Positions 1-64,000 of a stretch of DNA of 64,000 bases are shown here, one piece after another; position 1 is the stretch's first letter; every line of letters starts with the position of its first letter. A program made the position numbers and the translations under genes. The notes under the pieces are model-generated. The model did not search any database, had not been told where the DNA came from, and worked only from the letters and a program-made list of their open reading frames with translations. The stretch covers positions 1,426,001 to 1,490,000 of the forward strand of contig CDROCS010000506.1 in NCBI GenBank assembly GCA_977020255.1, in the 5' to 3' direction. The stretch is from Obrimoposthia wandeli (Eukaryota).

Positions 1-689
1 AAGCACCAAAAGATGCACGCCAAGCAACAATTCGCGGTATCGTTGATCACCACAAACTAGGTGATTTCGAAACTGACGAACAACTTGAAGCTTGGATCTG
101 GCCTTGTGGCTGTTCAAACACGATTGTTTACAACATGTATAAGATCCATAACATCGAAATAGACCAGAAAGTAGCGGTAATGATGTTAGGTGCTATCTTG
201 AGTGACACAGTTCACTTCAACTCGCCAACATGTACACAAATCGATATTGATGCAGCACACGAACTTGCTAAAATCGCTGGTATTGATGATATTAATGCAT
301 TCGTTACAGCACAGTTTGCAGCAAAGTCAGATATCGCAGCAGTGCCTTCTGAAGAACTTATCTTACGCGACCTTAAAGTATATACGATTGGCAAAAAAGA
401 CTTCTCGATTGCACAAGTAGAGATCACGAACATTGATGCAGCGCTATCACGTAAAGAAGAACTACAAGCTGAACTTGTTAAGTATAAAGCTGAATTTGGT
501 TACCACACAGCCTTAGTGTTATTAACAGATATCACTAACCTGAACTCTATCGCTTTAATCGAAAGTGAAGAAAGCGCATTAGTAGCAGAGACACTAGGCG
601 GTACTTTTGTTGGTGAACTTATCGACTTACCGAATGTTGTAAGCCGTAAGAAACAAGTATTACCACCACTACAAACACAATTTAAATAA
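1..689 (+). CDS. ppaC: Manganese-dependent inorganic pyrophosphatase (family II), 5'-truncated by the window edge
   Basis: Frame is open from base 3 (APKDARQATIRGIVDHHKLG, DHH motif), continuing into ILSDT and C-terminal SRKKQVLPPL. The ORF-track start at 135 is internal. Confidence 0.93.
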   Translation, partial: APKDARQATIRGIVDHHKLGDFETDEQLEAWIWPCGCSNTIVYNMYKIHNIEIDQKVAVMMLGAILSDTVHFNSPTCTQIDIDAAHELAKIAGIDDINAFVTAQFAAKSDIAAVPSEELILRDLKVYTIGKKDFSIAQVEITNIDAALSRKEELQAELVKYKAEFGYHTALVLLTDITNLNSIALIESEESALVAETLGGTFVGELIDLPNVVSRKKQVLPPLQTQFK

Positions 690-756
690 GTCGTCATCGA
701 CCACTTATTACCTCGAATAAAAGGCTGCTAGTCTAATATTTTAGGGATGAATACTA

Positions 757-782
757 AAAAGGGAGCTAATTAGCTCCCTTTT
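757..782. terminator. Bidirectional intrinsic terminator
   Basis: Perfect 26-bp palindrome AAAAGGGAGCTAATTAGCTCCCTTTT between convergent genes. Confidence 0.85.
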
Positions 783-836
783 CTATATTTAGATATTCAT
801 GACTAATCATCAACAGAATCTGTAATTTCGTTTTAT

Positions 837-2630
837 TTAGTGTTCATTTTTATCACTGTTATACATCTCATCAATGTCTTTCTTATATTCACTTTCAATC
901 ACTTTACGACGTAATTTTAATGTTGGCGTGATCTCACCTTTTTTCATACAGAATTCGCGATTAAGTAGTTTGAATTTTTTTACTTTTTCAAAATTAGCTA
1001 ATTCACTTTGCAGATCTTGTAAGCGTTTTTCGAACATAGTAACAATATGACTATGACGTAGCAGCTCCGCTTTACTTGAGAATTGTAAGTTAATCGAATT
1101 TGCATATTCTTCTAACGCTTCAAATGACGGCACTATTAAGGCGCTAACAAAATGACGGGAATCGGCAACAATAGCGACCTGATCGATAAAGTGATCTTTA
1201 TTTAACGTGCCTTCAACCAACTGTGGAGCAATATATTTGCCATTCGAGGTTTTCATTAACTCTTTAATACGTTCCGTCATCACCACTTCACCATTGGCTA
1301 AAATTTTACCCGCATCACCGGTTTTCAACCAACCATCGATAAAGTTCTTTGCGGTTTCTTCAGGCATCTTGTAATAGCCCTTCATTACCGTATCACTGCG
1401 CACTAATATTTCATTATCAGCACCAATTTTAACTTCCATATCTGGTAATGGTAAGCCAATTGAACCAAAGTCATAACCAGTACCACGATGACAGCAAACC
1501 GTCGCCGTTGTTTCCGTCATCCCATAACCCGCTTGTATTTGAATACCAATAGATTGAAAGAACTGGTTAATATCCGGGTCAACTTTAGCACCGCCACAAG
1601 GTAAAAATCGCGTATTACCGCCAAGAATCCCGCGTAGTTTCGAGAAGATAAGCTTGTCAGCAAGTTTATGTTGCTGAGCTAATAAAAACGATGGCTGTTG
1701 GTTATTATGAATAAGCTTAAAATGGCTTAGACCGACTCTTGTAGCCCAGCTAAACAGCGCTTTTTTAACTTTAGATGCAGACGCTAAACGACTATGGATC
1801 GTGCTATATATTTTTTCGTATAACCGCGGTACAGCAACCAATAATGTTGGTTTCACTTCGGCAATAACATCGATAATTAATTTCGGGTTTTCAAGGTGCA
1901 CATTGGTCGCACCACAATGCATCAGATAAAAAGACCAGCTACGTTCAAGGACATGACTCAAAGGTAAAAAGGCAATTGAAGTATCCGCTTCAGATACATC
2001 AATCATCTTGTCATGACTTATGAATGCAGCAGCAAAATTAGTGTAATCAAGCATGACACCTTTTGGCTGACCAGTTGTACCCGATGTGTAGATAAGCGTA
2101 ACCAGATCGTCCATACTCGCATCAGCAAGTCGTTGCTCAAACTCGATATTAGACGTGTTATCACCTTGTTTGATGAAATCAGCGAAATGCATCGCATTGA
2201 CTTCGCCTTTTAAATCGATGTTATCAGTCAGCGCAACAATCAATTTTAAATCATCAGCAGCTAATAGCTCAAGGGCTTTATCAAACTGCTCTTGGCCTCC
2301 TACGAATAGATAATCAATATCCGCATTATTAACAATATAACGTGTTTGTTCGGTGGTATTGGTAGGATAAATTGGAACCGTAACACAACGAGCAGTTAGA
2401 ATACCTAGATCTGCAAAGCTCCACTCTGGGCGATTGTTTGCAAAGATACCGACTTTAGTTTGTACTTCACAGCCAAGAAATAATAATGCTTTAGCAACAC
2501 GATCTGAATTATCAAGTAGCGTAGACCAAGTGATATCTTGCCATTCGCCTTGCTCTTTAAAACGAATAGCGGTTGTTGCTTTACGTGCTGCAAATTTAGT
2601 TCTAAAACTGCTTACTAAGTGTTGTGTCAT
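837..2630 (-). CDS. Long-chain fatty acid--CoA ligase (AMP-binding family)
   Basis: 597 aa; YTSGTTGQPKG AMP-binding motif, GYGMTET, GWLKTGDAG, C-terminal TPTLKLRR. Confidence 0.92.
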   Translation of the reverse strand: MTQHLVSSFRTKFAARKATTAIRFKEQGEWQDITWSTLLDNSDRVAKALLFLGCEVQTKVGIFANNRPEWSFADLGILTARCVTVPIYPTNTTEQTRYIVNNADIDYLFVGGQEQFDKALELLAADDLKLIVALTDNIDLKGEVNAMHFADFIKQGDNTSNIEFEQRLADASMDDLVTLIYTSGTTGQPKGVMLDYTNFAAAFISHDKMIDVSEADTSIAFLPLSHVLERSWSFYLMHCGATNVHLENPKLIIDVIAEVKPTLLVAVPRLYEKIYSTIHSRLASASKVKKALFSWATRVGLSHFKLIHNNQQPSFLLAQQHKLADKLIFSKLRGILGGNTRFLPCGGAKVDPDINQFFQSIGIQIQAGYGMTETTATVCCHRGTGYDFGSIGLPLPDMEVKIGADNEILVRSDTVMKGYYKMPEETAKNFIDGWLKTGDAGKILANGEVVMTERIKELMKTSNGKYIAPQLVEGTLNKDHFIDQVAIVADSRHFVSALIVPSFEALEEYANSINLQFSSKAELLRHSHIVTMFEKRLQDLQSELANFEKVKKFKLLNREFCMKKGEITPTLKLRRKVIESEYKKDIDEMYNSDKNEH

Positions 2631-2795
2631 TAGTTTCTCTGATTATCCATAAATAGAATTAAACGCATAATATCCTTAAATGACTTCAAGACGCTTAGGG
2701 ACATAATTACGGATAGTAATAATTAATCAAGAATAAGTACACACATAATGGGTTTAGCGACAGCAAAAACGACAAAGAATCACCCTGTCTTGTTT

Positions 2796-3236
2796 CTAAA
2801 CGATGTAGCACATCATGATCGCATCTTCTCTGCCTTTTGCAGCAGGATAATAGTTAATGCGACGATCTACCTCATTAAAGCCTGTATTTAAATACAAATG
2901 GTAAGCACCATGATTAGATTCACGAACCTCTAACCATAACTGAAACAATGCTTGCTGTTGGCACTCTTGAATCAGGTGGTTAATAAGCTGTTTACCGTAA
3001 CCTTTACCTTGATGCTCTGGCGCAACGGTAATATTAAGCAGGCTCGCTTCTCCGGCCACTTGACTGGCAAAGTAATAACCTAATACTTGTTCATCTTTCA
3101 CTAGTAAAAAATTAAAATAGCGCGCACCAAAATTACTGGCTAACACTTTATCTGACCAGGGAAAGGCGTGACTTGCTGTTTCTATTTTTTGAATTAAAGA
3201 TAAGTGTTCAAGCGTAAGAGGAATAATTTTTGGCAT
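2796..3236 (-). CDS. rimI: Ribosomal protein S18-alanine N-acetyltransferase
   Basis: GNAT motif QGKGYG, LEVRESN, RINYYP..GREDAIMM; downstream of holD. Confidence 0.95.
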   Translation of the reverse strand: MPKIIPLTLEHLSLIQKIETASHAFPWSDKVLASNFGARYFNFLLVKDEQVLGYYFASQVAGEASLLNITVAPEHQGKGYGKQLINHLIQECQQQALFQLWLEVRESNHGAYHLYLNTGFNEVDRRINYYPAAKGREDAIMMCYIV

Positions 3237-3260
3237 TGAAGATCCCGTTATTATAACAGA

Positions 3261-3659
3261 TTACATATAACCGACGATTTGTTGCCAAAGCTGCTTTTTC
3301 GCTTGAGCAGAATGTAACAGTACATCTAGATGAGGTGATGAGAGTTGTTTTTTTGCTGCGAGTTCAGATTGCTTACAGCCAATCGTCCAAATCCATTCAG
3401 GGCTTTGGTAATAATACTTTAATTGTTCTTCTGTGATGATATGGCTTTGATTCAATTCTAATTGTAGGGTACGCAAGATCTGGTTAATAAATTGATTATG
3501 CGGGGCAAGTTTATCATTAGCGACAATTAAAATCTGGCAATGCTTAGGTAATGCTATTTTTTCAGCTTGACTAGCGAGATGAGGAAATTGTTCAGGCTTA
3601 TGACATTGCCATAATGTGATACCCATTTGCTGCAAGTAATAACGTGAAAAATTACTCAT
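3261..3659 (-). CDS. holD: DNA polymerase III psi subunit
   Basis: YYLQQMGITLW N-terminus and AKKQLWQQI C-terminus; holD-rimI synteny. Confidence 0.88.
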   Translation of the reverse strand: MSNFSRYYLQQMGITLWQCHKPEQFPHLASQAEKIALPKHCQILIVANDKLAPHNQFINQILRTLQLELNQSHIITEEQLKYYYQSPEWIWTIGCKQSELAAKKQLSSPHLDVLLHSAQAKKQLWQQIVGYM

Positions 3660-3694
3660 TGGATAACCATATCATGAAGATTTACAGAAGAAAT

Positions 3695-3770
3695 TGGCAG
3701 GGGTGGAGAGATTCGAACTCCCATCACGCGGATTTGGAATCCGCTGCTCTGCCGTTGGAGCTACACCCCT
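3695..3770 (-). tRNA. tRNA-Trp (CCA), distal copy
   Basis: 76-nt cloverleaf; anticodon arm GCGGA-TTCCAAA-TCCGC; encoded 3' CCA. Confidence 0.97.
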
Positions 3771-3846
3771 ACAAGATGAACAGGATTATAACTTATTTTT
3801 TAATTAAAGTTAAATCTGTTTCTTTGATTTGATATTTCTTAAAAAT

Positions 3847-3922
3847 TGGCAGGGGTGGAGAGATTCGAACTCCCATCACGCGGATTTGGAATCCGCTGCT
3901 CTGCCGTTGGAGCTACACCCCT
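3847..3922 (-). tRNA. tRNA-Trp (CCA), proximal copy
   Basis: Identical 76-nt sequence to 3695-3770. Confidence 0.97.
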
Positions 3923-3999
3923 ATCATTGGTACAATAACCTGATGGTTAATGAACCTATACATCTACTTAGACTAAGTCTAAATAAATAGTAATTTGGC

Positions 4000-4117
4000 G
4001 CTTGGCGATGCCCTACTCTCACATGGGGAAGCCCCACACTACCATCGGCGTTATTACGTTTCACTACTGAGTTCGGAATGGAATCAGGTGGTACCGCAAC
4101 ACTATGGTCACCAAGCA
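4000..4117 (-). rRNA. rrf: 5S rRNA
   Basis: Canonical 5S sequence (CCGAACTCAG, CGCCGATGGTAGTGTGGGG); ends approximate. Confidence 0.96.
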
Positions 4118-4248
4118 AATCTGGTTTGCTTTCTATAGAAGTTTTCACTTCGTTTTAATCTGAAAAGCTATAAATAAAGAAGTCTTTAAAACGTAAAGTG
4201 TTCAATCTATTCTTAAGTCGTATTTCAATTAATCATACTTTAATTTGT

Positions 4249-4385
4249 ATGGTTAAGCCTCACGGGTAATTAGTACAAGTTAGCTCAATGCCTCACAGCA
4301 CTTACACACCTTGCCTATCAACGTTGTAGTCTCCAACGGCCCTTTAGGGAGCTTAAAGCTCCAGTGAGAACTCATCTCGAGGCCT

Positions 4386-4416
<31 letters not shown>

Positions 4417-4585
4417 AGTTCCGAACTTAGCTACCGGGCAATGCTATTGGCATAACAACCCGAACACCAGTGGTTCGTCCACTCCGGTCCTCTCGTACTA
4501 GGAGCAGCTCCTCTCAATTCTCAAACGCCCACGGCAGATAGGGACCGAACTGTCTCACGACGTTCTAAACCCAGCTCGCGTACCA

Positions 4586-4618
<33 letters not shown>

Positions 4619-4620
4619 AA

Positions 4621-4663
<43 letters not shown>

Positions 4664-4692
4664 ACCGCCGTCGATATGAACTCTTGGGCGGT

Positions 4693-4748
<56 letters not shown>

Positions 4749-4869
4749 AGAACCACCGGATCACTAAGACCTACTTTCGTACCTGCTCGACGTGTCTGTC
4801 TCGCAGTTAAGCTGGCTTATGCCTTTGCACTAACCACATGATGTCCAACCATGTTTAGCCAACCTTCGT

Positions 4870-4912
<43 letters not shown>

Positions 4913-5170
4913 ACCCACCAGACACTGTCCGCAATCCCGATAAGGGACCTACGTTAGAACATCAAACGTACAAGGGTGGTATTTCAAGGTAGACTCCACA
5001 TCATCTAGCGACAATGTTTCACAGTCTCCCACCTATCCTACACATGTAGGTTCAATGTTCAGTGCCAAGCTATAGTAAAGGTTCACGGGGTCTTTCCGTC
5101 TAGCCGCGGGTACACTGCATCTTAACAGCGATTTCAATTTCACTGAGTCTCGGGTGGAGACAGCGTGGCC

Positions 5171-5268
<98 letters not shown>

Positions 5269-7148
5269 CATGAGCTTCGACCTAAGTCTAACCCAATCAA
5301 TTAACCTTCCGGCACCGGGCAGGCGTCACACCGTATACGTCATCTTTCGATTTTGCACAGTGCTGTGTTTTTAATAAACAGTTGCAGCCACCATTTCTCT
5401 GCGACCAACAATAGCTTACGGAGCAAGTCCTTCACCATCATTGGCGTACCTTCTCCCGAAGTTACGGTACCATTTTGCCTAGTTCCTTCACCCGAGTTCT
5501 CTCAAGCGCCTTAGTATTCTCTACCTAACCACCTGTGTCGGTTTGGGGTACGATTCTCTCATATCTGAAGCTTAGAGGTTTTTCCTGGAAGCCGGGTATC
5601 AACTACTTCATCTCCGTAGAGACTCGTCATCAGTTCTCAGCATTCTCATTAAAGAGAGCGACCCGGATTTGCCTAAGTCACTTGCCTACTACCTTAAACA
5701 TGGACAACCATCGCCATGCTAGCCTAACCTTCTCCGTCACCCCATCGCAATATAAGCGAGTACTGGAATATTAACCAGTTTCCCATCGACTACGCCTTTC
5801 GGCCTCGCCTTAGGAGTCGACTCACCCTGCCCCGATTAACGTTGGACAGGAACCCTTGGTCTTTCGGCGTGGAGGTTTTTCACCCCCATTATCGTTACTC
5901 ATGTCAACATTCGCACTTCTGATACCTCCAGCAAGCTTCTCAACTCACCTTCAACGGCTTACAGAACGCTCCTCTACCATGCAAGAACAAGTCTTGCATC
6001 CGTAGCTTCGGTGGTATGTTTAGCCCCGTTAAATCTTCCGCGCAGACCGACTCGACCAGTGAGCTATTACGCTTTCTTTAAAAGATGGCTGCTTCTAAGC
6101 CAACTTCCTGGCTGTCTGAGCCTTTCCACATCGTTTCCCACTTAACATACACTTTGGGACCTTAGCTGACGGTCTGGGTTGTTTCCCTTTCCACGACGGA
6201 CGTTAGCACCCGCCGTGTGTCTCCCGCGATTGAACTTATTGGTATTCGGAGTTTGCAAAGGGTTGGTAAGTCGGGATGACCCCTAGCCTTAACAGTGCTC
6301 TACCCCCAATAGTTAGACGCGAGGCGCTACCTAAATAGCTTTCGAGGAGAACCAGCTATCTCCCGGTTTGATTGGCCTTTCACCCCCAGCCACAAGTCAT
6401 CCGCTAATTTTTCAACATTAGTCGGTTCGGTCCTCCAGTTGATGTTACTCAACCTTCAACCTGCCCATGGCTAGATCACCGGGTTTCGGGTCTAATCCCA
6501 GCAACTATTCGCGCAGTTAACACTCGGTTTCCCTACGGCTCCGCTATTCGCTTAACCTTGCTACTGAAATTAAGTCGTTGACCCATTATACAAAAGGTAC
6601 GCAGTCACAGAACAAGTCTGCTCCCACTGCTTGTACGTATACGGTTTCAGGTTCTATTTCACTCCCCTCACAGGGGTTCTTTTCGCCTTTCCCTCACGGT
6701 ACTGGTTCACTATCGGTCAGTCAGTAGTATTTAGCCTTGGAAGATGGTCCTCCCATATTCAAACAGCATATCACGTGTGCCGTCCTACTCGATTTCACAG
6801 TAAGGTCGTTTTCATGTACGGGACTATCACCCTGTATCGTGAAACTTTCCAGATTCTTCCATTAACTTCCAAACTGCTTAAGGGCTAGACCCCGTTCGCT
6901 CGCCGCTACTAAGGGTATCTCTATTGATTTCTTTTCCTCGGGGTACTTAGATGTTTCAGTTCTCCCGGTTCGCTTCGTTAAGCTATGTATTCACTTAACG
7001 ATACCTTACTTAGTAAGGTGGGTTCCCCCATTCGGAAATCTGTGGATTAACGCTTTTTATCAACTCCCCACAGCTTAACGCAGATTAACACGTCCTTCAT
7101 CGCCTCTGACTGCCTAGGCATCCACCGTATACGCTTAGTCACTTAACC
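4249..7148 (-). rRNA. rrl: 23S rRNA
   Basis: 5' GGTTAAGTGACTAAGCG, 3' GTGAGGCTTAACC; about 2900 nt; ends approximate. Confidence 0.97.
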
Positions 7149-7291
7149 ATACAATCTAAAGTAGACCGTACAATTGAAATAACTAGGTATTATCTAGTTT
7201 TTTTCGCCTCAAGAATACTCAAGAACACTTCATTGTTATTACCGAAGTAATAACGTGTTTTAAGAACTTCTTTATTTATTCAGCTTTCCAA

Positions 7292-7305
7292 ATTTTTAAA
7301 GAGCA
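7292..7305 (-). promoter_or_regulatory. Spacer boxA antitermination site
   Basis: TGCTCTTTAAAAAT on the minus strand between tRNA-Glu and 23S. Confidence 0.85.
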
Positions 7306-7367
7306 ATTTGCTAAAAAGCAAAGATAAGCAGTAATGCTTAGCTTTGATTTTTAGTCAGAAAGAAAAG

Positions 7368-7443
7368 TGGTATCCCGTACGAGATTTGAACTCGTGTTAC
7401 CGCCGTGAAAGGGCGGTGTCCTAGGCCTCTAGACGAACGGGAC
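7368..7443 (-). tRNA. tRNA-Glu (TTC) in the 16S-23S spacer
   Basis: Anticodon arm CCGCC-CTTTCAC-GGCGG; 76 nt; encoded CCA. Confidence 0.97.
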
Positions 7444-7562
7444 ACTATTTACTTTCACGATTGGATTTCATCCCAATCGTTATCTTGCTTTCACAAGATT
7501 AGTCTTTAACGTTTCTATTCAAGCAATTTGTGTGGGCACTTACAAAAATTAACAACTTTACG

Positions 7563-7683
7563 TAAGGAGGTGATCCAGCCCCAGGTTCCCCTAGGGCTAC
7601 CTTGTTACGACTTCACCCCAGTCATGAACCACACCGTGGTCATCGCCCTCCCGAAGGTTAAGCTAATGACTTCTGGTGCAGCC

Positions 7684-7737
<54 letters not shown>

Positions 7738-7895
7738 GACATTCTGATTCACGATTACTAGCGATTCCGACTTCATGGGGTCGAGTTGCAGACCCCAATC
7801 CGGACTACGACGCACTTTATGGGATTCGCTTACCATCGCTGGTTTGCAGCCCTTTGTATGCGCCATTGTAGCACGTGTGTAGCCCTACTCGTAAG

Positions 7896-7948
<53 letters not shown>

Positions 7949-7988
7949 CTCCTTAGAGTTCCCACCATTACGTGCTGGCAAATAAGGA

Positions 7989-8024
<36 letters not shown>

Positions 8025-8030
8025 TTCACA

Positions 8031-8062
<32 letters not shown>

Positions 8063-8118
8063 CTCATAGTTCCCGAAGGCACCAATTCATCTCTGAAAAG
8101 TTCTATGGATGTCAAGAG

Positions 8119-8189
<71 letters not shown>

Positions 8190-8295
8190 ATTTGAGTTTT
8201 AACCTTGCGGCCGTACTCCCCAGGCGGTCTACTTAATGCGTTAGCTTAAGAGCCCAGTTCTCAAGGAACCAAACTCCGAGTAGACATCGTTTACG

Positions 8296-8329
<34 letters not shown>

Positions 8330-8552
8330 ACCCACGCTTTCGCATCTGAGCGTCAGTTACTTGCCAGGTGGCCGCCTTCGCCACTGGTATTCCTTCAGAT
8401 CTCTACGCATTTCACCGCTACACCTGAAATTCTACCACCCTCTCAAGAACTCTAGTTTGCCAGTTCGAAATGCAGTTCCCAGGTTGAGCCCGGGGCTTTC
8501 ACATCTCGCTTAACAAACCGCCTGCATGCGCTTTACGCCCAGTAATTCCGAT

Positions 8553-8608
<56 letters not shown>

Positions 8609-8736
8609 CTTCTGCGAGTAACGTCACAGTGATAAAGTATTAATTTACCACCTTTCCTCCTCGCTGAAAGTACTTTACAACCCGAAGGCCTTCTTCATAC
8701 ACGCGGTATGGCTGCATCAGGCTTTCGCCCATTGTG

Positions 8737-8819
<83 letters not shown>

Positions 8820-9107
8820 GGGATCGTCGCCTTGGTGAGCTCTTACCTCACCAACAAGCTAATCCCACTTGGGCTCATCTAGTCGCGAGAGCTTTCAAGA
8901 AGAGGCCCCCTTTCACCCGTAGGTCGTATGCGGTATTAGCAGTCGTTTCCAACTGTTGTCCCCCTCGACTAGGCAGATTCCCAAGCATTACTCACCCGTC
9001 CGCCGCTCGACGCCAGAATAGCAAGCTATTCTTCGTTTCCGCTCGACTTGCATGTGTTAAGCCTACCGCCAGCGTTCAATCTGAGCCATGATCAAACTCT
9101 TCAATTA
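7563..9107 (-). rRNA. rrs: 16S rRNA
   Basis: 5' GAAGAGTTTGATCATGGCTCAG, 3' anti-SD GATCACCTCCTTA; ends approximate. Confidence 0.98.
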
Positions 9108-9291
9108 AAAGTTTTTTTGACTGACTGCCTAAGCAGCCAAGTCGGCTCAATGAATTCTGTACTTCAACAACAAACCGAAGTTTGTTGTTTATAAAACCAA
9201 ATCTTTCGATTTAATTTAATGTTCACAATTACATTGATATAATATTTGGTCATTATATCTCTGCAAGTGCTCACACAGATTGCTTGAATAA

Positions 9292-9305
9292 ATTGTTAAA
9301 GAGCA
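9292..9305 (-). promoter_or_regulatory. Leader boxA of the rRNA operon
   Basis: TGCTCTTTAACAAT on the minus strand; boxC-like TCTGTGTGAGCACT at 9266-9279. Confidence 0.9.
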
Positions 9306-9338
9306 TACCGAACGACTGTTGCCGTGTCAGTGGGAGCG

Positions 9339-9366
9339 ATTATAGAGAGTTGCGTTTTATTGGCAA
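9339..9366 (-). promoter_or_regulatory. rRNA operon sigma70 promoter
   Basis: TTGCCA-N16-TATAAT followed by a GC-rich discriminator CGCTCCC, typical of rrn promoters. Confidence 0.85.
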
Positions 9367-9616
9367 GTGATTTTATAAATTTCATTCCATTTTCAAGATA
9401 AAGTTTAAAAACAGCACACAATTCAAACAAAATAAATCAAAAACAAGCGATATCGCATTCAATCATGGCTATTTAAAGGGCGTTATTACGATCATCAGCC
9501 TATATAGATTGTCCTAGAACTAGATTTGTACTTTTATCGACTTATACTTTACCTACTATACAAGTAGAATTTACTTACTAAGATAATTTAAACTATGATT
9601 TAATTTGTCTTTTATA

Positions 9617-9650
9617 CGTGACCTAACCCTCTGGTTTAGGTAACATGCGC
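9617..9650 (+). promoter_or_regulatory. Putative rapA promoter
   Basis: GTGACC-N17-TAACAT followed by GCGCC; recognised by eye only. Confidence 0.45.
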
Positions 9651-9680
9651 CCTTTTTACGGTTTTGGAGTTTCAATATAC

Positions 9681-12593
9681 ATGCCCTTCCAACTTGGTCA
9701 GCGCTGGATCAGCGATACGGAATCAGAATTAGGATTAGGAACAATAGTTGCCATAGAAGGCAGAATGTTAACGCTATTATTTCCTGCAAGTGGTGAAAAC
9801 CGTTTATATGCTCGTAACGAAGCGCCGATCACGCGTGTAATTTTTAACATTGGTGATCAGGTACTCTCTCATGAAGACTGGAGCTTAACTGTTACTGAAG
9901 TAACTGAAAGCTCAGGTATCATTACCTATATCGGTACACACTTAGATACTGGTGAAGAAGTTACATTACGTGAAACCTTCTTAAACAATTTCATCAAATT
10001 TAATAAACCACAAGATCGTTTATTTGCTGGCCAAATCGACCGTATGGATCGTTTTGTTTTACGCCATCAAACATTGCAACATCAATTTTCTCAACAGCAA
10101 TCGGCATTAAACGGTATCCAAGGCCCACGTGTCAGTTTGATCCCACATCAATTACATATAGCAACTGAAGTTGGTAAACGTCATGCGCCGCGCGTATTAC
10201 TTGCCGATGAAGTTGGTTTAGGTAAAACCATTGAAGCTGGTTTAATCATCCACCAGCAATTAACAGCTGGCCTAGCTAAACGCGTATTAATTCTGGTACC
10301 AGAAACATTACAACACCAATGGTTAGTCGAAATGATGCGCCGCTTTAACCTGCATTTCAGTATCTTTGATGAAGAACGTTGTATCGAATCACTCGCTGAA
10401 GCAGATAATCCATTTGAGACTGAGCAGCTGATCTTATGCAGCCTCGATTTCTTGCGTAAAAAACGCCGTCGCTTTGAACAAGCTGTCGGTGCTGATTGGG
10501 ATTTATTAGTTGTCGATGAAGCCCATCATCTCACTTGGAATGAAACTGAACCAAGTCGTGAATATCAGGTTGTTGAATCATTAGCGCAAAAATCACCCGG
10601 TGTGCTATTGCTCACAGCAACACCTGATCAACTTGGCCATGAAAGCCACTTTGCACGCTTACGTTTATTAGATCCAAACCGTTTCTATGACTATGCAGCA
10701 TTCGTTGCTGAAGAAAATGGCTATGCTGAGATTGCACAAGCAGCACAAGCGCTACTCGATTCATCAGTGGTATCTACTGCAACAGCGGCAACGTTAACGC
10801 AACTACTCAGTGAAACAGATATCTCTGATAAATTGGCTTTAATACAAACATCACCAGATTCAGAAGATGCTCAACAGGCCAAGCAAGCAATCATTAGCCA
10901 ATTACTTGATCGTCATGGTACAGGCCGTTTGTTATTCCGTAACACCCGCGCGGCAATTAAAGGTTTTCCAACCCGTTGCTATAATCCGATACCATTAACG
11001 CTGCCAGAGCAATTTAAAACATCATTAAAAGTTGCACAAATGATGAATGGTTCAGCAAGTTTTGCAGAAGCTGCTCGCCGTGGTCTATACCCTGAAGAGA
11101 TCTTCTTACAGTTTGAAGGTAAAGACGCATCTTGGTGTAGTTTTGATCCACGTGTTGAATGGTTACAAGACTTCTTATTAGCGAACAAAAATGAGAAAGT
11201 ACTCGTTATTGCCGCTAATGCAGAAACTGCAATGTCGATTGAAGAGTCATTACGTGTCAACGAAGGTATCCGTGGTACTGTATTCCATGAAGGCATGTCT
11301 ATTATCGAACGCGATAAAGCAGGTGCTTACTTCGCTCAAGAAGATGCAGGTGCGCAGGTATTACTTTGTTCAGAAATTGGTTCAGAAGGTCGTAACTTCC
11401 AATTTGCGCAACACTTAGTATTATTTGATTTACCACTAAACCCAGACTTACTTGAACAACGTATTGGTCGTCTTGATCGTATTGGTCAAAAGAATGATAT
11501 TAGTATCCACGTACCTTTCTTTATTAATACAGCACAAGACGTATTACAAAACTGGTATCACAATGGCTTAAATGCATTTGAATATACCTGCCCTATCGGC
11601 GGTGATATCTTTGCTGAAGTCAAAGATGAGTTACTTACTCAACTTGCTGCAAAAGAAATCGATCTTAGTGCTACTGAGGCATTAATTACAGATACGCGTA
11701 GTCAATATGATGCATTGAAATTAAAAATGGAAAGTGGTCGCGATCGTTTACTAGAACTTAACTCTAACGGTTTAGGTAAATCAGACGACATCATTACCCA
11801 GTTAAAAATCAATGATGACAGCCCAGTGCTGCCTATTTTCGCGATACGTTTATTCGATGTGATTGGTATTAATCAAGAAGATCGTGGTGAAAACATGTTG
11901 GTATTGAAACCAACAGATCAAATGTTAGTACCAAGTTTACCGCACCTATCTGAAGACGGCATTACGGTAACATTCGATCGTGAAACCGCGCTATCCCGTG
12001 ATGATGTGCACTTCCTTACTTGGGAACACCCGTTAATAGACGCATGTATTGAGCTCATTATGACGTCTGATACCGGTTCAACGGCCGTATCACTATTAAA
12101 AAACCCGGCATTACCTGCAGGCACTATTTTATTAGAACTACTTTATGTAGTAGAAACATCAGCGCCGTCTTATTGCCAGATTAATCGTTTCTTACCAGCA
12201 ACACCTATTCGTCTATTGTTAGATAAAAATTCGAATAATCTTGCGTTAAAGGTCGACTTTGATAGTTTCAATCGTCAGCTTAATGCGATTAACCGCCATG
12301 TAGCAACTAAGCTAGTATCTGCATCTCAAACAATTATTCATGACCTTATCGGTAAATCAACGGCTGTAGCAGAAGACCAAAAGCAAGCAATCACTAACGC
12401 GGCATTAACTACTATGCAGCAACATATGAGTATTGAACTTGAACGTCTGCAAGCATTACAGAAGATCAATCCTAATGTACGTGATGAAGAACTGGCATTT
12501 GTGGAAAAACAAACTGCTGAGTTAACCTCACACATTAATAGTGCGCAACTAAAATTAGACGCTGTACGCTTTATTGTTGTGGCACCAAAATAA
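9681..12593 (+). CDS. rapA: RNA polymerase-associated Swi2/Snf2 ATPase RapA
   Basis: [21 protein letters not shown]-terminus, [32 protein letters not shown] at 9681 preceded by GGAG is preferred over 9645. Confidence 0.97.
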
Positions 12594-12621
12594 ATAACAT
12601 TCAGCCATAACAATTAATTTT

Positions 12622-12652
12622 AAAGGGGTTAATTTCGATTAACCCCTTTTTA
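12622..12652 (+). terminator. Intrinsic terminator after rapA
   Basis: AGGGGTTAAT-TTCG-ATTAACCCCT followed by a T tract. Confidence 0.85.
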
Positions 12653-12707
12653 TTAAAACCATCATTTAAACCTTAACTAAATATTATTCACTATATGAAA
12701 ATAACCT

Positions 12708-13397
12708 ATGCCTGATTTTATTTATGCGCCACCACAACATCCTCGACTAGATATTCTTTATCAAGATGATGCCATCATTGTATTAAATAAACCGAGTGGA
12801 TTATTAAGCGTACCGGGACGATTACCCGAACACAGCGACAGTATTGCGAGTCGTGTGCAAGAACTGTTTCCGACAGCGGCCATTGTACATCGCTTGGATA
12901 TGTGCACCTCAGGTGTGATCTTAATGGCATTAACGAAAGCCGCGCAAAGCCATATAAGCAGACAGTTCCAGCAACGCTCAACAACCAAGTACTATTACGC
13001 TCGTTTGGAAGGTATTCCAGCAGCAACGAATGGCAGTATTGATTTACCTTTACGTTGTGATTGGCCAAATAGACCAAGACAAATGATTGATTTTATCGAG
13101 GGTAAACCAGCTCTCACCCATTGGCAGGTTATTGCACAACAGCAAGCAAGCGACGACAATAATCAACAAGCCAGTGCGACAGTGTTGCTTAAACCTGTGA
13201 CGGGTCGCTCGCATCAACTACGATTACATATGTTAGCATTAGGCACGCCAATACTCGGTGATGAATTATATGCATCGAAAAAAGGTATCGCAGAAGCAGA
13301 GCATTTACAACTGCATGCTGCAATGCTAGAAATTGAGCATCCTTTATCGTCAGAAAAAATTACATTTAAAGCATGCCCGCCGTTTCCAATCAATTAA
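12708..13397 (+). CDS. rluA: tRNA32/23S-746 pseudouridine synthase RluA
   Basis: NKPSGLLSVPG, HRLD, LRCDWPNRPRQ, TGRSHQLR; rapA-rluA synteny. Confidence 0.93.
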   Translation: MPDFIYAPPQHPRLDILYQDDAIIVLNKPSGLLSVPGRLPEHSDSIASRVQELFPTAAIVHRLDMCTSGVILMALTKAAQSHISRQFQQRSTTKYYYARLEGIPAATNGSIDLPLRCDWPNRPRQMIDFIEGKPALTHWQVIAQQQASDDNNQQASATVLLKPVTGRSHQLRLHMLALGTPILGDELYASKKGIAEAEHLQLHAAMLEIEHPLSSEKITFKACPPFPIN

Positions 13398-13424
13398 TGA
13401 CTATCATTACATTAGGTATATTCA

Positions 13425-14234
13425 ATGTTTAAGGCTCTGGTATTATTATGCTTATCTGTTTTATCGCTACAATTAAATGCCGCGATAAATGATGATGATA
13501 ACGAAAAAAATAACATAGCCCCACCAGTCATCGCCTTCCCGATTTCACAACAGCGTCTATTTGATCAAGACTTAACAAAGTATAGTGACGCCGACGAAGT
13601 CGCTTGGTTAGGTGATAAAGATAATCGTTTCCTTACCTTATGGCGTGAGCAAACAACAGGCCATGTGGTCGGCACAAGTTGGCTATTTGGTGATACCTAT
13701 ACTTCAGCAAACAGCCCTGGCATTATCCAAACACTGCGTAACCAACTCAGTCATAAAGGCTTGCATTCCTATTCTATCTCACCATTAAGCCAAGCTTTAA
13801 ATTCAGAAAAATCAGAAGAACGTTTATTAGCGCAATTACTGATTTTACAAGAAAAAATAGTCAGCCAAGAAGGTAAGCGCCTACTAGTGCTGCAAGGTGA
13901 AAACGGCCAAGCAATCATTAATATCTTAATTAACAATCCTGACATTTATGTCGATGCTATCGTGTTAATCAGTACACACAGCCCTACAACAGCACTGTCT
14001 ACGCAATTAAGTAAGCAGTTACTGGAACTTAAAACACCCATACTCGATTTGTACACACAAACAGATAAACTCGCTGTCATAGCACAAGCGAAAACAAGAA
14101 ATACCGCAGCAAAGCGTGTCAATAAAAGTAACTATAGGCAGGTTGAAGTGATTGGATCACCAGGGCAAGTGGAAACTCAGATAATAACCAGCCAAATAAT
14201 TTATGGCTGGTTATTTACTCAAGGTTGGTATTAA
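13425..14234 (+). CDS. Secreted DUF3530-like alpha/beta-fold protein
   Basis: Signal-peptide-like N-terminus, 269 aa, C-terminal YRQV...IYGWLFTQGW; position next to djlA. Confidence 0.7.
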   Translation: MFKALVLLCLSVLSLQLNAAINDDDNEKNNIAPPVIAFPISQQRLFDQDLTKYSDADEVAWLGDKDNRFLTLWREQTTGHVVGTSWLFGDTYTSANSPGIIQTLRNQLSHKGLHSYSISPLSQALNSEKSEERLLAQLLILQEKIVSQEGKRLLVLQGENGQAIINILINNPDIYVDAIVLISTHSPTTALSTQLSKQLLELKTPILDLYTQTDKLAVIAQAKTRNTAAKRVNKSNYRQVEVIGSPGQVETQIITSQIIYGWLFTQGWY

Positions 14235-15022
14235 CGCATTTTTCTTGATTCTTTCACTACGTCATAAGCACCTTGGATATCTTGGGCTTTCTCTTTCGCA
14301 ATGATCATCATTTCTTCCGGTAAACCTTTCGATACTAATTTATCAGGATGATGCTCATTCATTAACTTACGATAAGCACGCTTAATGGTTTTATCATCAT
14401 CCTCCGCTCTAACACCCAACTGTTGATAAGCATTCGTTAAAGCTTCTTCACGACTCACTTTACTACCATGACGGTGAGAACGTATCTCAGCTTCCATCAT
14501 CTGTAATAAATTATCCATATCCTGTGCGGTAACACCTAATATTCCACCGATACGATGTAATATAACGCGTTCAGCGTCTGACAATTCGTGATCAGCAAAT
14601 GCCGTTTGGATCTGTATTTCCAAAAACATTTTAACCAAATCACGACGTAGTACACTCACACGACGAAAATCACGTACCGTTTGTTCTAATGGAAAATCAG
14701 CTTCTTTACCCTGACTAAATGACACTTGTGCAGCGCGGCGGGTTTCCCCTGTCAACTTCATGCGATCCATTAACTGTGTAGCTACATGAATATCCGCTTC
14801 AGTTACATGACCATCAGCCTTTGCCATGTGCCCCATAACCGAAAATGAAGTATGCAAGAATATATCCTGGCGCTTATGTGCAGCAGGTCGCGTATCAATA
14901 CCAAGCCTAGGACCAAATTGACGCTTTAGTATCGAGCCAACCCAGACCATAAAGACAGCCCCGAAAAAACCACCAAACTTCATACCGATGGCAAACAATA
15001 AAATGTAAAACAACATATTCAT
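14231..15022 (-). CDS. djlA: Co-chaperone DjlA
   Basis: N-terminal TM segment, TerB-like MGHMAKADGHV, C-terminal J domain with HPD. ATG at 15022 preferred to TTG at 15037. Confidence 0.93.
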   Translation of the reverse strand: MNMLFYILLFAIGMKFGGFFGAVFMVWVGSILKRQFGPRLGIDTRPAAHKRQDIFLHTSFSVMGHMAKADGHVTEADIHVATQLMDRMKLTGETRRAAQVSFSQGKEADFPLEQTVRDFRRVSVLRRDLVKMFLEIQIQTAFADHELSDAERVILHRIGGILGVTAQDMDNLLQMMEAEIRSHRHGSKVSREEALTNAYQQLGVRAEDDDKTIKRAYRKLMNEHHPDKLVSKGLPEEMMIIAKEKAQDIQGAYDVVKESRKMR

Positions 15023-15200
15023 AAAAGTAGCTACCAAGCAAAAATGACATATATTTATATAAGGAACGTATTATGGCTGTTTAAAATGTAACAAATCAAT
15101 CAATCTCATGATCTTTTTGCAGGTTTATGGGATAAAAGTAGTCATTAAATGGTCTATCAGGACAATATGGATTATTATATCCAGCTGTTTTTAAATTTTA

Positions 15201-17612
15201 ATGAAATTATCGATGACAAAATGGATTGTTAAAATGCGCCTTTTCACCTTATTTTCCACACTTAGCGGTGTCGTATTCTCAGCTAGCGCAGCCACCATTG
15301 TTACCAATGCAGATGGATCTTCAACGATTGTAAGTGACGCGACAGCCTCACAAGAACAGGCTGAATTATCATTATTTAAACAATGCTTTCCCTATGTACC
15401 ACCTATAAAGCCGCCTATTGAAGACTCAAAAGCAGCTAACGAAATTCAGCTACTATCAAACGATGCTAAGGTTATCCAAGGCAATAAAGCTATTTTCAAT
15501 GGTAATGTGAATTTTACCCAAGGCAATAGAATATTATCTGCCGATGAGATCACGCTGTACCAACTAACTAACATTCTTACCGCAGAAGGTAATGTGATAT
15601 TAGAAGACAGCTCATCAACAGTAAAAGGCCAAGCATTAAAAGCTAATTTGGATACCAAAGATGCAGAGCTATCACAAGTCAATTACCTGCTGCATGGCCA
15701 AGCTGCTAATGGCGAGGCTAAAAAGGTCTATATCACTAATAGCGGTGATAACATTTTAATGCAGCGCTCGACGTATAGTGAATGTCCATTAGGTGATAAT
15801 AGCTGGGTGCTGCGCGCTTCATCGATCAACGTTGATAATGTCGAAGAATCTGCAGAAGCTTACAATGCCACGCTTTATTTTAAAGAAGTACCGATTTTCT
15901 ATATGCCCTATTTTACTTATCCCACTACGGATAAACGTAAATCAGGACTATTATTCCCATCATTTGAAAATTCGTTAGAAAATGGTATTACTTTTTCTCA
16001 GCCTATCTATTGGAATATCGCACCAAACTACGACATGGAAATCGTTCCAACTTACATGTCTGAACGTGGCCTTTACTTGACGAATAAATTTCGTTATTTA
16101 GTTGATGGTCAAAGCGGTAAGCTAAATGTCGAATACCTCGCTAACGATAAGAAAACGAAAACCGACCGTAGTCTTTTTCATTGGAGTCATAATGGTAATT
16201 TCAATGAACATTTAAATCTCAACGCTAGCTACACCCAAGTCAGTGATAACGACTACTTTTCAGATCTTGATGCATCTGCAGGTTCTCGAGATAGTAATAC
16301 ACTACTGCGAACGGCAGCATTGACTTACAATACTGATATGACGTCATCGCAATTTGAAGTCCGTGATTTTCAAATTTTAAGTGACTCGACATCGTCTACA
16401 CCACATAAAGTATTACCTAAAATATCTTTTACAGGCTATAAACAGTTTGATAGTAGCGCTATTGAACTATCGTCTTACAACGAGATCACTAACTTTTCTC
16501 ATTCTGACAAGAATATGTACAGCGGTATAAGAACCCACATCGAGCCTTCAATAACCTTTCCTTACCAGCGCCCAGCTGGTTTTGCGGTTGCCGAATTTAA
16601 ACTACCGATGACTTATTACAGTCAAACATTTAATGAATCAGATAATGGCAATTTCTCGAATGGTTATAAAGGTGATCTAGAAGAACAAGTTGTTCGCGTG
16701 ATACCGACAGCAAGATTTCATGCAGGTTTGAATTTTGAGCGCCCTACATCGTGGTTTGGTCATAACATCACGCAGACACTCGAGCCACAAGTTCAGTATC
16801 TGTATATCCCTTACGAAAACCAAGATAATATCGGTATTTACGATTCATCGACAATTCAACAGGATTTCTTAGGCTTATACCGTGATCGTATCTACAGTGG
16901 TTTAGACCGTATTGCCGATGCGAACCAGTTCACCGTCGGTTTAACCAGTCGTATCTTTGATGATATGGGCAGTGAACGATTCCGTTTTTCGTTAGGTCAA
17001 ATAGTCTATTTTGGTGACAGCCAAGTTGGTATTGCACCAGAAACCGACCCTACGGTAGATAATAGCAAGGTGACGACATCAAGTATCGTCATGGAAACTG
17101 ATGTTAAAATAAGCCATAATTTATTCATCAATAATAGTATCGAATATGCGATCCAAGATGATCTAGTACGCCGTGCCGATGCTGCTATTGAATATCGCTT
17201 CGACAAAGGCCAAAAAATACAACTTAATTACCGCTATGTTGAAAACACCGCATCTATACTAGAAGATGAAAATAGCAGTGTTAACTCTAGAATTAATCAG
17301 ATCGGTTCCAAGTTTGTTTTACCAATTAATAGCCAATGGGATTTCGGCGCCAGTTATTATTACGATGTTGAAAATGAAATAACCCAGGATGCATTCGCAG
17401 GAATTAAATATGAAGATTGCTGCTGGGCAATTCGTCTTGATTATGGCTATCGTCTGAAAAACCATGATATTAATACCGGGGTAACAAAGTTTGATCGTGG
17501 TCCAACCTTAATGTTTGAACTCAAAGGTCTTGGTGGTATTGGCACTGATATGGATAACATTGGCACCTCAAGTCTATTCACCTACGGCGAACCATTCCAA
17601 CTACGTGAATAA
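15201..17612 (+). CDS. lptD: LPS assembly protein LptD
   Basis: KRKSGLLFP, YWNIAPNYD, YSGLDRIADANQ, YEDCCWAI; true start may be the ATG at 15234. Confidence 0.96.
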   Translation: MKLSMTKWIVKMRLFTLFSTLSGVVFSASAATIVTNADGSSTIVSDATASQEQAELSLFKQCFPYVPPIKPPIEDSKAANEIQLLSNDAKVIQGNKAIFNGNVNFTQGNRILSADEITLYQLTNILTAEGNVILEDSSSTVKGQALKANLDTKDAELSQVNYLLHGQAANGEAKKVYITNSGDNILMQRSTYSECPLGDNSWVLRASSINVDNVEESAEAYNATLYFKEVPIFYMPYFTYPTTDKRKSGLLFPSFENSLENGITFSQPIYWNIAPNYDMEIVPTYMSERGLYLTNKFRYLVDGQSGKLNVEYLANDKKTKTDRSLFHWSHNGNFNEHLNLNASYTQVSDNDYFSDLDASAGSRDSNTLLRTAALTYNTDMTSSQFEVRDFQILSDSTSSTPHKVLPKISFTGYKQFDSSAIELSSYNEITNFSHSDKNMYSGIRTHIEPSITFPYQRPAGFAVAEFKLPMTYYSQTFNESDNGNFSNGYKGDLEEQVVRVIPTARFHAGLNFERPTSWFGHNITQTLEPQVQYLYIPYENQDNIGIYDSSTIQQDFLGLYRDRIYSGLDRIADANQFTVGLTSRIFDDMGSERFRFSLGQIVYFGDSQVGIAPETDPTVDNSKVTTSSIVMETDVKISHNLFINNSIEYAIQDDLVRRADAAIEYRFDKGQKIQLNYRYVENTASILEDENSSVNSRINQIGSKFVLPINSQWDFGASYYYDVENEITQDAFAGIKYEDCCWAIRLDYGYRLKNHDINTGVTKFDRGPTLMFELKGLGGIGTDMDNIGTSSLFTYGEPFQLRE

Positions 17613-17844
17613 CGAAGGTGATAACGGCTATAAATAACTCAGTTAACGATAGCCGTTATCCTTCAAACAAGGATTTACCGTCCACGATGATTGCATTGGA
17701 GGTCTGACAAGGTATACTTCCGCTTACTTTTTCACCTCGGTTTCAACGAACTAAACGATCCTCATATCTCCCGTGGTAAAAAAATGATAATTTTCAGCCT
17801 ACTGCTGTCACAGTTATAGTCGATATTGAATAGGAATTCATAAA

Positions 17845-19143
17845 GTGATAAAAAAAATGCTTAAGACTCTGATATCTGGAGTAATAGTGGTAACGAGTTG
17901 GCAAGCACAGGCCGAGCTAACCAAGCTTGATGAAGTGATTGCAATTGTTAATGAAGAAGTTATTTTGGCGAGTGATGTAAACACGCTCACAACCTCAGTT
18001 AAAGCACGGGCAATAAAAGCAGGTCAGACATTGCCCTCAGAAGATGTGCTAACCCAACAAGCATTAGATAAACTTATTATCGATAGTTTACAGCTACAGA
18101 TGGCGAAGAAAATGGGTATGCGTATTAGTAATGCGCAACTTGAAGATACGTTAAGTAATATTGCTAAAGGCAATAAGCAAACCGTTGAGCAACTACGTCA
18201 AAGCGTGATTGCTGATGGGGGTAATTTTAACGAGTATAAAGAAGAAGTACGCACTCAGCTCTTAACCAGTGAAGTACAACGTATGCAAATGCGTCGTCGT
18301 ATTACCATTTCCGATCAAGATGTTGATAATCTACTAGCCATTATTAACGAGCAAGGTCAGAAAAATCTGCAATATCGTGTTAACCATATCATGCTACGCG
18401 TCCCGAACGAGGCTGATACTGCGACCATGGAAAGCTTACAAGCTGAAATTACCGATATACAAACTCAGCTTGATGCGGGCGAGTCATTTTCAACCCTCGC
18501 ATTAGCCGTTTCAGCAGGTCCGAAAGCGCTTGATGGTGGTGATTGGGGCTGGATGAATATCAATGAAATGCCGACCTTATTCGCAGAAGCTGTAACCAAT
18601 GCCAAAAAAGGCGACATCATAGGTCCAATCCGTAGTGCTGCAGGCTTGCACATTATCAAGGTTGCGGATATGCGTGGTGTAGAAACGGTCTTAACAAAAG
18701 AAGTCAACGCACGCCATATCTTGGTTAAACCATCTGTGATCTTAAGTGATGACAAGGCCCAATCATTATTAAATGGTTACTTAGCCCGAATTAAATCTGG
18801 CGATGCTGACTTTGCAGAACTCGCGAAAGCTTATTCTGATGACACAGGTTCAGCGGTCAAAGGCGGTGAACTAGGTTGGGCAGATCCAAGTATCTATGTA
18901 CCGGCATTCAAACTCGCACTGCAAGATTTGAAAAAAGGCGAAATAAGCCCGATATTCCGCTCTAGTCATGGTTGGCACATAGTGCAACTACTTGATAGAC
19001 GTACACAAGATACGACAGAGAAAGCAAATCGCCAAAAAGCATGGCAATTACTGTATAATCGTCGTGCAGCCGAAGAAAGCCAATCTTGGTTAAATGAATT
19101 AAGACAAGAAGCTTATATTCGTATTTTAGATAATGAATCGTAA
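17845..19143 (+). CDS. surA: Periplasmic chaperone/PPIase SurA
   Basis: Two parvulin domains (GGDWGW, ARHILVKP, GGELGW, GWHIVQ). Confidence 0.96.
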   Translation: MIKKMLKTLISGVIVVTSWQAQAELTKLDEVIAIVNEEVILASDVNTLTTSVKARAIKAGQTLPSEDVLTQQALDKLIIDSLQLQMAKKMGMRISNAQLEDTLSNIAKGNKQTVEQLRQSVIADGGNFNEYKEEVRTQLLTSEVQRMQMRRRITISDQDVDNLLAIINEQGQKNLQYRVNHIMLRVPNEADTATMESLQAEITDIQTQLDAGESFSTLALAVSAGPKALDGGDWGWMNINEMPTLFAEAVTNAKKGDIIGPIRSAAGLHIIKVADMRGVETVLTKEVNARHILVKPSVILSDDKAQSLLNGYLARIKSGDADFAELAKAYSDDTGSAVKGGELGWADPSIYVPAFKLALQDLKKGEISPIFRSSHGWHIVQLLDRRTQDTTEKANRQKAWQLLYNRRAAEESQSWLNELRQEAYIRILDNES

Positions 19144-19155
19144 ACAGGTGAAAAT

Positions 19156-20139
19156 GTGACTCATCGTATAGCAATTACTCCAGGTGAGCCTGCAGGTATT
19201 GGCCCAGATCTTGTTCTGGAATTAATGAAGCAAGACTGGCCCGTAGAATTGGTGCTTTGTGCAGACCCTGAGTTAATTTTATCTCGGGCAAAGTTACTTG
19301 GAAAAACAGTTGAATTAATCGCTTATGATCCAAGTGTACCGGCACAACCACAACGCGCTGGCACGTTAACTATCGCACCAATGTCAATGGCTGTATCCGC
19401 AGAACCTGGTAAGCTTGATGAAGCTAATGGGCGCTATGTATTAGATACACTGCAGTATGCCTGTGAAGGTAATATGTCTGCTGAATTTAGCGCTGTTGTC
19501 ACTGGACCTGTTAACAAAGGTATTATTAATAAAGCTGGCGTGTCTTTTAGTGGCCATACCGAGTTTTTTGCCCAGCAATCAGAAACCCCTGATGTGGTGA
19601 TGTTACTGGCAACAACAGGTCTGCGTGTTGCATTAGTAACAACCCATATTCCACTGGCGTATGTAGCCAAAGCAATAACAGAAGAGCGATTGAGTAATAT
19701 CATTCGTATTCTAAATGCCGAGATGAAAAAGAAATTTGGCATTGAAAAACCAAAAATTTATGTATGTGGGCTGAATCCGCATGCAGGCGAAGATGGACAT
19801 CTAGGTCGTGAAGAGATTGAGATTATTTCTCCGACGTTAATGAAACTTCGCGATGAGGGTATGGATTTAACAGGCCCCCTCCCTGCCGATACCTTGTTCC
19901 AACCTAAGTATCTTGATGATGCTGACGTTGTATTAGCAATGTATCACGACCAAGGATTACCGGTATTGAAATCGGTTGGTTTTGGCAGCTCGGTTAATAT
20001 AACCCTGGGCTTACCCTTTATCCGTACATCAGTTGATCACGGTACTGCAATTGAACTTGCAGGTACTGGAACAGCCGACGCCGGCAGTATGTTTACAGCA
20101 GTAAACCAAGCAATAGAAATGGTAGAGAAAAACGCATGA
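19156..20139 (+). CDS. pdxA: 4-hydroxythreonine-4-phosphate dehydrogenase
   Basis: [39 protein letters not shown]. Confidence 0.97.
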
Positions 20140-20954
20140 ACGACAAGGTCCATTTAGGTCACACCGCGAAAAAACGTTTTGGTCAAAACTTTTTACATGA
20201 CGCTTATGTAATTGGTCAAATCGTGGCATCGATTAATCCGCAAAAAGGTCAAAACCTAATTGAAATTGGTCCAGGTTTAGCCGCTCTAACCGAGCCAGTA
20301 GCTGACTGTGTCGATAGAATGACAGTTGTTGAGCTTGATAGAGATCTAGCTGAACGTCTAGCGGTACACCCTGTACTATCTAAGAAATTAGACATTAACC
20401 AAGCAGACGCAATGCGTTTTGATTTCCGTCAGTTAATCAAACCAGACATGAAAATGCGTATTTTTGGTAATCTACCTTACAATATCTCTACGCCATTAAT
20501 GTTCCACTTATTTGAGTTTCATGAAGATATCCAAGATATGCACTTCATGTTACAAAAAGAAGTTGTACAACGTTTAGCTGCAACCCACAACACTAAAAGT
20601 TATGGTCGCCTAACGGTAATGACGCAGTATTTCTGCACAGTTACACCGGTACTTGAAGTAGGTCCTGAAGCATTTAAACCTGCACCAAAAGTTGATTCAG
20701 CTGTTGTTCGTTTAGAACCGCATGCTGTATTACCACACCCAGCGAAAAGTTTTAAAGTACTGAGCCACGTTGTATCAAGTGCTTTTAACCAACGTCGTAA
20801 AACAATTCGTAATAGCTTGAAAAAAGTAATTTCAGTTGCTGATATTGAAGCGCTAGGTATTAATGTTTCTCTACGTCCAGAGAACTTAACGTTAGAAAAT
20901 TACGTGACGATAGCAAACTTTGTTGTTGATAATCCACTGCAAGTAGCGGATTAG
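20136..20954 (+). CDS. rsmA: 16S rRNA dimethyladenosine transferase
   Basis: [21 protein letters not shown]. Confidence 0.97.
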
Positions 20955-20967
20955 GCAGCCTGTATCA

Positions 20968-21345
20968 ATGGTTAATATAGCGGATTCATTCACGCTGATC
21001 ATTGATACCGAATATGTCGAAGAAGTATCTGTGCCAATACAGCACAGGTATTTCTTTACTTATACTATTACGATCACTAATCCCCTAAGCCAACCAGTTA
21101 GCTTATCCACGATCCAATTATTACTCACCGATGGTGATGGCACAGTAAGCGAATTACACAATCCTTTTCAAGATAATGATTATGTTATCCCTTCACTACA
21201 AGATTTTTGCTATAGCAATGATATAATTACCCATTCTCCATTGAGTATCGTTCAGGGTAAAATTGAACTAAGACTCAATGTAAGTGAATTAGTTATGATC
21301 ACGGTCGAACCATTTAGGCTTGTCACGCCAAATCTTTTACACTGA
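20968..21345 (+). CDS. apaG: Divergent ApaG/CorD-family protein
   Basis: 125 aa between rsmA and apaH; retains RYFFTYTITITN, TDGDG, QG and FRL..P.LLH but lacks the RxW and GxGVVG signatures. Confidence 0.8.
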   Translation: MVNIADSFTLIIDTEYVEEVSVPIQHRYFFTYTITITNPLSQPVSLSTIQLLLTDGDGTVSELHNPFQDNDYVIPSLQDFCYSNDIITHSPLSIVQGKIELRLNVSELVMITVEPFRLVTPNLLH

Positions 21346-21415
21346 TCGATTACACTAATAAATAGCGCATTAATCCATACTCTTCATTAAATTTAGTCAC
21401 AAAGGTAACTTATAT

Positions 21416-22240
21416 ATGGCAACTTATTTTGTTGGTGATATCCAAGGTTGTTTTGACGATCTACAAGATCTACTACAACTGGCTAGTTTTGATCCACTAT
21501 GTGATCAGCTTTGGTTAACCGGCGATCTTGTTGCTCGTGGTCCAAAGTCATTAGAAACACTGCGTTTTGTTAAAGATCTTGGGGCTGCAGCCGTCACTGT
21601 ACTCGGTAATCATGACTTACATTTACTCGCAATTGATGCCGGATTAGCTAAGCTAAACCCTAAGGATAAGACCCAACCAATATTTAGCGCAGAAGATAAA
21701 GATGAATTGTTATTATGGCTACGACAACAGCCACTACTCGCTTACCATGACGCGTTTAATATTATTATGGTGCATGCCGGTATTAGCCCGCAATGGACTC
21801 AGCAACAAGCCAAACTTTATGCTGAAGAGGTTAATGCACAATTACGCAGTGATGATTACCAAACCTTATTGGCGCAGATGTACGGTGCGCATCCTAATTA
21901 TTGGCAAGACGAATTACAAGGCTTTGACCGCTCTCGCTTTATTATTAATGCGTTTACTCGAATGCGTTTTTGCGACATCGATGGCCAACTCGAGTTTCAT
22001 AACAAACATTCACCAGCAGAAAATGACAATGCACAACATATCCCCTGGTACGAAGTAGCCGGCTCACACCTTGATGGTGCCCATGTTATTTTTGGCCACT
22101 GGGCAGCATTAGAAGGCAATTGTAGTCATGAAAATGCCACAACACTTGATACTGGCTGCGTTTGGGGTAATAGCTTAACCATGTTGCGCTGGGAAGATAA
22201 GGCAGTCTTTTCCGTTGCCTGCCCTATTCATGCAACATAA
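21416..22240 (+). CDS. apaH: Symmetrical bis(5'-nucleosyl)-tetraphosphatase
   Basis: GDIQGC, GDLVARGP, GNHDLH, FGHWAAL, DTGCVWG. Confidence 0.97.
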   Translation: MATYFVGDIQGCFDDLQDLLQLASFDPLCDQLWLTGDLVARGPKSLETLRFVKDLGAAAVTVLGNHDLHLLAIDAGLAKLNPKDKTQPIFSAEDKDELLLWLRQQPLLAYHDAFNIIMVHAGISPQWTQQQAKLYAEEVNAQLRSDDYQTLLAQMYGAHPNYWQDELQGFDRSRFIINAFTRMRFCDIDGQLEFHNKHSPAENDNAQHIPWYEVAGSHLDGAHVIFGHWAALEGNCSHENATTLDTGCVWGNSLTMLRWEDKAVFSVACPIHAT

Positions 22241-22452
22241 TTGACTGGTACAAGATTAAATAATAAGCGGGTTATCACAGTGTTGAACTTATGTTAAGTA
22301 ATAACATAATTGTTCGTATATACTGCCACCTAAATTTTAGCCTGCCCACATCAATATTATCTCAAAACAGTATATTGACGTGGTTTGGTTGAGCTTAGCT
22401 ATAAAAATAACAAATAAAAATACATAACAATTTTACAACTAAGGCTATATAC

Positions 22453-23943
22453 ATGATTGAAAATAATTTCATTATTACAGCTACATTCCTTGTTTATCTT
22501 GCTGTTATGCTTGGTATCGGTGTGTATGCTTATCGACAAACCAAAAGTTCAACAGACTACTTTTTAGGAGGCCGTAATTTAGGCCCTTGGCCAGCAGCAT
22601 TATCTGCAGGTGCTTCTGATATGAGTGGTTGGTTATTACTTGGTTTACCTGGTTATGCTTATGCTGCCGGTATGGAAGCGATCTGGTTAGCAGGTGGTTT
22701 ATTAATTGGTACTTGGCTGAACTGGTTGATCTGTGCAAAACGTTTACGTACGTACAGCATAGTAACCAAATCAATTACGCTACCTGAATTCTTATCTCGT
22801 CGTTTTAAAGACAACTCAAAAGCAATTCAAATTTGTTCTGCATTCTTTATCCTGATGTTCTTCTTGTTCTATACAAGTTCAGGCTTAGTGGCTGGCGGTA
22901 AATTATTTGAAACAGTATTTGGTCTTGATTATCAAATCGCAGTAGTACTTGGTACTGCTTGTGTAGTTTCTTATACGCTATTCGGTGGTTTCCTTGCGGT
23001 ATCTTGGACTGATTTAGTACAAGGCCTATTGATGTCTGCTGCACTATTAATCGTGCCACTCAGCGCGATGGACGGTAGCTTCAGCGATCTAGCAGCATCA
23101 ATGAGAGATATTAATCCAGAACTACTGACTATTTGGCAAAACAGCAAGGGTGAAGACCTTAGCGCTATTGCGATTATCTCATTAGCAGCTTGGGGTTTAG
23201 GCTATTTTGGTCAGCCACACATTCTGGCACGTTTCAAAGCAACACGTAGCAATAAAGATCTTGTTAAAGCACGTCGCATTGCCGTAATTTGGACAACATT
23301 GTCTATGTTTGGTGCTATGTTAGTGGGTCTCGTTGGTTTGGTTTACACCAATACCAATAACATCACTATTGCTGATACTGAAACTATCTTCATGTTATTA
23401 GTGAACAGCATCTTCCATCCTGTTATTGCCGGTATTTTACTTGCTGCAATCTTAGCGGCAATCATGAGTACTGCGGATTCACAGCTACTTGTATCATCAT
23501 CTGCGCTAGCTGAAGATTTCTACAAACAGTTGATTCGTCCACAAGCAACGAGCGAAGAACTGGTTACTGTTGGTCGTTTTGGCGTGGTAGGTCTGTCTAT
23601 CATTGCATTGCTACTTGCACTTAACCCTGATAGCTCAGTACTTGGTTTAGTATCATATGCATGGGCTGGTTTCGGTGCTGCATTTGGTCCAGCATTAATT
23701 ATCTCACTATACTGGCGCGGTATGACCCGTAATGGTGCCCTTGCTGGTATTATTATTGGTGCAGTTACAGTTGTAGTATGGAAACAGCTAAGTGGTGGTA
23801 TCTTCGATTTATATGAAATCGTACCAGGTATCATCTTTGCTTCATTAGCGATTATCATCATCTCACTAATGAATAAACAAGACGATGAAAGTATCCAAAA
23901 AGAGTACGACGAATACGAGTCTGCTTTAGATACGATGGACTAA
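22453..23943 (+). CDS. putP: Sodium/proline symporter (SSS family)
   Basis: SAGASDMSGWLLLGLPG, GYFGQPHIL, AAIMSTADSQLL; no putA adjacent. Confidence 0.9.
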   Translation: MIENNFIITATFLVYLAVMLGIGVYAYRQTKSSTDYFLGGRNLGPWPAALSAGASDMSGWLLLGLPGYAYAAGMEAIWLAGGLLIGTWLNWLICAKRLRTYSIVTKSITLPEFLSRRFKDNSKAIQICSAFFILMFFLFYTSSGLVAGGKLFETVFGLDYQIAVVLGTACVVSYTLFGGFLAVSWTDLVQGLLMSAALLIVPLSAMDGSFSDLAASMRDINPELLTIWQNSKGEDLSAIAIISLAAWGLGYFGQPHILARFKATRSNKDLVKARRIAVIWTTLSMFGAMLVGLVGLVYTNTNNITIADTETIFMLLVNSIFHPVIAGILLAAILAAIMSTADSQLLVSSSALAEDFYKQLIRPQATSEELVTVGRFGVVGLSIIALLLALNPDSSVLGLVSYAWAGFGAAFGPALIISLYWRGMTRNGALAGIIIGAVTVVVWKQLSGGIFDLYEIVPGIIFASLAIIIISLMNKQDDESIQKEYDEYESALDTMD

Positions 23944-23979
23944 TAGCCACCAGCGGTAACACGCTCGCTATTTAGCCAT

Positions 23980-24024
23980 AAAAAATGCCGCACTATCACT
24001 GTAAAGTGTTACTGCGGCATTTTT
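23980..24024. terminator. Bidirectional terminator between putP and folA
   Basis: AAAAATGCCGCA...TGCGGCATTTTT stem with A and T tracts on both sides. Confidence 0.8.
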
Positions 24025-24030
24025 ATTTTC

Positions 24031-24065
24031 TTATTTCTTATTTCTTATTTCTTATTTCTTATTTC
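24031..24065. repeat. Heptanucleotide tandem repeat (TTATTTC)x5
   Basis: Five perfect copies counted directly; one imperfect copy precedes them. Confidence 0.95.
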
Positions 24066-24070
24066 TTTCT

Positions 24071-24102
24071 AGTTCAGTTCAGTTCAGTTCAGTTCAGTTC
24101 AG
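24071..24102. repeat. Pentanucleotide tandem repeat (AGTTC)x6
   Basis: Six perfect copies plus AG, counted directly. Confidence 0.95.
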
Positions 24103-24131
24103 AGTAATTTAACTCTTCTACAAAAACCTAC

Positions 24132-24620
24132 CTACTTCACTCGTTCAAGTAAACTAAAACGATAGTCATGCGGATTCTTATCATCTGCTACAAAGTGTTC
24201 TTGCTCTATTTCTTGCCAGTTATATTGCTCATAATCAGGGAACCAAGTATCCCCTGCAGTTGTTAATTCAATATGAGTCAGATACAGACGATCTGCCGCT
24301 GCTAAGCACTGATTATAAATAGTTGCGCCACCGATAATCATCAGCTCTTCAACATCACCAGCAGCCACAATAGCATCCTCGAGTGTCGCTACAACCGTCA
24401 CACCATCTGCGGTGTAATCACTTTGTCGACTTAATACTATATTTAAACGACCCGGTAATGGACGACCAATAGATTCAAAGGTATTACGTCCCATGACGAT
24501 AGGCTTACCTAACGTCGCACGTTTAAATAATTGTAATTCAGCAGGTAAATGCCACGGCATCTTATTATCTAAACCAATCACGCGGTTATTTGCCAGCGCG
24601 GCAATCATGGAAACAATCAC
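24132..24620 (-). CDS. folA: Dihydrofolate reductase
   Basis: IGLDNKMPWHLP, VMGRNTFESIGRPLPGR, IIGGA, GDTWFP. Confidence 0.97.
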   Translation of the reverse strand: MIVSMIAALANNRVIGLDNKMPWHLPAELQLFKRATLGKPIVMGRNTFESIGRPLPGRLNIVLSRQSDYTADGVTVVATLEDAIVAAGDVEELMIIGGATIYNQCLAAADRLYLTHIELTTAGDTWFPDYEQYNWQEIEQEHFVADDKNPHDYRFSLLERVK

Positions 24621-24633
24621 AACAGATCCTTAA

Positions 24634-25101
24634 TCAAACAATAGGCTTATTACGGTACACCAGCACAGGGGCAATCGCCAGACCAAAGCTTAAGCCAATC
24701 AAAATAAAGAGGGTCAGTAAACCATTTTCAACGACTTGCTGCTGTAATGCCACACTATAACCTTGATGGTGCAACGTCATCAAACCTGTCATGGTTTTAT
24801 ACGCATACACACCGGGGATCATAGGGATAATAGCCGCTACCGTCACCACTGGTCGTGGGATCAATACTTTTCTCGACCAAGGAACGGTGGCTAATCCTAA
24901 TAACGTAGCAGCAATAAATGACGCCCATTCAATGGGGACATTCATGTGTAATAGCAGCGTTCTAACGGCATGCGCACTGGCGGCAAATAATACACAAGCT
25001 AACAACGCTTGACGGGGAACATTAAATAACAAGGCAAAGCCAAATGCCGCTATACCGGCGAAAAACGCATCAGCCACAAGCATCAATAATAACTCACTCA
25101 T
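24634..25101 (-). CDS. ThrE_2-family exporter subunit (YjjB-like)
   Basis: GFALLFNVP and IPMIPGVYAY motifs; ATG at 25101 overlaps the upstream stop (ATGA), so the ORF-track start at 25185 is too long. Confidence 0.85.
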   Translation of the reverse strand: MSELLLMLVADAFFAGIAAFGFALLFNVPRQALLACVLFAASAHAVRTLLLHMNVPIEWASFIAATLLGLATVPWSRKVLIPRPVVTVAAIIPMIPGVYAYKTMTGLMTLHHQGYSVALQQQVVENGLLTLFILIGLSFGLAIAPVLVYRNKPIV

Positions 25102-25910
25102 AGCCAGCCTCCCAGTTGTGCTAATTGCATTGCAAGGACAATACCGAGTGTCGAAGCGAGGGTAAGTAAAGTCGCCGTCATCCACCTCGCCATACCAATA
25201 GTCACGTGCCCTTTCACCATATCTGATACTGCATTAATGAGTGGGAAACCAGGCACAAGCTGTAATACGCTAGTGACCATCACCAACTCTGGTACATTAC
25301 CCCAGCCAAAGCCAGTGGCAAAGCTGCCAATAAAGGTAGCAACAAATGCTGTAATAAAAAATACCGTCAATAAATTATGGTGTAATTGGGTTAACCATTG
25401 ACGAATACGCATTGCCACAAAACTGGTTAGCCAAGTGGCAATAAAAACAATACTATCACCACCAAATAAATGGCTAAAACAAGCACAGGATAAGGCAACA
25501 AAACATGCAACAATAACAGCATTGTATTTGGGGACAGCTAAGTTATCTAAACGCAATTTCACCTGCTCAAGCCCATAAATCTTCTTTTCGGCCAGAATAC
25601 AAATACGCTGAACTTCACAGACAATCCCCATATCGATGCCATGGGCTTTCATTGTCCGTGTAGTCGTCACACAGTGGTCGTTGAATCGAGAAGTAAGAAT
25701 GATGGCTTTGGAGGTCAGCGCTATTTCAACGCTGTCTAAACCAAACGCAATGCCAAGGCGTTCAGTTGTTTGTTCTATGAGTCGGCTTTCTGCATTATAA
25801 GCCTGTAATAACTGCCCAGCTCGAGCAATAACCCGAGTGATAGCCGCTTGTTCATCACGACTAATGAACTGTTGATTAGCTATTTGTTGATTAGCTATGT
25901 TGGGATCCAT
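25098..25910 (-). CDS. ThrE-family threonine/serine/succinate exporter subunit (YjjP-like)
   Basis: AESRLIEQ..RLG, GIDM..V, LVPGFPLINAVSD. Confidence 0.88.
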   Translation of the reverse strand: MDPNIANQQIANQQFISRDEQAAITRVIARAGQLLQAYNAESRLIEQTTERLGIAFGLDSVEIALTSKAIILTSRFNDHCVTTTRTMKAHGIDMGIVCEVQRICILAEKKIYGLEQVKLRLDNLAVPKYNAVIVACFVALSCACFSHLFGGDSIVFIATWLTSFVAMRIRQWLTQLHHNLLTVFFITAFVATFIGSFATGFGWGNVPELVMVTSVLQLVPGFPLINAVSDMVKGHVTIGMARWMTATLLTLASTLGIVLAMQLAQLGGWL

Positions 25911-25979
25911 GAAAAAAGCTCACTACCTATCACTTATTGAATAGTTAATTATAATCTTTAAAAATAAAACCCCATTGCG

Positions 25980-26768
25980 TTACATCACGATTGGATGCGA
26001 AAACTCGGCATTATGAATCACAGTGCTTTCATAACCATAAACATCTCGAATATTGTCAGTGGTCACCACATGCTTAGCATTACCATTGGCGCAGATATTA
26101 CCTTCTTTCAATAAGATGATCCTATCTGCATACTTAGACGCAAGATTAAGATCATGTAATACCGCAATAACCGCCACACCTGTTTGCGCTAAATGCTTCG
26201 CACTTTTTAATAGCTGGTGTTGATAGTTAATATCAAGGGCAGCCGTTGGTTCATCCAATAACAATAATTGCGGCTTATTCTTATTGCCTACCGCAAGCTG
26301 CAACAATACTCGCGCAAAGTGTACTCGTTGTTTCTCACCACCAGATAATGTTGGATAAGCACGGCTTTTTAAATGGTCTATCTCTTGTTCACGTAAAATA
26401 GTTTCAGCAAGATCTTGTACCTTAGTTTGGCCACAATCAGCCTGTAAACCGCCCATCAATACGACATCAATCACTTGAAATGCAAAACTTAAACTCGCAC
26501 TTTGCGGTAATACGGCGAGTGTTTTAGCAATCTCACTCATGTTAATTTGATTACGCATTTCACCATTTAAAAAAATAGTACCAGAACTGGGCTTTAATTC
26601 CCCCGTAATGGCTTTGAACAATGAGCTTTTACCCGCGCCATTCGGACCGAGGACAGCCAAGAACTCGCCTTCGTCTAAGGTTAAATTGAGGTCATTAAAA
26701 ATACATTTACCAGCAATATTATAATTTAACTGCCTACAGTGCAGCACAGGTGTTGTCACGTTTAACAT
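25980..26768 (-). CDS. hmuV: Heme ABC transporter ATPase (HutD/HmuV)
   Basis: GPNGAGKS, LSGGEKQRVHFARVLLQL, LDEPT..LD, AVLHDLNLA. Confidence 0.9.
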   Translation of the reverse strand: MLNVTTPVLHCRQLNYNIAGKCIFNDLNLTLDEGEFLAVLGPNGAGKSSLFKAITGELKPSSGTIFLNGEMRNQINMSEIAKTLAVLPQSASLSFAFQVIDVVLMGGLQADCGQTKVQDLAETILREQEIDHLKSRAYPTLSGGEKQRVHFARVLLQLAVGNKNKPQLLLLDEPTAALDINYQHQLLKSAKHLAQTGVAVIAVLHDLNLASKYADRIILLKEGNICANGNAKHVVTTDNIRDVYGYESTVIHNAEFSHPIVM

Positions 26769-26772
26769 CAGA

Positions 26773-27825
26773 CTATATCCCTAACTTAGAACGTTGTTGA
26801 AGTAATAGAATAATAAAGAAAGGACTACCCAATAACGCCGTAATAATACCAACAGGGAGTTCACTAGGCGCCATAATTGTGCGCGCGATAATATCCGCAA
26901 GTAATAATAGTAACGCGCCGAGCATGGCGGATAATGGTAATAAACGTTGGTGGTTTGGCCCGACAAGTAAGCGTACCAAATGCGGTATAATTAGCCCAAT
27001 AAACCCGATCATTCCGGCTATCGAGACCGCTACACCTAAACCAATCGCACAGCAAAAAATTAAGCGACGTTTTAACCGTACGATATCGATACCAAGATGT
27101 ACCGCCTCAGCATCCCCAAGTAATAAAATATTCAAGGACTTCGCTGATGACATAAATACCACCAGCAAAAATACCAAGGTAATACTGCTAATCGTAATGC
27201 TAATCCAATTACTCCCCGCCATTGACCCCATCTGCCATAAACTTAAATCACGTAAGCTTTGATCATCAGCGATGTACGTCAACATGCCCATACCCGCGCC
27301 TGCGATAGCACTAATAGCAACGCCGGCAAGCAACATGACCACAACGGAACTGCCTTGACTACTCGTACCGAGTTTATAGACCAATAAGCAAACCGCTAAG
27401 GCAAAGGTAAACGCAAAGAACGATACTGTACTCAGCTGTAACCAATCCGGTAAATCCACCATCAGGTCGGAAAAAATAACGATACCAAGTCCAGCTCCTA
27501 GCGCAGCACCACTGCTTACGCCAATAATACCAGGATCAGCTAACGGGTTACGAAATACCCCTTGCATCACCGCGCCAGTTAACCCCAATATTCCGCCAAT
27601 GGACAAGCAAAGTAGCGTCCTAGGTAAACGAATATTACTGACAACAATGGCATTTTGAGCGCTCACAGGTGTTTTCCAGTTAACCCAATCAACGAATAAT
27701 GCTTTGATACTATCCGCAAACGAGATCGCCATCGGTCCCACAGAGACAGATAACACAACCATAGAGGCGAGGATCAATAAAATAAAACTAGGTAACAATA
27801 ATGGCCGACGGCTATTAACAAACAT
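26773..27825 (-). CDS. hmuU: Heme ABC transporter permease (HutC/HmuU, FecCD family)
   Basis: IRLPRTLL, FRNPLADPGIIGVSSGA, IGFIGLIIPH, ELPVG. Confidence 0.9.
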   Translation of the reverse strand: MFVNSRRPLLLPSFILLILASMVVLSVSVGPMAISFADSIKALFVDWVNWKTPVSAQNAIVVSNIRLPRTLLCLSIGGILGLTGAVMQGVFRNPLADPGIIGVSSGAALGAGLGIVIFSDLMVDLPDWLQLSTVSFFAFTFALAVCLLVYKLGTSSQGSSVVVMLLAGVAISAIAGAGMGMLTYIADDQSLRDLSLWQMGSMAGSNWISITISSITLVFLLVVFMSSAKSLNILLLGDAEAVHLGIDIVRLKRRLIFCCAIGLGVAVSIAGMIGFIGLIIPHLVRLLVGPNHQRLLPLSAMLGALLLLLADIIARTIMAPSELPVGIITALLGSPFFIILLLQQRSKLGI

Positions 27826-27833
27826 ATGCTCCC

Positions 27834-28700
27834 TTAATGCTTTAATTCAAGCGCTGAATCTGCAGATAATTGCGGGTATAACTTAACCTGTAATTGCTTT
27901 GCTTGCTCGATACTATTCAAACCTAATCCACCGATTAATGCGCTGCCATCAATAACATAAATCGCTTTATTACGGCCTGCAGGTGTTTCTGCTAATAACG
28001 GCATGGCTGCGATCAACGTATCGATATCTTGATATTTCTGCCAATGACGACCACTGACTAAAATACTTTCAGGCGCCATAGCTAAAAAGGCTTCAGCAGA
28101 TAATGCTTGATAAGAATTAAGTTCCGCCGCAGGGTTAACTGCGCCAGCTAATGTCATTACCGAGTGCGCCGTCGTATTGCTACCTGCCGCAGTGTAAGTT
28201 CCTTTGTCATTAAGCAGTAAAAATAACATTTTTTTCGTGTGCTTAATTTTCAGATTATTTTCTTCTAGGGTGGTTATATCACTGTCTAATTTAGTTATTA
28301 ATTGTGTCGCTTGTGATTGACGATCTAATTTATTACCGAGTTGCTTAATCGTATCCAGTAGGTTATCTGTTGTTGTTTCTGTCGGTAACACCATCACCTC
28401 AACACCACTTTGCGATAATAGATCAAGCGTCGATTGCGGGCCCATTTCACTGCTGCCGATCAGCATGTCAGGGGCTAATGATAATAACCCTTCCGCGGAT
28501 AATTGGCGGTGATAACCAACCACAGGTAATTTAGCCACAGCGGGATAACGGCTTGTTAAATCAACAGCAACCAAATCATCTTGTTTATCTAAAGCGATAA
28601 GTAGTTCAGTCACACCCGCTCCTGCACTAATAATGCGATCTTCAGCAATACTCGTAAATGACAGTAATAAACAACAAGCGCCAATCCAAACCTTATTCAT
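27834..28700 (-). CDS. hutB: Periplasmic heme-binding protein (HutB/HmuT)
   Basis: VAVDLTS, VGYHRQLSAEGLLSL, GSSEMGP. Confidence 0.88.
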   Translation of the reverse strand: MNKVWIGACCLLLSFTSIAEDRIISAGAGVTELLIALDKQDDLVAVDLTSRYPAVAKLPVVGYHRQLSAEGLLSLAPDMLIGSSEMGPQSTLDLLSQSGVEVMVLPTETTTDNLLDTIKQLGNKLDRQSQATQLITKLDSDITTLEENNLKIKHTKKMLFLLLNDKGTYTAAGSNTTAHSVMTLAGAVNPAAELNSYQALSAEAFLAMAPESILVSGRHWQKYQDIDTLIAAMPLLAETPAGRNKAIYVIDGSALIGGLGLNSIEQAKQLQVKLYPQLSADSALELKH

Positions 28701-28826
28701 GCTAATTCCAACCCAGTGTTAATTTTATAATTAAGTAATCTCGTTAAATAAACAGAGTCATCACCAAGCGTAGACTATGCTTATTTAACAAATATTTGCT
28801 CGCTAGTGTAAATAACAAACCACAAC

Positions 28827-28857
28827 AATGCAAATGAGAATTGGTTGCATTATCATT
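28827..28857. promoter_or_regulatory. Fur box(es) in the hutB/hutX divergent region
   Basis: AATGCAAATGAGAATTGGTTGCATTATCATT contains overlapping matches to GATAATGATAATCATTATC; heme-gene context. Confidence 0.8.
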
Positions 28858-28916
28858 AAGGTTATATTAGTCTGCTGTCATAACCTAATGATAAGGTCAC
28901 TTAAAGGCTTAACACT

Positions 28917-29462
28917 ATGCAAGAAATGCAAGAGAACACGATCCGAGATGCGATCCATCAGCTAATGACTGACAAGCCACGATTAAGAAGCATTGAAATT
29001 GCCCTTGAACTTAATTGCACAGAGCTGCAAGTGATCCATGCATTACCAGAGCAAGAAGTTAATTTATTGCCCGCAGAACAAGCACAGCGCTTATTAAGTG
29101 ATATTGCAGATTGGGGAAAAGTAACGTGTATTATTGAAGTATCTGGTTTTGTCTTTGAAGTGAAAGCACCTTTACCAAAAGGCAAAAATGCGTACGGTTA
29201 TTACAACCTTTCTCATGAAAGTGATGGCCTACAAGGTCACCTTAAATTGGATAACCTCTCTGCGATTGCCTTACTTACCCGTAAAGTACGCGGTAAATTA
29301 AGTTACTACGTGCAATTCTTTGATCATGAGGGTAACAGCGTATTTAAAATTTACCTAGGACGAAATCAAGATGGCGAGGTAAATCCAGAGCAGATAGTAC
29401 GTTTTAATGCGCTGTCAACGCAGACAATCACCGACGAGAAAATTGCGATAGTGACGAGTTAA
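28917..29462 (+). CDS. hutX: Cytosolic heme carrier HutX/ChuX
   Basis: WGKVT..I, FEVKAPLPKGK..GYYNL, GHLKLDN, FKIYLGR. Confidence 0.93.
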   Translation: MQEMQENTIRDAIHQLMTDKPRLRSIEIALELNCTELQVIHALPEQEVNLLPAEQAQRLLSDIADWGKVTCIIEVSGFVFEVKAPLPKGKNAYGYYNLSHESDGLQGHLKLDNLSAIALLTRKVRGKLSYYVQFFDHEGNSVFKIYLGRNQDGEVNPEQIVRFNALSTQTITDEKIAIVTS

Positions 29463-29530
29463 CAGTCTCGAGTTAGAGAGTAGCGAATTAGATAGCAACA
29501 AATTAAACACAAATAACGGACACTCAGATC

Positions 29531-30067
29531 ATGATAATGAACAAACAAGAACGTTTAGAAAACCGCTTACAGCCAAAAATTGCAGAGTTTAGAGAAGAGC
29601 GTCAAACATTAGTATTATCGACATTAAGTGAAGATGGGTTTCCACATATTAGCTATGCACCTTTTGTGCGTTTAGCTGATGGCTATTATATCTTAATCAG
29701 TGAAATTGCTGAGCACACTCAGAATCTACTGGTTAATAAAAACCTATCATTCATGTTATTAGAAGACGAACAGGACGCCAAACAGATCTTTGCACGTCAT
29801 CGTCTAACATACAAAGCCCGTGCAGAAGTGATGTCTCGAGAAAGTGAATCTTGGGCTCTCGCTATCCCAGCACTGGAAGCACGCTTTGGTGAAATTGTTA
29901 CCAACTTAAGTGGATTAAGCGATTTCCGTTTATTCCGTATCGAACCACAAAAAGGTCGCTATGTGAGAGGCTTCGGTAAAGCCTATACGGTTAATGGTAA
30001 TGACGATATTGATTTCGTTCATCTTGAACAAGGCCACAAGCAAATCAAAGCAGAAGTTGACGCTTAA
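29531..30067 (+). CDS. hutZ: Heme-degrading protein HutZ
   Basis: KQERLENRL, SYAPF, ISEIAEH, FARHRL, GRYVRGFGKAY, FVHL. Confidence 0.93.
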   Translation: MIMNKQERLENRLQPKIAEFREERQTLVLSTLSEDGFPHISYAPFVRLADGYYILISEIAEHTQNLLVNKNLSFMLLEDEQDAKQIFARHRLTYKARAEVMSRESESWALAIPALEARFGEIVTNLSGLSDFRLFRIEPQKGRYVRGFGKAYTVNGNDDIDFVHLEQGHKQIKAEVDA

Positions 30068-30141
30068 TTATCTAGTCATGACTCTCCGACAATATAACGG
30101 TCATAAATAGTATTTAATAAATAAAAAGTAAAATTAAAAGT

Positions 30142-30172
30142 AAAAGCAGATGGATTAATTCATCTGCTTTTT
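30142..30172. terminator. Bidirectional terminator between hutZ and tilS
   Basis: AAAAGCAGATG-GATTAATT-CATCTGCTTTTT. Confidence 0.82.
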
Positions 30173-30192
30173 TGTGTCTAATGCAATATAAG

Positions 30193-31662
30193 CTAGCGGG
30201 TGATATGCCAATACCAACCGTCCTGCGCCTCATAGCCCTTACATACCCAAAGTCCAACCGCGCAAACTAATGAATCACCGTAATAAACTAACGGAATACG
30301 ATCACGTAACCAAGGAGCTATCAGATATTCTTGATATAACTTCTTAAGGCTGCGTGAACAATTACGTCCGACGGGATGACATTTACCCTCTCCGCGGAAA
30401 CGAATTGTTACTATTTCACCGTCTAATGGCGCTCTTACACAAGTAGGAAATGGCAATGTGTTTTCTGCAGTGCTTTGTAAGCGATTTTTCAAGGTCTTAT
30501 CTAAGGTGCTGTCTAAGCTGCTTTCTAAAGCACTTCCTAAAGCACTCTGTAAATACAGGTAACCGATATTATCCGGTAACGTTATACATTGAGCCTGCGT
30601 ATCCTCAAGCGTTATAACAACATCTTTTAACACCGCATACTTCTGCTGATTATAAAGCACACCTTGATAACGGCGAAACTCCCCCGCCTGCCAACTTAAC
30701 TGTGGATTAGCATCATCAGCGGCATTCACCACTTCTTGCCATAACTTATCTAAATGATGGCGACTTGGCATCGGTAACTGCTGCTGACTCAGCCAAAAAC
30801 GAATGACATTGTTGCGGCGTATTTTCGATAACAGTGCTAATTCGGAGATCTTTAATCCACTAAAAGCACATGCACAAGTAACCAAATCCATTTCTGCAAT
30901 TTCATCAGCTAATGCTTGCTGCTCAGCGCAGAGCTCAGCACTACGATGGACTGTATGCGCAATGTTTGGCCAGCGCTGTTTTAAGCTGGGGATTATTTGA
31001 TGACGTAAGAAATTACGGTCATAACTGGCGTCGTTATTACTCTCATCCTCAACCCAGGTTAGATTAGCTTGCCTAGCATAATCTACCAGCGCTTGTTGCG
31101 GCTGAGTCAGTAAAGGCCGAACTATTTGACAACCGGCTTGTAATGTAAAAGGCATATTGGCAGCCATCGCAGATAAACCCTTTACACCTGCCCCACGCTT
31201 CAACTGTAACAAGAAGGTTTCCAGTTGATCATCGAGATGCTGACCTAATAATAACAGTGACTCAGCTGTAAGGTGCTTAGCAATCGCTTGATAACGGGCA
31301 CTACGCGCTTTGGCTTCTAAACTTTCACGACTACCAACATTAAGTATTACTTTTTCAGCCACAAAGTTAATACCTAAGGCTGCAGCGGTTACTTGGCAAT
31401 GCGTTAACCAAGCATCAGCGTTAGCACTTAAACCGTGGTGGACATGAACGGCAAGATAGTCGTGCTGCGGGTATAATTCTTTATAGCGACTCAGTAAATG
31501 CAATAACACATGTGAATCTAACCCACCACTGTAGGCAAGTACTATTTGCATAGGCACTGCTTGCGACATAGCAGTAGTCTGTATTTTAGCGATCGTTAAC
31601 GGCTGTAACGCATGCTGGAATGTTGAGAATAGATCGACGTTAGTAGCCACAATTACCATCAC
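30193..31662 (-). CDS. tilS: tRNA(Ile)-lysidine synthetase
   Basis: AYSGGLDS, HVHHGL, EAKARSARY, GQHLDDQLET, DRNFLR; start codon uncertain. Confidence 0.95.
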   Translation of the reverse strand: MMVIVATNVDLFSTFQHALQPLTIAKIQTTAMSQAVPMQIVLAYSGGLDSHVLLHLLSRYKELYPQHDYLAVHVHHGLSANADAWLTHCQVTAAALGINFVAEKVILNVGSRESLEAKARSARYQAIAKHLTAESLLLLGQHLDDQLETFLLQLKRGAGVKGLSAMAANMPFTLQAGCQIVRPLLTQPQQALVDYARQANLTWVEDESNNDASYDRNFLRHQIIPSLKQRWPNIAHTVHRSAELCAEQQALADEIAEMDLVTCACAFSGLKISELALLSKIRRNNVIRFWLSQQQLPMPSRHHLDKLWQEVVNAADDANPQLSWQAGEFRRYQGVLYNQQKYAVLKDVVITLEDTQAQCITLPDNIGYLYLQSALGSALESSLDSTLDKTLKNRLQSTAENTLPFPTCVRAPLDGEIVTIRFRGEGKCHPVGRNCSRSLKKLYQEYLIAPWLRDRIPLVYYGDSLVCAVGLWVCKGYEAQDGWYWHITR

Positions 31663-31713
31663 AATTTAAAATAGAATAGACGCCAACAGTATATACCGAA
31701 AAATTGCAGATAT

Positions 31714-31745
31714 AAAAAAACCGCTAATAAAGCTATCAGCGGTTT
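31714..31745 (-). terminator. Intrinsic terminator after accA
   Basis: Minus strand AAACCGCTGATAGCTTTATTAGCGGTTTTTTT. Confidence 0.75.
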
Positions 31746-31799
31746 AAGTATTTTATCTATATCACTTAAGAGCGTGATATCAGAAAGTGCGACAAGGAC

Positions 31800-32750
31800 T
31801 TACATGCCAAATGACATTAAGCGCTCATAACGTTGTTCTAATAACGTTTCAGACTCAAGTGGCGCAAGCTCTGCAAGATCGGCTTTAATACGTTCTTTCA
31901 AGTTAGCAGCCATTAGCGGTACATCACGATGTGCACCACCGAGTGGTTCTGTGATAACCGTATTAATTAAATCTAGGCTCTTAAGTCGCTGAGCAGTAAT
32001 ACCCATCGCTTCGGCAGCTAAAGGCGCTTTATCTGCTGACTTCCATAAGATTGATGCACAACCTTCTGGAGAGATCACCGAGTAAGTGCTGTATTGCAGC
32101 ATGTTAACGCGATCACCAACACCAATCGCTAATGCACCACCAGAACCACCTTCACCAATCACAGTACAAATAACCGGTACTGTTAGCTCAGCCATTTCTT
32201 TCAAGTTACGTGCAATCGCTTCACTTTGGCCACGTTCTTCAGCGCCAACACCTGGGTATGCACCCGGAGTATCAATGAAGGTAATGATAGGCATGTTGAA
32301 TTTCTCAGCCATTTTCATTAAACGTAAGGCTTTACGGTAACCTTCTGGACGCGGCATACCAAAGTTACGCTTTAGCTTTTCAGTCGTATCGCGGCCTTTT
32401 TGCTGACCAATAATCATTACCGGCATACCGTCTAAACGCGCAGTACCACCAACAATGGCTTTATCATCAGCATACGCACGATCACCAGCAAGTTCATCAA
32501 AATCAGTGAATACATGTTCAACATAATCCAGTGTATAAGGACGTTGAGGATGACGAGCCATTTTAGCTACATCCCAAGGTTTCATATCACTGAATATTTT
32601 CTTGGTTAATTCTGCATTCTTTTTTTCTAAACGTGATATTTCATCTTGTAGATCAACATCATCAGAGTTTTCAGATACAAGTTTTAATTCGTCGATTTGA
32701 GCCTGTAATTCTGCAATAGGCTGTTCAAAATCTAAAAAATTTAAGGCCAT
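31800..32750 (-). CDS. accA: Acetyl-CoA carboxylase carboxyltransferase alpha subunit
   Basis: [36 protein letters not shown]. Confidence 0.98.
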
Positions 32751-32816
32751 GAGGCACTGCTTCCTTATCTAATATTATTGCTAATAGCTACTGACGAGCG
32801 TTTATTCACGTCAGTA

Positions 32817-35800
32817 CTAATCAAATTCAAGATCAACATTTCCCGACCCTAACATCAGCTCTAATCCGTAGATGAGCTCATCGGTGGGTGATACTCGCCA
32901 TTCAACACCTAAGGTCATTTTCGCCTTAGCGTCGGCGCGTTGATAACATATATTTATGGGACAAGTACCTGCACGATAAGGTTCAAGTGTTTCCATAAAC
33001 TTACCCATAAACGCATCATTTATTTTGTCTGCATTTAACTGTAGTGTGAGACCTCGCGCATAACGCTCACGCGCGGCTTCAATATCCATAACTTCTCTGG
33101 CGGTCATCTTATACCCGCCATTGAAATCGTCAAAGCTGACCTCTCCAGTAATCACTAAAATGCGATCTTTGGCTATATATTCCTCATAACGTTCAAACGC
33201 TTCTGAGAAGAACATCACACTTAGGCGGCCACTCTTATCATCAATTTCTAAAATACCCATGCGGGTACCTTTTTTGGTCACTTTCACTTGTGCAGAAATA
33301 ACCAAGCCAACCGCCGTCACAACTTTACCCCGTTCGGTCGGTTTCACGTCTTTCAAGCGGTTACTCGAATAACGCTTAACTTCTTTAATATACTGATTAA
33401 TCGGATGACCAGTAAGGTAAAGACCTAGCGTTTCACGCTCCCCTTCTAACCATACTTTATCAGGCCATTCAGGTACATCGGCAAACTTACTTTCTATTTC
33501 TTCTGGTTCGGTGGTTAAAATACCAAACAGATCGCTTTGACCATGAGCTTCGGCCATTGCATGTTGCGCAGCCGCTTTCATTGCTTCCGGTAAGGTAGCA
33601 TGTAAAGCTGCGCGATGAGGACCTAATTTATCTAATGCTCCAGCGTAAATCAGCTTTTCCATGATACGTTTGTTGATCTTTTTCAAATCAACACGATTAC
33701 AAAAATCAAATAAATCAGTGAACTCGCCACCACTTTCACGCGCAGCAATAATCGCGTCAATCGGGCCTTCACCCACGCCTTTAATCGCACCTATACCATA
33801 AATAATGGTTAGGTCTTCATCAACGTTAAATTTAAACAGACCTTTGTTCACATCAGGCGGTAAAATTTTCAGCCCCATGCGTTCAACTTCATCAACCAGC
33901 GTCACGACTTTTTCAGTATTGTCCATATCCGCAGACATTACCGCCGCGATGAAATAAGACGGATAATGCGTCTTCATCCACAGCGTTTGATACGATACCA
34001 GTGCATAAGCCGCGGAATGCGATTTATTGAAACCGTAACCAGCGAATTTCTCTACCAGATCGAAGATCTTCATCGACAGATCACCGTCGACACCGTTATT
34101 TATCGCACCTTCTTTGAAAGTACCACGCTGTTTTTCCATCTCTTCTGGTTTTTTCTTACCCATAGCACGACGTAACATGTCGGCGCCACCTAGGGTATAA
34201 CCAGATAAGACTTGGGCAATCTGCATTACTTGTTCTTGATACAAGATAATACCGTAAGTCGGATCGAGAATTTCCTTCAACGATTCATGTTGATACTGAG
34301 CATCAGGGTAAGATACTTCTTCACGACCGTGCTTACGGTCAATAAAGTTATCTACCATGCCTGATTGCAGTGGACCAGGACGGAACAAGGCCACCAGTGC
34401 AATCATGTCTTCAAAGCTATCTGGTTTTAAACGACGGATCAGATCTTTCATACCACGAGATTCAAGCTGGAATACCGCGGTCGTTTCTGAACGTTGTAAT
34501 AAATCAAAACATCTCTGGTCGGTAATATCGATCGACTCAATACGAATCGCTTCTTTACCTTGTTTGATGAGATGCGGGTTCGCCATATCCAGCGCCCACT
34601 GAATAATGGTTAAGGTACGTAGACCCAAGAAATCGAATTTAACCAATCCGGCTTCTTCCACGTCGTTCTTATCAAACTGAGTGACCGGGTTACTACCTAC
34701 ATCATCACAATACAGTGGTGAAAAGTCGGTGATCAAGGTAGGTGAAATTACTACACCACCGGCATGTTTACCGGCGTTACGTATAACACCTTCAAGAATA
34801 CGTGCCATATCAACCAGTGCACGTACTTCTTCATCGCCCTGGTACAACTCATCCAAGCGTGGTTCAATTTCCCATGCTTTGGTTAAGTTCATCCCCGGAT
34901 CGGCCGGAATAAGCTTAGAGATACGATCAACAAAACCAAACGGATGCCCAAGCACACGTCCTACATCGCGAATTACCGCTTTTGCCGCCATGGTACCAAA
35001 AGTAATGATCTGACTTACCGCATCACGACCATACAATTCAGCAACGTGATCGATTACTTCATCACGACGATCCATACAGAAATCGACATCGAAATCGGGC
35101 ATAGAGACACGTTCTGGATTCAAGAAACGCTCGAACAGTAATTCATATTCAATCGGATCAAGATCGGTAATTTTAAGCGCGTAAGCCACTAATGAACCAG
35201 CGCCGGACCCGCGACCAGGGCCAACCGGAATATTGTTATCCTTACTCCACTGGATGAACTCCATTACGATCAAGAAGTAACCTGGGAATCCCATGTTGTT
35301 AATTACTTTCAGTTCGATGTCTAGACGTTCTTCATAACCCGGACGCTGACGTTCACGCTCAGCAGGATCTGGAAACAGGAAATCTAAACGTTCAACCAAA
35401 CCATCTTCAGATACTTTAACTAAAAAGTCTTCGGTAGAAAGCTCACCCGTTGGGAAGTTAGGTAAGAAGTATTCACCTAAACGTACTGTGGCATTACAGC
35501 GTTTAGCAATTTCAACCGAGTTAGCTAACGCTTCCGGGATATCGGCAAATAACGCACACATTTCATCTTCGCTGCGTAAGTATTGTTGTTTGCTGTACAA
35601 CCTAGGACGACGTTTATCTTCTAACGTATAACCATCATGGATCGATACTCGGACCTCATGGGCATCAAATTCGTCTTCATTCAAGAACACCACGTCATTG
35701 GTCGCAACAACAGGCAGTTGATGCTGGTTTGCGAACTCAACAGCCATGTGTAAATAAGCTTCTTCATCCTGACGGCCAGTACGAACAAGTTCAAGATAAT

Positions 35801-36296
35801 AATTATCAGGAAAATAGGTTTGGTAAAATTGTAAACATTGCTGTGCAACCTCACTATTACCTTTTAATAAGGCTTTACCAACATCGCCGTTACGCGCGCC
35901 TGATAATAAGATAACACCTTCGGCATGCTCTGCTAACCAGGCTTTATCTATAATGGCACGACCATCAACATGACCACGGCTATACGCTTTCGAGATCAAC
36001 ACCGTGATGTTGTTATAACCTTTATTATCTTTAGCCAGCGCCGTGATCTTAAATTGCTCTTCGGGGTACTCTTCACTTTGCACCCAAAAATCAGCGCCAA
36101 TAATAGGCTTAACACCAGCGCGTTCCATCGCACCATAAAACTTAACCAATGCACACATATTGGTTTGATCGGTTAACGCGACCGCAGGCATATTGAGTTC
36201 TTGTAAACGGGGAGCAAGACGTTTAATACGTACTAAGCTGTCCACCATTGAGAATTCAGAGTGTAAATGCAGGTGAATAAAACGAGGTTCTGCCAT
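32817..36296 (-). CDS. dnaE: DNA polymerase III alpha subunit
   Basis: PHP domain [43 protein letters not shown]; 1159 aa. Confidence 0.98.
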
Positions 36297-36375
36297 AAAT
36301 AAAACTTTCTGCTAATTGAGAGTAGATAAAATAAACGAGAAACAATAACGATCAAGTGGCCGCGGCCACCTCATC

Positions 36376-36975
36376 TTATTTCAATAAACCTAACGCGCGT
36401 TGCACAGGTTTAAAACTTTTACGGTATTCTTCTGTCGGTCCAAGCTCGGCTAACTTTTCCATATGCGCCTTGGTTGGATAACCTTTGTGTTGTGCAAAAC
36501 CATATTCAGGAAAACGTTTATCCAGTTCTTCCATCTCGGCATCGCGAACTACTTTTGCTAAGATCGACGCAGCACTTATCTCGGCTACGCGTAAATCACC
36601 TTTAACAATCGCTTCGGCGGACATAGGTAATGCAGGGCAACGATTACCATCAATAAATACATGCTCAGGTTGTATTGGCAGTCCAGCAACAGCGCGTTGC
36701 ATAGCAAGCATCGTCGCTTGTAAGATATTCAGCTCATCAATTTCGCTTGGGCTACAACGACCAATACTCCAGGCTAATGCTTTCTCTTTAATTTCCGGAA
36801 ACAATAGTTGGCGTTTTTTCTCACTTAATTTTTTTGAATCCGTTAAGCCTATAATAGGATTGTTTGGATCTAATATCACTGCGGCGGTGACCACATCACC
36901 AACTAATGGACCACGTCCAACTTCGTCAACACCAGCAACAAGTTTCCCTTCTGGGTAAATTATTTCATCATACAT
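36376..36975 (-). CDS. rnhB: Ribonuclease HII
   Basis: [33 protein letters not shown]. Confidence 0.97.
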
Positions 36976-36990
36976 TTTTAGTTACCTGCT

Positions 36991-38163
36991 CTATTTCTGC
37001 TCTATTGCTGGGATATTATTGTCATTAATTAATTCAAGTACTGCATCTGCAGCTTGTTTGTCAGCATTACAACGAATTTGCTTATGCAGCTCAGTAAAAT
37101 GTTCGAGTAACTCTGCGTTGTCTGTCGTTAACAGCTTAGCCATTTCTTCAGCCAAAATATCTGGTTGGCAGTCGTCTTGTAACCGCTCTGCGACAATTTC
37201 TTTTTTCGCTAATAAGTTCGGTAATGATACAAATGGCGCTTTCATCAAGCGTAGCATGATCTTATAGGTTAGCGGTTTAACGCGATAACCTACCACCATA
37301 GCACGTTTCATCAGCATGGTTTCCAGTGCAGCGGTACCAGATGCTAATAATACCGCATCAGCAACAGCCATCGCTTCACGCGCATGACCATCTAAAATAA
37401 TCACATCAAGATCAGGGGCAACTTCTTGCTTAATGGCGAGAAACTGTGCTTTACGTTCTTCATTGACCATAGGGATAACAAACTGTAAATCACTAAAGCG
37501 CTGTTTTAATAAAATAGCGGTCTCTAAAAAGCTTGCCGACAATAATCCCACTTCACCAGCACGACTACCAGGTAAGATAGCGACATAACGTTGTTTAGGA
37601 TCGAGTTTAAGTTCGCTAATAGCGGCTTGTTTATCCGCACCAGCTAATGGAATAGCGTCAGCCATGGTATGGCCAATAAAGCGACAAGGTACATCATATT
37701 CATCATAGAAAGCTTTTTCAAACGGTAGAAAGGCTAATACCATATCTACAGCTTTTTTAATTTTGAAAACACGCTTTTGACGCCATGCCCAAACTGAAGG
37801 GCTAACATAATGTACAGTTTTGATACCGTCTGCTTTAAGCTTTAATTCAATGGGAATATTAAAATCAGGCGCATCAACACCAATAAAGATATCCGGTGGA
37901 TTTTGCTTGAAATGGGCAAGGACTTCTCGTTTTACTTTAAACAGTCTTGGTAATCGACCCAGTACTTCTACTAGACCAAATACAGATAGCTCTTCCATTT
38001 CAAACAAAGTATTAAAACCAAGCGCTTGCATGCGTGGTCCAGCAATACCTTCGAAAATGGCATCAGGGTGACGGGATTGAATTTCTTTGATCAGGGCGGC
38101 AGCTAAAATATCGCCGGAGACTTCCCCGGCGATAATACCAATACGTAATGGTTTCGTTGTCAT
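36991..38163 (-). CDS. lpxB: Lipid-A-disaccharide synthase
   Basis: [35 protein letters not shown]. Confidence 0.97.
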
Positions 38164-38188
38164 TGTAAGCTATCTATAAAGAATACGA

Positions 38189-38959
38189 TTAACGAATAAT
38201 ACCACGTTCATTGGTTTTTAAGAATTCTGTAAACAAAGCAACGCTTGGTTGTTCATTTGCACTTTCAGCTAATGCCGCTAATGCTTCTGTTACTGTGTTA
38301 CCTTGACGGAACACGATACGGTAAGCACGCTTAACAGCTTTAATCGCTTCAGCATCGAATCCACGGCGCTTAAGACCTTCAGAGTTGATACCAAACGGCT
38401 TAGCGTGATGACCAGATGCCATAACATAAGGCGGGATATCTTTAATAATAACCGAACCGCCGGCAACGAAGGCATGAGAACCAACTTTACCAAACTGGTG
38501 AATAGCCGCGTGGCCACCAAAGATAACGTAATCACCAATATGTACATGACCCGCTAAGGTCGCGTTATTAGCAAAAATACAGTTATCACCGATCATAACA
38601 TCGTGTGCAACGTGAGCATTTACCATGAATAAGCTATTGCTACCAATTTTGGTTAAACCTTGGTCTTGAACTGTGCCACGGTGGATAGTTACGCCTTCAC
38701 GAAAGACATTATTATCTCCGATCTCAAGACGGGTATTTTCACCCGCATATTTTAGATCTTGGCACTCTTCACCAATTGAACCAAATTGGAAAAAGCGATT
38801 ACCTTTACCAATCTTACATGGACCATTAATAACAACATGAGAAGCAATAACACAATCATCGCCAATCTCGACGTTTTCACCAACGATAGTCCAAGGACCA
38901 ATTTTTACATTATTACCAATTTTTGCGCTTTCATGCACAATAGCTGTTTCATGGATCAC
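38189..38959 (-). CDS. lpxA: UDP-GlcNAc acyltransferase
   Basis: Hexapeptide repeats, QDLKY, TIHRGT, HVAHD, RGIIR. Confidence 0.97.
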
Positions 38960-39414
38960 TAGTTAGCCTCTCGTTTCGCGCACATGATCTCAGCATCGCA
39001 AACAACTTTACCATCAACTTTTGCAATAGCAGTAAAAAAGCCAATACCACGGCGTTCTTTAATTAATTCAATATGTAAGTGTAAAACATCACCAGGTACA
39101 ACAGGTTTACGGAAACGCGCCTTGTCGATACCGGCAAAATAATACAGTTCATTGTCTGCTGGACCGCCATCAGACTTATAACCTAACAAACCAGATGCTT
39201 GCGCTAACGCTTCTAAAATCAATACACCAGGGAAAATTGGGTTCGTTGGGAAATGGCCTGTAAATTGTGGCTCATTCACCGATACATTTTTAACTGCATG
39301 AATCGATTGTCCCGGTACATAATCTAATACACGATCAACCAGTAAAAACGGGTAACGATGTGGTAAAAGAGTCATGATTTCTTGTATTTCGATGGTGTTT
39401 TTTTGTTCGCTCAA
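38959..39414 (-). CDS. fabZ: 3-hydroxyacyl-ACP dehydratase
   Basis: [29 protein letters not shown]. Confidence 0.97.
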
Positions 39415-39457
39415 AATTTTAATTCCTGTCGCAACGAAAGCGTTATAGCGCTTAGGT

Positions 39458-40468
39458 TTAGCTTAATTTTTCTAGTTTAGATAAGCGTTTATGCATATCA
39501 TCAATTTTCATTACACGGGCCGTTTGACGACGCCATTCACGATTAGTTTGTGCCGGAATACCAGATGAATACAGACCCGCTTTATCAATTGGGCGCATTA
39601 CCATCGACATACCTGTGATATTAACGTTATCGGTTATTTCCATATGACCATTGATAACACTACCACCACCAATCATGCATTGTTTACCTAGTTTTAAGCT
39701 TCCTGCTAACAGAGTACCGCCAGAGATAGCGGTGTTTTCACCAATTTCTACATTATGGCCAACTTGACACTGATTATCTAAAATCACGCCGTCGCTAATA
39801 ATGGTATTATCTAACGCACCACGATCAATCGTTGTACATGCGCCGATCTCAACACGGTCGCCAATAATCACACGACCAAGTTGTGGGATCTTGATCCATT
39901 TACCGCCATCATTTGCATAACCAAAGCCATCAGCGCCGATTACAGCACCACTTTGGATCAAACAATCACTGCCAATGGCAATATTGTGGTAGATAGTAAC
40001 ATTTGCCCACAATTTAGTGCTCTGACCAATGATGGTATCTTTACCAACAAAACAACCAGCACCGATAATGACATTATCCGCTAACGTCACACCTGTTTCG
40101 ATAACAGCATTAGCACCAATGGCCACATTGTCACCTAATACTACATCGTCTGCAATTACAGCACTTGGTGCAATATCAGTCGCAGGTGCAGGTGTAGTAT
40201 CAAGTAGCTGTGCGACTAATGCAAAACCAACATATGGATTTTTCATCACTAATGCATTGGTATTACACGCGGCAAGATCATCCGGTTTAACAATGACAGC
40301 AGAGGCTGCAACAGTAGCGAGTTGATCGCTGTATTTGCTATCACTTAAAAAAGTAATACTACCCGGCTGTGCATTTTGCATCGAATTAATAGTACTAATC
40401 TCGATACTGCCATCGCCGTGTAGCTCAGCTTGAATTGCCGTTGCTATTTGTTGTAACGTCATTGCCAT
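39458..40468 (-). CDS. lpxD: UDP-3-O-acyl-glucosamine N-acyltransferase
   Basis: [30 protein letters not shown]. Confidence 0.97.
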
Positions 40469-40584
40469 GTTAAACCTTTCTATCTATAAATAATTTTATA
40501 TTATTTTACTACAATTCTTATAATGTAAAATATAGTTACTGACTTAAAATTACAAAATATAGTAACTTAAAGTTATGAATACTA

Positions 40585-41082
40585 TTATTTGCTTAATTCT
40601 TGAATAACTTTATCTGAAATATCTAATTTCGGGTCAACAAATAAAGCCGCTTGTTTAGTCAATACTAACTCATAGCCATCACGCTTAGACACAGTTTCGA
40701 TTGCTTGCTGTAATAAAACTAACAGTTTGTTATTTTCTTCTTGGCCACGGCGCTGCTGATCTTCTTTAAATGCTTTGCCTTTTAATTTTAGCTGCGCATC
40801 TAATTCTTCTAGTTTACGCACCAGTTTAGTTTGCTCTTGTGGTGTCATTAACGCGGCATCACGCTGACGTTTTTCGTTTAATGCAACTAACTCTGTTTGT
40901 AATTTATTGAGTTCAACAGCACGTATTTGGAATTCTTCATTCAAACGTTTACCTATCGCTTCACGCTGTGGTAATTGCTGTAATATTTTACCTGCGTCAA
41001 CAACAGCATAACCCGCTGCACTTGCTGTAAACGATGCGCCAAGCGCCAATGCTAATACGGTTGCTTTAATAATCTTTTTCAT
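40585..41082 (-). CDS. skp: Periplasmic chaperone Skp/OmpH
   Basis: Signal peptide, coiled-coil body, C-terminal DISDKVI; position between bamA and lpxD. Confidence 0.93.
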   Translation of the reverse strand: MKKIIKATVLALALGASFTASAAGYAVVDAGKILQQLPQREAIGKRLNEEFQIRAVELNKLQTELVALNEKRQRDAALMTPQEQTKLVRKLEELDAQLKLKGKAFKEDQQRRGQEENNKLLVLLQQAIETVSKRDGYELVLTKQAALFVDPKLDISDKVIQELSK

Positions 41083-41159
41083 GTTAATTCCTAATTAGAT
41101 TTAAACTTAAGGCGTACATTCTGATATTGAACGTACGCATTTATTCAATATGCTTTGGC

Positions 41160-43607
41160 TTAAAAAGTACTACCAATATTGAAGGTAAATACTTCTGTCT
41201 TGTCGCCTTCGTATTCTTTCAATGGCGTTGCTAGTGAGAATACTAACGGGCCCATTGGTGATAACCACTGTAAGCTAACACCTAACGAGGCACGTATACG
41301 CGCAGGATCTGAATAATCACCGAAGTATTCACAATTACTTAAACAACTTCCACTCGGGTAATCACTTGAATTAAATTCAGTATCCCATACAGAACCTGCA
41401 TCAACAAATACTGTTGTACGTACAAGGTTGGCGTACTCTTCGCTCAAAAATGGCGTAGGGAAGATCAATTCAACACTACCCGTCGCAAGCGCATTACCAC
41501 CGACAGATGAATCAGTCGCAACGTAGCCTTTATCACCTGGGTTACTTGGGCCAGAGGTACTTTGTATACCTTTTGGACTGATGGTATTACTGTTAAAACC
41601 ACGTACCGAGTAAAAACCACCGGCATAGTAATTTTCATAAAATGGCAAGATGTGATCATCGCCATTTGAGGTTTGACCATAACCATTACCGTAAGCAACA
41701 CGACCACGCATCAATACGGACCAACGATGATTACTTGATATTGGCACGTAGTACTTATTATCAAAACTCATTTTAAAATACTGCACATCAGAACCAGGGA
41801 CAGTCATAGTAAAGTTGGCTTTTTGTTCTGAGCCTGATGTCGCAAATACACCGCGGTTTAACGTACGGCGGCGCCAAGATGCAGAGACATCAAAACCTTG
41901 AAATACCACAAAGTTACCATCTTGGTCTACTTCATCTTTATAAATATCCCAGAAAATATCCGTTTGCGCATAAGAGGTCGTTTGCGAGATCTTATTCCAC
42001 TCATAACCTAAGCTAAAGCTCAGGGTATTATTTTCGTTAACCGGGAAGCCTAATGTACCCGACACACCGTAAGTACGGTTATTATAATCGACAATATCGG
42101 CTTCTGACGCTTCAAAATCAGTGAAATATACCTTACCACCAAAGCTCACACCATCAACCGTAAAATACGGGTCAGTATAATTTAAGCTGGCATTTTTTGA
42201 ATAATCATTGGTACTGACACTGATACCGGCTTTATTACCTGTACCAAAGAAATTATCCTGTTGAATACCTGCATTTAGACTCAAGCCCGATTCAGAGCCA
42301 TAACCGATACCGGCATTAAATGAACCAGCGGGTTGTTCTTTCACTTGTACATTAACTTCAACGACATCTGGTTCGCCCGGTACACGCACTGTAGTCGTGT
42401 TTACCGTTTCAAAAAAGCCAAGTTGATTAAGACGTGTTTTAGAACGGTCAATTAAACGATTAGATAACCAAGTACCTTCCATTTGACGCATTTCACGACG
42501 TAACACTTCATCTTTAGTGACATCATTACCAGCAAAGTTGATACGGCGAACATAGATACGTGGACCAGGTTCAACCGCAATCGTCAGATTAACGGTATGG
42601 TCTTCGTCATTGATCTCTGGATACGTTGATACTTTTGGATACGCATAACCAAAACGACTTAAATAACGACTAAGGCTTTCCTCTGTTGCCGTTACACTTG
42701 CACCACTGTAGAGCTCACCGGAGTTAAGCGCTAATAAACCACGTAACTCTTGTTCTTTATCTAACAGATCACCGGTTAATACAATATGGCCTAGTTTATA
42801 TTGTTCACCTTCATCCACTTTAAGGGTGATATATATCCCTTGTTTATCAGGTGTCATCGATACTTGTGTCGAATCGGTTTTAAAACGGATATAACCCTTA
42901 TCAACATAATAACTACGTAGTTTCTCTAAATCACCCGCCAGCATTTGTTTTTGATACTGCTGATCGGCCATAAAGTTCCACCATGGCGTATGATCACTGA
43001 GCTCAAATATATTCTTTAACTCTGCGGTTGAATAGACTGTATTACCTAAGATATTCAACTGCTTAATTTCAGCTGACTTACCTTCAACAAAACTAAATTT
43101 AATATCAATGCGATTACGTGGTAACGGCGTTATAATGGTATTTATTTTTGCACTATAACGACCTGCGCCATAATAGAATTCTTGTAAGCCCTGCTCTACC
43201 GAACGAATAATGGTTCGGTCGATAGGTTCGCCAACACGAATGCCCGATGAATTCAGACTTTCTTGTAATTGCTCTTCAGGTATTGCTTCATTACCAACAA
43301 ATTCAATGCTACTAATCGTCGGTAATTCCGTTACTTTAAAGACCAGTGTCGAACCATCACGGTACAACTCGATATCATCAAAGTTACCTGACTCGTACAG
43401 TTTTTTCACCGCTAAAGCAGTATCACTGCGACTGACGTTATCACCTTCTCGAAGGGGTATATTCAACAATGCCGCACCGAGCGTTACACGTTGTAGGCCT
43501 TCGACTTGAATATCGTCAACAATGAAGCTATTTGCAATTGCTGCAGTACTTGTAAGCAGGCAAGCACTTGAAAGAAGTGCCCCAGCTAAATATTTATTAA
43601 TTATCAT
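41160..43607 (-). CDS. bamA: Outer-membrane assembly factor BamA
   Basis: POTRA repeats, VRGF loop-6 motif, C-terminal FNIGSTF. ATG at 43607 preferred; ORF track starts at 43634. Confidence 0.97.
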
Positions 43608-43643
43608 TCTGAGTAAATAATCCCTAAAACGCAATTCAATGAC

Positions 43644-44999
43644 TTATAAACGAGCGAAGTCATTAAATAAGGCAAGTCCCGTTAATAGCATAATAATGAC
43701 TGAACCGATTTTAAAACCAAACTCTTGGACCTTTTCAGATACAGGTCGACCGGTAAGAAGTTCAAATGTGTAATACATTAGATGGCCACCATCTAATACT
43801 GGCAGTGGCATTAAATTCATTAAGCCTAAATTAACACTAATCAAGGCTAGAAAACCTAAGAAATAAACTAAACCATAGTCAGCACTAGCGCCCGCACTTT
43901 TGGCAATTGAAATCGGTCCACTTAAATTGTTTAGTGAAATATCACCAGTCACTAAACGGCCAATCATCTTAAAAGTAAGCGCAGTTAACTGCCAAGTACG
44001 CTCAACCGATTGTTGAACTGAATCTAGAATACCATATTGAATATCAACAAGATAATCTTCAGGATAACTGGCAACAACAGGCGCAACGCCTAAATAACCT
44101 TTGAATGAACCATCAGAGCCAGTTTTGCCTTTTGGTGTCATCGATAATTCTAATTGTTGGCCATTACGCAATATACTTACCGCTAATGTTTGATCTGGGC
44201 TATTTTGTACTTTCTCTACCAACATCATCCAACTATCAATTGGTTGCTGTGCAATGGCAATAATTTTGTCACCTGCGAGCAGGCCCGCTTCTTCACCCGC
44301 ACCACCTTTAATAACTTCAGCCAATTCTTGGCTCACGGCTGGACGATAAGGCGTTAAGCCCATGCTAGTGATCGGTGATTCACGTTCCGGATCAAACTGC
44401 CATTCACGCAGATCTACTTGTCGAGAAACCGTATAGTTCGTATCCTCGAGGTATAACTGCATCACCATTGAAGGTTCGCCCATATGCTCAATAAGTTTCA
44501 GACTAACGTCATTCCAATCTTGAACATTTTGACCATCGATCGCGGTAATAATGGCTTTATTTGTGACGCCAGCATCAGCCATAACAGAATGCGGGGCAAC
44601 ATCGCCAATCACAGGTTTTACGCTCGGCACACCAATCATGAACATGAACCAAAAAGCCACAATAGCCAATGCAAAGTTAGCTAGAGGTCCCGCTGCCACA
44701 ATAGCGATCCGTGCTAATACCGATTTACGGTTAAACGCTTGTGATTTTAATTCTTCAGGTACGTCATCAACACGCTCATCCAGCATTTTGACGAAACCAC
44801 CTAAAGGTATCATTGCTATCGCATATTCAGTGCCGTCTTTGCCGGTACGCATCCAGATTGTTTTACCAAAACCAATCGAAAAACGTAATACTTTAACGCC
44901 ACAACGACGTGCGACCCAAAAATGACCAAATTCGTGTATAGCAACTAAAATGCCTAGGGCAACAATAAATGCACCTAGATTCCATAGAGACGATATCAT
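43644..44999 (-). CDS. rseP: Intramembrane metalloprotease RseP
   Basis: HEFGH, PDZ domains, [11 protein letters not shown]. Confidence 0.97.
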
Positions 45000-46192
45000 T
45001 TTGTTACTCTGCTTATTGTTTGTTGGGCGTCAATTCGCGCCATTGCATCAATATCAATCAATGCAGCAATACTGTTTGCTTCAGAAATAGTTAAACGTTC
45101 CAAAACGGTGGAATTTACACGTGCGATATCTGTGAAACCAATTTGTCCGGTTAAGAAAGCATCGACCGCTATTTCATTTGCAGCGTTTAACGTTGTTGTG
45201 GCCGCTTGACCTTGGTAACAAGCATCAATGGCTAATTTCAAACAAGGATAACGCGCATAATCAGGTTTCAAGAAAGTCAGTTCACCCATTTCGAAAAAAT
45301 CTAATGGTTTAACACCTGAAGGTATGCGTTTTGGATAGGCCATCGCGTGCGCAATTGGCGTACACATATCCGGTTCACCCATTTGGGCTAATACTGAACC
45401 GTCGGTATATTGCACCATAGAATGGATAACAGATTGGGGATGGATAACAACTTGGATTTGAGATTCATCGGCATTGAATAGCCACTTAGCTTCAATATAC
45501 TCCAAGCCTTTATTCATCATAGTCGCAGAATCAACCGAGATTTTCTGGCCCATAGACCAGTTAGGATGTGCACAAGCTTGCGCTGGTGTCACAGCAGCCA
45601 AGTCAGCAATATTACTATAGCGGAATGGGCCGCCAGATCCAGTTAACAAGATCTTACTGATACCTTCAGCAACCAAATCACAAAAACCGAGGTTGCTTTG
45701 CACTGCTAAAGGCATCGCTTGGAATATGGCATTGTGTTCACTATCAATCGGCAATAGCTCCGCGCCGCTGGCTTTTACTTCTTCCATAAATAAAGCACCA
45801 GACATCACCAACGCTTCTTTATTTGCCAGTAAAATACGTTTGCCCGCACGCACAGCGGCTAAGGTTGGCATCAGTCCAGCTGCACCAACAATCGCAGCCA
45901 TGACCATATCACTCTCATCAAGCGCAGCGACCTGACATAAAGCATCCATACCCGATAATACTTCAGTAGAACAGTTAAGTGATTTTAGTTGTTGCGCTAG
46001 CTGGCCGGCAGCAACGTCATTAAGCATCACTGCATAGCAAGGTTTAAACTCCAAACATTGCGCTAGCATCTCAGTGACATTACTATTAGCGGTTAAAGCC
46101 TGTACCCGAAAGCGCTCAGGATTTTGACGAATAACTGCAAGGGTACTTTTACCTATCGAGCCGGTTGCACCCAGTATCGTTAATCCAATCAC
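44996..46192 (-). CDS. dxr: DXP reductoisomerase
   Basis: [42 protein letters not shown]. Confidence 0.98.
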
Positions 46193-46204
46193 AATAACGC
46201 TCCC

Positions 46205-47101
46205 TTAAAAACAAACTAAATAAATAACCGCAAATACCGGTAATGCTGCCGTTAAGCTATCGATGCGATCTAAAATACCACCGTGACCAGGCAATAACGT
46301 TCCACTGTCTTTTACCCCTGCTTCACGTTTGAACATACTCTCGTTAAGATCACCTAATGTAGATGATATTGAAGTAACGAAACACGTGAACAAAACTATG
46401 ACAAGCTTGGTGCTATCAAGTTCCCCTGAAGGTGAAACAGCCATCACAACCGCAGCAATTAGTGCAATAATCATCGACACAGCAACACCACCAAGAAAGC
46501 CTTCTCGCGTTTTCCCAGGGCTTACTTTAGGTGCTAATTTGTTCTTACCAAATTTCTTACCGGTAAAATAAGCACCGGAATCAGCGCCCCACACTAAGAA
46601 CATGACCAGCATCACTAACCATGCACCAGACTGTTGGTCATGGGCATAATCAAAAGAACGCAGTGCTAACATCGCCCAGAAAAATGGTACTAATGTCACA
46701 ATACCAAAGACGACTTTAACTAACGTATTCTTGGTCCATGCCTTTGCACTATTAGGATAAGTTAATACTAACCCTGCACAAATCACCCACCAGATAGCGC
46801 CAATACTTAAAATAGCACTGACTAAAGGAACTAAAACAATTTCACCATCACTTACATGCCAGATATTACGTACATCTGGTGGTATAACTAATAATGACGC
46901 ACCCAAAATAAGTGAATAACCGACAATCAGGGCATTTGGTAATTTAGTATTGTTTTTATCAACCAATACAGCCCACTCTTTCGTTGCTAAGATAAAAACA
47001 CCGGCGATAGCTAGTGCATACCATTGCAGCGGTAACAGAAAGATAGCGGCAAGCGCTAATGGTGCTAAAATTAATGCGGTGGTAATTCGTTGCTTAAGCA
47101 A
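46205..47101 (-). CDS. cdsA: Phosphatidate cytidylyltransferase
   Basis: MLKQRI, WGADSGAY, SPGKT, KDSGTLLPGHGGILDRIDS. Confidence 0.97.
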   Translation of the reverse strand: MLKQRITTALILAPLALAAIFLLPLQWYALAIAGVFILATKEWAVLVDKNNTKLPNALIVGYSLILGASLLVIPPDVRNIWHVSDGEIVLVPLVSAILSIGAIWWVICAGLVLTYPNSAKAWTKNTLVKVVFGIVTLVPFFWAMLALRSFDYAHDQQSGAWLVMLVMFLVWGADSGAYFTGKKFGKNKLAPKVSPGKTREGFLGGVAVSMIIALIAAVVMAVSPSGELDSTKLVIVLFTCFVTSISSTLGDLNESMFKREAGVKDSGTLLPGHGGILDRIDSLTAALPVFAVIYLVCF

Positions 47102-47157
47102 AAGTTGTTCTCCTATTGAAAAACATTCAGATAATATCTAAATGTTTATATATGTTT

Positions 47158-47928
47158 TTATTGCTGTTTCGTTAAGATCGCTCGAATTTGAGCGCCAGTA
47201 CCGCCAAAACGACGTTCTCTGTTTACAAAGTTAAAGATGGCATCTTCAAAAGCGGCGCTATCAAAGTCAGGCCACAAGGTATCCGTAAATAATAATTCTG
47301 CATACGCGAGTTGCCACAACAAAAAGTTACTAATGCGGTGGTCACCACCAGTACGGATCATCAAATCAACTGGAGATTGATCGGCCATGGCAATATGTTG
47401 CCCAAGCATTTTATCATCAATCTCATCAATACTCATGGCACCGGTTTTAACCGCGATAGCAATCTGTTTAGCCGCATTGGCAATATCCGATTGACCGCCA
47501 TAGTTAGCTGCAATATTGAGCGTAAGTTTAGTGTTATCACGTGTTAACGTTTCAGCTTCAGTGATTTTGGCTTGAATAGCAGAACTAAATGCAGAGATGT
47601 CGCCGATAATTTTTAGGCGAATTTGATTTTTGTGTAACTTCTTAACTTCTCGCGTCAGTACTGTCATGAATAATTTCATTAACACACTAACTTCAGCTTC
47701 CGGACGACGCCAATTTTCGCTACTAAACGCAAATAACGTTAACGATTCAATCCCCATAGCTAATGCACTACTTACAACTTGACGAACAGACTTAACACCT
47801 TCATGGTGGCCCTTAACACGTATTTTGCCACGCTGTTCAGCCCAACGGCCATTGCCATCCATAATGATTGCAACATGCTTAGGTTTCGAGTCATTAACTA
47901 ACGCTTCGAGTTCGCTTGAGTTTACCAT
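47158..47928 (-). CDS. uppS: Undecaprenyl diphosphate synthase
   Basis: [33 protein letters not shown]. Confidence 0.97.
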
Positions 47929-47997
47929 TACTGTCTTTATCCATTAAAAATTAAAACGCCGCATCAATATACGGCGTCTTAAAAAGCATAATCGGAA

Positions 47998-48555
47998 TTA
48001 CACTTCCATTAGGTCTTTTTCTTTGTCTGCTAAGATCGTATCAACTTGCTTGATATTAACATCAGTCATTTTTTGAATTTCGTCTTGTGCGCGGCGATCA
48101 TCATCTTCACCGATTTCTTTTTCTTTTAATAGCCCTTTGATGTCACCGTTTGCATCACGACGGATGTTACGAATAGCAACACGGCATTGTTCAGTATCAG
48201 CACGTACAACTTTGATTAAGCTCTTACGACGTTCTTCAGTTAGCGCAGGTAATGGAATACGGATATTCGTACCAGCAGACTGAGGGTTAAGACCCAAATC
48301 AGACGACATGATTGCTTTTTCTACTGCTTTTACCATCGTAGCATCAAATACTGTGATGCTTAATGTACGAGAATCTTCAGTACCTATGTTACCAATTTGG
48401 TTAAGTGGTGTGTTTGCACCATAGTAAGATACTGTAATACCATTTAGGATACTTGGGTGTGCACGGCCTGTACGTACTTTAGATAATTGGCCTTTCAGTG
48501 CTTCGATAGTTTTGCCCATACGGGTCTGAGCGTCATCTTTAATTTCGTTGATCAC
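47998..48555 (-). CDS. frr: Ribosome recycling factor
   Basis: [26 protein letters not shown]. Confidence 0.98.
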
Positions 48556-48706
48556 AACGTCTTCCTTAAATTTATTGGCAGTACAAACACTGCTTTAACT
48601 ATGATAATTAACTGACATAGTGTAAATCAATTCAATTTAGAGGTCTTGTTATAATCCCTCTAAACTTTAAACTATTGTATTTATTTACTGAAATTGGGAC
48701 TCAGTT

Positions 48707-49447
48707 TTATTTCTTTGCTGCATTTGAAATCAATGTGCCTTCAGCTTCGCCCATAATAACACGGCGTAAAGCACCTGGCTTAGTCATGTTAAATACACGC
48801 ATCGGTAAATTATGATCGCGCGCCATAGTGAATGCAGATAGATCCATGATTTTAAGTTCTTTTTCTACAACTTCACGATATTCAAGCGTATCGTAAAATT
48901 CAGCATTTGGATTTTTAACTGGATCTTCAGAATATACACCATCAACTTTTGTTGCTTTCAATACGATGTCAGCTTCAATCTCGATACCACGTAAACACGC
49001 AGCAGAGTCAGTTGTACAGAATGGGTTACCTGTACCAGCAGAGAAAATTACTACTCGGCCAGTTTTTAAAAGGCTAATTGCTTCAGCCCAGTTGTAGCTG
49101 TCACATACGCCACGTAATTCAATTGCAGACATTAAACGAGCATTCACATAAGCACGGTGTAGTGCATCACGCATTGCTAAGCCATTCATCACAGTTGCTA
49201 ACATGCCCATGTGATCGCCCACTACACGGTTCATACCCGCTTCAGCAAGACCTGCACCACGGAATAAGTTACCGCCACCAATAACCAAACCAACTTGAAC
49301 ACCTAACTCAACAATTTCTTTAATCTCTTGCGCCATGCGATCTAAAACTTTAGGGTCAATACCAAAGCTTTCTTCTCCCATTAGAGCTTCACCGCTAAGT
49401 TTTAATAGAATACGACGATATGCAGGTTTTGGGTTGGTAGTCATCAT
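48707..49447 (-). CDS. pyrH: UMP kinase
   Basis: [28 protein letters not shown]. Confidence 0.98.
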
Positions 49448-49521
49448 GATCTCTTTATCCTAATTGTGGAAAAACCGCAGCCTAAGCCGCGGTCTATATT
49501 AAATCTTCAGCAATAATTAAA

Positions 49522-50400
49522 TTATGCTTTTTTTGCTGCTGCTACTGTAGCTGCAACTTCAGCTGCGAAATCATCTTCAGCTTTTTCGATGCCTTCACCA
49601 ACTTCGATACGGATGAAGTTTAAAACGTCAGCGCCTTCTTCTTTAAGAAGTTGACCAACAGTTTTTGAAGGTTCCATGATGAAAGCTTGACCTGTAAGGC
49701 TAACTTCACCAGTGAATTTCTTCATACGACCAACAACCATTTTCTCAGCGATTTCTTGTGGTTTGCCACTGTTCACTGCGATTTCGATTTGGATCGCTTT
49801 TTCTTTTTCAACAACTGAAGCAGGTACATCTTCAGGTTTAACGAATTCTGGCTTAGCTGCTGCTACGTGCATAGCAAGTTTCTTAGCTAGTTCTTCGTCA
49901 CCGCCTTTAAGTACAGTAACAACACCGATAGTGCCACCGTGTACGTATGCAGCTAGGTTATCACCTTTAACTACAACAGAACGACGAACGTTGATGTTTT
50001 CGCCGATTTTAGCGATTAAGTTAGCACGTGCTTCTTCAACTGTAAGTTCAGCATCGAATTTAGCAGCTAGTAGCGCTTCAGCAGAATCGAATTCGCCAGC
50101 GTGAGCAACTTCAACAACTTGGTTAGCAAATGCTAGGAAGCTTGCATCTTTTGCTACGAAATCTGTTTCTGAGTTGATTTCAACTAGAACAGCAACGCCG
50201 TTAGCAACTTTAGTTTTAACAACGCCTTCAGCAGCAATACGACCAGCTTTTTTAGCCGCTTTAACAGCGCCTGATTTACGCATGTTCTCGATTGCTAATT
50301 CCATGTCGCCTTCAGCAGCAACAAGCGCTTTTTTACAATCCATCATGCCTGCAGCTGTACGTTCGCGCAGTTCTTTAACCATTGCAGCAGTAATTGCCAT
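49522..50400 (-). CDS. tsf: Elongation factor Ts
   Basis: [21 protein letters not shown]; ATG at 50400 behind a GAGG SD. Confidence 0.98.
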
Positions 50401-50424
50401 GGGTAATTTCCTCAATTTCTATAC

Positions 50425-50453
50425 AAAAAAAAACAGGAGCCATATGGCTCCTG
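50425..50453 (-). terminator. rpsB-tsf intergenic terminator/attenuator
   Basis: CAGGAGCCATATGGCTCCTG followed by 9 T on the minus strand. Confidence 0.85.
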
Positions 50454-50508
50454 CTAACTAAATAGTGCACTTAGTTAATAAGAGCATCGATTAAATCGAA
50501 AAGCTTTA

Positions 50509-51237
50509 TTATTTAGCTTCTTCGATGAAGTCGCTTTCAGCTTGTGCAGCGATGTCTTGATTACGGCCTTCATTTACAGTTGCTGCAACAGCACCCGCAT
50601 AAAGTTTGATAGCACGGATCGCATCATCGTTACCAGGTACAACGAAATCAATGTTGTCTGGGTTTGAGTTTGTATCAACAATAGCTACTACTGGGATACC
50701 TAGGTTGTTAGCTTCTTTAATAGCGATGTGCTCGTGGTCAGCATCGATTACGAAGATAACGTCAGGTAAACCGCCCATAGTTTTGATACCACCAAGGCTT
50801 TTCTCTAGTTTTTCCATTTCACGAGTGTTCATTAGAGCTTCTTTCTTAGTAAGTTGCTCGAATGTACCGTCTTGTGCTTGTGCTTCTAGAGTAGTTAGAC
50901 GTTTGATAGATTGACGAACTGTTTTCCAGTTAGTCAACATACCACCTAACCAGCGGTGATCAACGTAGAACTGGTCACATGAGATTGCAGCTTCTTTGAT
51001 TGTTTCGCCAGCAGCTTTCTTAGTACCAACAAAAAGAACTTTACCTTTTTTGTCTGCAACGTTCTTGATGAAACCAAGAGCTTCGTTGAACATAGGTACA
51101 GTTTGTTCTAAGTTGATGATATGTACTTTACTACGAGCACCAAAGATGTATTGCTTCATCTTTGGGTTCCAGTAACGAGTTTGGTGTCCGAAGTGAACAC
51201 CTGCTTGTAGCATATCGCGCATTGATACAGTAGCCAT
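50509..51237 (-). CDS. rpsB: 30S ribosomal protein S2
   Basis: [27 protein letters not shown]; the true ATG is 51237. Confidence 0.98.
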
Positions 51238-51441
51238 TATAAATTTCCTTTGTTTGTATGGGGTTAGGCCTCCACACATCCCATTTTTTCGACCTTTACC
51301 TCTAAATAATCGCTAAAAATCAAGCCATTATCAAACAAAGCAAAAGCACCCCGACAAATGTGACGATGTGTGTGTGATTTATATAAAATATGTGTGTATG
51401 AAGTTTTCCAAACAACCTGTAACAGTAATTTGTTAATTCAT
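51238..51441 (-). ncRNA. rpsB 5' leader (t44 / S2 autogenous operator)
   Basis: Conserved blocks CACACAC..CACAT..CGGGGTGC (51346-51376) and ATGGGATGTGTGGAGGCCTAACCCC (51260-51284); ends approximate. Confidence 0.8.
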
Positions 51442-51442
51442 T

Positions 51443-51458
51443 GCGCGCTTTATACCAT
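51443..51458 (-). promoter_or_regulatory. rpsB extended -10 promoter with GC discriminator
   Basis: ATGGTATAAAGCGCGC, matching the gammaproteobacterial rpsB promoter pattern. Confidence 0.8.
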
Positions 51459-51727
51459 ATACAGATAAATAGCACAAATTTTGTAGTGTGATTTTTTGCT
51501 CTTTACGCCGTCAAAAAACACTTATTATTGGCTTTATTCTAACGCCATATAGTAATTATTCTGGCCTGTAAATAAATTTTTTACAGCGAGTAAATGCCAG
51601 TAAAACCGTTATAAATAGCCAACCATGGCTAATGGAGCTTTGAATTACAAAAAAATTTATGCTTATCACTCGCATTAGCGTTACAATATAGCCATAAACA
51701 AAACACCTATAATATGAAGAGTGAAAA

Positions 51728-52567
51728 ATGAGCGTAATCATTAAAACTGAAGAGCAAATCGAAAAAATGCGTGTTGCAGGTCGTCTAGCAGCACAAGTAC
51801 TAGAAATGATCGAACCGTTTGTAGTTGCCGGAGTGACCACTCAGGAATTAAATGATCGTTGTCATGAATTCACTTTAGCAAATGACGCATTATCAGCACC
51901 GTTGTTTTACCCAAGCTACGATGAAAATGATGATACTGCATTTCCAAAATCAATCTGCACATCAATCAACACCGTTGTTTGCCACGGTGTGCCTGATGAA
52001 CGTCCACTAGAAGATGGTGATATTCTTAATATGGATATCACCGTGATCAAAAATGGTTTTCACGGCGATACATCGAAAATGTTTTTCATCGGTGAAGTAT
52101 CTCCACGTGATAAGCAATTATGTCGCATCTCACAAGAAGCACTCTATGAAGGTTTACGCCAAGTAAAACCCGGTGCTCGTTTAAGCCGTATTGGTGAAAT
52201 CATTGAGAAAAAAATCAAAGCGCATAATAAAGCGAACCCGACACGTAAATACTCAATTGTAGAAGAATACTGTGGTCATGGCATCGGTGACAAGTTCCAT
52301 GAAGAACCACAAGTATTACATTACAAATCTCGCTTCAACGAGAGCAATCAGAACCTAGTGCTTAAAGAAGGCATGTGCTTCACGATTGAACCTATGATCA
52401 ACGCGGGTAAAAAACACAATGTAGTTGCTGATGATCATTGGACTGTATTAACCAAAGATAATAAAAATTCAGCACAATGGGAACACACGCTTGTGGTCAC
52501 CAAAGATGGCTGTGAAATCCTAACATTACGTGATGAAGAAACAATTCCACGTATCTTAAAAAATTAA
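51728..52567 (+). CDS. map: Methionine aminopeptidase type I
   Basis: CHGVP, DITV, HGDTS, GHGIG..FHEEP, FTIEPM, AQWEHT. Confidence 0.97.
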   Translation: MSVIIKTEEQIEKMRVAGRLAAQVLEMIEPFVVAGVTTQELNDRCHEFTLANDALSAPLFYPSYDENDDTAFPKSICTSINTVVCHGVPDERPLEDGDILNMDITVIKNGFHGDTSKMFFIGEVSPRDKQLCRISQEALYEGLRQVKPGARLSRIGEIIEKKIKAHNKANPTRKYSIVEEYCGHGIGDKFHEEPQVLHYKSRFNESNQNLVLKEGMCFTIEPMINAGKKHNVVADDHWTVLTKDNKNSAQWEHTLVVTKDGCEILTLRDEETIPRILKN

Positions 52568-52600
52568 TCATAGATAAACGCTAATTTATAATTAGTTACC

Positions 52601-52629
52601 ATGGGAACAGCGCCTGCTGTTCCCATTTT
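52601..52629 (+). terminator. Intrinsic terminator after map
   Basis: ATGGGAACAGC-GCCT-GCTGTTCCCAT followed by TTTT. Confidence 0.8.
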
Positions 52630-52655
52630 TCTATCGAACTCCAGGAAGGCGTCGT

Positions 52656-55271
52656 ATGGATACAACTCAATATGTTCCCGCATTACTCTCGGATGAAGAG
52701 TTAACCCTTAGTCATTGTAAAACACACATGCAAGAGTTTCAGGCTTGGCTTGAACAGCGTTTCTTTGATGGTGATGATATTATTGCGTTAGTCTCTTGCC
52801 GCGCAGAATACATGGATCAATTGCTGAATCGCCTTTGGCAAAAGTTTACCCTGGCGACTCATCCTGAATTAGCACTGGTTGCCGTCGGCGGTTATGGCCG
52901 TGGCGAATTACATCCCAAATCAGACATCGATTTGTTGATCACCACGACATCAACGTTAACACCAGAGCAAGAGCAGGCAATATCGCTCTTTATCACCATG
53001 TTATGGGATCTACGCCTAGAAGTGGGCCACAGTGTTCGTACTATCGAAGAATGTTTAGAAAAAGGCTTAGGTGACATCACGATTGCGACAAACTTACTAG
53101 AGTCGCGCTTGATCACAGGGTCGGAAGACACTTACGCCCAGTTACAAGACATTATTAATCCGGAAACATTTTGGCCAAGCCAAGATTTCTTCCAAGCTAA
53201 ACATGAAGAACAGCTTGCTCGCCACCATCAATTCAAAGGTTCTTCATACAATTTAGAACCTGATTTAAAAAGCAGCCCTGGTGGATTACGCGATTTACAA
53301 ACTATTCTGTGGATCACCCGCCGTCATTTTGGTTCAAACAGTTTTTTAGAGTTAACCAACCATGGTTTTTTAACCAAAGGTGAATATCGCGAGCTGGAAG
53401 ATTGTCAGAACTTTTTATGGCGCGTCCGCTTTGCCTTGCATATTGGCTTAAAACGTTGTGATAACCGCCTGCTCTTCGACCGCCAAACAACCGTTGCTGA
53501 AGCGCTCGGTTATAGCGGTGACGGTAATCATGCTGTTGAAACCATGATGAAACAGTTTTACCAAACTATTCGTCGAGTCACCGAACTCAATGAAATGCTG
53601 CTACAGTTATTCAATCAAGCGATACTCGGGCACGTAGGCATGGATGTGCGTAACATCACCGCCGATTTCCGCCTTCGCGGTAGTCTTATAGATACCACCA
53701 GCACAGATCTATTTACGCGTCGCCCTGGTGCGATTATTGAATTATTTTGCCACATTGCTGATAACGAGCATATCACCGGTATTTATGCAGGTACGATACG
53801 TGAACTACGTGATGCCAGACGTAAACTGACCATGTGGTTAGAAGACATTCCCGAATGTCGTGAACAATTCATGCTTTTGCTTAAACATCCTAACGCCAGT
53901 GGTCTCGCGCTGACCTTAATGCATAAACATGGTGTCATTGCCGCTTACATTCCGCAGTGGAGTCGTATCCTCGGGCAGATGCAGTTTGATCTCTTCCATA
54001 ACTACACTGTAGACGAACACACCCATCGTTTAGTGAAGATTATTGATTCTTATAAACGCGATGAAACCAAAGAAACCCATCCACTGTGCTGTGAGATCTA
54101 TCCGCGTTTAGAAAAACCCGAATTGTTACTCATCGCGGCAATTTTTCATGACATAGGTAAAGGCCAAAAAGGTAATCACTCCGAAATTGGCGCCATTGAT
54201 GCTCGCGCATTTTGTAAAAAGCACGGTATTAACAAAGCCGACCGTAAACTCGTGGCGCGATTAGTAAAATATCATTTATTAATGTCTGTGACCGCGCAGC
54301 GTCGTGATATTCACGATCCTGAAATCATTACCGAATTTGCCCGCACCATAGGTGATCAAGAACACTTAAATTACCTCTACTGCCTCACTGTTGCTGATAT
54401 CTGCGCCACCAATGATACCTTATGGAATAACTGGAAAGGCTCACTGCTACGTGAATTATACTTCCTCACCCAGCAAGCACTGCGCCGTGGTTTAGAAAAC
54501 CCACAAGATGCTAAATTCAGGATCAAGAATAATAAAGACACTGCGTTGGCCTTTTTAGAAAATAGCAGCTTTAGTCTCGAGCAGATCCAAGCTTTGTGGA
54601 CGACATTCCGCTCTGAGTACTTTTTGCGTAATGATCCAAGTCAGATCTGTTGGCACACCACGGGGATTTTAAATCATCAAGATCCAAACAAGCCTTTGGT
54701 ACTAATAAGTCAAAACAGTACTCGCGGTGGTAATGAAGTATTTATCTATGCCAAAGAAAATAAACACCTGTTCGCCTCAGCGGTCTCTGCACTGGGTAAT
54801 AAATGTTTAAATATTCACGATGCCAAAATTACATCAAGCCGAAATGGTTATGTACTCGATAGCTTTGTGATCTTAGATCAAACCGGTGATACCCTCGCCC
54901 CTGATCGTGTATTCGCATTACAAGAATCATTAGAAACAGTGTTAACAGAAGCAAAAGCGCCAATATTAAGAAAGCAGCGTATTCCACGACAAATAAAACA
55001 ATTCTCAGTGAAAACTAAAGTTACATTTTTAGCCACGAAGAAAAAACGGACCTTTGTCGAAATCATTACTTTAGATACCCCTGGACTACTTGCGCGTATC
55101 AGCGCCATATTAAGCTCAGAAAATATCGTATTGCATAACGCTAAGATCTCAACTATTGGTGAGCGCGCAGAGGATTTCTTTATTATTTCTGGTAATAACA
55201 ATCAACCGTTATCACCAGAACAGCAAGCTGAATTACGCCACAATCTGATCACTGAATTGGCTGATAGCTAG
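52656..55271 (+). CDS. glnD: Uridylyltransferase/uridylyl-removing enzyme
   Basis: AVGGYGRGELHPKSDIDLL, LEPDLKSSPGGLRD, HD domain, two ACT domains ending GERAEDFF. Confidence 0.97.
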   Translation: MDTTQYVPALLSDEELTLSHCKTHMQEFQAWLEQRFFDGDDIIALVSCRAEYMDQLLNRLWQKFTLATHPELALVAVGGYGRGELHPKSDIDLLITTTSTLTPEQEQAISLFITMLWDLRLEVGHSVRTIEECLEKGLGDITIATNLLESRLITGSEDTYAQLQDIINPETFWPSQDFFQAKHEEQLARHHQFKGSSYNLEPDLKSSPGGLRDLQTILWITRRHFGSNSFLELTNHGFLTKGEYRELEDCQNFLWRVRFALHIGLKRCDNRLLFDRQTTVAEALGYSGDGNHAVETMMKQFYQTIRRVTELNEMLLQLFNQAILGHVGMDVRNITADFRLRGSLIDTTSTDLFTRRPGAIIELFCHIADNEHITGIYAGTIRELRDARRKLTMWLEDIPECREQFMLLLKHPNASGLALTLMHKHGVIAAYIPQWSRILGQMQFDLFHNYTVDEHTHRLVKIIDSYKRDETKETHPLCCEIYPRLEKPELLLIAAIFHDIGKGQKGNHSEIGAIDARAFCKKHGINKADRKLVARLVKYHLLMSVTAQRRDIHDPEIITEFARTIGDQEHLNYLYCLTVADICATNDTLWNNWKGSLLRELYFLTQQALRRGLENPQDAKFRIKNNKDTALAFLENSSFSLEQIQALWTTFRSEYFLRNDPSQICWHTTGILNHQDPNKPLVLISQNSTRGGNEVFIYAKENKHLFASAVSALGNKCLNIHDAKITSSRNGYVLDSFVILDQTGDTLAPDRVFALQESLETVLTEAKAPILRKQRIPRQIKQFSVKTKVTFLATKKKRTFVEIITLDTPGLLARISAILSSENIVLHNAKISTIGERAEDFFIISGNNNQPLSPEQQAELRHNLITELADS

Positions 55272-55436
55272 CTGACCGAAAAATAACAATCATCATTTTC
55301 TTTGAAACGACAAAGCTAAATGTGATAGAACTAACAGTAATATTTTATTATTTATAAAAATAAATAGAACAAAATACTCAGATCCGGCGTGATGTATGAA
55401 TATCACGCCCTTATTCTAAATGGAGATTTCTCAGCT

Positions 55437-56468
55437 ATGGCAACTTTTTCACTCGCTTTCGGTAGTGCAACTAAAAACACTGCAGGTAAAATTATCGAAG
55501 CTTTTTTCCCTAATCCTCTGTTAAACCCAAGTGATAAACTGGTTGCTGATATTAGTGAAGTCGTTAATTATCAAGGTCAAAATGAAGTTGTTGAAGTAAC
55601 GCCTGCACAAGCAGCGCAACTTGCAGCGGCATTCACTGCCAACGATGATGCCGCTAATGCTAAATTTGCAACTGCAGCAGCAAACAGCAAGCAACCATTA
55701 GTACTTGTGATGCTTGCGACAGATGAAAAACCAGCATCCGTTGCTGAAGGTTATTTAAAACTACAACTGATTTCACATCGTTTAGTTAAGCCGCATGGCA
55801 CAGTATTAGACGGTATCTTTGGTCTATTGCACAACATCGCTTGGACTAACCAAGGTCCTATCGATTTACCTGAACTTGCAGACCGTCAAATTGAAGCGCG
55901 TCTTGCTGGTGAAGTATTAACGGTAAGCTGTGTTGATAAATTCCCTAAAATGACAGACTACGTAGTACCGACTGGTGTACGTATTGCCCATACTGCTCGT
56001 GTACGTTTAGGCGCACACGTTGGTGAAGGCACGACGATCATGCATGAAGGTTTTGTTAACTTTAACGCTGGTACTGAAGGCGTGAGCATGGTTGAAGGGC
56101 GTATCTCTGCCGGTGTGATGATTGGTAAAGGTTCTGATATCGGTGGCGGTGCGTCTATCATGGGTACACTGAGTGGTGGTGGTCAGTTAGTTATCTCGAT
56201 GGGCGAAAACTGCTTACTTGGCGCGAACGCTGGTTTGGGTATTCCAATGGGTAACCGTTGCACAATTGAATCAGGCTTATACATTACAGCAGGTTCTAAA
56301 GTACAAATGCTTGATTCAAGCAATAAGCCTGTTGAAGTTGTTAAAGCACGTGATTTAGCAGGTAAAGATGACCTGTTATTCCGTCGTAACTCTATCTCAG
56401 GCACGATTGAATGTTTAACTAATAAATCAGCAGTTGAACTAAACGCAGAGCTACACTCAAATAACTAA
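55437..56468 (+). CDS. dapD: Tetrahydrodipicolinate N-succinyltransferase (long, Vibrio/Pseudomonas type)
   Basis: DKFPKMTDYVVPTGVRIA, GFVNFNAGT, EGRISAGV, LFRRNS; ATG at 55437 behind GGAG. Confidence 0.95.
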   Translation: MATFSLAFGSATKNTAGKIIEAFFPNPLLNPSDKLVADISEVVNYQGQNEVVEVTPAQAAQLAAAFTANDDAANAKFATAAANSKQPLVLVMLATDEKPASVAEGYLKLQLISHRLVKPHGTVLDGIFGLLHNIAWTNQGPIDLPELADRQIEARLAGEVLTVSCVDKFPKMTDYVVPTGVRIAHTARVRLGAHVGEGTTIMHEGFVNFNAGTEGVSMVEGRISAGVMIGKGSDIGGGASIMGTLSGGGQLVISMGENCLLGANAGLGIPMGNRCTIESGLYITAGSKVQMLDSSNKPVEVVKARDLAGKDDLLFRRNSISGTIECLTNKSAVELNAELHSNN

Positions 56469-56503
56469 TCTGCTTATCATCAAGCATGATTAATATGAAT
56501 ACC

Positions 56504-56528
56504 AAGCCCAGTTAAACTGGGCTTTTTT
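56504..56528 (+). terminator. Intrinsic terminator after dapD
   Basis: AAGCCCAG-TTAAA-CTGGGCTT followed by TTTT. Confidence 0.85.
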
Positions 56529-56557
56529 AGCACTAAAAATCAGTGCGAGCAGTAGTG

Positions 56558-56652
56558 TGAGTCGAATAACGCCCTAATCGGCTCACGAAATGAGTTGAAT
56601 AAATCCCTATTCGGCTCATAATATGAGTCGAATAGCTTAATTAATTGACTCA
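56558..56652. repeat. Array of three palindromic units with 33-bp period upstream of fic
   Basis: Units begin at 56558, 56591 and 56624; each has a TGAGTYGAATA arm and an inverted (T)ATTCGGCTCA-like arm. Confidence 0.9.
56595..56622 (+). promoter_or_regulatory. Putative sigma70 promoter of fic embedded in the array
   Basis: TTGAAT (56595-56600)-N16-CATAAT (56617-56622); predicted only. Confidence 0.6.
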
Positions 56653-56665
56653 CGGCGAGGTAAGT

Positions 56666-57772
56666 ATGTGGATATGGGAACAGCAAGAATGGCCAAACTT
56701 TACTTGGCATGAAGCCAGTATCGCGCCTATTTTAAGGCAAGCACACTTTAATCAGGGTTTATTACTGGGTAAAGTCAATGCGCAGAACAATAATGAACAA
56801 CAAGTTGCACTTGATACTCTACTCGCAAATATCGTCTACTCAAGCGCGATTGAAGATGAAAAGCTCAACGCCTTTTCTGTGCGTTCATCGCTAGCCAATA
56901 GATTAGGCATCAGCGAAGACAAACCCTATCCGACATCAGAGAAAACCGATGGTCTTGCCGAGATCATGCTCGATGCTATTACTAATTTAGATGACAAACT
57001 AACCCTTGAACGGATACTGAATTGGCACACGCTGTTATTTCCAGTAGGTTATACCCTATTCAATCCAGTACAAGGTGGTGTATTGCGTGGAGATACACCC
57101 ATGCAAGTCGTATCAGGACGATTAGATCGCCCGACAGTACATTTTGAAGCGCCACCTCGACATGTTCTAGATAATGAATTAACCGCGTTTATCACTTGGT
57201 TTAATCAGTCTAAATCAGATAACACATTAGATCCGTTAATACGCGCTGCAATCACCCACCTATGGTTTGTAACACTCCATCCACTGGATGACGGTAATGG
57301 TCGCATCACACGTTTATTGACAGATTTAGCACTAGCACAAGCAGAAAGCCAATCAATCCGATTCTATGCCATGTCTGTTAGCATTCTAGCGCGACGTAAA
57401 GGTTACTATGAAATATTGGAGCAAACGCAGAAAGGTGAAACAGATATCACCGCTTGGCTTGTTTGGTTTTTTGATACCTTAAACGAAACGCTGCTAACCA
57501 CATTAAATGATATTGACCAAACCGTATTGAAAACCAATTACTGGCTGCACATTGATCAAACGAAGTTAACACCAGAGCAAGCTAAAGTAATTAACCGTTT
57601 ATTAGATGGCGATTTTGATCAAGGCATAAACTCAAGCCAATATCAAAAAGTAGCGAAGGTAAGTAAAGCCACTGCGACTCGACATTTGAACGCTTTAATT
57701 GAACAAGGTTGTTTGACTAAAACCGGTGCAGGCGGGCGTAGCACGCGTTATTTGATTAATTATAAATATTAA
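56666..57772 (+). CDS. Fic-domain protein with DUF4172-like N-terminus and C-terminal HTH
   Basis: MWIWEQQEWPNFTW N-terminus, SSAIED inhibitory-helix-like motif, HPLDDGNGRITR Fic motif, VSKATATRHLNAL HTH; ATG at 56666 behind GAGG. Confidence 0.92.
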   Translation: MWIWEQQEWPNFTWHEASIAPILRQAHFNQGLLLGKVNAQNNNEQQVALDTLLANIVYSSAIEDEKLNAFSVRSSLANRLGISEDKPYPTSEKTDGLAEIMLDAITNLDDKLTLERILNWHTLLFPVGYTLFNPVQGGVLRGDTPMQVVSGRLDRPTVHFEAPPRHVLDNELTAFITWFNQSKSDNTLDPLIRAAITHLWFVTLHPLDDGNGRITRLLTDLALAQAESQSIRFYAMSVSILARRKGYYEILEQTQKGETDITAWLVWFFDTLNETLLTTLNDIDQTVLKTNYWLHIDQTKLTPEQAKVINRLLDGDFDQGINSSQYQKVAKVSKATATRHLNALIEQGCLTKTGAGGRSTRYLINYKY

Positions 57773-57805
57773 ACTATTCGGCTCATAATCTGAGTCGAAT
57801 AGTTT
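57771..57805. repeat. Downstream copy of the fic palindrome
   Basis: AAACTATTCGGCTCA-TAATC-TGAGTCGAATAGTTT; 57774-57802 is 28/29 identical to 56607-56635. Confidence 0.92.
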
Positions 57806-57879
57806 GGTTAATCGCATCACACCAATCCTTATACCGTTTTTACGCGACGACAGTACTACGACGGATTGTCCTCATCTGC

Positions 57880-59332
57880 TTACACAATAAAAGTGGCTAC
57901 TTTGCCGTTTAATTCGCTAGCTTGATGATTGAGTTGTTGCGATTGTTTGAAATAACATTCTGGCAAATTTCATCGGTCACATGTTCATTCTGCAGCAGGG
58001 CAGCAGGAGTTGCAGAGCATCCGAACAATGAGCCATTTTCGAGCTGCTATCCATTAAATTGACGGCTTTGCTGGTCGTCAGTTGCAAGGTTTCAATCGTT
58101 GCTTTAATTTCTTGTGTCGATGAGTGTGTCCGTTGTGATTCACCGCATTCAATGTGCGCATGCTGGTTTAAGCCTCACTTTAGACGCTCGAGACTTCACC
58201 AATCTTTCCGTTGTCAGTTATGTTGCAGAAGCCATTTCGCCGGTATTTGTTTGCACTCGCAATGTGCTCAGTTGATTAATTGCTGGATTAATTGTTGCTG
58301 ACTACCTACAAACAGATTAAAACTATTGGCTAAATGACCTACTTCATCGTTGGCATATATCTCAATGCGTTGGGTAAGATCACCGCCACCTTGCGCAATC
58401 AAAGCCAGCGCATCAGATACACTTCGCAAGGGTTGAAATAACATACCGCACAACAAATTGAATAAAAACGTGCAAACGACGACAACAACAAGCGTGGCAA
58501 TTACTTGGCTCCATATTGCGGCGTACAAAGGGGCGACAGCAGAATTATAATCAACCACCATAATAATAACTAAATCGTTATTCTTAATCGCTTCGGCATA
58601 AATCATGGTGTCTTTGCCGTTAACCATGACTTTTTCAACATGAGGAGCACGTAATGTTTGCTGGATCGCAGCAAAATCTAGACCTAACGACGCAATTTTT
58701 TTATTCAATAGATTAATATCTTGGTGAGCAAAAATAGCACCTTGATTATTACTAATAAGCATATACCCGTCACCAGGCAGTATGACTTGTTCCATATTTT
58801 GCACAATATTTCTAATTTCAACATCCGCGCCAATAACGACAGATTGACCTTGCAGACGATGCTCACTGCCTAATGAGACAACATTCGCCCCTGTCGCCGC
58901 GGCAACCGTGGGATTATCCATAAACACTTTTGAAGGGTCAGCTTTGGCGTTAATGTACCAGCCCCATTTTCGAGGATCATCATTACCTGCTGGCAGCGTG
59001 ATCCCATTTGCATTCTTTTGACTGCCGTCTGGAAATGCGGCGAAGACATTATCAAATTCACCAGATCGCGCCATTTGTTGTAAATGTTTCTCAAGCGTTT
59101 CCGGTGCTATATCATCAGACAACGAACTTAAAATAGTACCTTTAGATGCAATCCAATCCGCTACATATTGATTATATGAAGCTGATGACCCTTTTAACCG
59201 CTCCTCAATTTCAACATCTAAACGTTGCAGTGATGACCAAAAAGATAGGGAGGCCACTAGTATCCCACCGAGTATAATGGCAAGACTCGCCGATAATGCC
59301 AGCTTGTTTTTGAGCGACATGTTCTTAAACAT
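57880..59332 (-). pseudogene. Methyl-accepting chemotaxis protein with intact sensor/HAMP half and fragmented signalling domain
   Basis: TM-dCache-TM-HAMP is open from ATG 59332 to TGA 58268. Downstream only remnants remain: EMASAT, LNQHA, SQRTHSSTQEIKATIETLQ and LNHQASELNGKVATFIV-stop (57880). Confidence 0.85.
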
Positions 59333-59462
59333 AAAATACCTCTGATTGATTAACATAACGCTCCCAAATTCAATCTTGGGCGAGTTAATTCCATGGTGAG
59401 CAAGAATAATTGATATAACATGCGGTTCTGGTTCATGCGCCGTAGACTCGTTTCTCAGAACC

Positions 59463-59490
59463 AAAAAAGCCACTGCAAGTGCAGTGGCTT
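59463..59490 (-). terminator. Intrinsic terminator after ptsG
   Basis: Minus strand AAGCCACTGCACTTGCAGTGGCTTTTTT. Confidence 0.88.
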
Positions 59491-59509
59491 AAGTCAATCA
59501 GCGAACTGA

Positions 59510-60940
59510 TTACAGCGTATTGATATATTGTTCCATATCAGTACGTAGATTATCAGATTTAGTACCGAAGATAGCTTGAACACCTGAACCAACAACCACG
59601 ACCGCTTTTGCGCCCAGTGCTTTCAGTTTCTCATTGTCTACCTTATCAATCGAGTTAACACTGATACGTAAACGAGTGATACATGCATCAAGGTTAGTGA
59701 TGTTATCTTTACCACCGAATGCAGCAACTAGTTCAGCGGCCATTGCATCTGTTGATACAGGTGCAGCAACTGCATTTTCACTTTCATCTTCACGACCAGG
59801 TGTTTTAAGATCTAATACCTTAATCACTACGCGGAATACAATGTAGTAGACAATCGCATAAACAATACCAATACCAACAAGTAATGGCATTTTTTCAGCA
59901 TGTGGTGCTTGAACAATAAAGTCAATGAAACCGTTCGAGAACGTATGACCGTGAATAATACCCATTGAGTTAGTAATTACATAAGCTAAACCAGCAAGTA
60001 GTGCATGAATAGCATAAAGTACAGGTGCAACGAATAGGAATGCAAATTCAATTGGTTCTGTAATACCCGTTAAGAATGATGTCAATGCAGCAGAGGCCAT
60101 GATGCCTAATACTTTAGCGCGGTTTTCAGGTTTAGCTGAATGCGCAATTGCGATAGCAGCAGCAGGAAGACCAAACATTTTGAATAAGTAACCACCAGCA
60201 AGTTGACCGAAACCATTACCTGCAGCACGTGTTGCATCATTCGCAGTTAAGAAACAAGTCATAATACCATTTACCACTTCACCGGCATTATTTGTACATG
60301 TACCCGCTTCATAGAAAAATGGTACATTCCAAATATGGTGAAGACCAAATGGGATAAGCGCACGTTCAACAACACCGTAAATACCAAATGCAACCGTTGG
60401 GTTTTGATGAGCAGCCCAATCAGAGAAAGTAGCAATAACGGCACCAATTGGAGGCCAAATCACAGAAAGTAACGCACCAAGCGCAATCGAGCAGAAGCCT
60501 GTAATAATAGGCACAGCACGTTTACCAGCAAAGAAACCTAGGTATTCAGGTAATTGAATGCGATAGAATTTATTAAATGCCCAACCAGCTAGGCCACCAG
60601 CAAGGATACCACCAAGTACACCAGTATCAATTTTGTCGACACCCATCACGCCAGCCATAACACTTAGTGTCGCCGTCATAATACCGTAACCAACAATCGC
60701 AGAAAGTCCCGCAACACCGTCATTCTTAGTGAAACCTAAAGCAACACCGACAGCGAACAGTAATGCCATTTGGCCAAAGACTGAACCACCCGCTTGTTCC
60801 ATTAATTGTGAGACGACTTCAGGTAAGAAACTGAAGTTGGCAGCACCAATACCTAATAAAATACCTGCAACCGGTAATACCGATACTGGTAACATTAACG
60901 ACTTACCTACTTTCTGTAGATTTGCAAACGCGTTACTCAT
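59510..60940 (-). CDS. ptsG: PTS glucose-specific EIICB
   Basis: [49 protein letters not shown]. Confidence 0.95.
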
Positions 60941-61312
60941 CTCTCACTCCTAAGTGAACAAACTAAATAGTGCTATAACGGTGATCCGATACAGCTGAAT
61001 TTGTTGAGGATGCATGATTAGCTTCCTTTGTTGAGTTAACTATAGCCTGCTAAAAACAATAGTCATAACAATTACCGGATCGGCTGTTTAGATTTGAATA
61101 GCCACTCACAATGGTACAAAACGGTACAATTGAATCGTTTTTTTGACAACGCTATCGCTATACCTATGCTTAAAGTGATTACATGGCGGAGTTTTACTTT
61201 AGGAAAGCAGCTGCAAAGCTGATATTTAACCTGCTACGCAGTGAAAGGGACGGGTTTAGCCTATGGTAGCGAGGTAGGTACAATTGAAAATAACCGATAA
61301 GGATAACAGTTT

Positions 61313-61357
61313 TACAGATAAACTTACGTAACAAAGTGTAACCTAAGTTTATCTGTA
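61313..61357. repeat. 14-bp perfect inverted repeat with a 17-nt spacer
   Basis: TACAGATAAACTTA (61313-61326) and TAAGTTTATCTGTA (61344-61357). Confidence 0.9.
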
Positions 61358-61395
61358 CGTTAACAAGCGAAAAACTGTGTTTTTTGCGCCTGTGA

Positions 61396-62142
61396 TTACT
61401 CGTTTGGCAGGTAATCACTTTCTTGTGCGGGCCAACCAAATTTATCAAATAAACCTAACACTTCTTCACCAACAGCGGCTTCAATATGCACTTCCTGTTC
61501 CGTCACAGGGTGAATGAAAGACAAGGATTTTGAAATCAGTAACAAGCGCTGCAAGTTAAAATGCTCGCGATAAAATACGTTATGGCGGCCATCACCATGG
61601 GTAGTATCACCGACGATAGGATGGAAGAGATGCCTCATGTGACGACGTAATTGGTGCTTACGGCCAGTTTGCGGTTCCAGTTCCATCAAGCAGTAGCGAC
61701 TCGTCGGGTGATTTTTACTGACCGCGTACGGAATTTCAACCTGATGCAAAGGACGATAATGGGTAACAGCCTCTTGTGCTTCTTTATCTTGCGTTGCTTG
61801 CTTATCGGCAATTTTATCTAACTCAACCTTCAGCGCATAATCCAATGTACCCGCTTCATTGATCCAACCACGCACTACAGCAAGGTAACGTTTGGTTAAT
61901 GCATGAGCCTGAAAAATCTCACTCATCTGCCTAGCGACTTCACTTGATAAGGCAAATAACAATACGCCTGACGTAGGCCTGTCTAAACGGTGTACGGTAT
62001 AAACATGCTGACCAATCTGATCACGGACCATTTGCATCGCAAACTGCGTTTCATGACTGTCTAACCAACTGCGGTGTACCAACAAACCAGCGGGTTTATC
62101 AATCGCGACCAAATACTCATCTTGATATAAAATATTTAACAT
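61396..62142 (-). CDS. truC: tRNA pseudouridine(65) synthase
   Basis: KPAGLLVHRSWLD, HRLDRPTSG, TGRKHQLRRH, GDTTHGDGRHN. Confidence 0.95.
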   Translation of the reverse strand: MLNILYQDEYLVAIDKPAGLLVHRSWLDSHETQFAMQMVRDQIGQHVYTVHRLDRPTSGVLLFALSSEVARQMSEIFQAHALTKRYLAVVRGWINEAGTLDYALKVELDKIADKQATQDKEAQEAVTHYRPLHQVEIPYAVSKNHPTSRYCLMELEPQTGRKHQLRRHMRHLFHPIVGDTTHGDGRHNVFYREHFNLQRLLLISKSLSFIHPVTEQEVHIEAAVGEEVLGLFDKFGWPAQESDYLPNE

Positions 62143-62207
62143 TATGCTTTATTACCTAACTGGCTGTATTTAATTATTTTTATTTAACTATTATTGAACT
62201 GTTTTAT

Positions 62208-62534
62208 TTAGCTGTTTTTATTTAACAGTTTATCAAACGTTAAAATCAGGCTTAACAATTCACGTGTATCCGCAGTAACGGGTTTAAAGGCTTCTTCTGC
62301 CATCGGGTGTATTGCCATGTTCGCAGGTAGCGGCATTTGCATGACCACCAGCTGCGTCATCTTATCTAAAAAGATAAACTGTAACCAATCAGTAAAAGGC
62401 ATAGTATCAATGCAAAATGGCTCTGTACTCGCTAACGCCTCGGCATTGGGTTTGACGTTATTCCACAATGCAGTATGTTGTAATTCCGCTTCAATCGCAG
62501 TCAGCAGCTGTTGAGCTTGCAGATAGATCGTCAT
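62208..62534 (-). CDS. yqcC: YqcC family protein (DUF446)
   Basis: STEPFCIDTM...WLQFIF; ATG at 62534; yqcC-truC synteny. Confidence 0.9.
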   Translation of the reverse strand: MTIYLQAQQLLTAIEAELQHTALWNNVKPNAEALASTEPFCIDTMPFTDWLQFIFLDKMTQLVVMQMPLPANMAIHPMAEEAFKPVTADTRELLSLILTFDKLLNKNS

Positions 62535-62728
62535 AGTTGTATCTCGACTTAAGGTTCGCGACACCCATTTAGTACCGCGACCAAACAAATTTAACGGCAT
62601 TATACGTCAGCCAAGCAAAGATACAAAAGTCCGTCGTGATCTCAATTAGCATCTTGATAGGGTTTGGGTATAATACGCCAATACTTAAGCGCCATTAGGC
62701 TCCACTTTTAACTTGGACACATTAGAAC

Positions 62729-63784
62729 ATGGCTAATATGCATACCCTCAACACGCTATCGGAATTTCTGTTACAAGCAAAGACTCAATTTCGCGTGTAT
62801 GACATGGGTCGTAAGATCAGCAAAATTTCAACCGACGATTTTATGCAGTTTGAATCAGCTCAGCGACCTTACCCTGCACCACTACAACGCCATGCTCAAT
62901 TTGCCATTACCTTTTGGAACAAAAATGAGAATAACCAACACTATATTTGGTTTCTAAAGTTCCCACTAGATGAACAAGGCTTACTCATTCAAGGGACGCG
63001 TAATGTGTTCCTTAACATGGTCGTTGAATCACTGGGTCTAATGTTAGAGAAAACCCCAAGTGAAGAACAACAAGAACATTTGGCAACAAACCCCTATGTG
63101 TTTAAACCAAGTACTGACAAAGTAGCGATGCTCAACGCCGTTATAAACCGTGATTTTATTCGCCCAGAAAGTAAATATTATCCAACAGCGCACAACTACT
63201 TTGCTAATAAGCTAGGTCTAGAGCAATGGCAAGAAGTCGGTGTTCAAGGTATTTGCGATATCGCCGCACGCTTAAACCGTGATAACAATGCACAGCATAT
63301 CGCTACCGCATTACCAACGCTGCCAACTGAACCATTATACTCACTTTGCCTCGCCCTTGAGCATGAAGCATTGCCTACAATATTGAGTGAAGCATTAGCA
63401 GCATTAATAAGCCAGGAAATAGCCCTAGAAAAGCCCGATGATGTACGTCTATCTATGTTGTTCCGTGCATTTTCAAGCGCACCAGCACAAGGGCTACGTA
63501 CAGACCTTTACCCTGCACTCTTTAAACATCATGATATTAGCCAAACGATTGTGGCATTAGCAGGTCGCTGCTGGCATGATCTGAATGATGAAGCACTATT
63601 ATTAGCCTTCTTTGAATCCGCTGTACAGCAACAACAAGGTCAAGAGTTATTTATTTACCTGTTCTCTGACTTAGTTGCAATTCCAGCACTACGTAATAAA
63701 GTATTAGCGATGTTACGTAATCCCAACCGCACCAACACCTTGGGCAGCGCAATTGGCTTACTGTTTCGTCAGCAACGTGGCTAA
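62729..63784 (+). CDS. DUF3549-like family protein
   Basis: VYDMGRKI, PYPAPLQRHA, WFLKFPLDEQGLL, WQEVGVQGICD; 351 aa. Confidence 0.8.
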   Translation: MANMHTLNTLSEFLLQAKTQFRVYDMGRKISKISTDDFMQFESAQRPYPAPLQRHAQFAITFWNKNENNQHYIWFLKFPLDEQGLLIQGTRNVFLNMVVESLGLMLEKTPSEEQQEHLATNPYVFKPSTDKVAMLNAVINRDFIRPESKYYPTAHNYFANKLGLEQWQEVGVQGICDIAARLNRDNNAQHIATALPTLPTEPLYSLCLALEHEALPTILSEALAALISQEIALEKPDDVRLSMLFRAFSSAPAQGLRTDLYPALFKHHDISQTIVALAGRCWHDLNDEALLLAFFESAVQQQQGQELFIYLFSDLVAIPALRNKVLAMLRNPNRTNTLGSAIGLLFRQQRG

Positions 63785-63905
63785 GCTAGCTAAAGTAGAA
63801 TGAATAGAACGAGTAGCATTGAAACAGCATTAACTCGCAGTAAAGCACAAGCAAACTGCTGTGACGCATAACAAAATGACACAGCTATCACGGAGTAACT
63901 AGAAT

Positions 63906-64000
63906 ATGGGAAGTTTGTTAGCCATCGTCGTTGGTTTTATCGGGATTGTGATCTTTTCACACCTGCGTAAACAAGCTGAATTAGCCAATGCATTAATCAA
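63906..64000 (+). CDS. Probable DUF3301-like membrane protein, 3'-truncated by the window edge
   Basis: MGSLLAIVVGFIGIVIFSHLRKQAELANALI: TM helix then R.QAELA; GGAG upstream; family call from recalled synteny. Confidence 0.55.
   Translation, partial: MGSLLAIVVGFIGIVIFSHLRKQAELANALI

What the first reader, a model, noticed from the sequence alone, without database searches (positions are those of the whole stretch)
56558..56665. fic promoter is built inside a phased palindromic array (33-bp period x3)
Seen: units at 56558, 56591 and 56624 with alternating arms TGAGTYGAATA and (T)ATTCGGCTCA, ending 13 bp before the ATG. The one arm variant, TGAGTTGAAT, creates a -35 (TTGAAT), and the central palindrome contains the -10 (CATAAT) 16 bp away. 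A 33-bp period is about three helical turns, so sites share one DNA face. The arms can also pair in two registers as RNA, with mismatches mostly G-U on the + strand. Established: some Fic proteins carry a C-terminal winged HTH. Inference: cooperative autorepression by the Fic HTH, a one-gene enzyme-plus-repressor module in which DNA binding may also gate catalysis.
Basis: partly seen in the sequence, partly recalled or inferred. Interest (0 to 1): 0.75.

Follow-up and report, generated by a model that had tools for sequence, protein, structure and literature searches.

The report
Fic gene's own operator array
The repeated palindromes in front of this Moritella fic gene are very probably the DNA sites where the Fic enzyme's own C-terminal DNA-binding domain sits to shut off its promoter, a mechanism already shown for one distant relative, and the same kind of site turns up, with matching changes in protein and DNA, in front of about 150 related genes, including a studied Coxiella enzyme whose specific DNA target was unknown.

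Summary
Six 11-bp half-sites (TGAGYCGAATA and its complement) alternate in orientation at 56558-56652. They end 13 nt before the fic ATG (56666) and enclose a -35/-10 pair (TTGAAT 56595, CATAAT 56617). The motif occurs nowhere else in the 1.35-Gb assembly except as a second copy right after the fic stop (57775-57819).

The gene encodes a DUF4172-Fic-winged-HTH protein, closest to Coxiella CbFic2 (PDB 8CIL). In 157 homologous loci, 124 carry at least 3 such half-sites in the 150 nt before the start codon. No neighbouring gene is shared across loci. Half-site positions 3-6 change together with the first residues of the recognition helix: 10 of 11 independent pairs against 20 of 59, p = 0.0006. 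An RNA hairpin reading is not supported.

The best explanation is autorepression by the Fic protein's own wHTH. This is known in kind: CccR in 2022, SoFic binding its own promoter in 2026, and CbFic2 activity gated by DNA in 2023.

Three things are new:
- a family-wide operator code;
- a predicted specific site at the CbFic2 promoter (GAAGCGATTA-N6-TAATCGCTTC);
- arrays on both sides of fic, with relic arrays left behind in Moritella species that lack fic.

No binding, repression or transcription-start data exist for this locus.

The parts
56504..56530 (+). Intrinsic terminator of dapD: a 10-bp G+C-rich stem followed by a T run. It isolates fic from upstream transcription.
   Evidence: Inverted repeat I8; sequence; conserved after dapD in other Moritella genomes.
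56558..56585 (.). Distal operator unit: half-sites 56558-56568 (TGAGTCGAATA) and 56575-56585 (complement of TGAGCCGATTA), 6-nt spacer.
   Evidence: It is the least conserved unit: degenerate or missing in L002 and L003, and variable between strains.
56591..56618 (.). Middle operator unit: half-sites 56591-56601 (TGAGTTGAATA, holding the -35-like TTGAAT at 56595-56600) and 56608-56618 (complement of TGAGCCGAATA).
   Evidence: The T-variant that makes TTGAAT is conserved in all four Moritella loci and in Catenovulum.
56608..56634 (.). Central <-N5-> palindrome (11-5-11) that holds the -10-like CATAAT at 56617-56622.
   Evidence: Inverted repeat I2 (93% complementary). The same placement of CATAAT is seen in 10 loci.
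56624..56652 (.). Proximal operator unit: half-sites 56624-56634 (TGAGTCGAATA) and 56642-56652 (complement of TGAGTCAATTA), 7-nt spacer. It would lie just downstream of the predicted transcription start near 56629.
   Evidence: The transcription start is predicted only.
56657..56660 (+). Shine-Dalgarno-like GAGG, 5 nt before the ATG.
   Evidence: Sequence.
56666..57772 (+). fic gene: a 368-aa class II Fic protein with DUF4172 (residues 2-82), a Fic domain (112-223) and a C-terminal winged HTH (about 303-364).
   Evidence: Pfam. PDB 8CIL matches at E 1.6e-86 over the full length. AlphaFold2 model has pLDDT 86. Foldseek top hit is 8CIL with TM 0.8. PADLOC SoFic model matches at E 1.6e-40.
57665..57703 (+). 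Codons of the predicted recognition helix (residues 334-346, KATATRHLNALIE). Residues 334, 335 and 338 vary between clades together with the half-site.
   Evidence: Helix H334-346 in the model. It aligns with the third wHTH helix of CbFic2 (PMC10628234).
57775..57819 (.). Second, partial array right after the stop codon: half-sites 57775-57785 (-), 57791-57801 (+) and 57809-57819 (-, TGATGCGATTA). It parallels 56608-56652. As RNA it can fold into an 18-bp hairpin with no T run.
   Evidence: Fold is -22.3 kcal/mol, z -7.3. No terminator call. Conserved in L001-L003.

Best explanation
The array is the operator of the fic promoter, and the protein that binds it is the Fic enzyme itself, through its C-terminal winged helix-turn-helix.

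Each 11-bp half-site (general form TG-N4-G-A-W-T-A; here TGAGYCGAATA) would be read by one wHTH. The first residues of the recognition helix (K334, A335, T338 here) would read half-site positions 3-6. Protomers would sit in alternating orientation, 16-18 bp apart centre to centre, with a 33-34 bp period. They would cover the -35, the -10 and the start site, so that accumulated Fic shuts off its own transcription. Because the closest solved relative changes between AMPylating and deAMPylating states on DNA binding, occupancy of this array may also set the enzyme's activity.

Shown here:
- the sites, their uniqueness in the assembly and their overlap with promoter-like hexamers;
- their conservation in front of 124 of 157 homologous genes;
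- their covariation with the recognition helix.

Taken from the literature on relatives: autorepression, the need for a dimer, and gating of catalysis by DNA.

Inferred: binding by this particular protein, cooperativity, which half-sites one dimer bridges, and the role of the second array after the stop codon.
For: 1. Anatomy: six alternating half-sites enclose TTGAAT-16-CATAAT and end 13 nt before the ATG.

2. Uniqueness: the motif occurs only at the two flanks of fic in the whole assembly.

3. The protein has a confidently modelled wHTH: H303-313, H323-330, H334-346 plus a beta wing. It is a full-length relative of CbFic2.

4. Conservation, close relatives: in 77 loci with 52-97% identical proteins there are 312 half-sites against 33 in shuffles, at fixed distances from the ATG.

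5. Conservation, wider sample: in 157 loci that include roughly 40% identical subfamilies there are 580 strict half-sites against 62 in shuffles, and 124 loci have at least 3.

6. No neighbouring gene is shared by more than 10 of 76 loci. The half-site type follows the Fic clade, not the host. For example, Yersinia alsatica carries the TGAT type together with Pseudoalteromonas-type proteins, while Mixta and Scandinavium carry TGAGCC.

7. Specificity code (helix residues 334/335 and the matching half-site):
- KA gives TGAGCC
- KP gives TGAT..
- PA gives TGAGGT
- QD gives TGCGGA
- ND gives TGCGGT
- HD gives TGCGTA
- NR gives TGGCGY
- RA with Y338 gives TGAAGC

8. In 70 phylogenetically independent pairs, the half-site differs in 10 of 11 pairs whose helix residues differ, against 20 of 59 pairs whose residues are the same (Fisher p 0.0006). 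For pairs at distance 0.3 or more the counts are 10/11 against 7/19 (p 0.005).

9. Precedent: CccR autorepression has been shown by lacZ fusion, EMSA, footprinting and ITC (PMC9755527). SoFic binds the first 100 bp before its own start codon. CbFic2 activity is switched by DNA.

10. The promoter of CbFic2 itself carries the predicted type of array.
Against: There is no binding, repression or transcription-start data for this locus. The reads tool returned only contigs, and one metatranscriptome contig spans dapD through fic, which neither maps nor excludes a start in the array.

Single-trait tests on the tree have too few independent changes to be significant. In the pooled pair test, pairs with different helices are also the more divergent ones (median distance 0.99 against 0.14), and this is only partly controlled.

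The half-site scans fixed positions 1-3 and 8-11 or positions 1, 2 and 7-10. Only the free positions count as evidence.

Promoter-like hexamers sit at clade-specific offsets within the array and are weak in Pseudomonas.

CbFic2 bound random DNA at about 0.1-0.2 uM, and deleting its HTH did not lower affinity for a 20-mer. The wHTH may therefore add specificity rather than most of the affinity.

An odd number of half-sites (three) in several clades does not fit simple dimer-per-palindrome binding.
Confidence: 0.8

Rival explanations
1. The repeats are primarily recombination substrates or the ends of a small mobile cassette. fic would enter and leave the chromosome by recombination between array copies, and any regulatory role would be secondary.
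For: fic is bracketed by two array copies that are 40/50 identical. Scandinavium has the same bracket, and there the whole array-fic-array block is an insertion relative to other Enterobacteriaceae. Of 13 Moritella species genomes, only 3 have fic. Of the 10 without any homologue, 7 keep array relics at the same dapD-MCP site, and the junctions fall inside repeated half-sites: L087 and L090 fuse the 56558-type half-site to the 57791 flank, and L084 and L092 join within the <-N5-> palindrome. The 11-6-11 geometry resembles tyrosine-recombinase core sites (from my own knowledge).
Against: Most lineages have no downstream copy (71 of 73 non-Moritella, non-Scandinavium loci). The array keeps a fixed distance to the start codon and overlaps promoter hexamers in every subfamily. 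The half-site covaries with the Fic recognition helix. No recombinase is linked to the gene. Deletion between short direct repeats needs no dedicated system.
Confidence: 0.08
2. The sites are bound by another trans-acting regulator of the host, not by Fic.
For: No binding data exist. The half-site has a TGA...TCA flavour common to many regulators (from my own knowledge).
Against: The palindrome occurs nowhere else in this genome. No gene other than fic is shared across loci. The half-site type follows the Fic clade across hosts from Gamma- and Betaproteobacteria, and covaries with Fic helix residues. Fic-less Moritella keep decaying relics.
Confidence: 0.04
3. The array acts as RNA: tandem hairpins in a 5' leader (attenuator or stability element), with a matching 3' hairpin after the stop codon.
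For: The + strand of 56550-56665 folds at -40.5 kcal/mol (z -5.5). The downstream palindrome folds at -22.3 kcal/mol (z -7.3). In the window the arm mismatches are G-U on the + strand.
Against: The - strand folds almost as well (z -4.5), as any palindromic DNA would. Across loci, arms that could pair differ by 1.71 of 11 positions, and arms in the same orientation one period apart, which cannot pair, differ by 1.68 of 11. Of 292 mismatched positions, 147 break pairing on both strands. The predicted -10 lies inside the array, so most of the array would not be transcribed; the leader from 56629 has no significant fold (z +1.4). There is no Rfam match. The dapD terminator lies just upstream. The 3' hairpin could still stabilise or end the fic mRNA.
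Confidence: 0.03

Closest known systems
CccR of Yersinia pseudotuberculosis (Fic toxin and autorepressor; PMC9755527; probably PDB 7XUX)
   Same: It is a class II Fic enzyme with an N-terminal dimer helix and a C-terminal wHTH. The wHTH half binds inverted repeats that lie at the -35/-10 of its own promoter. Repression needs the dimer. It is a one-gene enzyme-plus-repressor.
   Different: It is only about 16% identical in the structural alignment, with E 9e-4 by sequence. Its reported operator is two 10-bp repeats (AGATAATCAT) 26 bp apart. Here there are 4-6 half-sites of 11 bp, separated alternately by 5 and 6-7 bp, with a different sequence. CccR is a T6SS effector; nothing suggests secretion here.
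CbFic2 of Coxiella burnetii (CBU_0822; PDB 8CIL; PMC10628234)
   Same: It is the closest solved relative: same DUF4172-Fic-wHTH architecture, E 1.6e-86, TM 0.8 and about 40% identity. It is a dimer through helix alpha-1. DNA binding changes its AMPylation/deAMPylation balance.
   Different: Only random oligonucleotides were tested, and its specific site was left open. Its recognition helix begins S-R-T-T-A-Y rather than S-K-A-T-A-T. Its promoter carries a three-half-site array of the GAAGCGATTA type, with no copy after the stop codon. It is discussed in the literature as a host-directed effector.
SoFic of Shewanella oneidensis and the 'SoFic' anti-phage system (bioRxiv 10.64898/2026.07.09.737422; PMC12249575)
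   Same: It has a Fic domain plus a wHTH. The dimer binds the first 100 bp before its own start codon. The PADLOC SoFic model matches this protein over its whole length (E 1.6e-40).
   Different: Only the Fic core aligns by sequence (E 2e-9). The NCBIfam SoFic equivalog scores 66 bits against a cut-off of 550. No operator has been defined for SoFic. There is no downstream small antitoxin-like ORF here.
Autoregulated type II toxin-antitoxin operons such as phd-doc (Doc has the Fic fold)
   Same: A growth-arresting Fido-fold enzyme whose expression is held down by a repressor that binds palindromes over its own promoter (from my own knowledge).
   Different: In those systems the repressor is a separate antitoxin. 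Here the DNA-binding domain and the inhibitory helix are part of the enzyme itself.

Membership tests
Fic/DOC family, class II (inhibitory helix N-terminal to the Fic core) | Fic domain with the catalytic motif HxFx(D/E)GNGRxxR | tested here: met
   PF02661 matches at E 1.6e-11, above its cut-off. The motif reads HPLDDGNGRITR, with L in place of F. H205, D209, G210, N211, G212, R213 and R216 are invariant in 31 relatives.
Fic/DOC family, class II (inhibitory helix N-terminal to the Fic core) | Inhibitory motif (S/T)xxxE(G/N) N-terminal to the core | tested here: inconclusive
   S59-S-A-I-E63 is present and invariant. The next residue is D64 here, where the motif and most relatives have G.
DUF4172-Fic-wHTH proteins (CbFic2-like) | N-terminal DUF4172 and C-terminal winged HTH on one chain | tested here: met
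   PF13776 matches at E 3e-27. The model shows three helices plus a beta hairpin at residues 303-364.
Fic-wHTH autorepressors (as defined by CccR) | Inverted repeats overlapping the -35/-10 of the enzyme's own promoter | tested here: met
   The promoter is predicted by consensus only.
Fic-wHTH autorepressors (as defined by CccR) | Specific binding of the wHTH to those repeats | not testable with these tools
   Indirect support comes only from covariation of helix residues 334/335 with half-site positions 3-6.
Fic-wHTH autorepressors (as defined by CccR) | Derepression of the promoter when the gene or the repeats are removed | not testable with these tools
   No expression data. The reads tool gave contigs only.
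SoFic anti-phage defence system (PADLOC / DefenseFinder sense) | Match to the system's protein model | tested here: met
   PDLC03963 SoFic matches at E 1.6e-40, residues 13-367.
SoFic anti-phage defence system (PADLOC / DefenseFinder sense) | Orthology to SoFic (NCBIfam equivalog NF046030) | tested here: not met
   65.6 bits against a cut-off of 550.
SoFic anti-phage defence system (PADLOC / DefenseFinder sense) | Protection against phage | not testable with these tools
   Needs a plaque assay.

The most novel reading that the evidence does not exclude
The operator array may be more than a repressor site: it could be the platform that keeps the enzyme harmless. Alternating half-sites 16-18 bp apart would line up Fic protomers head-to-head and tail-to-tail on the cell's own DNA. 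With the second array after the stop codon, they could loop the gene. This would hold the protein in the dimeric, deAMPylating state described for CbFic2. Anything that pulls the protein off its few specific sites, such as a flood of foreign DNA, would release active AMPylating enzyme. The gene's own operator would then play the part of the antitoxin in a one-gene, DNA-sensing abortive-infection module. The same repeats would also make the gene easy to delete, which would explain the relic arrays in Moritella species that lack fic.
Probability: 0.12. Interest if true: 0.8.

Novelty: new variant of a known kind. Interest (0 to 1): 0.5.

Why it matters
Fic enzymes with a C-terminal wHTH are widespread: DUF4172 was found in 90 of 401 evenly sampled genomes of this class. 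An operator has been mapped for only one of them, CccR.

This analysis gives a sequence-level operator model for the CbFic2-like branch. It consists of a general half-site, an alternating 5/6-7-nt spacing, and a set of helix-residue to base correspondences that can be tested by swapping residues.

It also names a concrete candidate for the specific DNA site of CbFic2. The authors of the CbFic2 study left that question open, and it bears on whether specific DNA, rather than any DNA, sets the AMPylation/deAMPylation switch.

For genome annotation, the array marks the true start codon and promoter of these genes. Relic arrays mark places where a fic gene has been lost.

Tried and rejected
1. Genome-wide repeat (REP or MITE): rejected. 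The palindrome occurs only at fic in the whole assembly. The bare 11-mer is too short to be informative in 1.35 Gb.

2. Known RNA family: nothing near any gathering score.

3. Transcription start or expression from public reads: all runs were held as contigs, so no 5' ends could be read. A metatranscriptome contig spans dapD to fic.

4. Downstream palindrome as a canonical intrinsic terminator: no T run and no terminator call.

5. A downstream array driving another gene: in both Moritella and Scandinavium the next gene is convergent.

6. Relic arrays at the Scandinavium site in other Enterobacteriaceae: none found in the genomes searched.

7. Single-trait independent contrasts: too few independent changes. 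I replaced them with a pooled test on 70 independent pairs.

8. Reaching Coxiella through order-level genome searches: failed. It was reached instead through a protein search with a CbFic2-clade member, followed by an exact look-up of the encoding contig.

9. CRP-like site (the gene family is named after cAMP): the spacing does not fit TGTGA-N6-TCACA. This was judged by eye and from my own knowledge only.

10. Not attempted: the geometry of a dimer on DNA, because no coordinates of 8CIL and no multimer prediction were available; and the SoFic and CccR promoters, because no sequence reference was available.

Full report
**What is in the window**

The window is bacterial. It lies on contig C506 of a 1.35-Gb, 6912-contig assembly, and its genes are 91-97% identical to Moritella. 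Around the finding lie glnD (52656-55271), dapD (55389-56468), fic (56666-57772), a shortened chemoreceptor gene on the minus strand, and a PTS EIICB gene.

dapD ends with a clean stem-loop plus T run at 56504-56530. Between that terminator and the fic ATG lie six 11-bp half-sites in alternating orientation, at 56558, 56575, 56591, 56608, 56624 and 56642. Read in one sense they are TGAGTCGAATA, TGAGCCGATTA, TGAGTTGAATA, TGAGCCGAATA, TGAGTCGAATA and TGAGTCAATTA.

The array ends 13 nt before the ATG at 56666, and a GAGG sits at 56657-56660. The consensus scan finds TTGAAT (56595) - 16 nt - CATAAT (56617) inside the array.

**Is it more than chance?**

The three-unit pattern has no other match in the whole assembly and none for the reversed control. 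The <-N5-> palindrome matches only twice, at 56610 and at 57777 in window coordinates, so both copies flank fic.

The second copy is more than a palindrome. The stretch 57772-57822 is 40/50 identical to 56606-56655 and holds three half-sites in the same order.

**The protein**

The 368-aa product has DUF4172, a Fic domain and weak C-terminal HTH-type hits. It matches PDB 8CIL, Coxiella burnetii CbFic2, over its full length (E 1.6e-86). SoFic and FICD match only in the Fic core.

An AlphaFold2 model built from 31 relatives (pLDDT 86) shows a winged HTH: helices 303-313, 323-330 and 334-346, followed by a beta hairpin. Foldseek puts 8CIL first with TM 0.8. Helix 334-346 aligns with the third wHTH helix of CbFic2, which the CbFic2 paper treats as the DNA-reading helix.

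PADLOC's SoFic model matches (E 1.6e-40), but the NCBIfam SoFic equivalog is far below its cut-off.

**Comparative test, close relatives**

A scan of one genome per species gave 80 loci with proteins 52-97% identical. Nearly all carry the same kind of array in the 140 nt before the start codon.

- The best 11-mer family has 4-6 members in 52 of 77 regions, where shuffles mostly reach 3.
- A scan that fixes only TGA and AATA finds 312 sites against 33 in shuffles.
- Sites sit at fixed distances from the ATG: about 82/64/48/30 or 75/58/42/24, with an extra distal pair in Moritella and in a Pseudoalteromonas-type group.
- No neighbouring gene is shared by more than 10 of 76 loci, so fic is the only gene that always accompanies the array.

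**Comparative test, wider family**

DUF4172 was found in 90 of 401 evenly drawn genomes of the class, and I fetched 87 more loci.

Of 157 usable loci, 124 have at least three strict half-sites (TG-N4-[GA]-A-[AT]-T) in the 150 nt upstream. The total is 580 sites against 62 in shuffles.

Subfamilies only about 40% identical keep the architecture but use other half-sites: TGCGGAGAWTA, TGCGGTGAWTA, TGCGTAGAWTA, TGGCGYGAWTA, TGAAGCGATTA and TGAGYTATAAA.

**Covariation with the recognition helix**

The free half-site positions follow the first residues of the recognition helix.

| Helix residues 334/335 | Half-site |
|---|---|
| K-A | TGAGCC |
| K-P or R-P | TGAT.. |
| P-A | TGAGGT |
| R-A | TGAGGC with A at position 7 |
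| Q-D | TGCGGA |
| N-D | TGCGGT |
| H-D | TGCGTA |
| N-R | TGGCGY |
| R-A with Tyr338 | TGAAGC |

Within the close relatives, A335 goes with G at position 4 in 171 of 182 sites, and P335 goes with T in 101 of 110 sites.

These clades are few, and single-trait contrasts on a tree have only 1-6 independent changes each. I therefore took 70 pairs of loci whose connecting paths share no branch.

- Where residues 334/335 differ, the consensus at half-site positions 3-6 differs in 10 of 11 pairs.
- Where they are the same, it differs in 20 of 59 pairs (Fisher p 0.0006).
- Among pairs at distance 0.3 or more, the counts are 10/11 against 7/19 (p 0.005).

Divergence is only partly controlled, because pairs with different helices are more distant overall. 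The half-site type also follows the protein clade rather than the host.

**RNA or DNA?**

Both strands of the array fold well, as any palindromic DNA must. Across loci, arms that could pair differ by 1.71 of 11 positions, and arms one period apart, which cannot pair, differ by 1.68. Half of all mismatches break pairing on both strands.

Every half-site therefore resembles one consensus. That is what a protein site does and what an RNA stem need not do. Promoter-like hexamers always lie inside the array, at clade-specific offsets, so most of the array would not be transcribed. Rfam gives nothing.

**What is already known**

- CccR of Yersinia pseudotuberculosis, a class II Fic protein with a wHTH, represses its own promoter. 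Deletion gives 3.3-fold derepression. The C-terminal half shifts the promoter probe. The footprint is AGATAATCAT-N26-ATGATAATCT at the -35/-10. Binding is 2:1 and needs the dimer (PMC9755527).
- Dimeric SoFic binds the first 100 bp before its own start codon; no operator has been defined (bioRxiv 10.64898/2026.07.09.737422).
- CbFic2 binds DNA, is stimulated by it, and is proposed to switch from an AMPylating monomer to a deAMPylating dimer on DNA. Only random DNA was used, and the authors call a specific sequence 'of special interest' (PMC10628234).

**The CbFic2 promoter**

Three of the newly fetched loci encode CbFic2-clade proteins (E 1e-147 to 1e-173 against 8CIL) and carry TGAAGCGATTA arrays. 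A protein search with one of them returned a 378-aa protein that is 99% identical to 8CIL. I fetched a contig that encodes it.

Ten nucleotides before its ATG ends an array of three half-sites: GAAGCGATTA, six bases, the perfect complement TAATCGCTTC, five bases, then CGAAGCAATTG. A TATAAT lies across the first spacer and the second half-site. There is no array after its stop codon. This is a concrete candidate for the specific site of a studied enzyme.

**The bracket and the relics**

Arrays after the stop codon occur only in Moritella and Scandinavium among 73 loci. In both, the next gene is convergent. In Scandinavium the whole array-fic-array block is an insertion relative to other Enterobacteriaceae, which show neither fic nor arrays at that site.

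Of 13 Moritella species genomes, 3 have fic, always between dapD and the chemoreceptor gene. The other 10 have no homologue at E 1e-10 or better. Seven of those ten keep one to four half-sites after dapD. The junctions to the downstream flank fall inside repeated half-sites, in at least three different ways.

The simplest reading is repeated loss of fic by recombination between its two arrays. The reverse, insertion into a resident array, is not excluded. What the downstream copy does while fic is present is open: a looping partner, an mRNA 3' hairpin (-22.3 kcal/mol, no T run), or nothing.

**Verdict**

The array is real, specific and conserved. Its most likely role is as the operator through which the Fic protein's own wHTH represses its promoter (confidence 0.8).

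Cooperativity, the pairing of half-sites by one dimer, the transcription start and any effect on catalysis are inferences.

It is a new variant of a known kind:
- a different subfamily from CccR;
- a multi-site alternating operator instead of two distant repeats;
- a readable helix-to-base code;
- a testable site for CbFic2;
- a bracket-and-relic pattern.

Noticed in passing
whole window (G000:C506:1426001-1490000): The window is Moritella DNA (Fic 97% and dapD 94% identical to M. dasanensis) on a contig of at least 1.49 Mb, inside a 1.35-Gb, 6912-contig assembly. It is therefore a bacterial associate or contaminant of a eukaryote assembly.
   Followed up: partly
57880-59473 (-): The chemoreceptor gene convergent with fic is shortened. 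Only the dCache and HAMP domains lie in an open frame (58268-59473). The 3' part (57880-58268) matches the gene's end in other Moritella but is broken. Other strains have about 120 letters where this genome has 50 (57972-58023).
   Followed up: partly
L084-L093 (Moritella genomes without fic), after dapD: Seven of ten fic-less Moritella species keep one to four operator half-sites at the empty site, with deletion junctions inside the repeats. Three have none. These look like relics of lost fic genes.
   Followed up: yes
L054, L057, L100 (Scandinavium): A second lineage has a four-half-site array directly after the fic stop codon, overlapping the TGA. The whole array-fic-array block is an insertion relative to other Enterobacteriaceae.
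   Followed up: partly
L067-L069, L072, L075 (Betaproteobacteria): The fic stop codon overlaps the start (ATGA) of a gene beginning MSNNEIVQKLWN. From my own knowledge this looks like a type I restriction-modification methylase subunit, so the array may control a fic-hsdM operon there.
   Followed up: no
L004, L005, L008, L009, L014, L015, L024, L026: Fic genes that are nearly identical to one another (all 72-73% identical to the window's Fic), with TGAT-type arrays, sit in the same set of neighbouring genes in Amphritea, Pseudoalteromonas, Yersinia, Marinomonas, Paraglaciecola and Maribrevibacterium. This points to a shared mobile element.
   Followed up: no
L042, L050, L055: These fic homologues are cut short by stop codons (128, 60 and 102 aa), while their upstream arrays are still recognisable.
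   Followed up: no
L134, L171, L146 and other TGCGGAGATTA-type loci: In the Q-D helix subfamily the array is two ->N7<-N5-> triplets, and the last half-site ends 4-8 nt before the ATG. Its GGAG would double as the ribosome-binding site, so a bound protein could also block translation.
   Followed up: no
L216:1449-1490 (Coxiella burnetii contig encoding CbFic2): The CbFic2 promoter holds a perfect 10-bp inverted repeat (GAAGCGATTA-N6-TAATCGCTTC) plus a third half-site, with a TATAAT inside, ending 10 nt before the ATG. An LRR-protein gene is convergent downstream.
   Followed up: yes
56666-57772, residue 64 and residue 207: In the window's Fic, the residue after the inhibitory Glu63 is Asp where the motif has Gly or Asn. 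The catalytic motif reads HPL instead of HPF. The effect on activity is unknown.
   Followed up: no

What the first reader, a model, noticed from the sequence alone, without database searches (positions are those of the whole stretch)
56607..57815. fic is bracketed by near-identical 29-bp palindromic direct repeats
Seen: CTATTCGGCTCA-TAATA-TGAGTCGAATAG (56607-56635) recurs as CTATTCGGCTCA-TAATC-TGAGTCGAATAG (57774-57802), 1167 bp away and starting 1 bp after the stop codon. A degenerate arm, AATCGCATCAC, follows. Both copies have the same orientation and the same arm asymmetry. Inference, three options: (a) a downstream operator for DNA looping across the gene; (b) lox/dif-like 12-5-12 sites marking an excisable cassette whose circle would keep the RBS and ORF but lose the -35; (c) a relic of insertion. 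No recombinase is encoded in the window. This is the best candidate here for an undescribed system.
Basis: partly seen in the sequence, partly recalled or inferred. Interest (0 to 1): 0.72.

Follow-up and report, generated by a model that had tools for sequence, protein, structure and literature searches.

The report
Fic gene flanked by own operators
A marine bacterium's Fic (SoFic-type) enzyme gene carries landing sites for its own DNA-binding tail at its promoter and, unusually, again right after its stop codon. The second set is kept by selection, and recombination between the two sets has repeatedly deleted the gene in related species.

Summary
The window is a Moritella contig inside a 1.35-Gb assembly. 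The upstream palindrome belongs to an array of six alternating 12-bp half-sites (56558-56652, 16-17 bp apart) that covers the predicted promoter of a DUF4172-Fic-wHTH gene. This gene matches the SoFic defence model, and its closest solved homologue is CbFic2.

The downstream copy is a 47-bp repeat of the last three half-sites (57774-57819). Arrays of this kind lie upstream of homologues in many genera. Their sequence class changes together with the wHTH helix, so they are the protein's own operators, as published for CccR and SoFic promoters.

New here:
- The 3' array evolves more slowly than synonymous sites, while its spacers vary freely.
- An analogous 3' array arose separately in Scandinavium and is kept in all 12 fic-carrying species examined.
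- The array decays where fic is lost.
- Seven fic-less Moritella species keep hybrid "solo" sites at the same locus.
- A contig from the same sample carries an H1xH5' deletion joint.

The joints differ in register, fic is inherited vertically, the site occurs nowhere else in the genome, and no circle was seen. A lox/dif-like cassette and an insertion relic are therefore not supported. Looping itself was not tested. This is a new variant of a known kind, of moderate interest.

The parts
56504..56530 (+). dapD intrinsic terminator (GCCCAGTTAAACTGGGC followed by a T run). It marks the left edge of the fic module.
   Evidence: Perfect 10-nt inverted repeat (I14). It is conserved in the Moritella genomes that carry fic or a solo site.
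56558..56569 (+). Half-site H1, TGAGTCGAATAA. Left partner of the H1xH5' deletion joint.
   Evidence: The joint 56557->57791 shares 11 letters on both sides.
56574..56585 (-). Half-site H2, CTAATCGGCTCA (inverted orientation).
56591..56602 (+). Half-site H3, TGAGTTGAATAA. Contains the predicted -35 hexamer TTGAAT (56595-56600).
56607..56635 (.). Upstream 29-bp palindrome, H4-TAATA-H5. The predicted -10 hexamer CATAAT (56617-56622) straddles the end of H4 and the spacer.
56641..56652 (-). Half-site H6, TTAATTGACTCA, just before the RBS GAGG (56657-56660).
   Evidence: It is identical in all four fic-carrying genomes.
56666..57772 (+). fic gene, 368 aa: DUF4172, a Fic domain (HPLDDGNGRITR) and a C-terminal winged helix. 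Class II inhibitory helix SSAIED. SoFic-type.
   Evidence: Pfam. PDB 8CIL (CbFic2), E 1.6e-86 over residues 2-365. PADLOC SoFic model, E 1.6e-40.
57774..57802 (.). Downstream 29-bp palindrome, H4'-TAATC-H5'. It starts one base after the stop codon. H5' (57791-57802) is the right partner of the deletion joints.
   Evidence: It forms a -22 kcal/mol RNA hairpin.
57808..57819 (-). Downstream half-site H6', TTAATCGCATCA. It differs from H6 in the same way in all fic-carrying Moritella genomes.

Best explanation
The palindromes are operators bound by the Fic protein's own C-terminal winged-helix domain.

The upstream array of six alternating half-sites covers the predicted sigma-70 promoter: the -35 lies in H3, the -10 at the H4/H5 spacer, and the likely transcription start in H5. 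Bound Fic would therefore shut off its own transcription, as shown experimentally for CccR and, at the level of DNA binding, for SoFic.

The 47-bp downstream copy (H4'-H5'-H6') is a second, old and selectively maintained operator at the 3' end of the gene. Most likely Fic dimers or oligomers bound there cooperate with those at the promoter, by bridging or looping across the 1.17-kb gene. Alternatively they may act as a roadblock or as extra high-affinity docking DNA.

As a by-product, the two arrays are direct repeats. Recombination or slippage between same-orientation half-sites has repeatedly deleted fic, leaving hybrid solo sites.

Shown here: the anatomy, family-wide conservation, co-variation of site and helix, purifying selection, and the deletion alleles. 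Inferred: binding by Fic, repression, and the mode of action of the 3' array.
For: - **Protein identity.** DUF4172-Fic-wHTH architecture. Full-length homology to the DNA-binding enzyme CbFic2, PDB 8CIL. Match to the SoFic defence model.
- **Family-wide arrays.** Half-site arrays sit at about -108, -92, -75, -58, -41 and -24 from the ATG in homologues from many gammaproteobacterial genera.
- **Co-variation with the wHTH helix across 75 loci.** VSKATATRHL goes with TGAG[CT]CGAATA, VSPATASRHL with TGAGGTGAATA, VSKPTASRHL with TGATTTGAATA, and VSRATATRHL with TGAGGCAAATA.
- **Promoter overlap.** TTGAAT-16-CATAAT is predicted at 56595-56622, inside the array.
- **Published precedent.** CccR represses its own promoter through palindromes at -35/-10 (PMC9755527). 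SoFic binds the 100 bp upstream of its start codon (bioRxiv 10.64898/2026.07.09.737422). DNA binding dimerises CbFic2 and switches its activity (PMC10628234).
- **Selection on the Moritella 3' array.** Mean pairwise difference is 0.056 in half-site columns, 0.45 in spacers and 0.319 at fic third codon positions (Mann-Whitney p 2.5e-5, half-sites vs spacers).
- **No gene conversion.** The difference between H6 and H6' is kept in all four genomes.
- **Independent origin in Scandinavium.** Four 3' half-sites, the first overlapping the TGA stop, are kept in 12 of 12 fic-carrying species. Mean pairwise difference is 0.194 in half-sites, 0.67 in spacers and 0.438 at third codon positions (Mann-Whitney p 1.9e-7, half-sites vs spacers). 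On the Fic tree, Scandinavium and Moritella lie in separate major clades (99% support).
- **Decay without fic.** H6' carries 0, 1, 0, 0 mismatches in fic-carrying genomes and 1, 8, 3, 3, 2, 1, 6 in fic-less ones.
- **Deletion products.** Seven fic-less Moritella species have solo sites whose left part is of H1/H2 type and whose right part is of H6' type. The joint 56557->57791 appears in a contig of the same sample and in an unrelated study.
- **Vertical inheritance.** fic nucleotide divergence tracks that of dapD and glnD. Starred branches of the flank tree force at least two changes of fic state.
Against: - No binding, expression or looping data exist for this protein.
- The co-variation of site and helix is confounded by phylogeny.
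- The Moritella comparison has only three to four effectively independent lineages.
- The 3' array was found in only 2 lineages among about 110 family loci scanned, so it is not needed by most family members.
- The palindrome unavoidably forms a stable RNA hairpin at the 3' end of the transcript. That hairpin could itself be the selected feature for H4'-H5'.
- Adjacent half-sites are about 1.5 helical turns apart, and CccR's published operator has a different layout (10-N26-10). The binding geometry is therefore unknown.
- At 1.17 kb, the spacing of the two arrays gives no test of looping.
Confidence: 0.62

Rival explanations
1. The selected function of the downstream palindrome is at the RNA level. 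It would be a 3' hairpin that terminates or stabilises the fic transcript, or stops convergent transcription from the neighbouring gene. Its likeness to the operator would then be historical.
For: The hairpin is stable on the + strand: -22.3 kcal/mol in the window, -19.7 in PE36 and -19.5 in the MAG, with z-scores of -4.5 to -7. The G/A arm asymmetry gives a G-U pair on the sense strand. The MAG L011 has paired changes that keep a perfect stem. The element starts at the stop codon, and in both Moritella and Scandinavium the next gene is convergent.
Against: The terminator scan finds nothing here, and PE36 and the MAG have no U tract after the stem. A hairpin constrains pairing, not sequence, yet the half-site letters are kept. 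H6' lies outside the stem and is still conserved, 12 of 12 letters in three of the four genomes. In fic-less genomes the sites decay.
Confidence: 0.13
2. fic is an excisable and insertable cassette. The flanking palindromes would be lox/dif/attC-like sites for a recombinase encoded elsewhere, and the solo sites would be empty attachment sites.
For: Single-site empty alleles exist at the same locus in seven species. A deletion joint is present in reads. The 3' site abuts the stop codon, as attC sites do. A four-half-site upstream plus three-half-site downstream layout, as in L011, is what crossover within a palindrome spacer would give.
Against: - The joints fall in different registers, and H1xH5' has no palindrome partner to its left.
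- The site occurs only at this locus in three genomes.
- fic divergence matches that of its flanks, so it has not moved recently.
- Sites co-vary with the Fic wHTH helix, not with any recombinase.
- Scandinavium lost fic by deletions that did not use the repeats.
- No 'goes back' circle joint was seen, although contigs are a weak test for that.
Confidence: 0.06
3. The downstream copy is a neutral relic, for example the operator of a lost tandem fic copy or a by-product of insertion, with no present function.
For: It copies H4-H6 in the same order and spacing. Most family members lack it.
Against: Its half-sites change more slowly than synonymous sites while its spacers change at or above that rate. 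The copy predates the species splits. A similar array evolved separately in Scandinavium and is kept in 12 of 12 species. It decays once fic is gone.
Confidence: 0.07

Closest known systems
CccR of Yersinia pseudotuberculosis (Fic-HTH toxin and autorepressor; PMC9755527)
   Same: A class II Fic enzyme with a C-terminal DNA-binding domain. As a dimer it binds palindromic boxes near the -35 and -10 of its own promoter and represses it.
   Different: CccR's operator is two 10-bp boxes separated by 26 bp. Here there is an array of six 12-bp half-sites with 4-5-bp spacers. No 3' operator is described for CccR. By sequence CccR is only a distant relative; if 7CB8 is its structure, the match is E 3e-6, and that assignment is my guess.
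SoFic (Shewanella oneidensis SO_4266) and the SoFic anti-phage defence family
   Same: Same domain order. The PADLOC SoFic model matches at E 1.6e-40. Dimeric SoFic binds the 100 bp upstream of its own start codon (bioRxiv 10.64898/2026.07.09.737422).
   Different: The SoFic binding site is not mapped to sequence, and no 3' site has been reported. E. coli Sofic has a 47-aa downstream antitoxin gene, AS1 (PMC12249575). In Moritella dasanensis the 112-nt gap to the convergent MCP gene leaves no room for such a gene and holds the operator copy instead.
CbFic2 of Coxiella burnetii (PDB 8CIL; PMC10628234)
   Same: The closest solved homologue, E 1.6e-86 over the full length. It binds DNA through the wHTH, and DNA induces dimerisation.
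   Different: CbFic2 was studied only with random DNA, so no specific site is known. It is proposed as a secreted effector acting on histone H3. Nothing here suggests secretion.
Auxiliary operators that loop DNA (lac O2 inside lacZ, gal OI, deo, ara O2) - recalled from general knowledge
   Same: A second copy of the repressor's site, hundreds to about a thousand bp from the promoter operator, kept by selection.
   Different: Here the auxiliary site is an array placed exactly at the 3' end of the repressor's own gene. Oligomerisation of this Fic beyond a dimer has not been shown.

Membership tests
SoFic-type class II Fic (DUF4172-Fic-wHTH) | N-terminal DUF4172 plus a Fic domain | tested here: met
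   Pfam PF13776 at E 3e-27 and PF02661 at E 1.6e-11.
SoFic-type class II Fic (DUF4172-Fic-wHTH) | Fic motif HxFx(D/E)GNGRxxR and inhibitory helix (S/T)xxxE(G/N) | tested here: inconclusive
   The motif reads HPLDDGNGRITR (Leu in place of Phe) and the helix reads SSAIED (Asp in place of Gly/Asn). The catalytic His and the inhibitory Glu are both present. Activity was not tested.
SoFic-type class II Fic (DUF4172-Fic-wHTH) | C-terminal winged helix-turn-helix | tested here: met
   The alignment to 8CIL runs through residue 365. Pfam HTH families hit residues 324-367 weakly, below their cut-offs.
SoFic-type class II Fic (DUF4172-Fic-wHTH) | Match to the defence-system model; protection against phage | tested here: inconclusive
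   PADLOC SoFic model, E 1.6e-40, positions 19-353 of 361. Phage protection cannot be tested with these tools.
CccR-like autorepression | Palindromic sites overlapping the -35 and -10 of the gene's own promoter | tested here: met
   The predicted promoter at 56595-56622 lies inside H3-H5. Binding itself cannot be tested here.
CccR-like autorepression | Operator layout of 10 bp - N26 - 10 bp | tested here: not met
   The layout here is 12-5-12 and 12-4-12 in an array with a 33-bp period.
Site-specific recombination site (lox/dif/attC-like cassette) | One fixed crossover position that gives identical joints | tested here: not met
   The joints are H1xH5' in G006, G007 and the read contigs, and H3xH5' in G004, G008, G009, G011 and G013.
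Site-specific recombination site (lox/dif/attC-like cassette) | The same site at other cassettes or loci, and a cognate recombinase | tested here: not met
   The site occurs only at the fic locus in three Moritella genomes. I did not search systematically for a recombinase.
Site-specific recombination site (lox/dif/attC-like cassette) | A circular excision product | tested here: inconclusive
   No 'goes back' joint was found in four runs, but those runs are stored as contigs, which drop rare forms.
Intrinsic terminator | G+C-rich stem followed by a U tract | tested here: not met
   The scan finds none at 57774-57815. The stem is stable, but PE36 and L011 have no U tract after it.
Dispersed palindromic repeat (REP/MITE) | Many copies across the genome | tested here: not met
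   With up to 2 mismatches, only the fic-locus copies appear in G001, G002 and G003.

The most novel reading that the evidence does not exclude
The operator DNA may act as the antidote of this single-gene toxin or defence enzyme. Docking on the specific half-site arrays would hold Fic as a DNA-bound dimer in its inactive or de-AMPylating state, as DNA does for CbFic2. The extra 3' array would add docking capacity next to the gene. Anything that strips or destroys this DNA, such as phage attack, would release the active AMPylase. Lineages with a 3' array would then use DNA where E. coli Sofic uses the small AS1 protein. The solo sites left after deletion could be what lets cells lose fic safely.
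Probability: 0.1. Interest if true: 0.8.

Novelty: new variant of a known kind. Interest (0 to 1): 0.5.

Why it matters
Fic enzymes with a DNA-binding tail (CccR, SoFic, CbFic2) are under active study as toxins, phage-defence genes and effectors. Their DNA sites are mapped in only one case. This work contributes four things:
- a family-wide, sequence-level operator model: 12-bp half-sites in alternating arrays whose sequence changes with the recognition helix;
- a rare layout in which the gene is enclosed by its own operators, kept by selection in two lineages that acquired it separately;
- a concrete route by which a defence-type gene is lost again and again;
- defined DNA fragments for testing whether specific DNA controls Fic activity as well as fic transcription.

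Tried and rejected
- **Dispersed repeat or regulon.** Rejected: no other copies in three Moritella genomes. Most hits in the 1.35-Gb assembly are no commoner than the reversed control pattern.
- **Integron or dif-type cassette.** Rejected as the main reading because the joints are in variable register, fic is inherited vertically, and the site has a single locus.
- **Gene conversion as the reason the 3' copy stays similar.** Rejected: H6 and H6', and the spacers, stay different between the two copies in every genome.
- **A promoter in the 3' copy.** None found on either strand (and reading the sequence).
- **An AS1-like small antitoxin gene downstream.** In M. dasanensis only 112 nt separate fic from the convergent MCP gene. 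I had no AS1 sequence to compare.
- **Bracket layout in more distant SoFic-family loci.** Not seen in 29 further loci. The one hit, L146, is a single non-palindromic 12-mer and probably chance.
- **Circle detection.** The runs are held only as contigs, so absence means little.
- **Not done.** Structure prediction of the dimer, and a scan of all window genes for a recombinase.

Full report
**What is in the window**

The second starts one base after the TAA stop codon of a 368-aa gene (56666-57772). No match arose in 100 shuffles.

The repeat is really 47 nt long (56607-56653 and 57774-57820, 85% identical) and takes in a third half-site.

The upstream copy is not alone. Six 12-bp half-sites alternate in orientation at 56558, 56574, 56591, 56607, 56624 and 56641. 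They are spaced 16-17 bp apart, which gives a 33-bp period. I call them H1-H6, and the downstream three H4', H5' and H6'.

**Gene and organism**

The protein has DUF4172 and Fic domains and a C-terminal winged helix. It aligns over its full length with CbFic2 of Coxiella burnetii (PDB 8CIL, E 1.6e-86). It also matches the PADLOC model of the SoFic anti-phage system (E 1.6e-40).

The window is a bacterial contig (C506) inside a 1.35-Gb assembly. The gene is 97% identical to that of Moritella dasanensis, 93% to Moritella sp. PE36 and 91% to a Moritella MAG. Its left neighbour is dapD and its right neighbour is a convergent chemoreceptor (MCP) gene.

**The palindromes are the protein's own operators**

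In 80 loci encoding homologues (52-97% identity, many gammaproteobacterial and some betaproteobacterial genera), alternating half-sites sit at the same offsets from the start codon: about -108, -92, -75, -58, -41 and -24.

Their sequence differs by lineage and changes together with the winged-helix recognition region:

| wHTH recognition region | Half-site class |
|---|---|
| VSKATATRHL | TGAG[CT]CGAATA |
| VSPATASRHL | TGAGGTGAATA |
| VSKPTASRHL | TGATTTGAATA |
| VSRATATRHL | TGAGGCAAATA |

This co-variation is confounded by descent, but it is what a protein that recognises its own sites would show.

The predicted promoter, TTGAAT-16-CATAAT at 56595-56622, lies inside H3-H5.

Published work fits this reading:
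- CccR, a Fic-HTH protein, represses its own promoter through palindromes at -35/-10 (PMC9755527).
- Dimeric SoFic binds specifically to the 100 bp before its own start codon (bioRxiv 10.64898/2026.07.09.737422).
- DNA binding dimerises CbFic2 and switches it from AMPylase to de-AMPylase (PMC10628234).

The site occurs nowhere else in three Moritella genomes. It is therefore neither a dispersed repeat nor the mark of a regulon.

**The downstream copy is kept by selection**

All four fic-carrying Moritella genomes have H4'-H5'-H6' directly after the stop codon. H6' (TTAATCGCATCA) differs from H6 (TTAATTGACTCA) in the same way in all of them. The duplication is therefore older than these species, and the two copies are not being homogenised by gene conversion.

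Mean pairwise differences:

| Lineage | 3' half-site columns | Spacer columns | fic third codon positions | Test, half-sites vs spacers |
|---|---|---|---|---|
| Moritella (4 genomes) | 0.056 (36 columns) | 0.45 (10 columns) | 0.319 | Mann-Whitney p 2.5e-5; Fisher p 5.5e-4 |
| Scandinavium (12 genomes) | 0.194 | 0.67 | 0.438 | Mann-Whitney p 1.9e-7 |

Among all other loci scanned (about 75 close homologues and 29 more distant SoFic-family loci), only Scandinavium shows the same layout. There, four half-sites follow the gene and the first overlaps the TGA stop. All 12 fic-carrying Scandinavium species keep them, while the spacers vary freely.

On the Fic protein tree, Moritella and Scandinavium lie in different major clades (99% support). 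The 3' array therefore most likely arose twice.

A purely RNA-level role does not account for these findings:
- the half-site letters themselves are conserved, not just the pairing;
- H6' lies outside the stem and is still conserved;
- PE36 and the MAG have no U tract after the stem.

The stable hairpin (-22 kcal/mol) may still contribute.

**Empty alleles and deletion**

Only 3 of 13 Moritella species genomes carry this fic, while all 13 carry dapD.

- Three genomes show no trace of the module and group together on a glnD/dapD tree (98/99 support).
- The other eleven rows of that tree (ten species genomes plus this window) form the opposite group.
- In that group, seven fic-less species keep 'solo' sites directly after the dapD terminator.
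  - Five have H1, H2, a hybrid H3/H5' and a site of H6' type.
  - Two have a hybrid H1/H5' plus a site of H6' type.
  - In each, the right flank matches that of the fic-carrying relatives.

fic divergence between species tracks that of its flanks:

| Pair | fic nt identity | dapD | glnD |
|---|---|---|---|
| G000 vs G002 | 83% | 88.7% | 83.7% |
| G000 vs G003 | 82% | 79% | 73% |

PE36, which carries fic, is sister to two solo-site species with 100/100 support.

The simplest history is one old acquisition followed by repeated loss through recombination or slippage between same-orientation half-sites of the two arrays.

After the loss the sites decay. H6' carries 0-1 mismatches in fic-carrying genomes and 1-8 in fic-less ones.

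**Evidence from reads**

In public runs, a 964-nt contig from the same sample as the best-matching run joins 56557 to 57791. This is the H1xH5' joint, with 11 letters shared by both sides. Its flanks are identical to the window. The same joint appears in an unrelated study.

The fic-carrying form is present in those samples as well. No circle joint was seen, but these runs are stored as contigs and cannot exclude one.

In Scandinavium, fic was lost by other routes. One species keeps the last ~22 codons plus decayed 3' sites, and another has a clean gap. The repeats are therefore not a dedicated excision device.

**Verdict on the three readings**

- (a) A downstream operator is supported as a selected Fic-binding site. 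Looping is the most conventional mechanism but is untested. A roadblock or extra docking DNA are alternatives.
- (b) The predicted single-site empty allele exists. However, the variable joint registers, the single locus, vertical inheritance and the tie to the wHTH rather than to a recombinase all argue for repeat-mediated deletion.
- (c) An insertion relic does not fit the age of the 3' copy or the selection on it.

**Novelty**

Autoregulation of Fic-HTH proteins at their promoters is already known. The following are new here:
- the array model of the operator;
- the selected 3' array in two separate lineages;
- the recurrent deletion between the arrays.

I rate this a new variant of a known kind, with interest 0.5.

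The most novel reading not excluded is that the specific DNA also controls Fic activity, acting as a DNA 'antidote'. I put its probability at about 0.1.

**Limits**

- There are no binding or expression data.
- The Moritella comparison rests on few independent lineages.
- Read evidence comes from contigs only.
- I did not screen the window for recombinase genes.

Noticed in passing
window 57900-59473 (- strand): The chemoreceptor (MCP) ORF at 58268-59473 is 401 aa, with dCache and HAMP domains only. The M. dasanensis orthologue is 674 aa (L009 5217-7241). Relative to it, the window lacks stretches around 57945-58023. Reads from the same sample also carry the longer form. This may be strain variation, gene decay or an assembly fault.
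   Followed up: partly
L012-L034 (for example L013, L016, L021, L022, L023, L032): A clade of nearly identical fic genes (tree branches under 0.05) is spread over Amphritea, Pseudoalteromonas, Paraglaciecola, Shewanella, Marinomonas, Catenovulum and Yersinia alsatica. Several share the same upstream membrane-protein gene end. This looks like a horizontally mobile fic, and the element that carries it was not identified.
   Followed up: partly
L120:1521-1566 (Scandinavium G014, contig 11): A lone triple half-site (TGAGCCGATTGG / ATTATTCGGCTCA / CGAGCCAAATAA) sits in an intergenic stretch of a prophage lysis region, with no fic beside it. It could be a relic, a phage decoy for the host Fic, or chance.
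   Followed up: partly
L011:3890-3925 compared with window 56558-56590: The Moritella MAG lacks exactly one 33-bp period (H1 and H2) of the upstream array, so the array expands or contracts by whole periods.
   Followed up: no
window 57418: In run X18 the only contig covering fic has a 1-nt gap here and 10 substitutions. This may be a frameshifted fic in a minor strain, or a contig error.
   Followed up: no
whole window: The window is a Moritella chromosome piece (contig C506, at least 1.49 Mb) inside a 1.35-Gb, 6912-contig assembly. It is a bacterial associate or contaminant of a eukaryotic genome project. The source sample appears to hold at least two closely related Moritella strains.
   Followed up: partly
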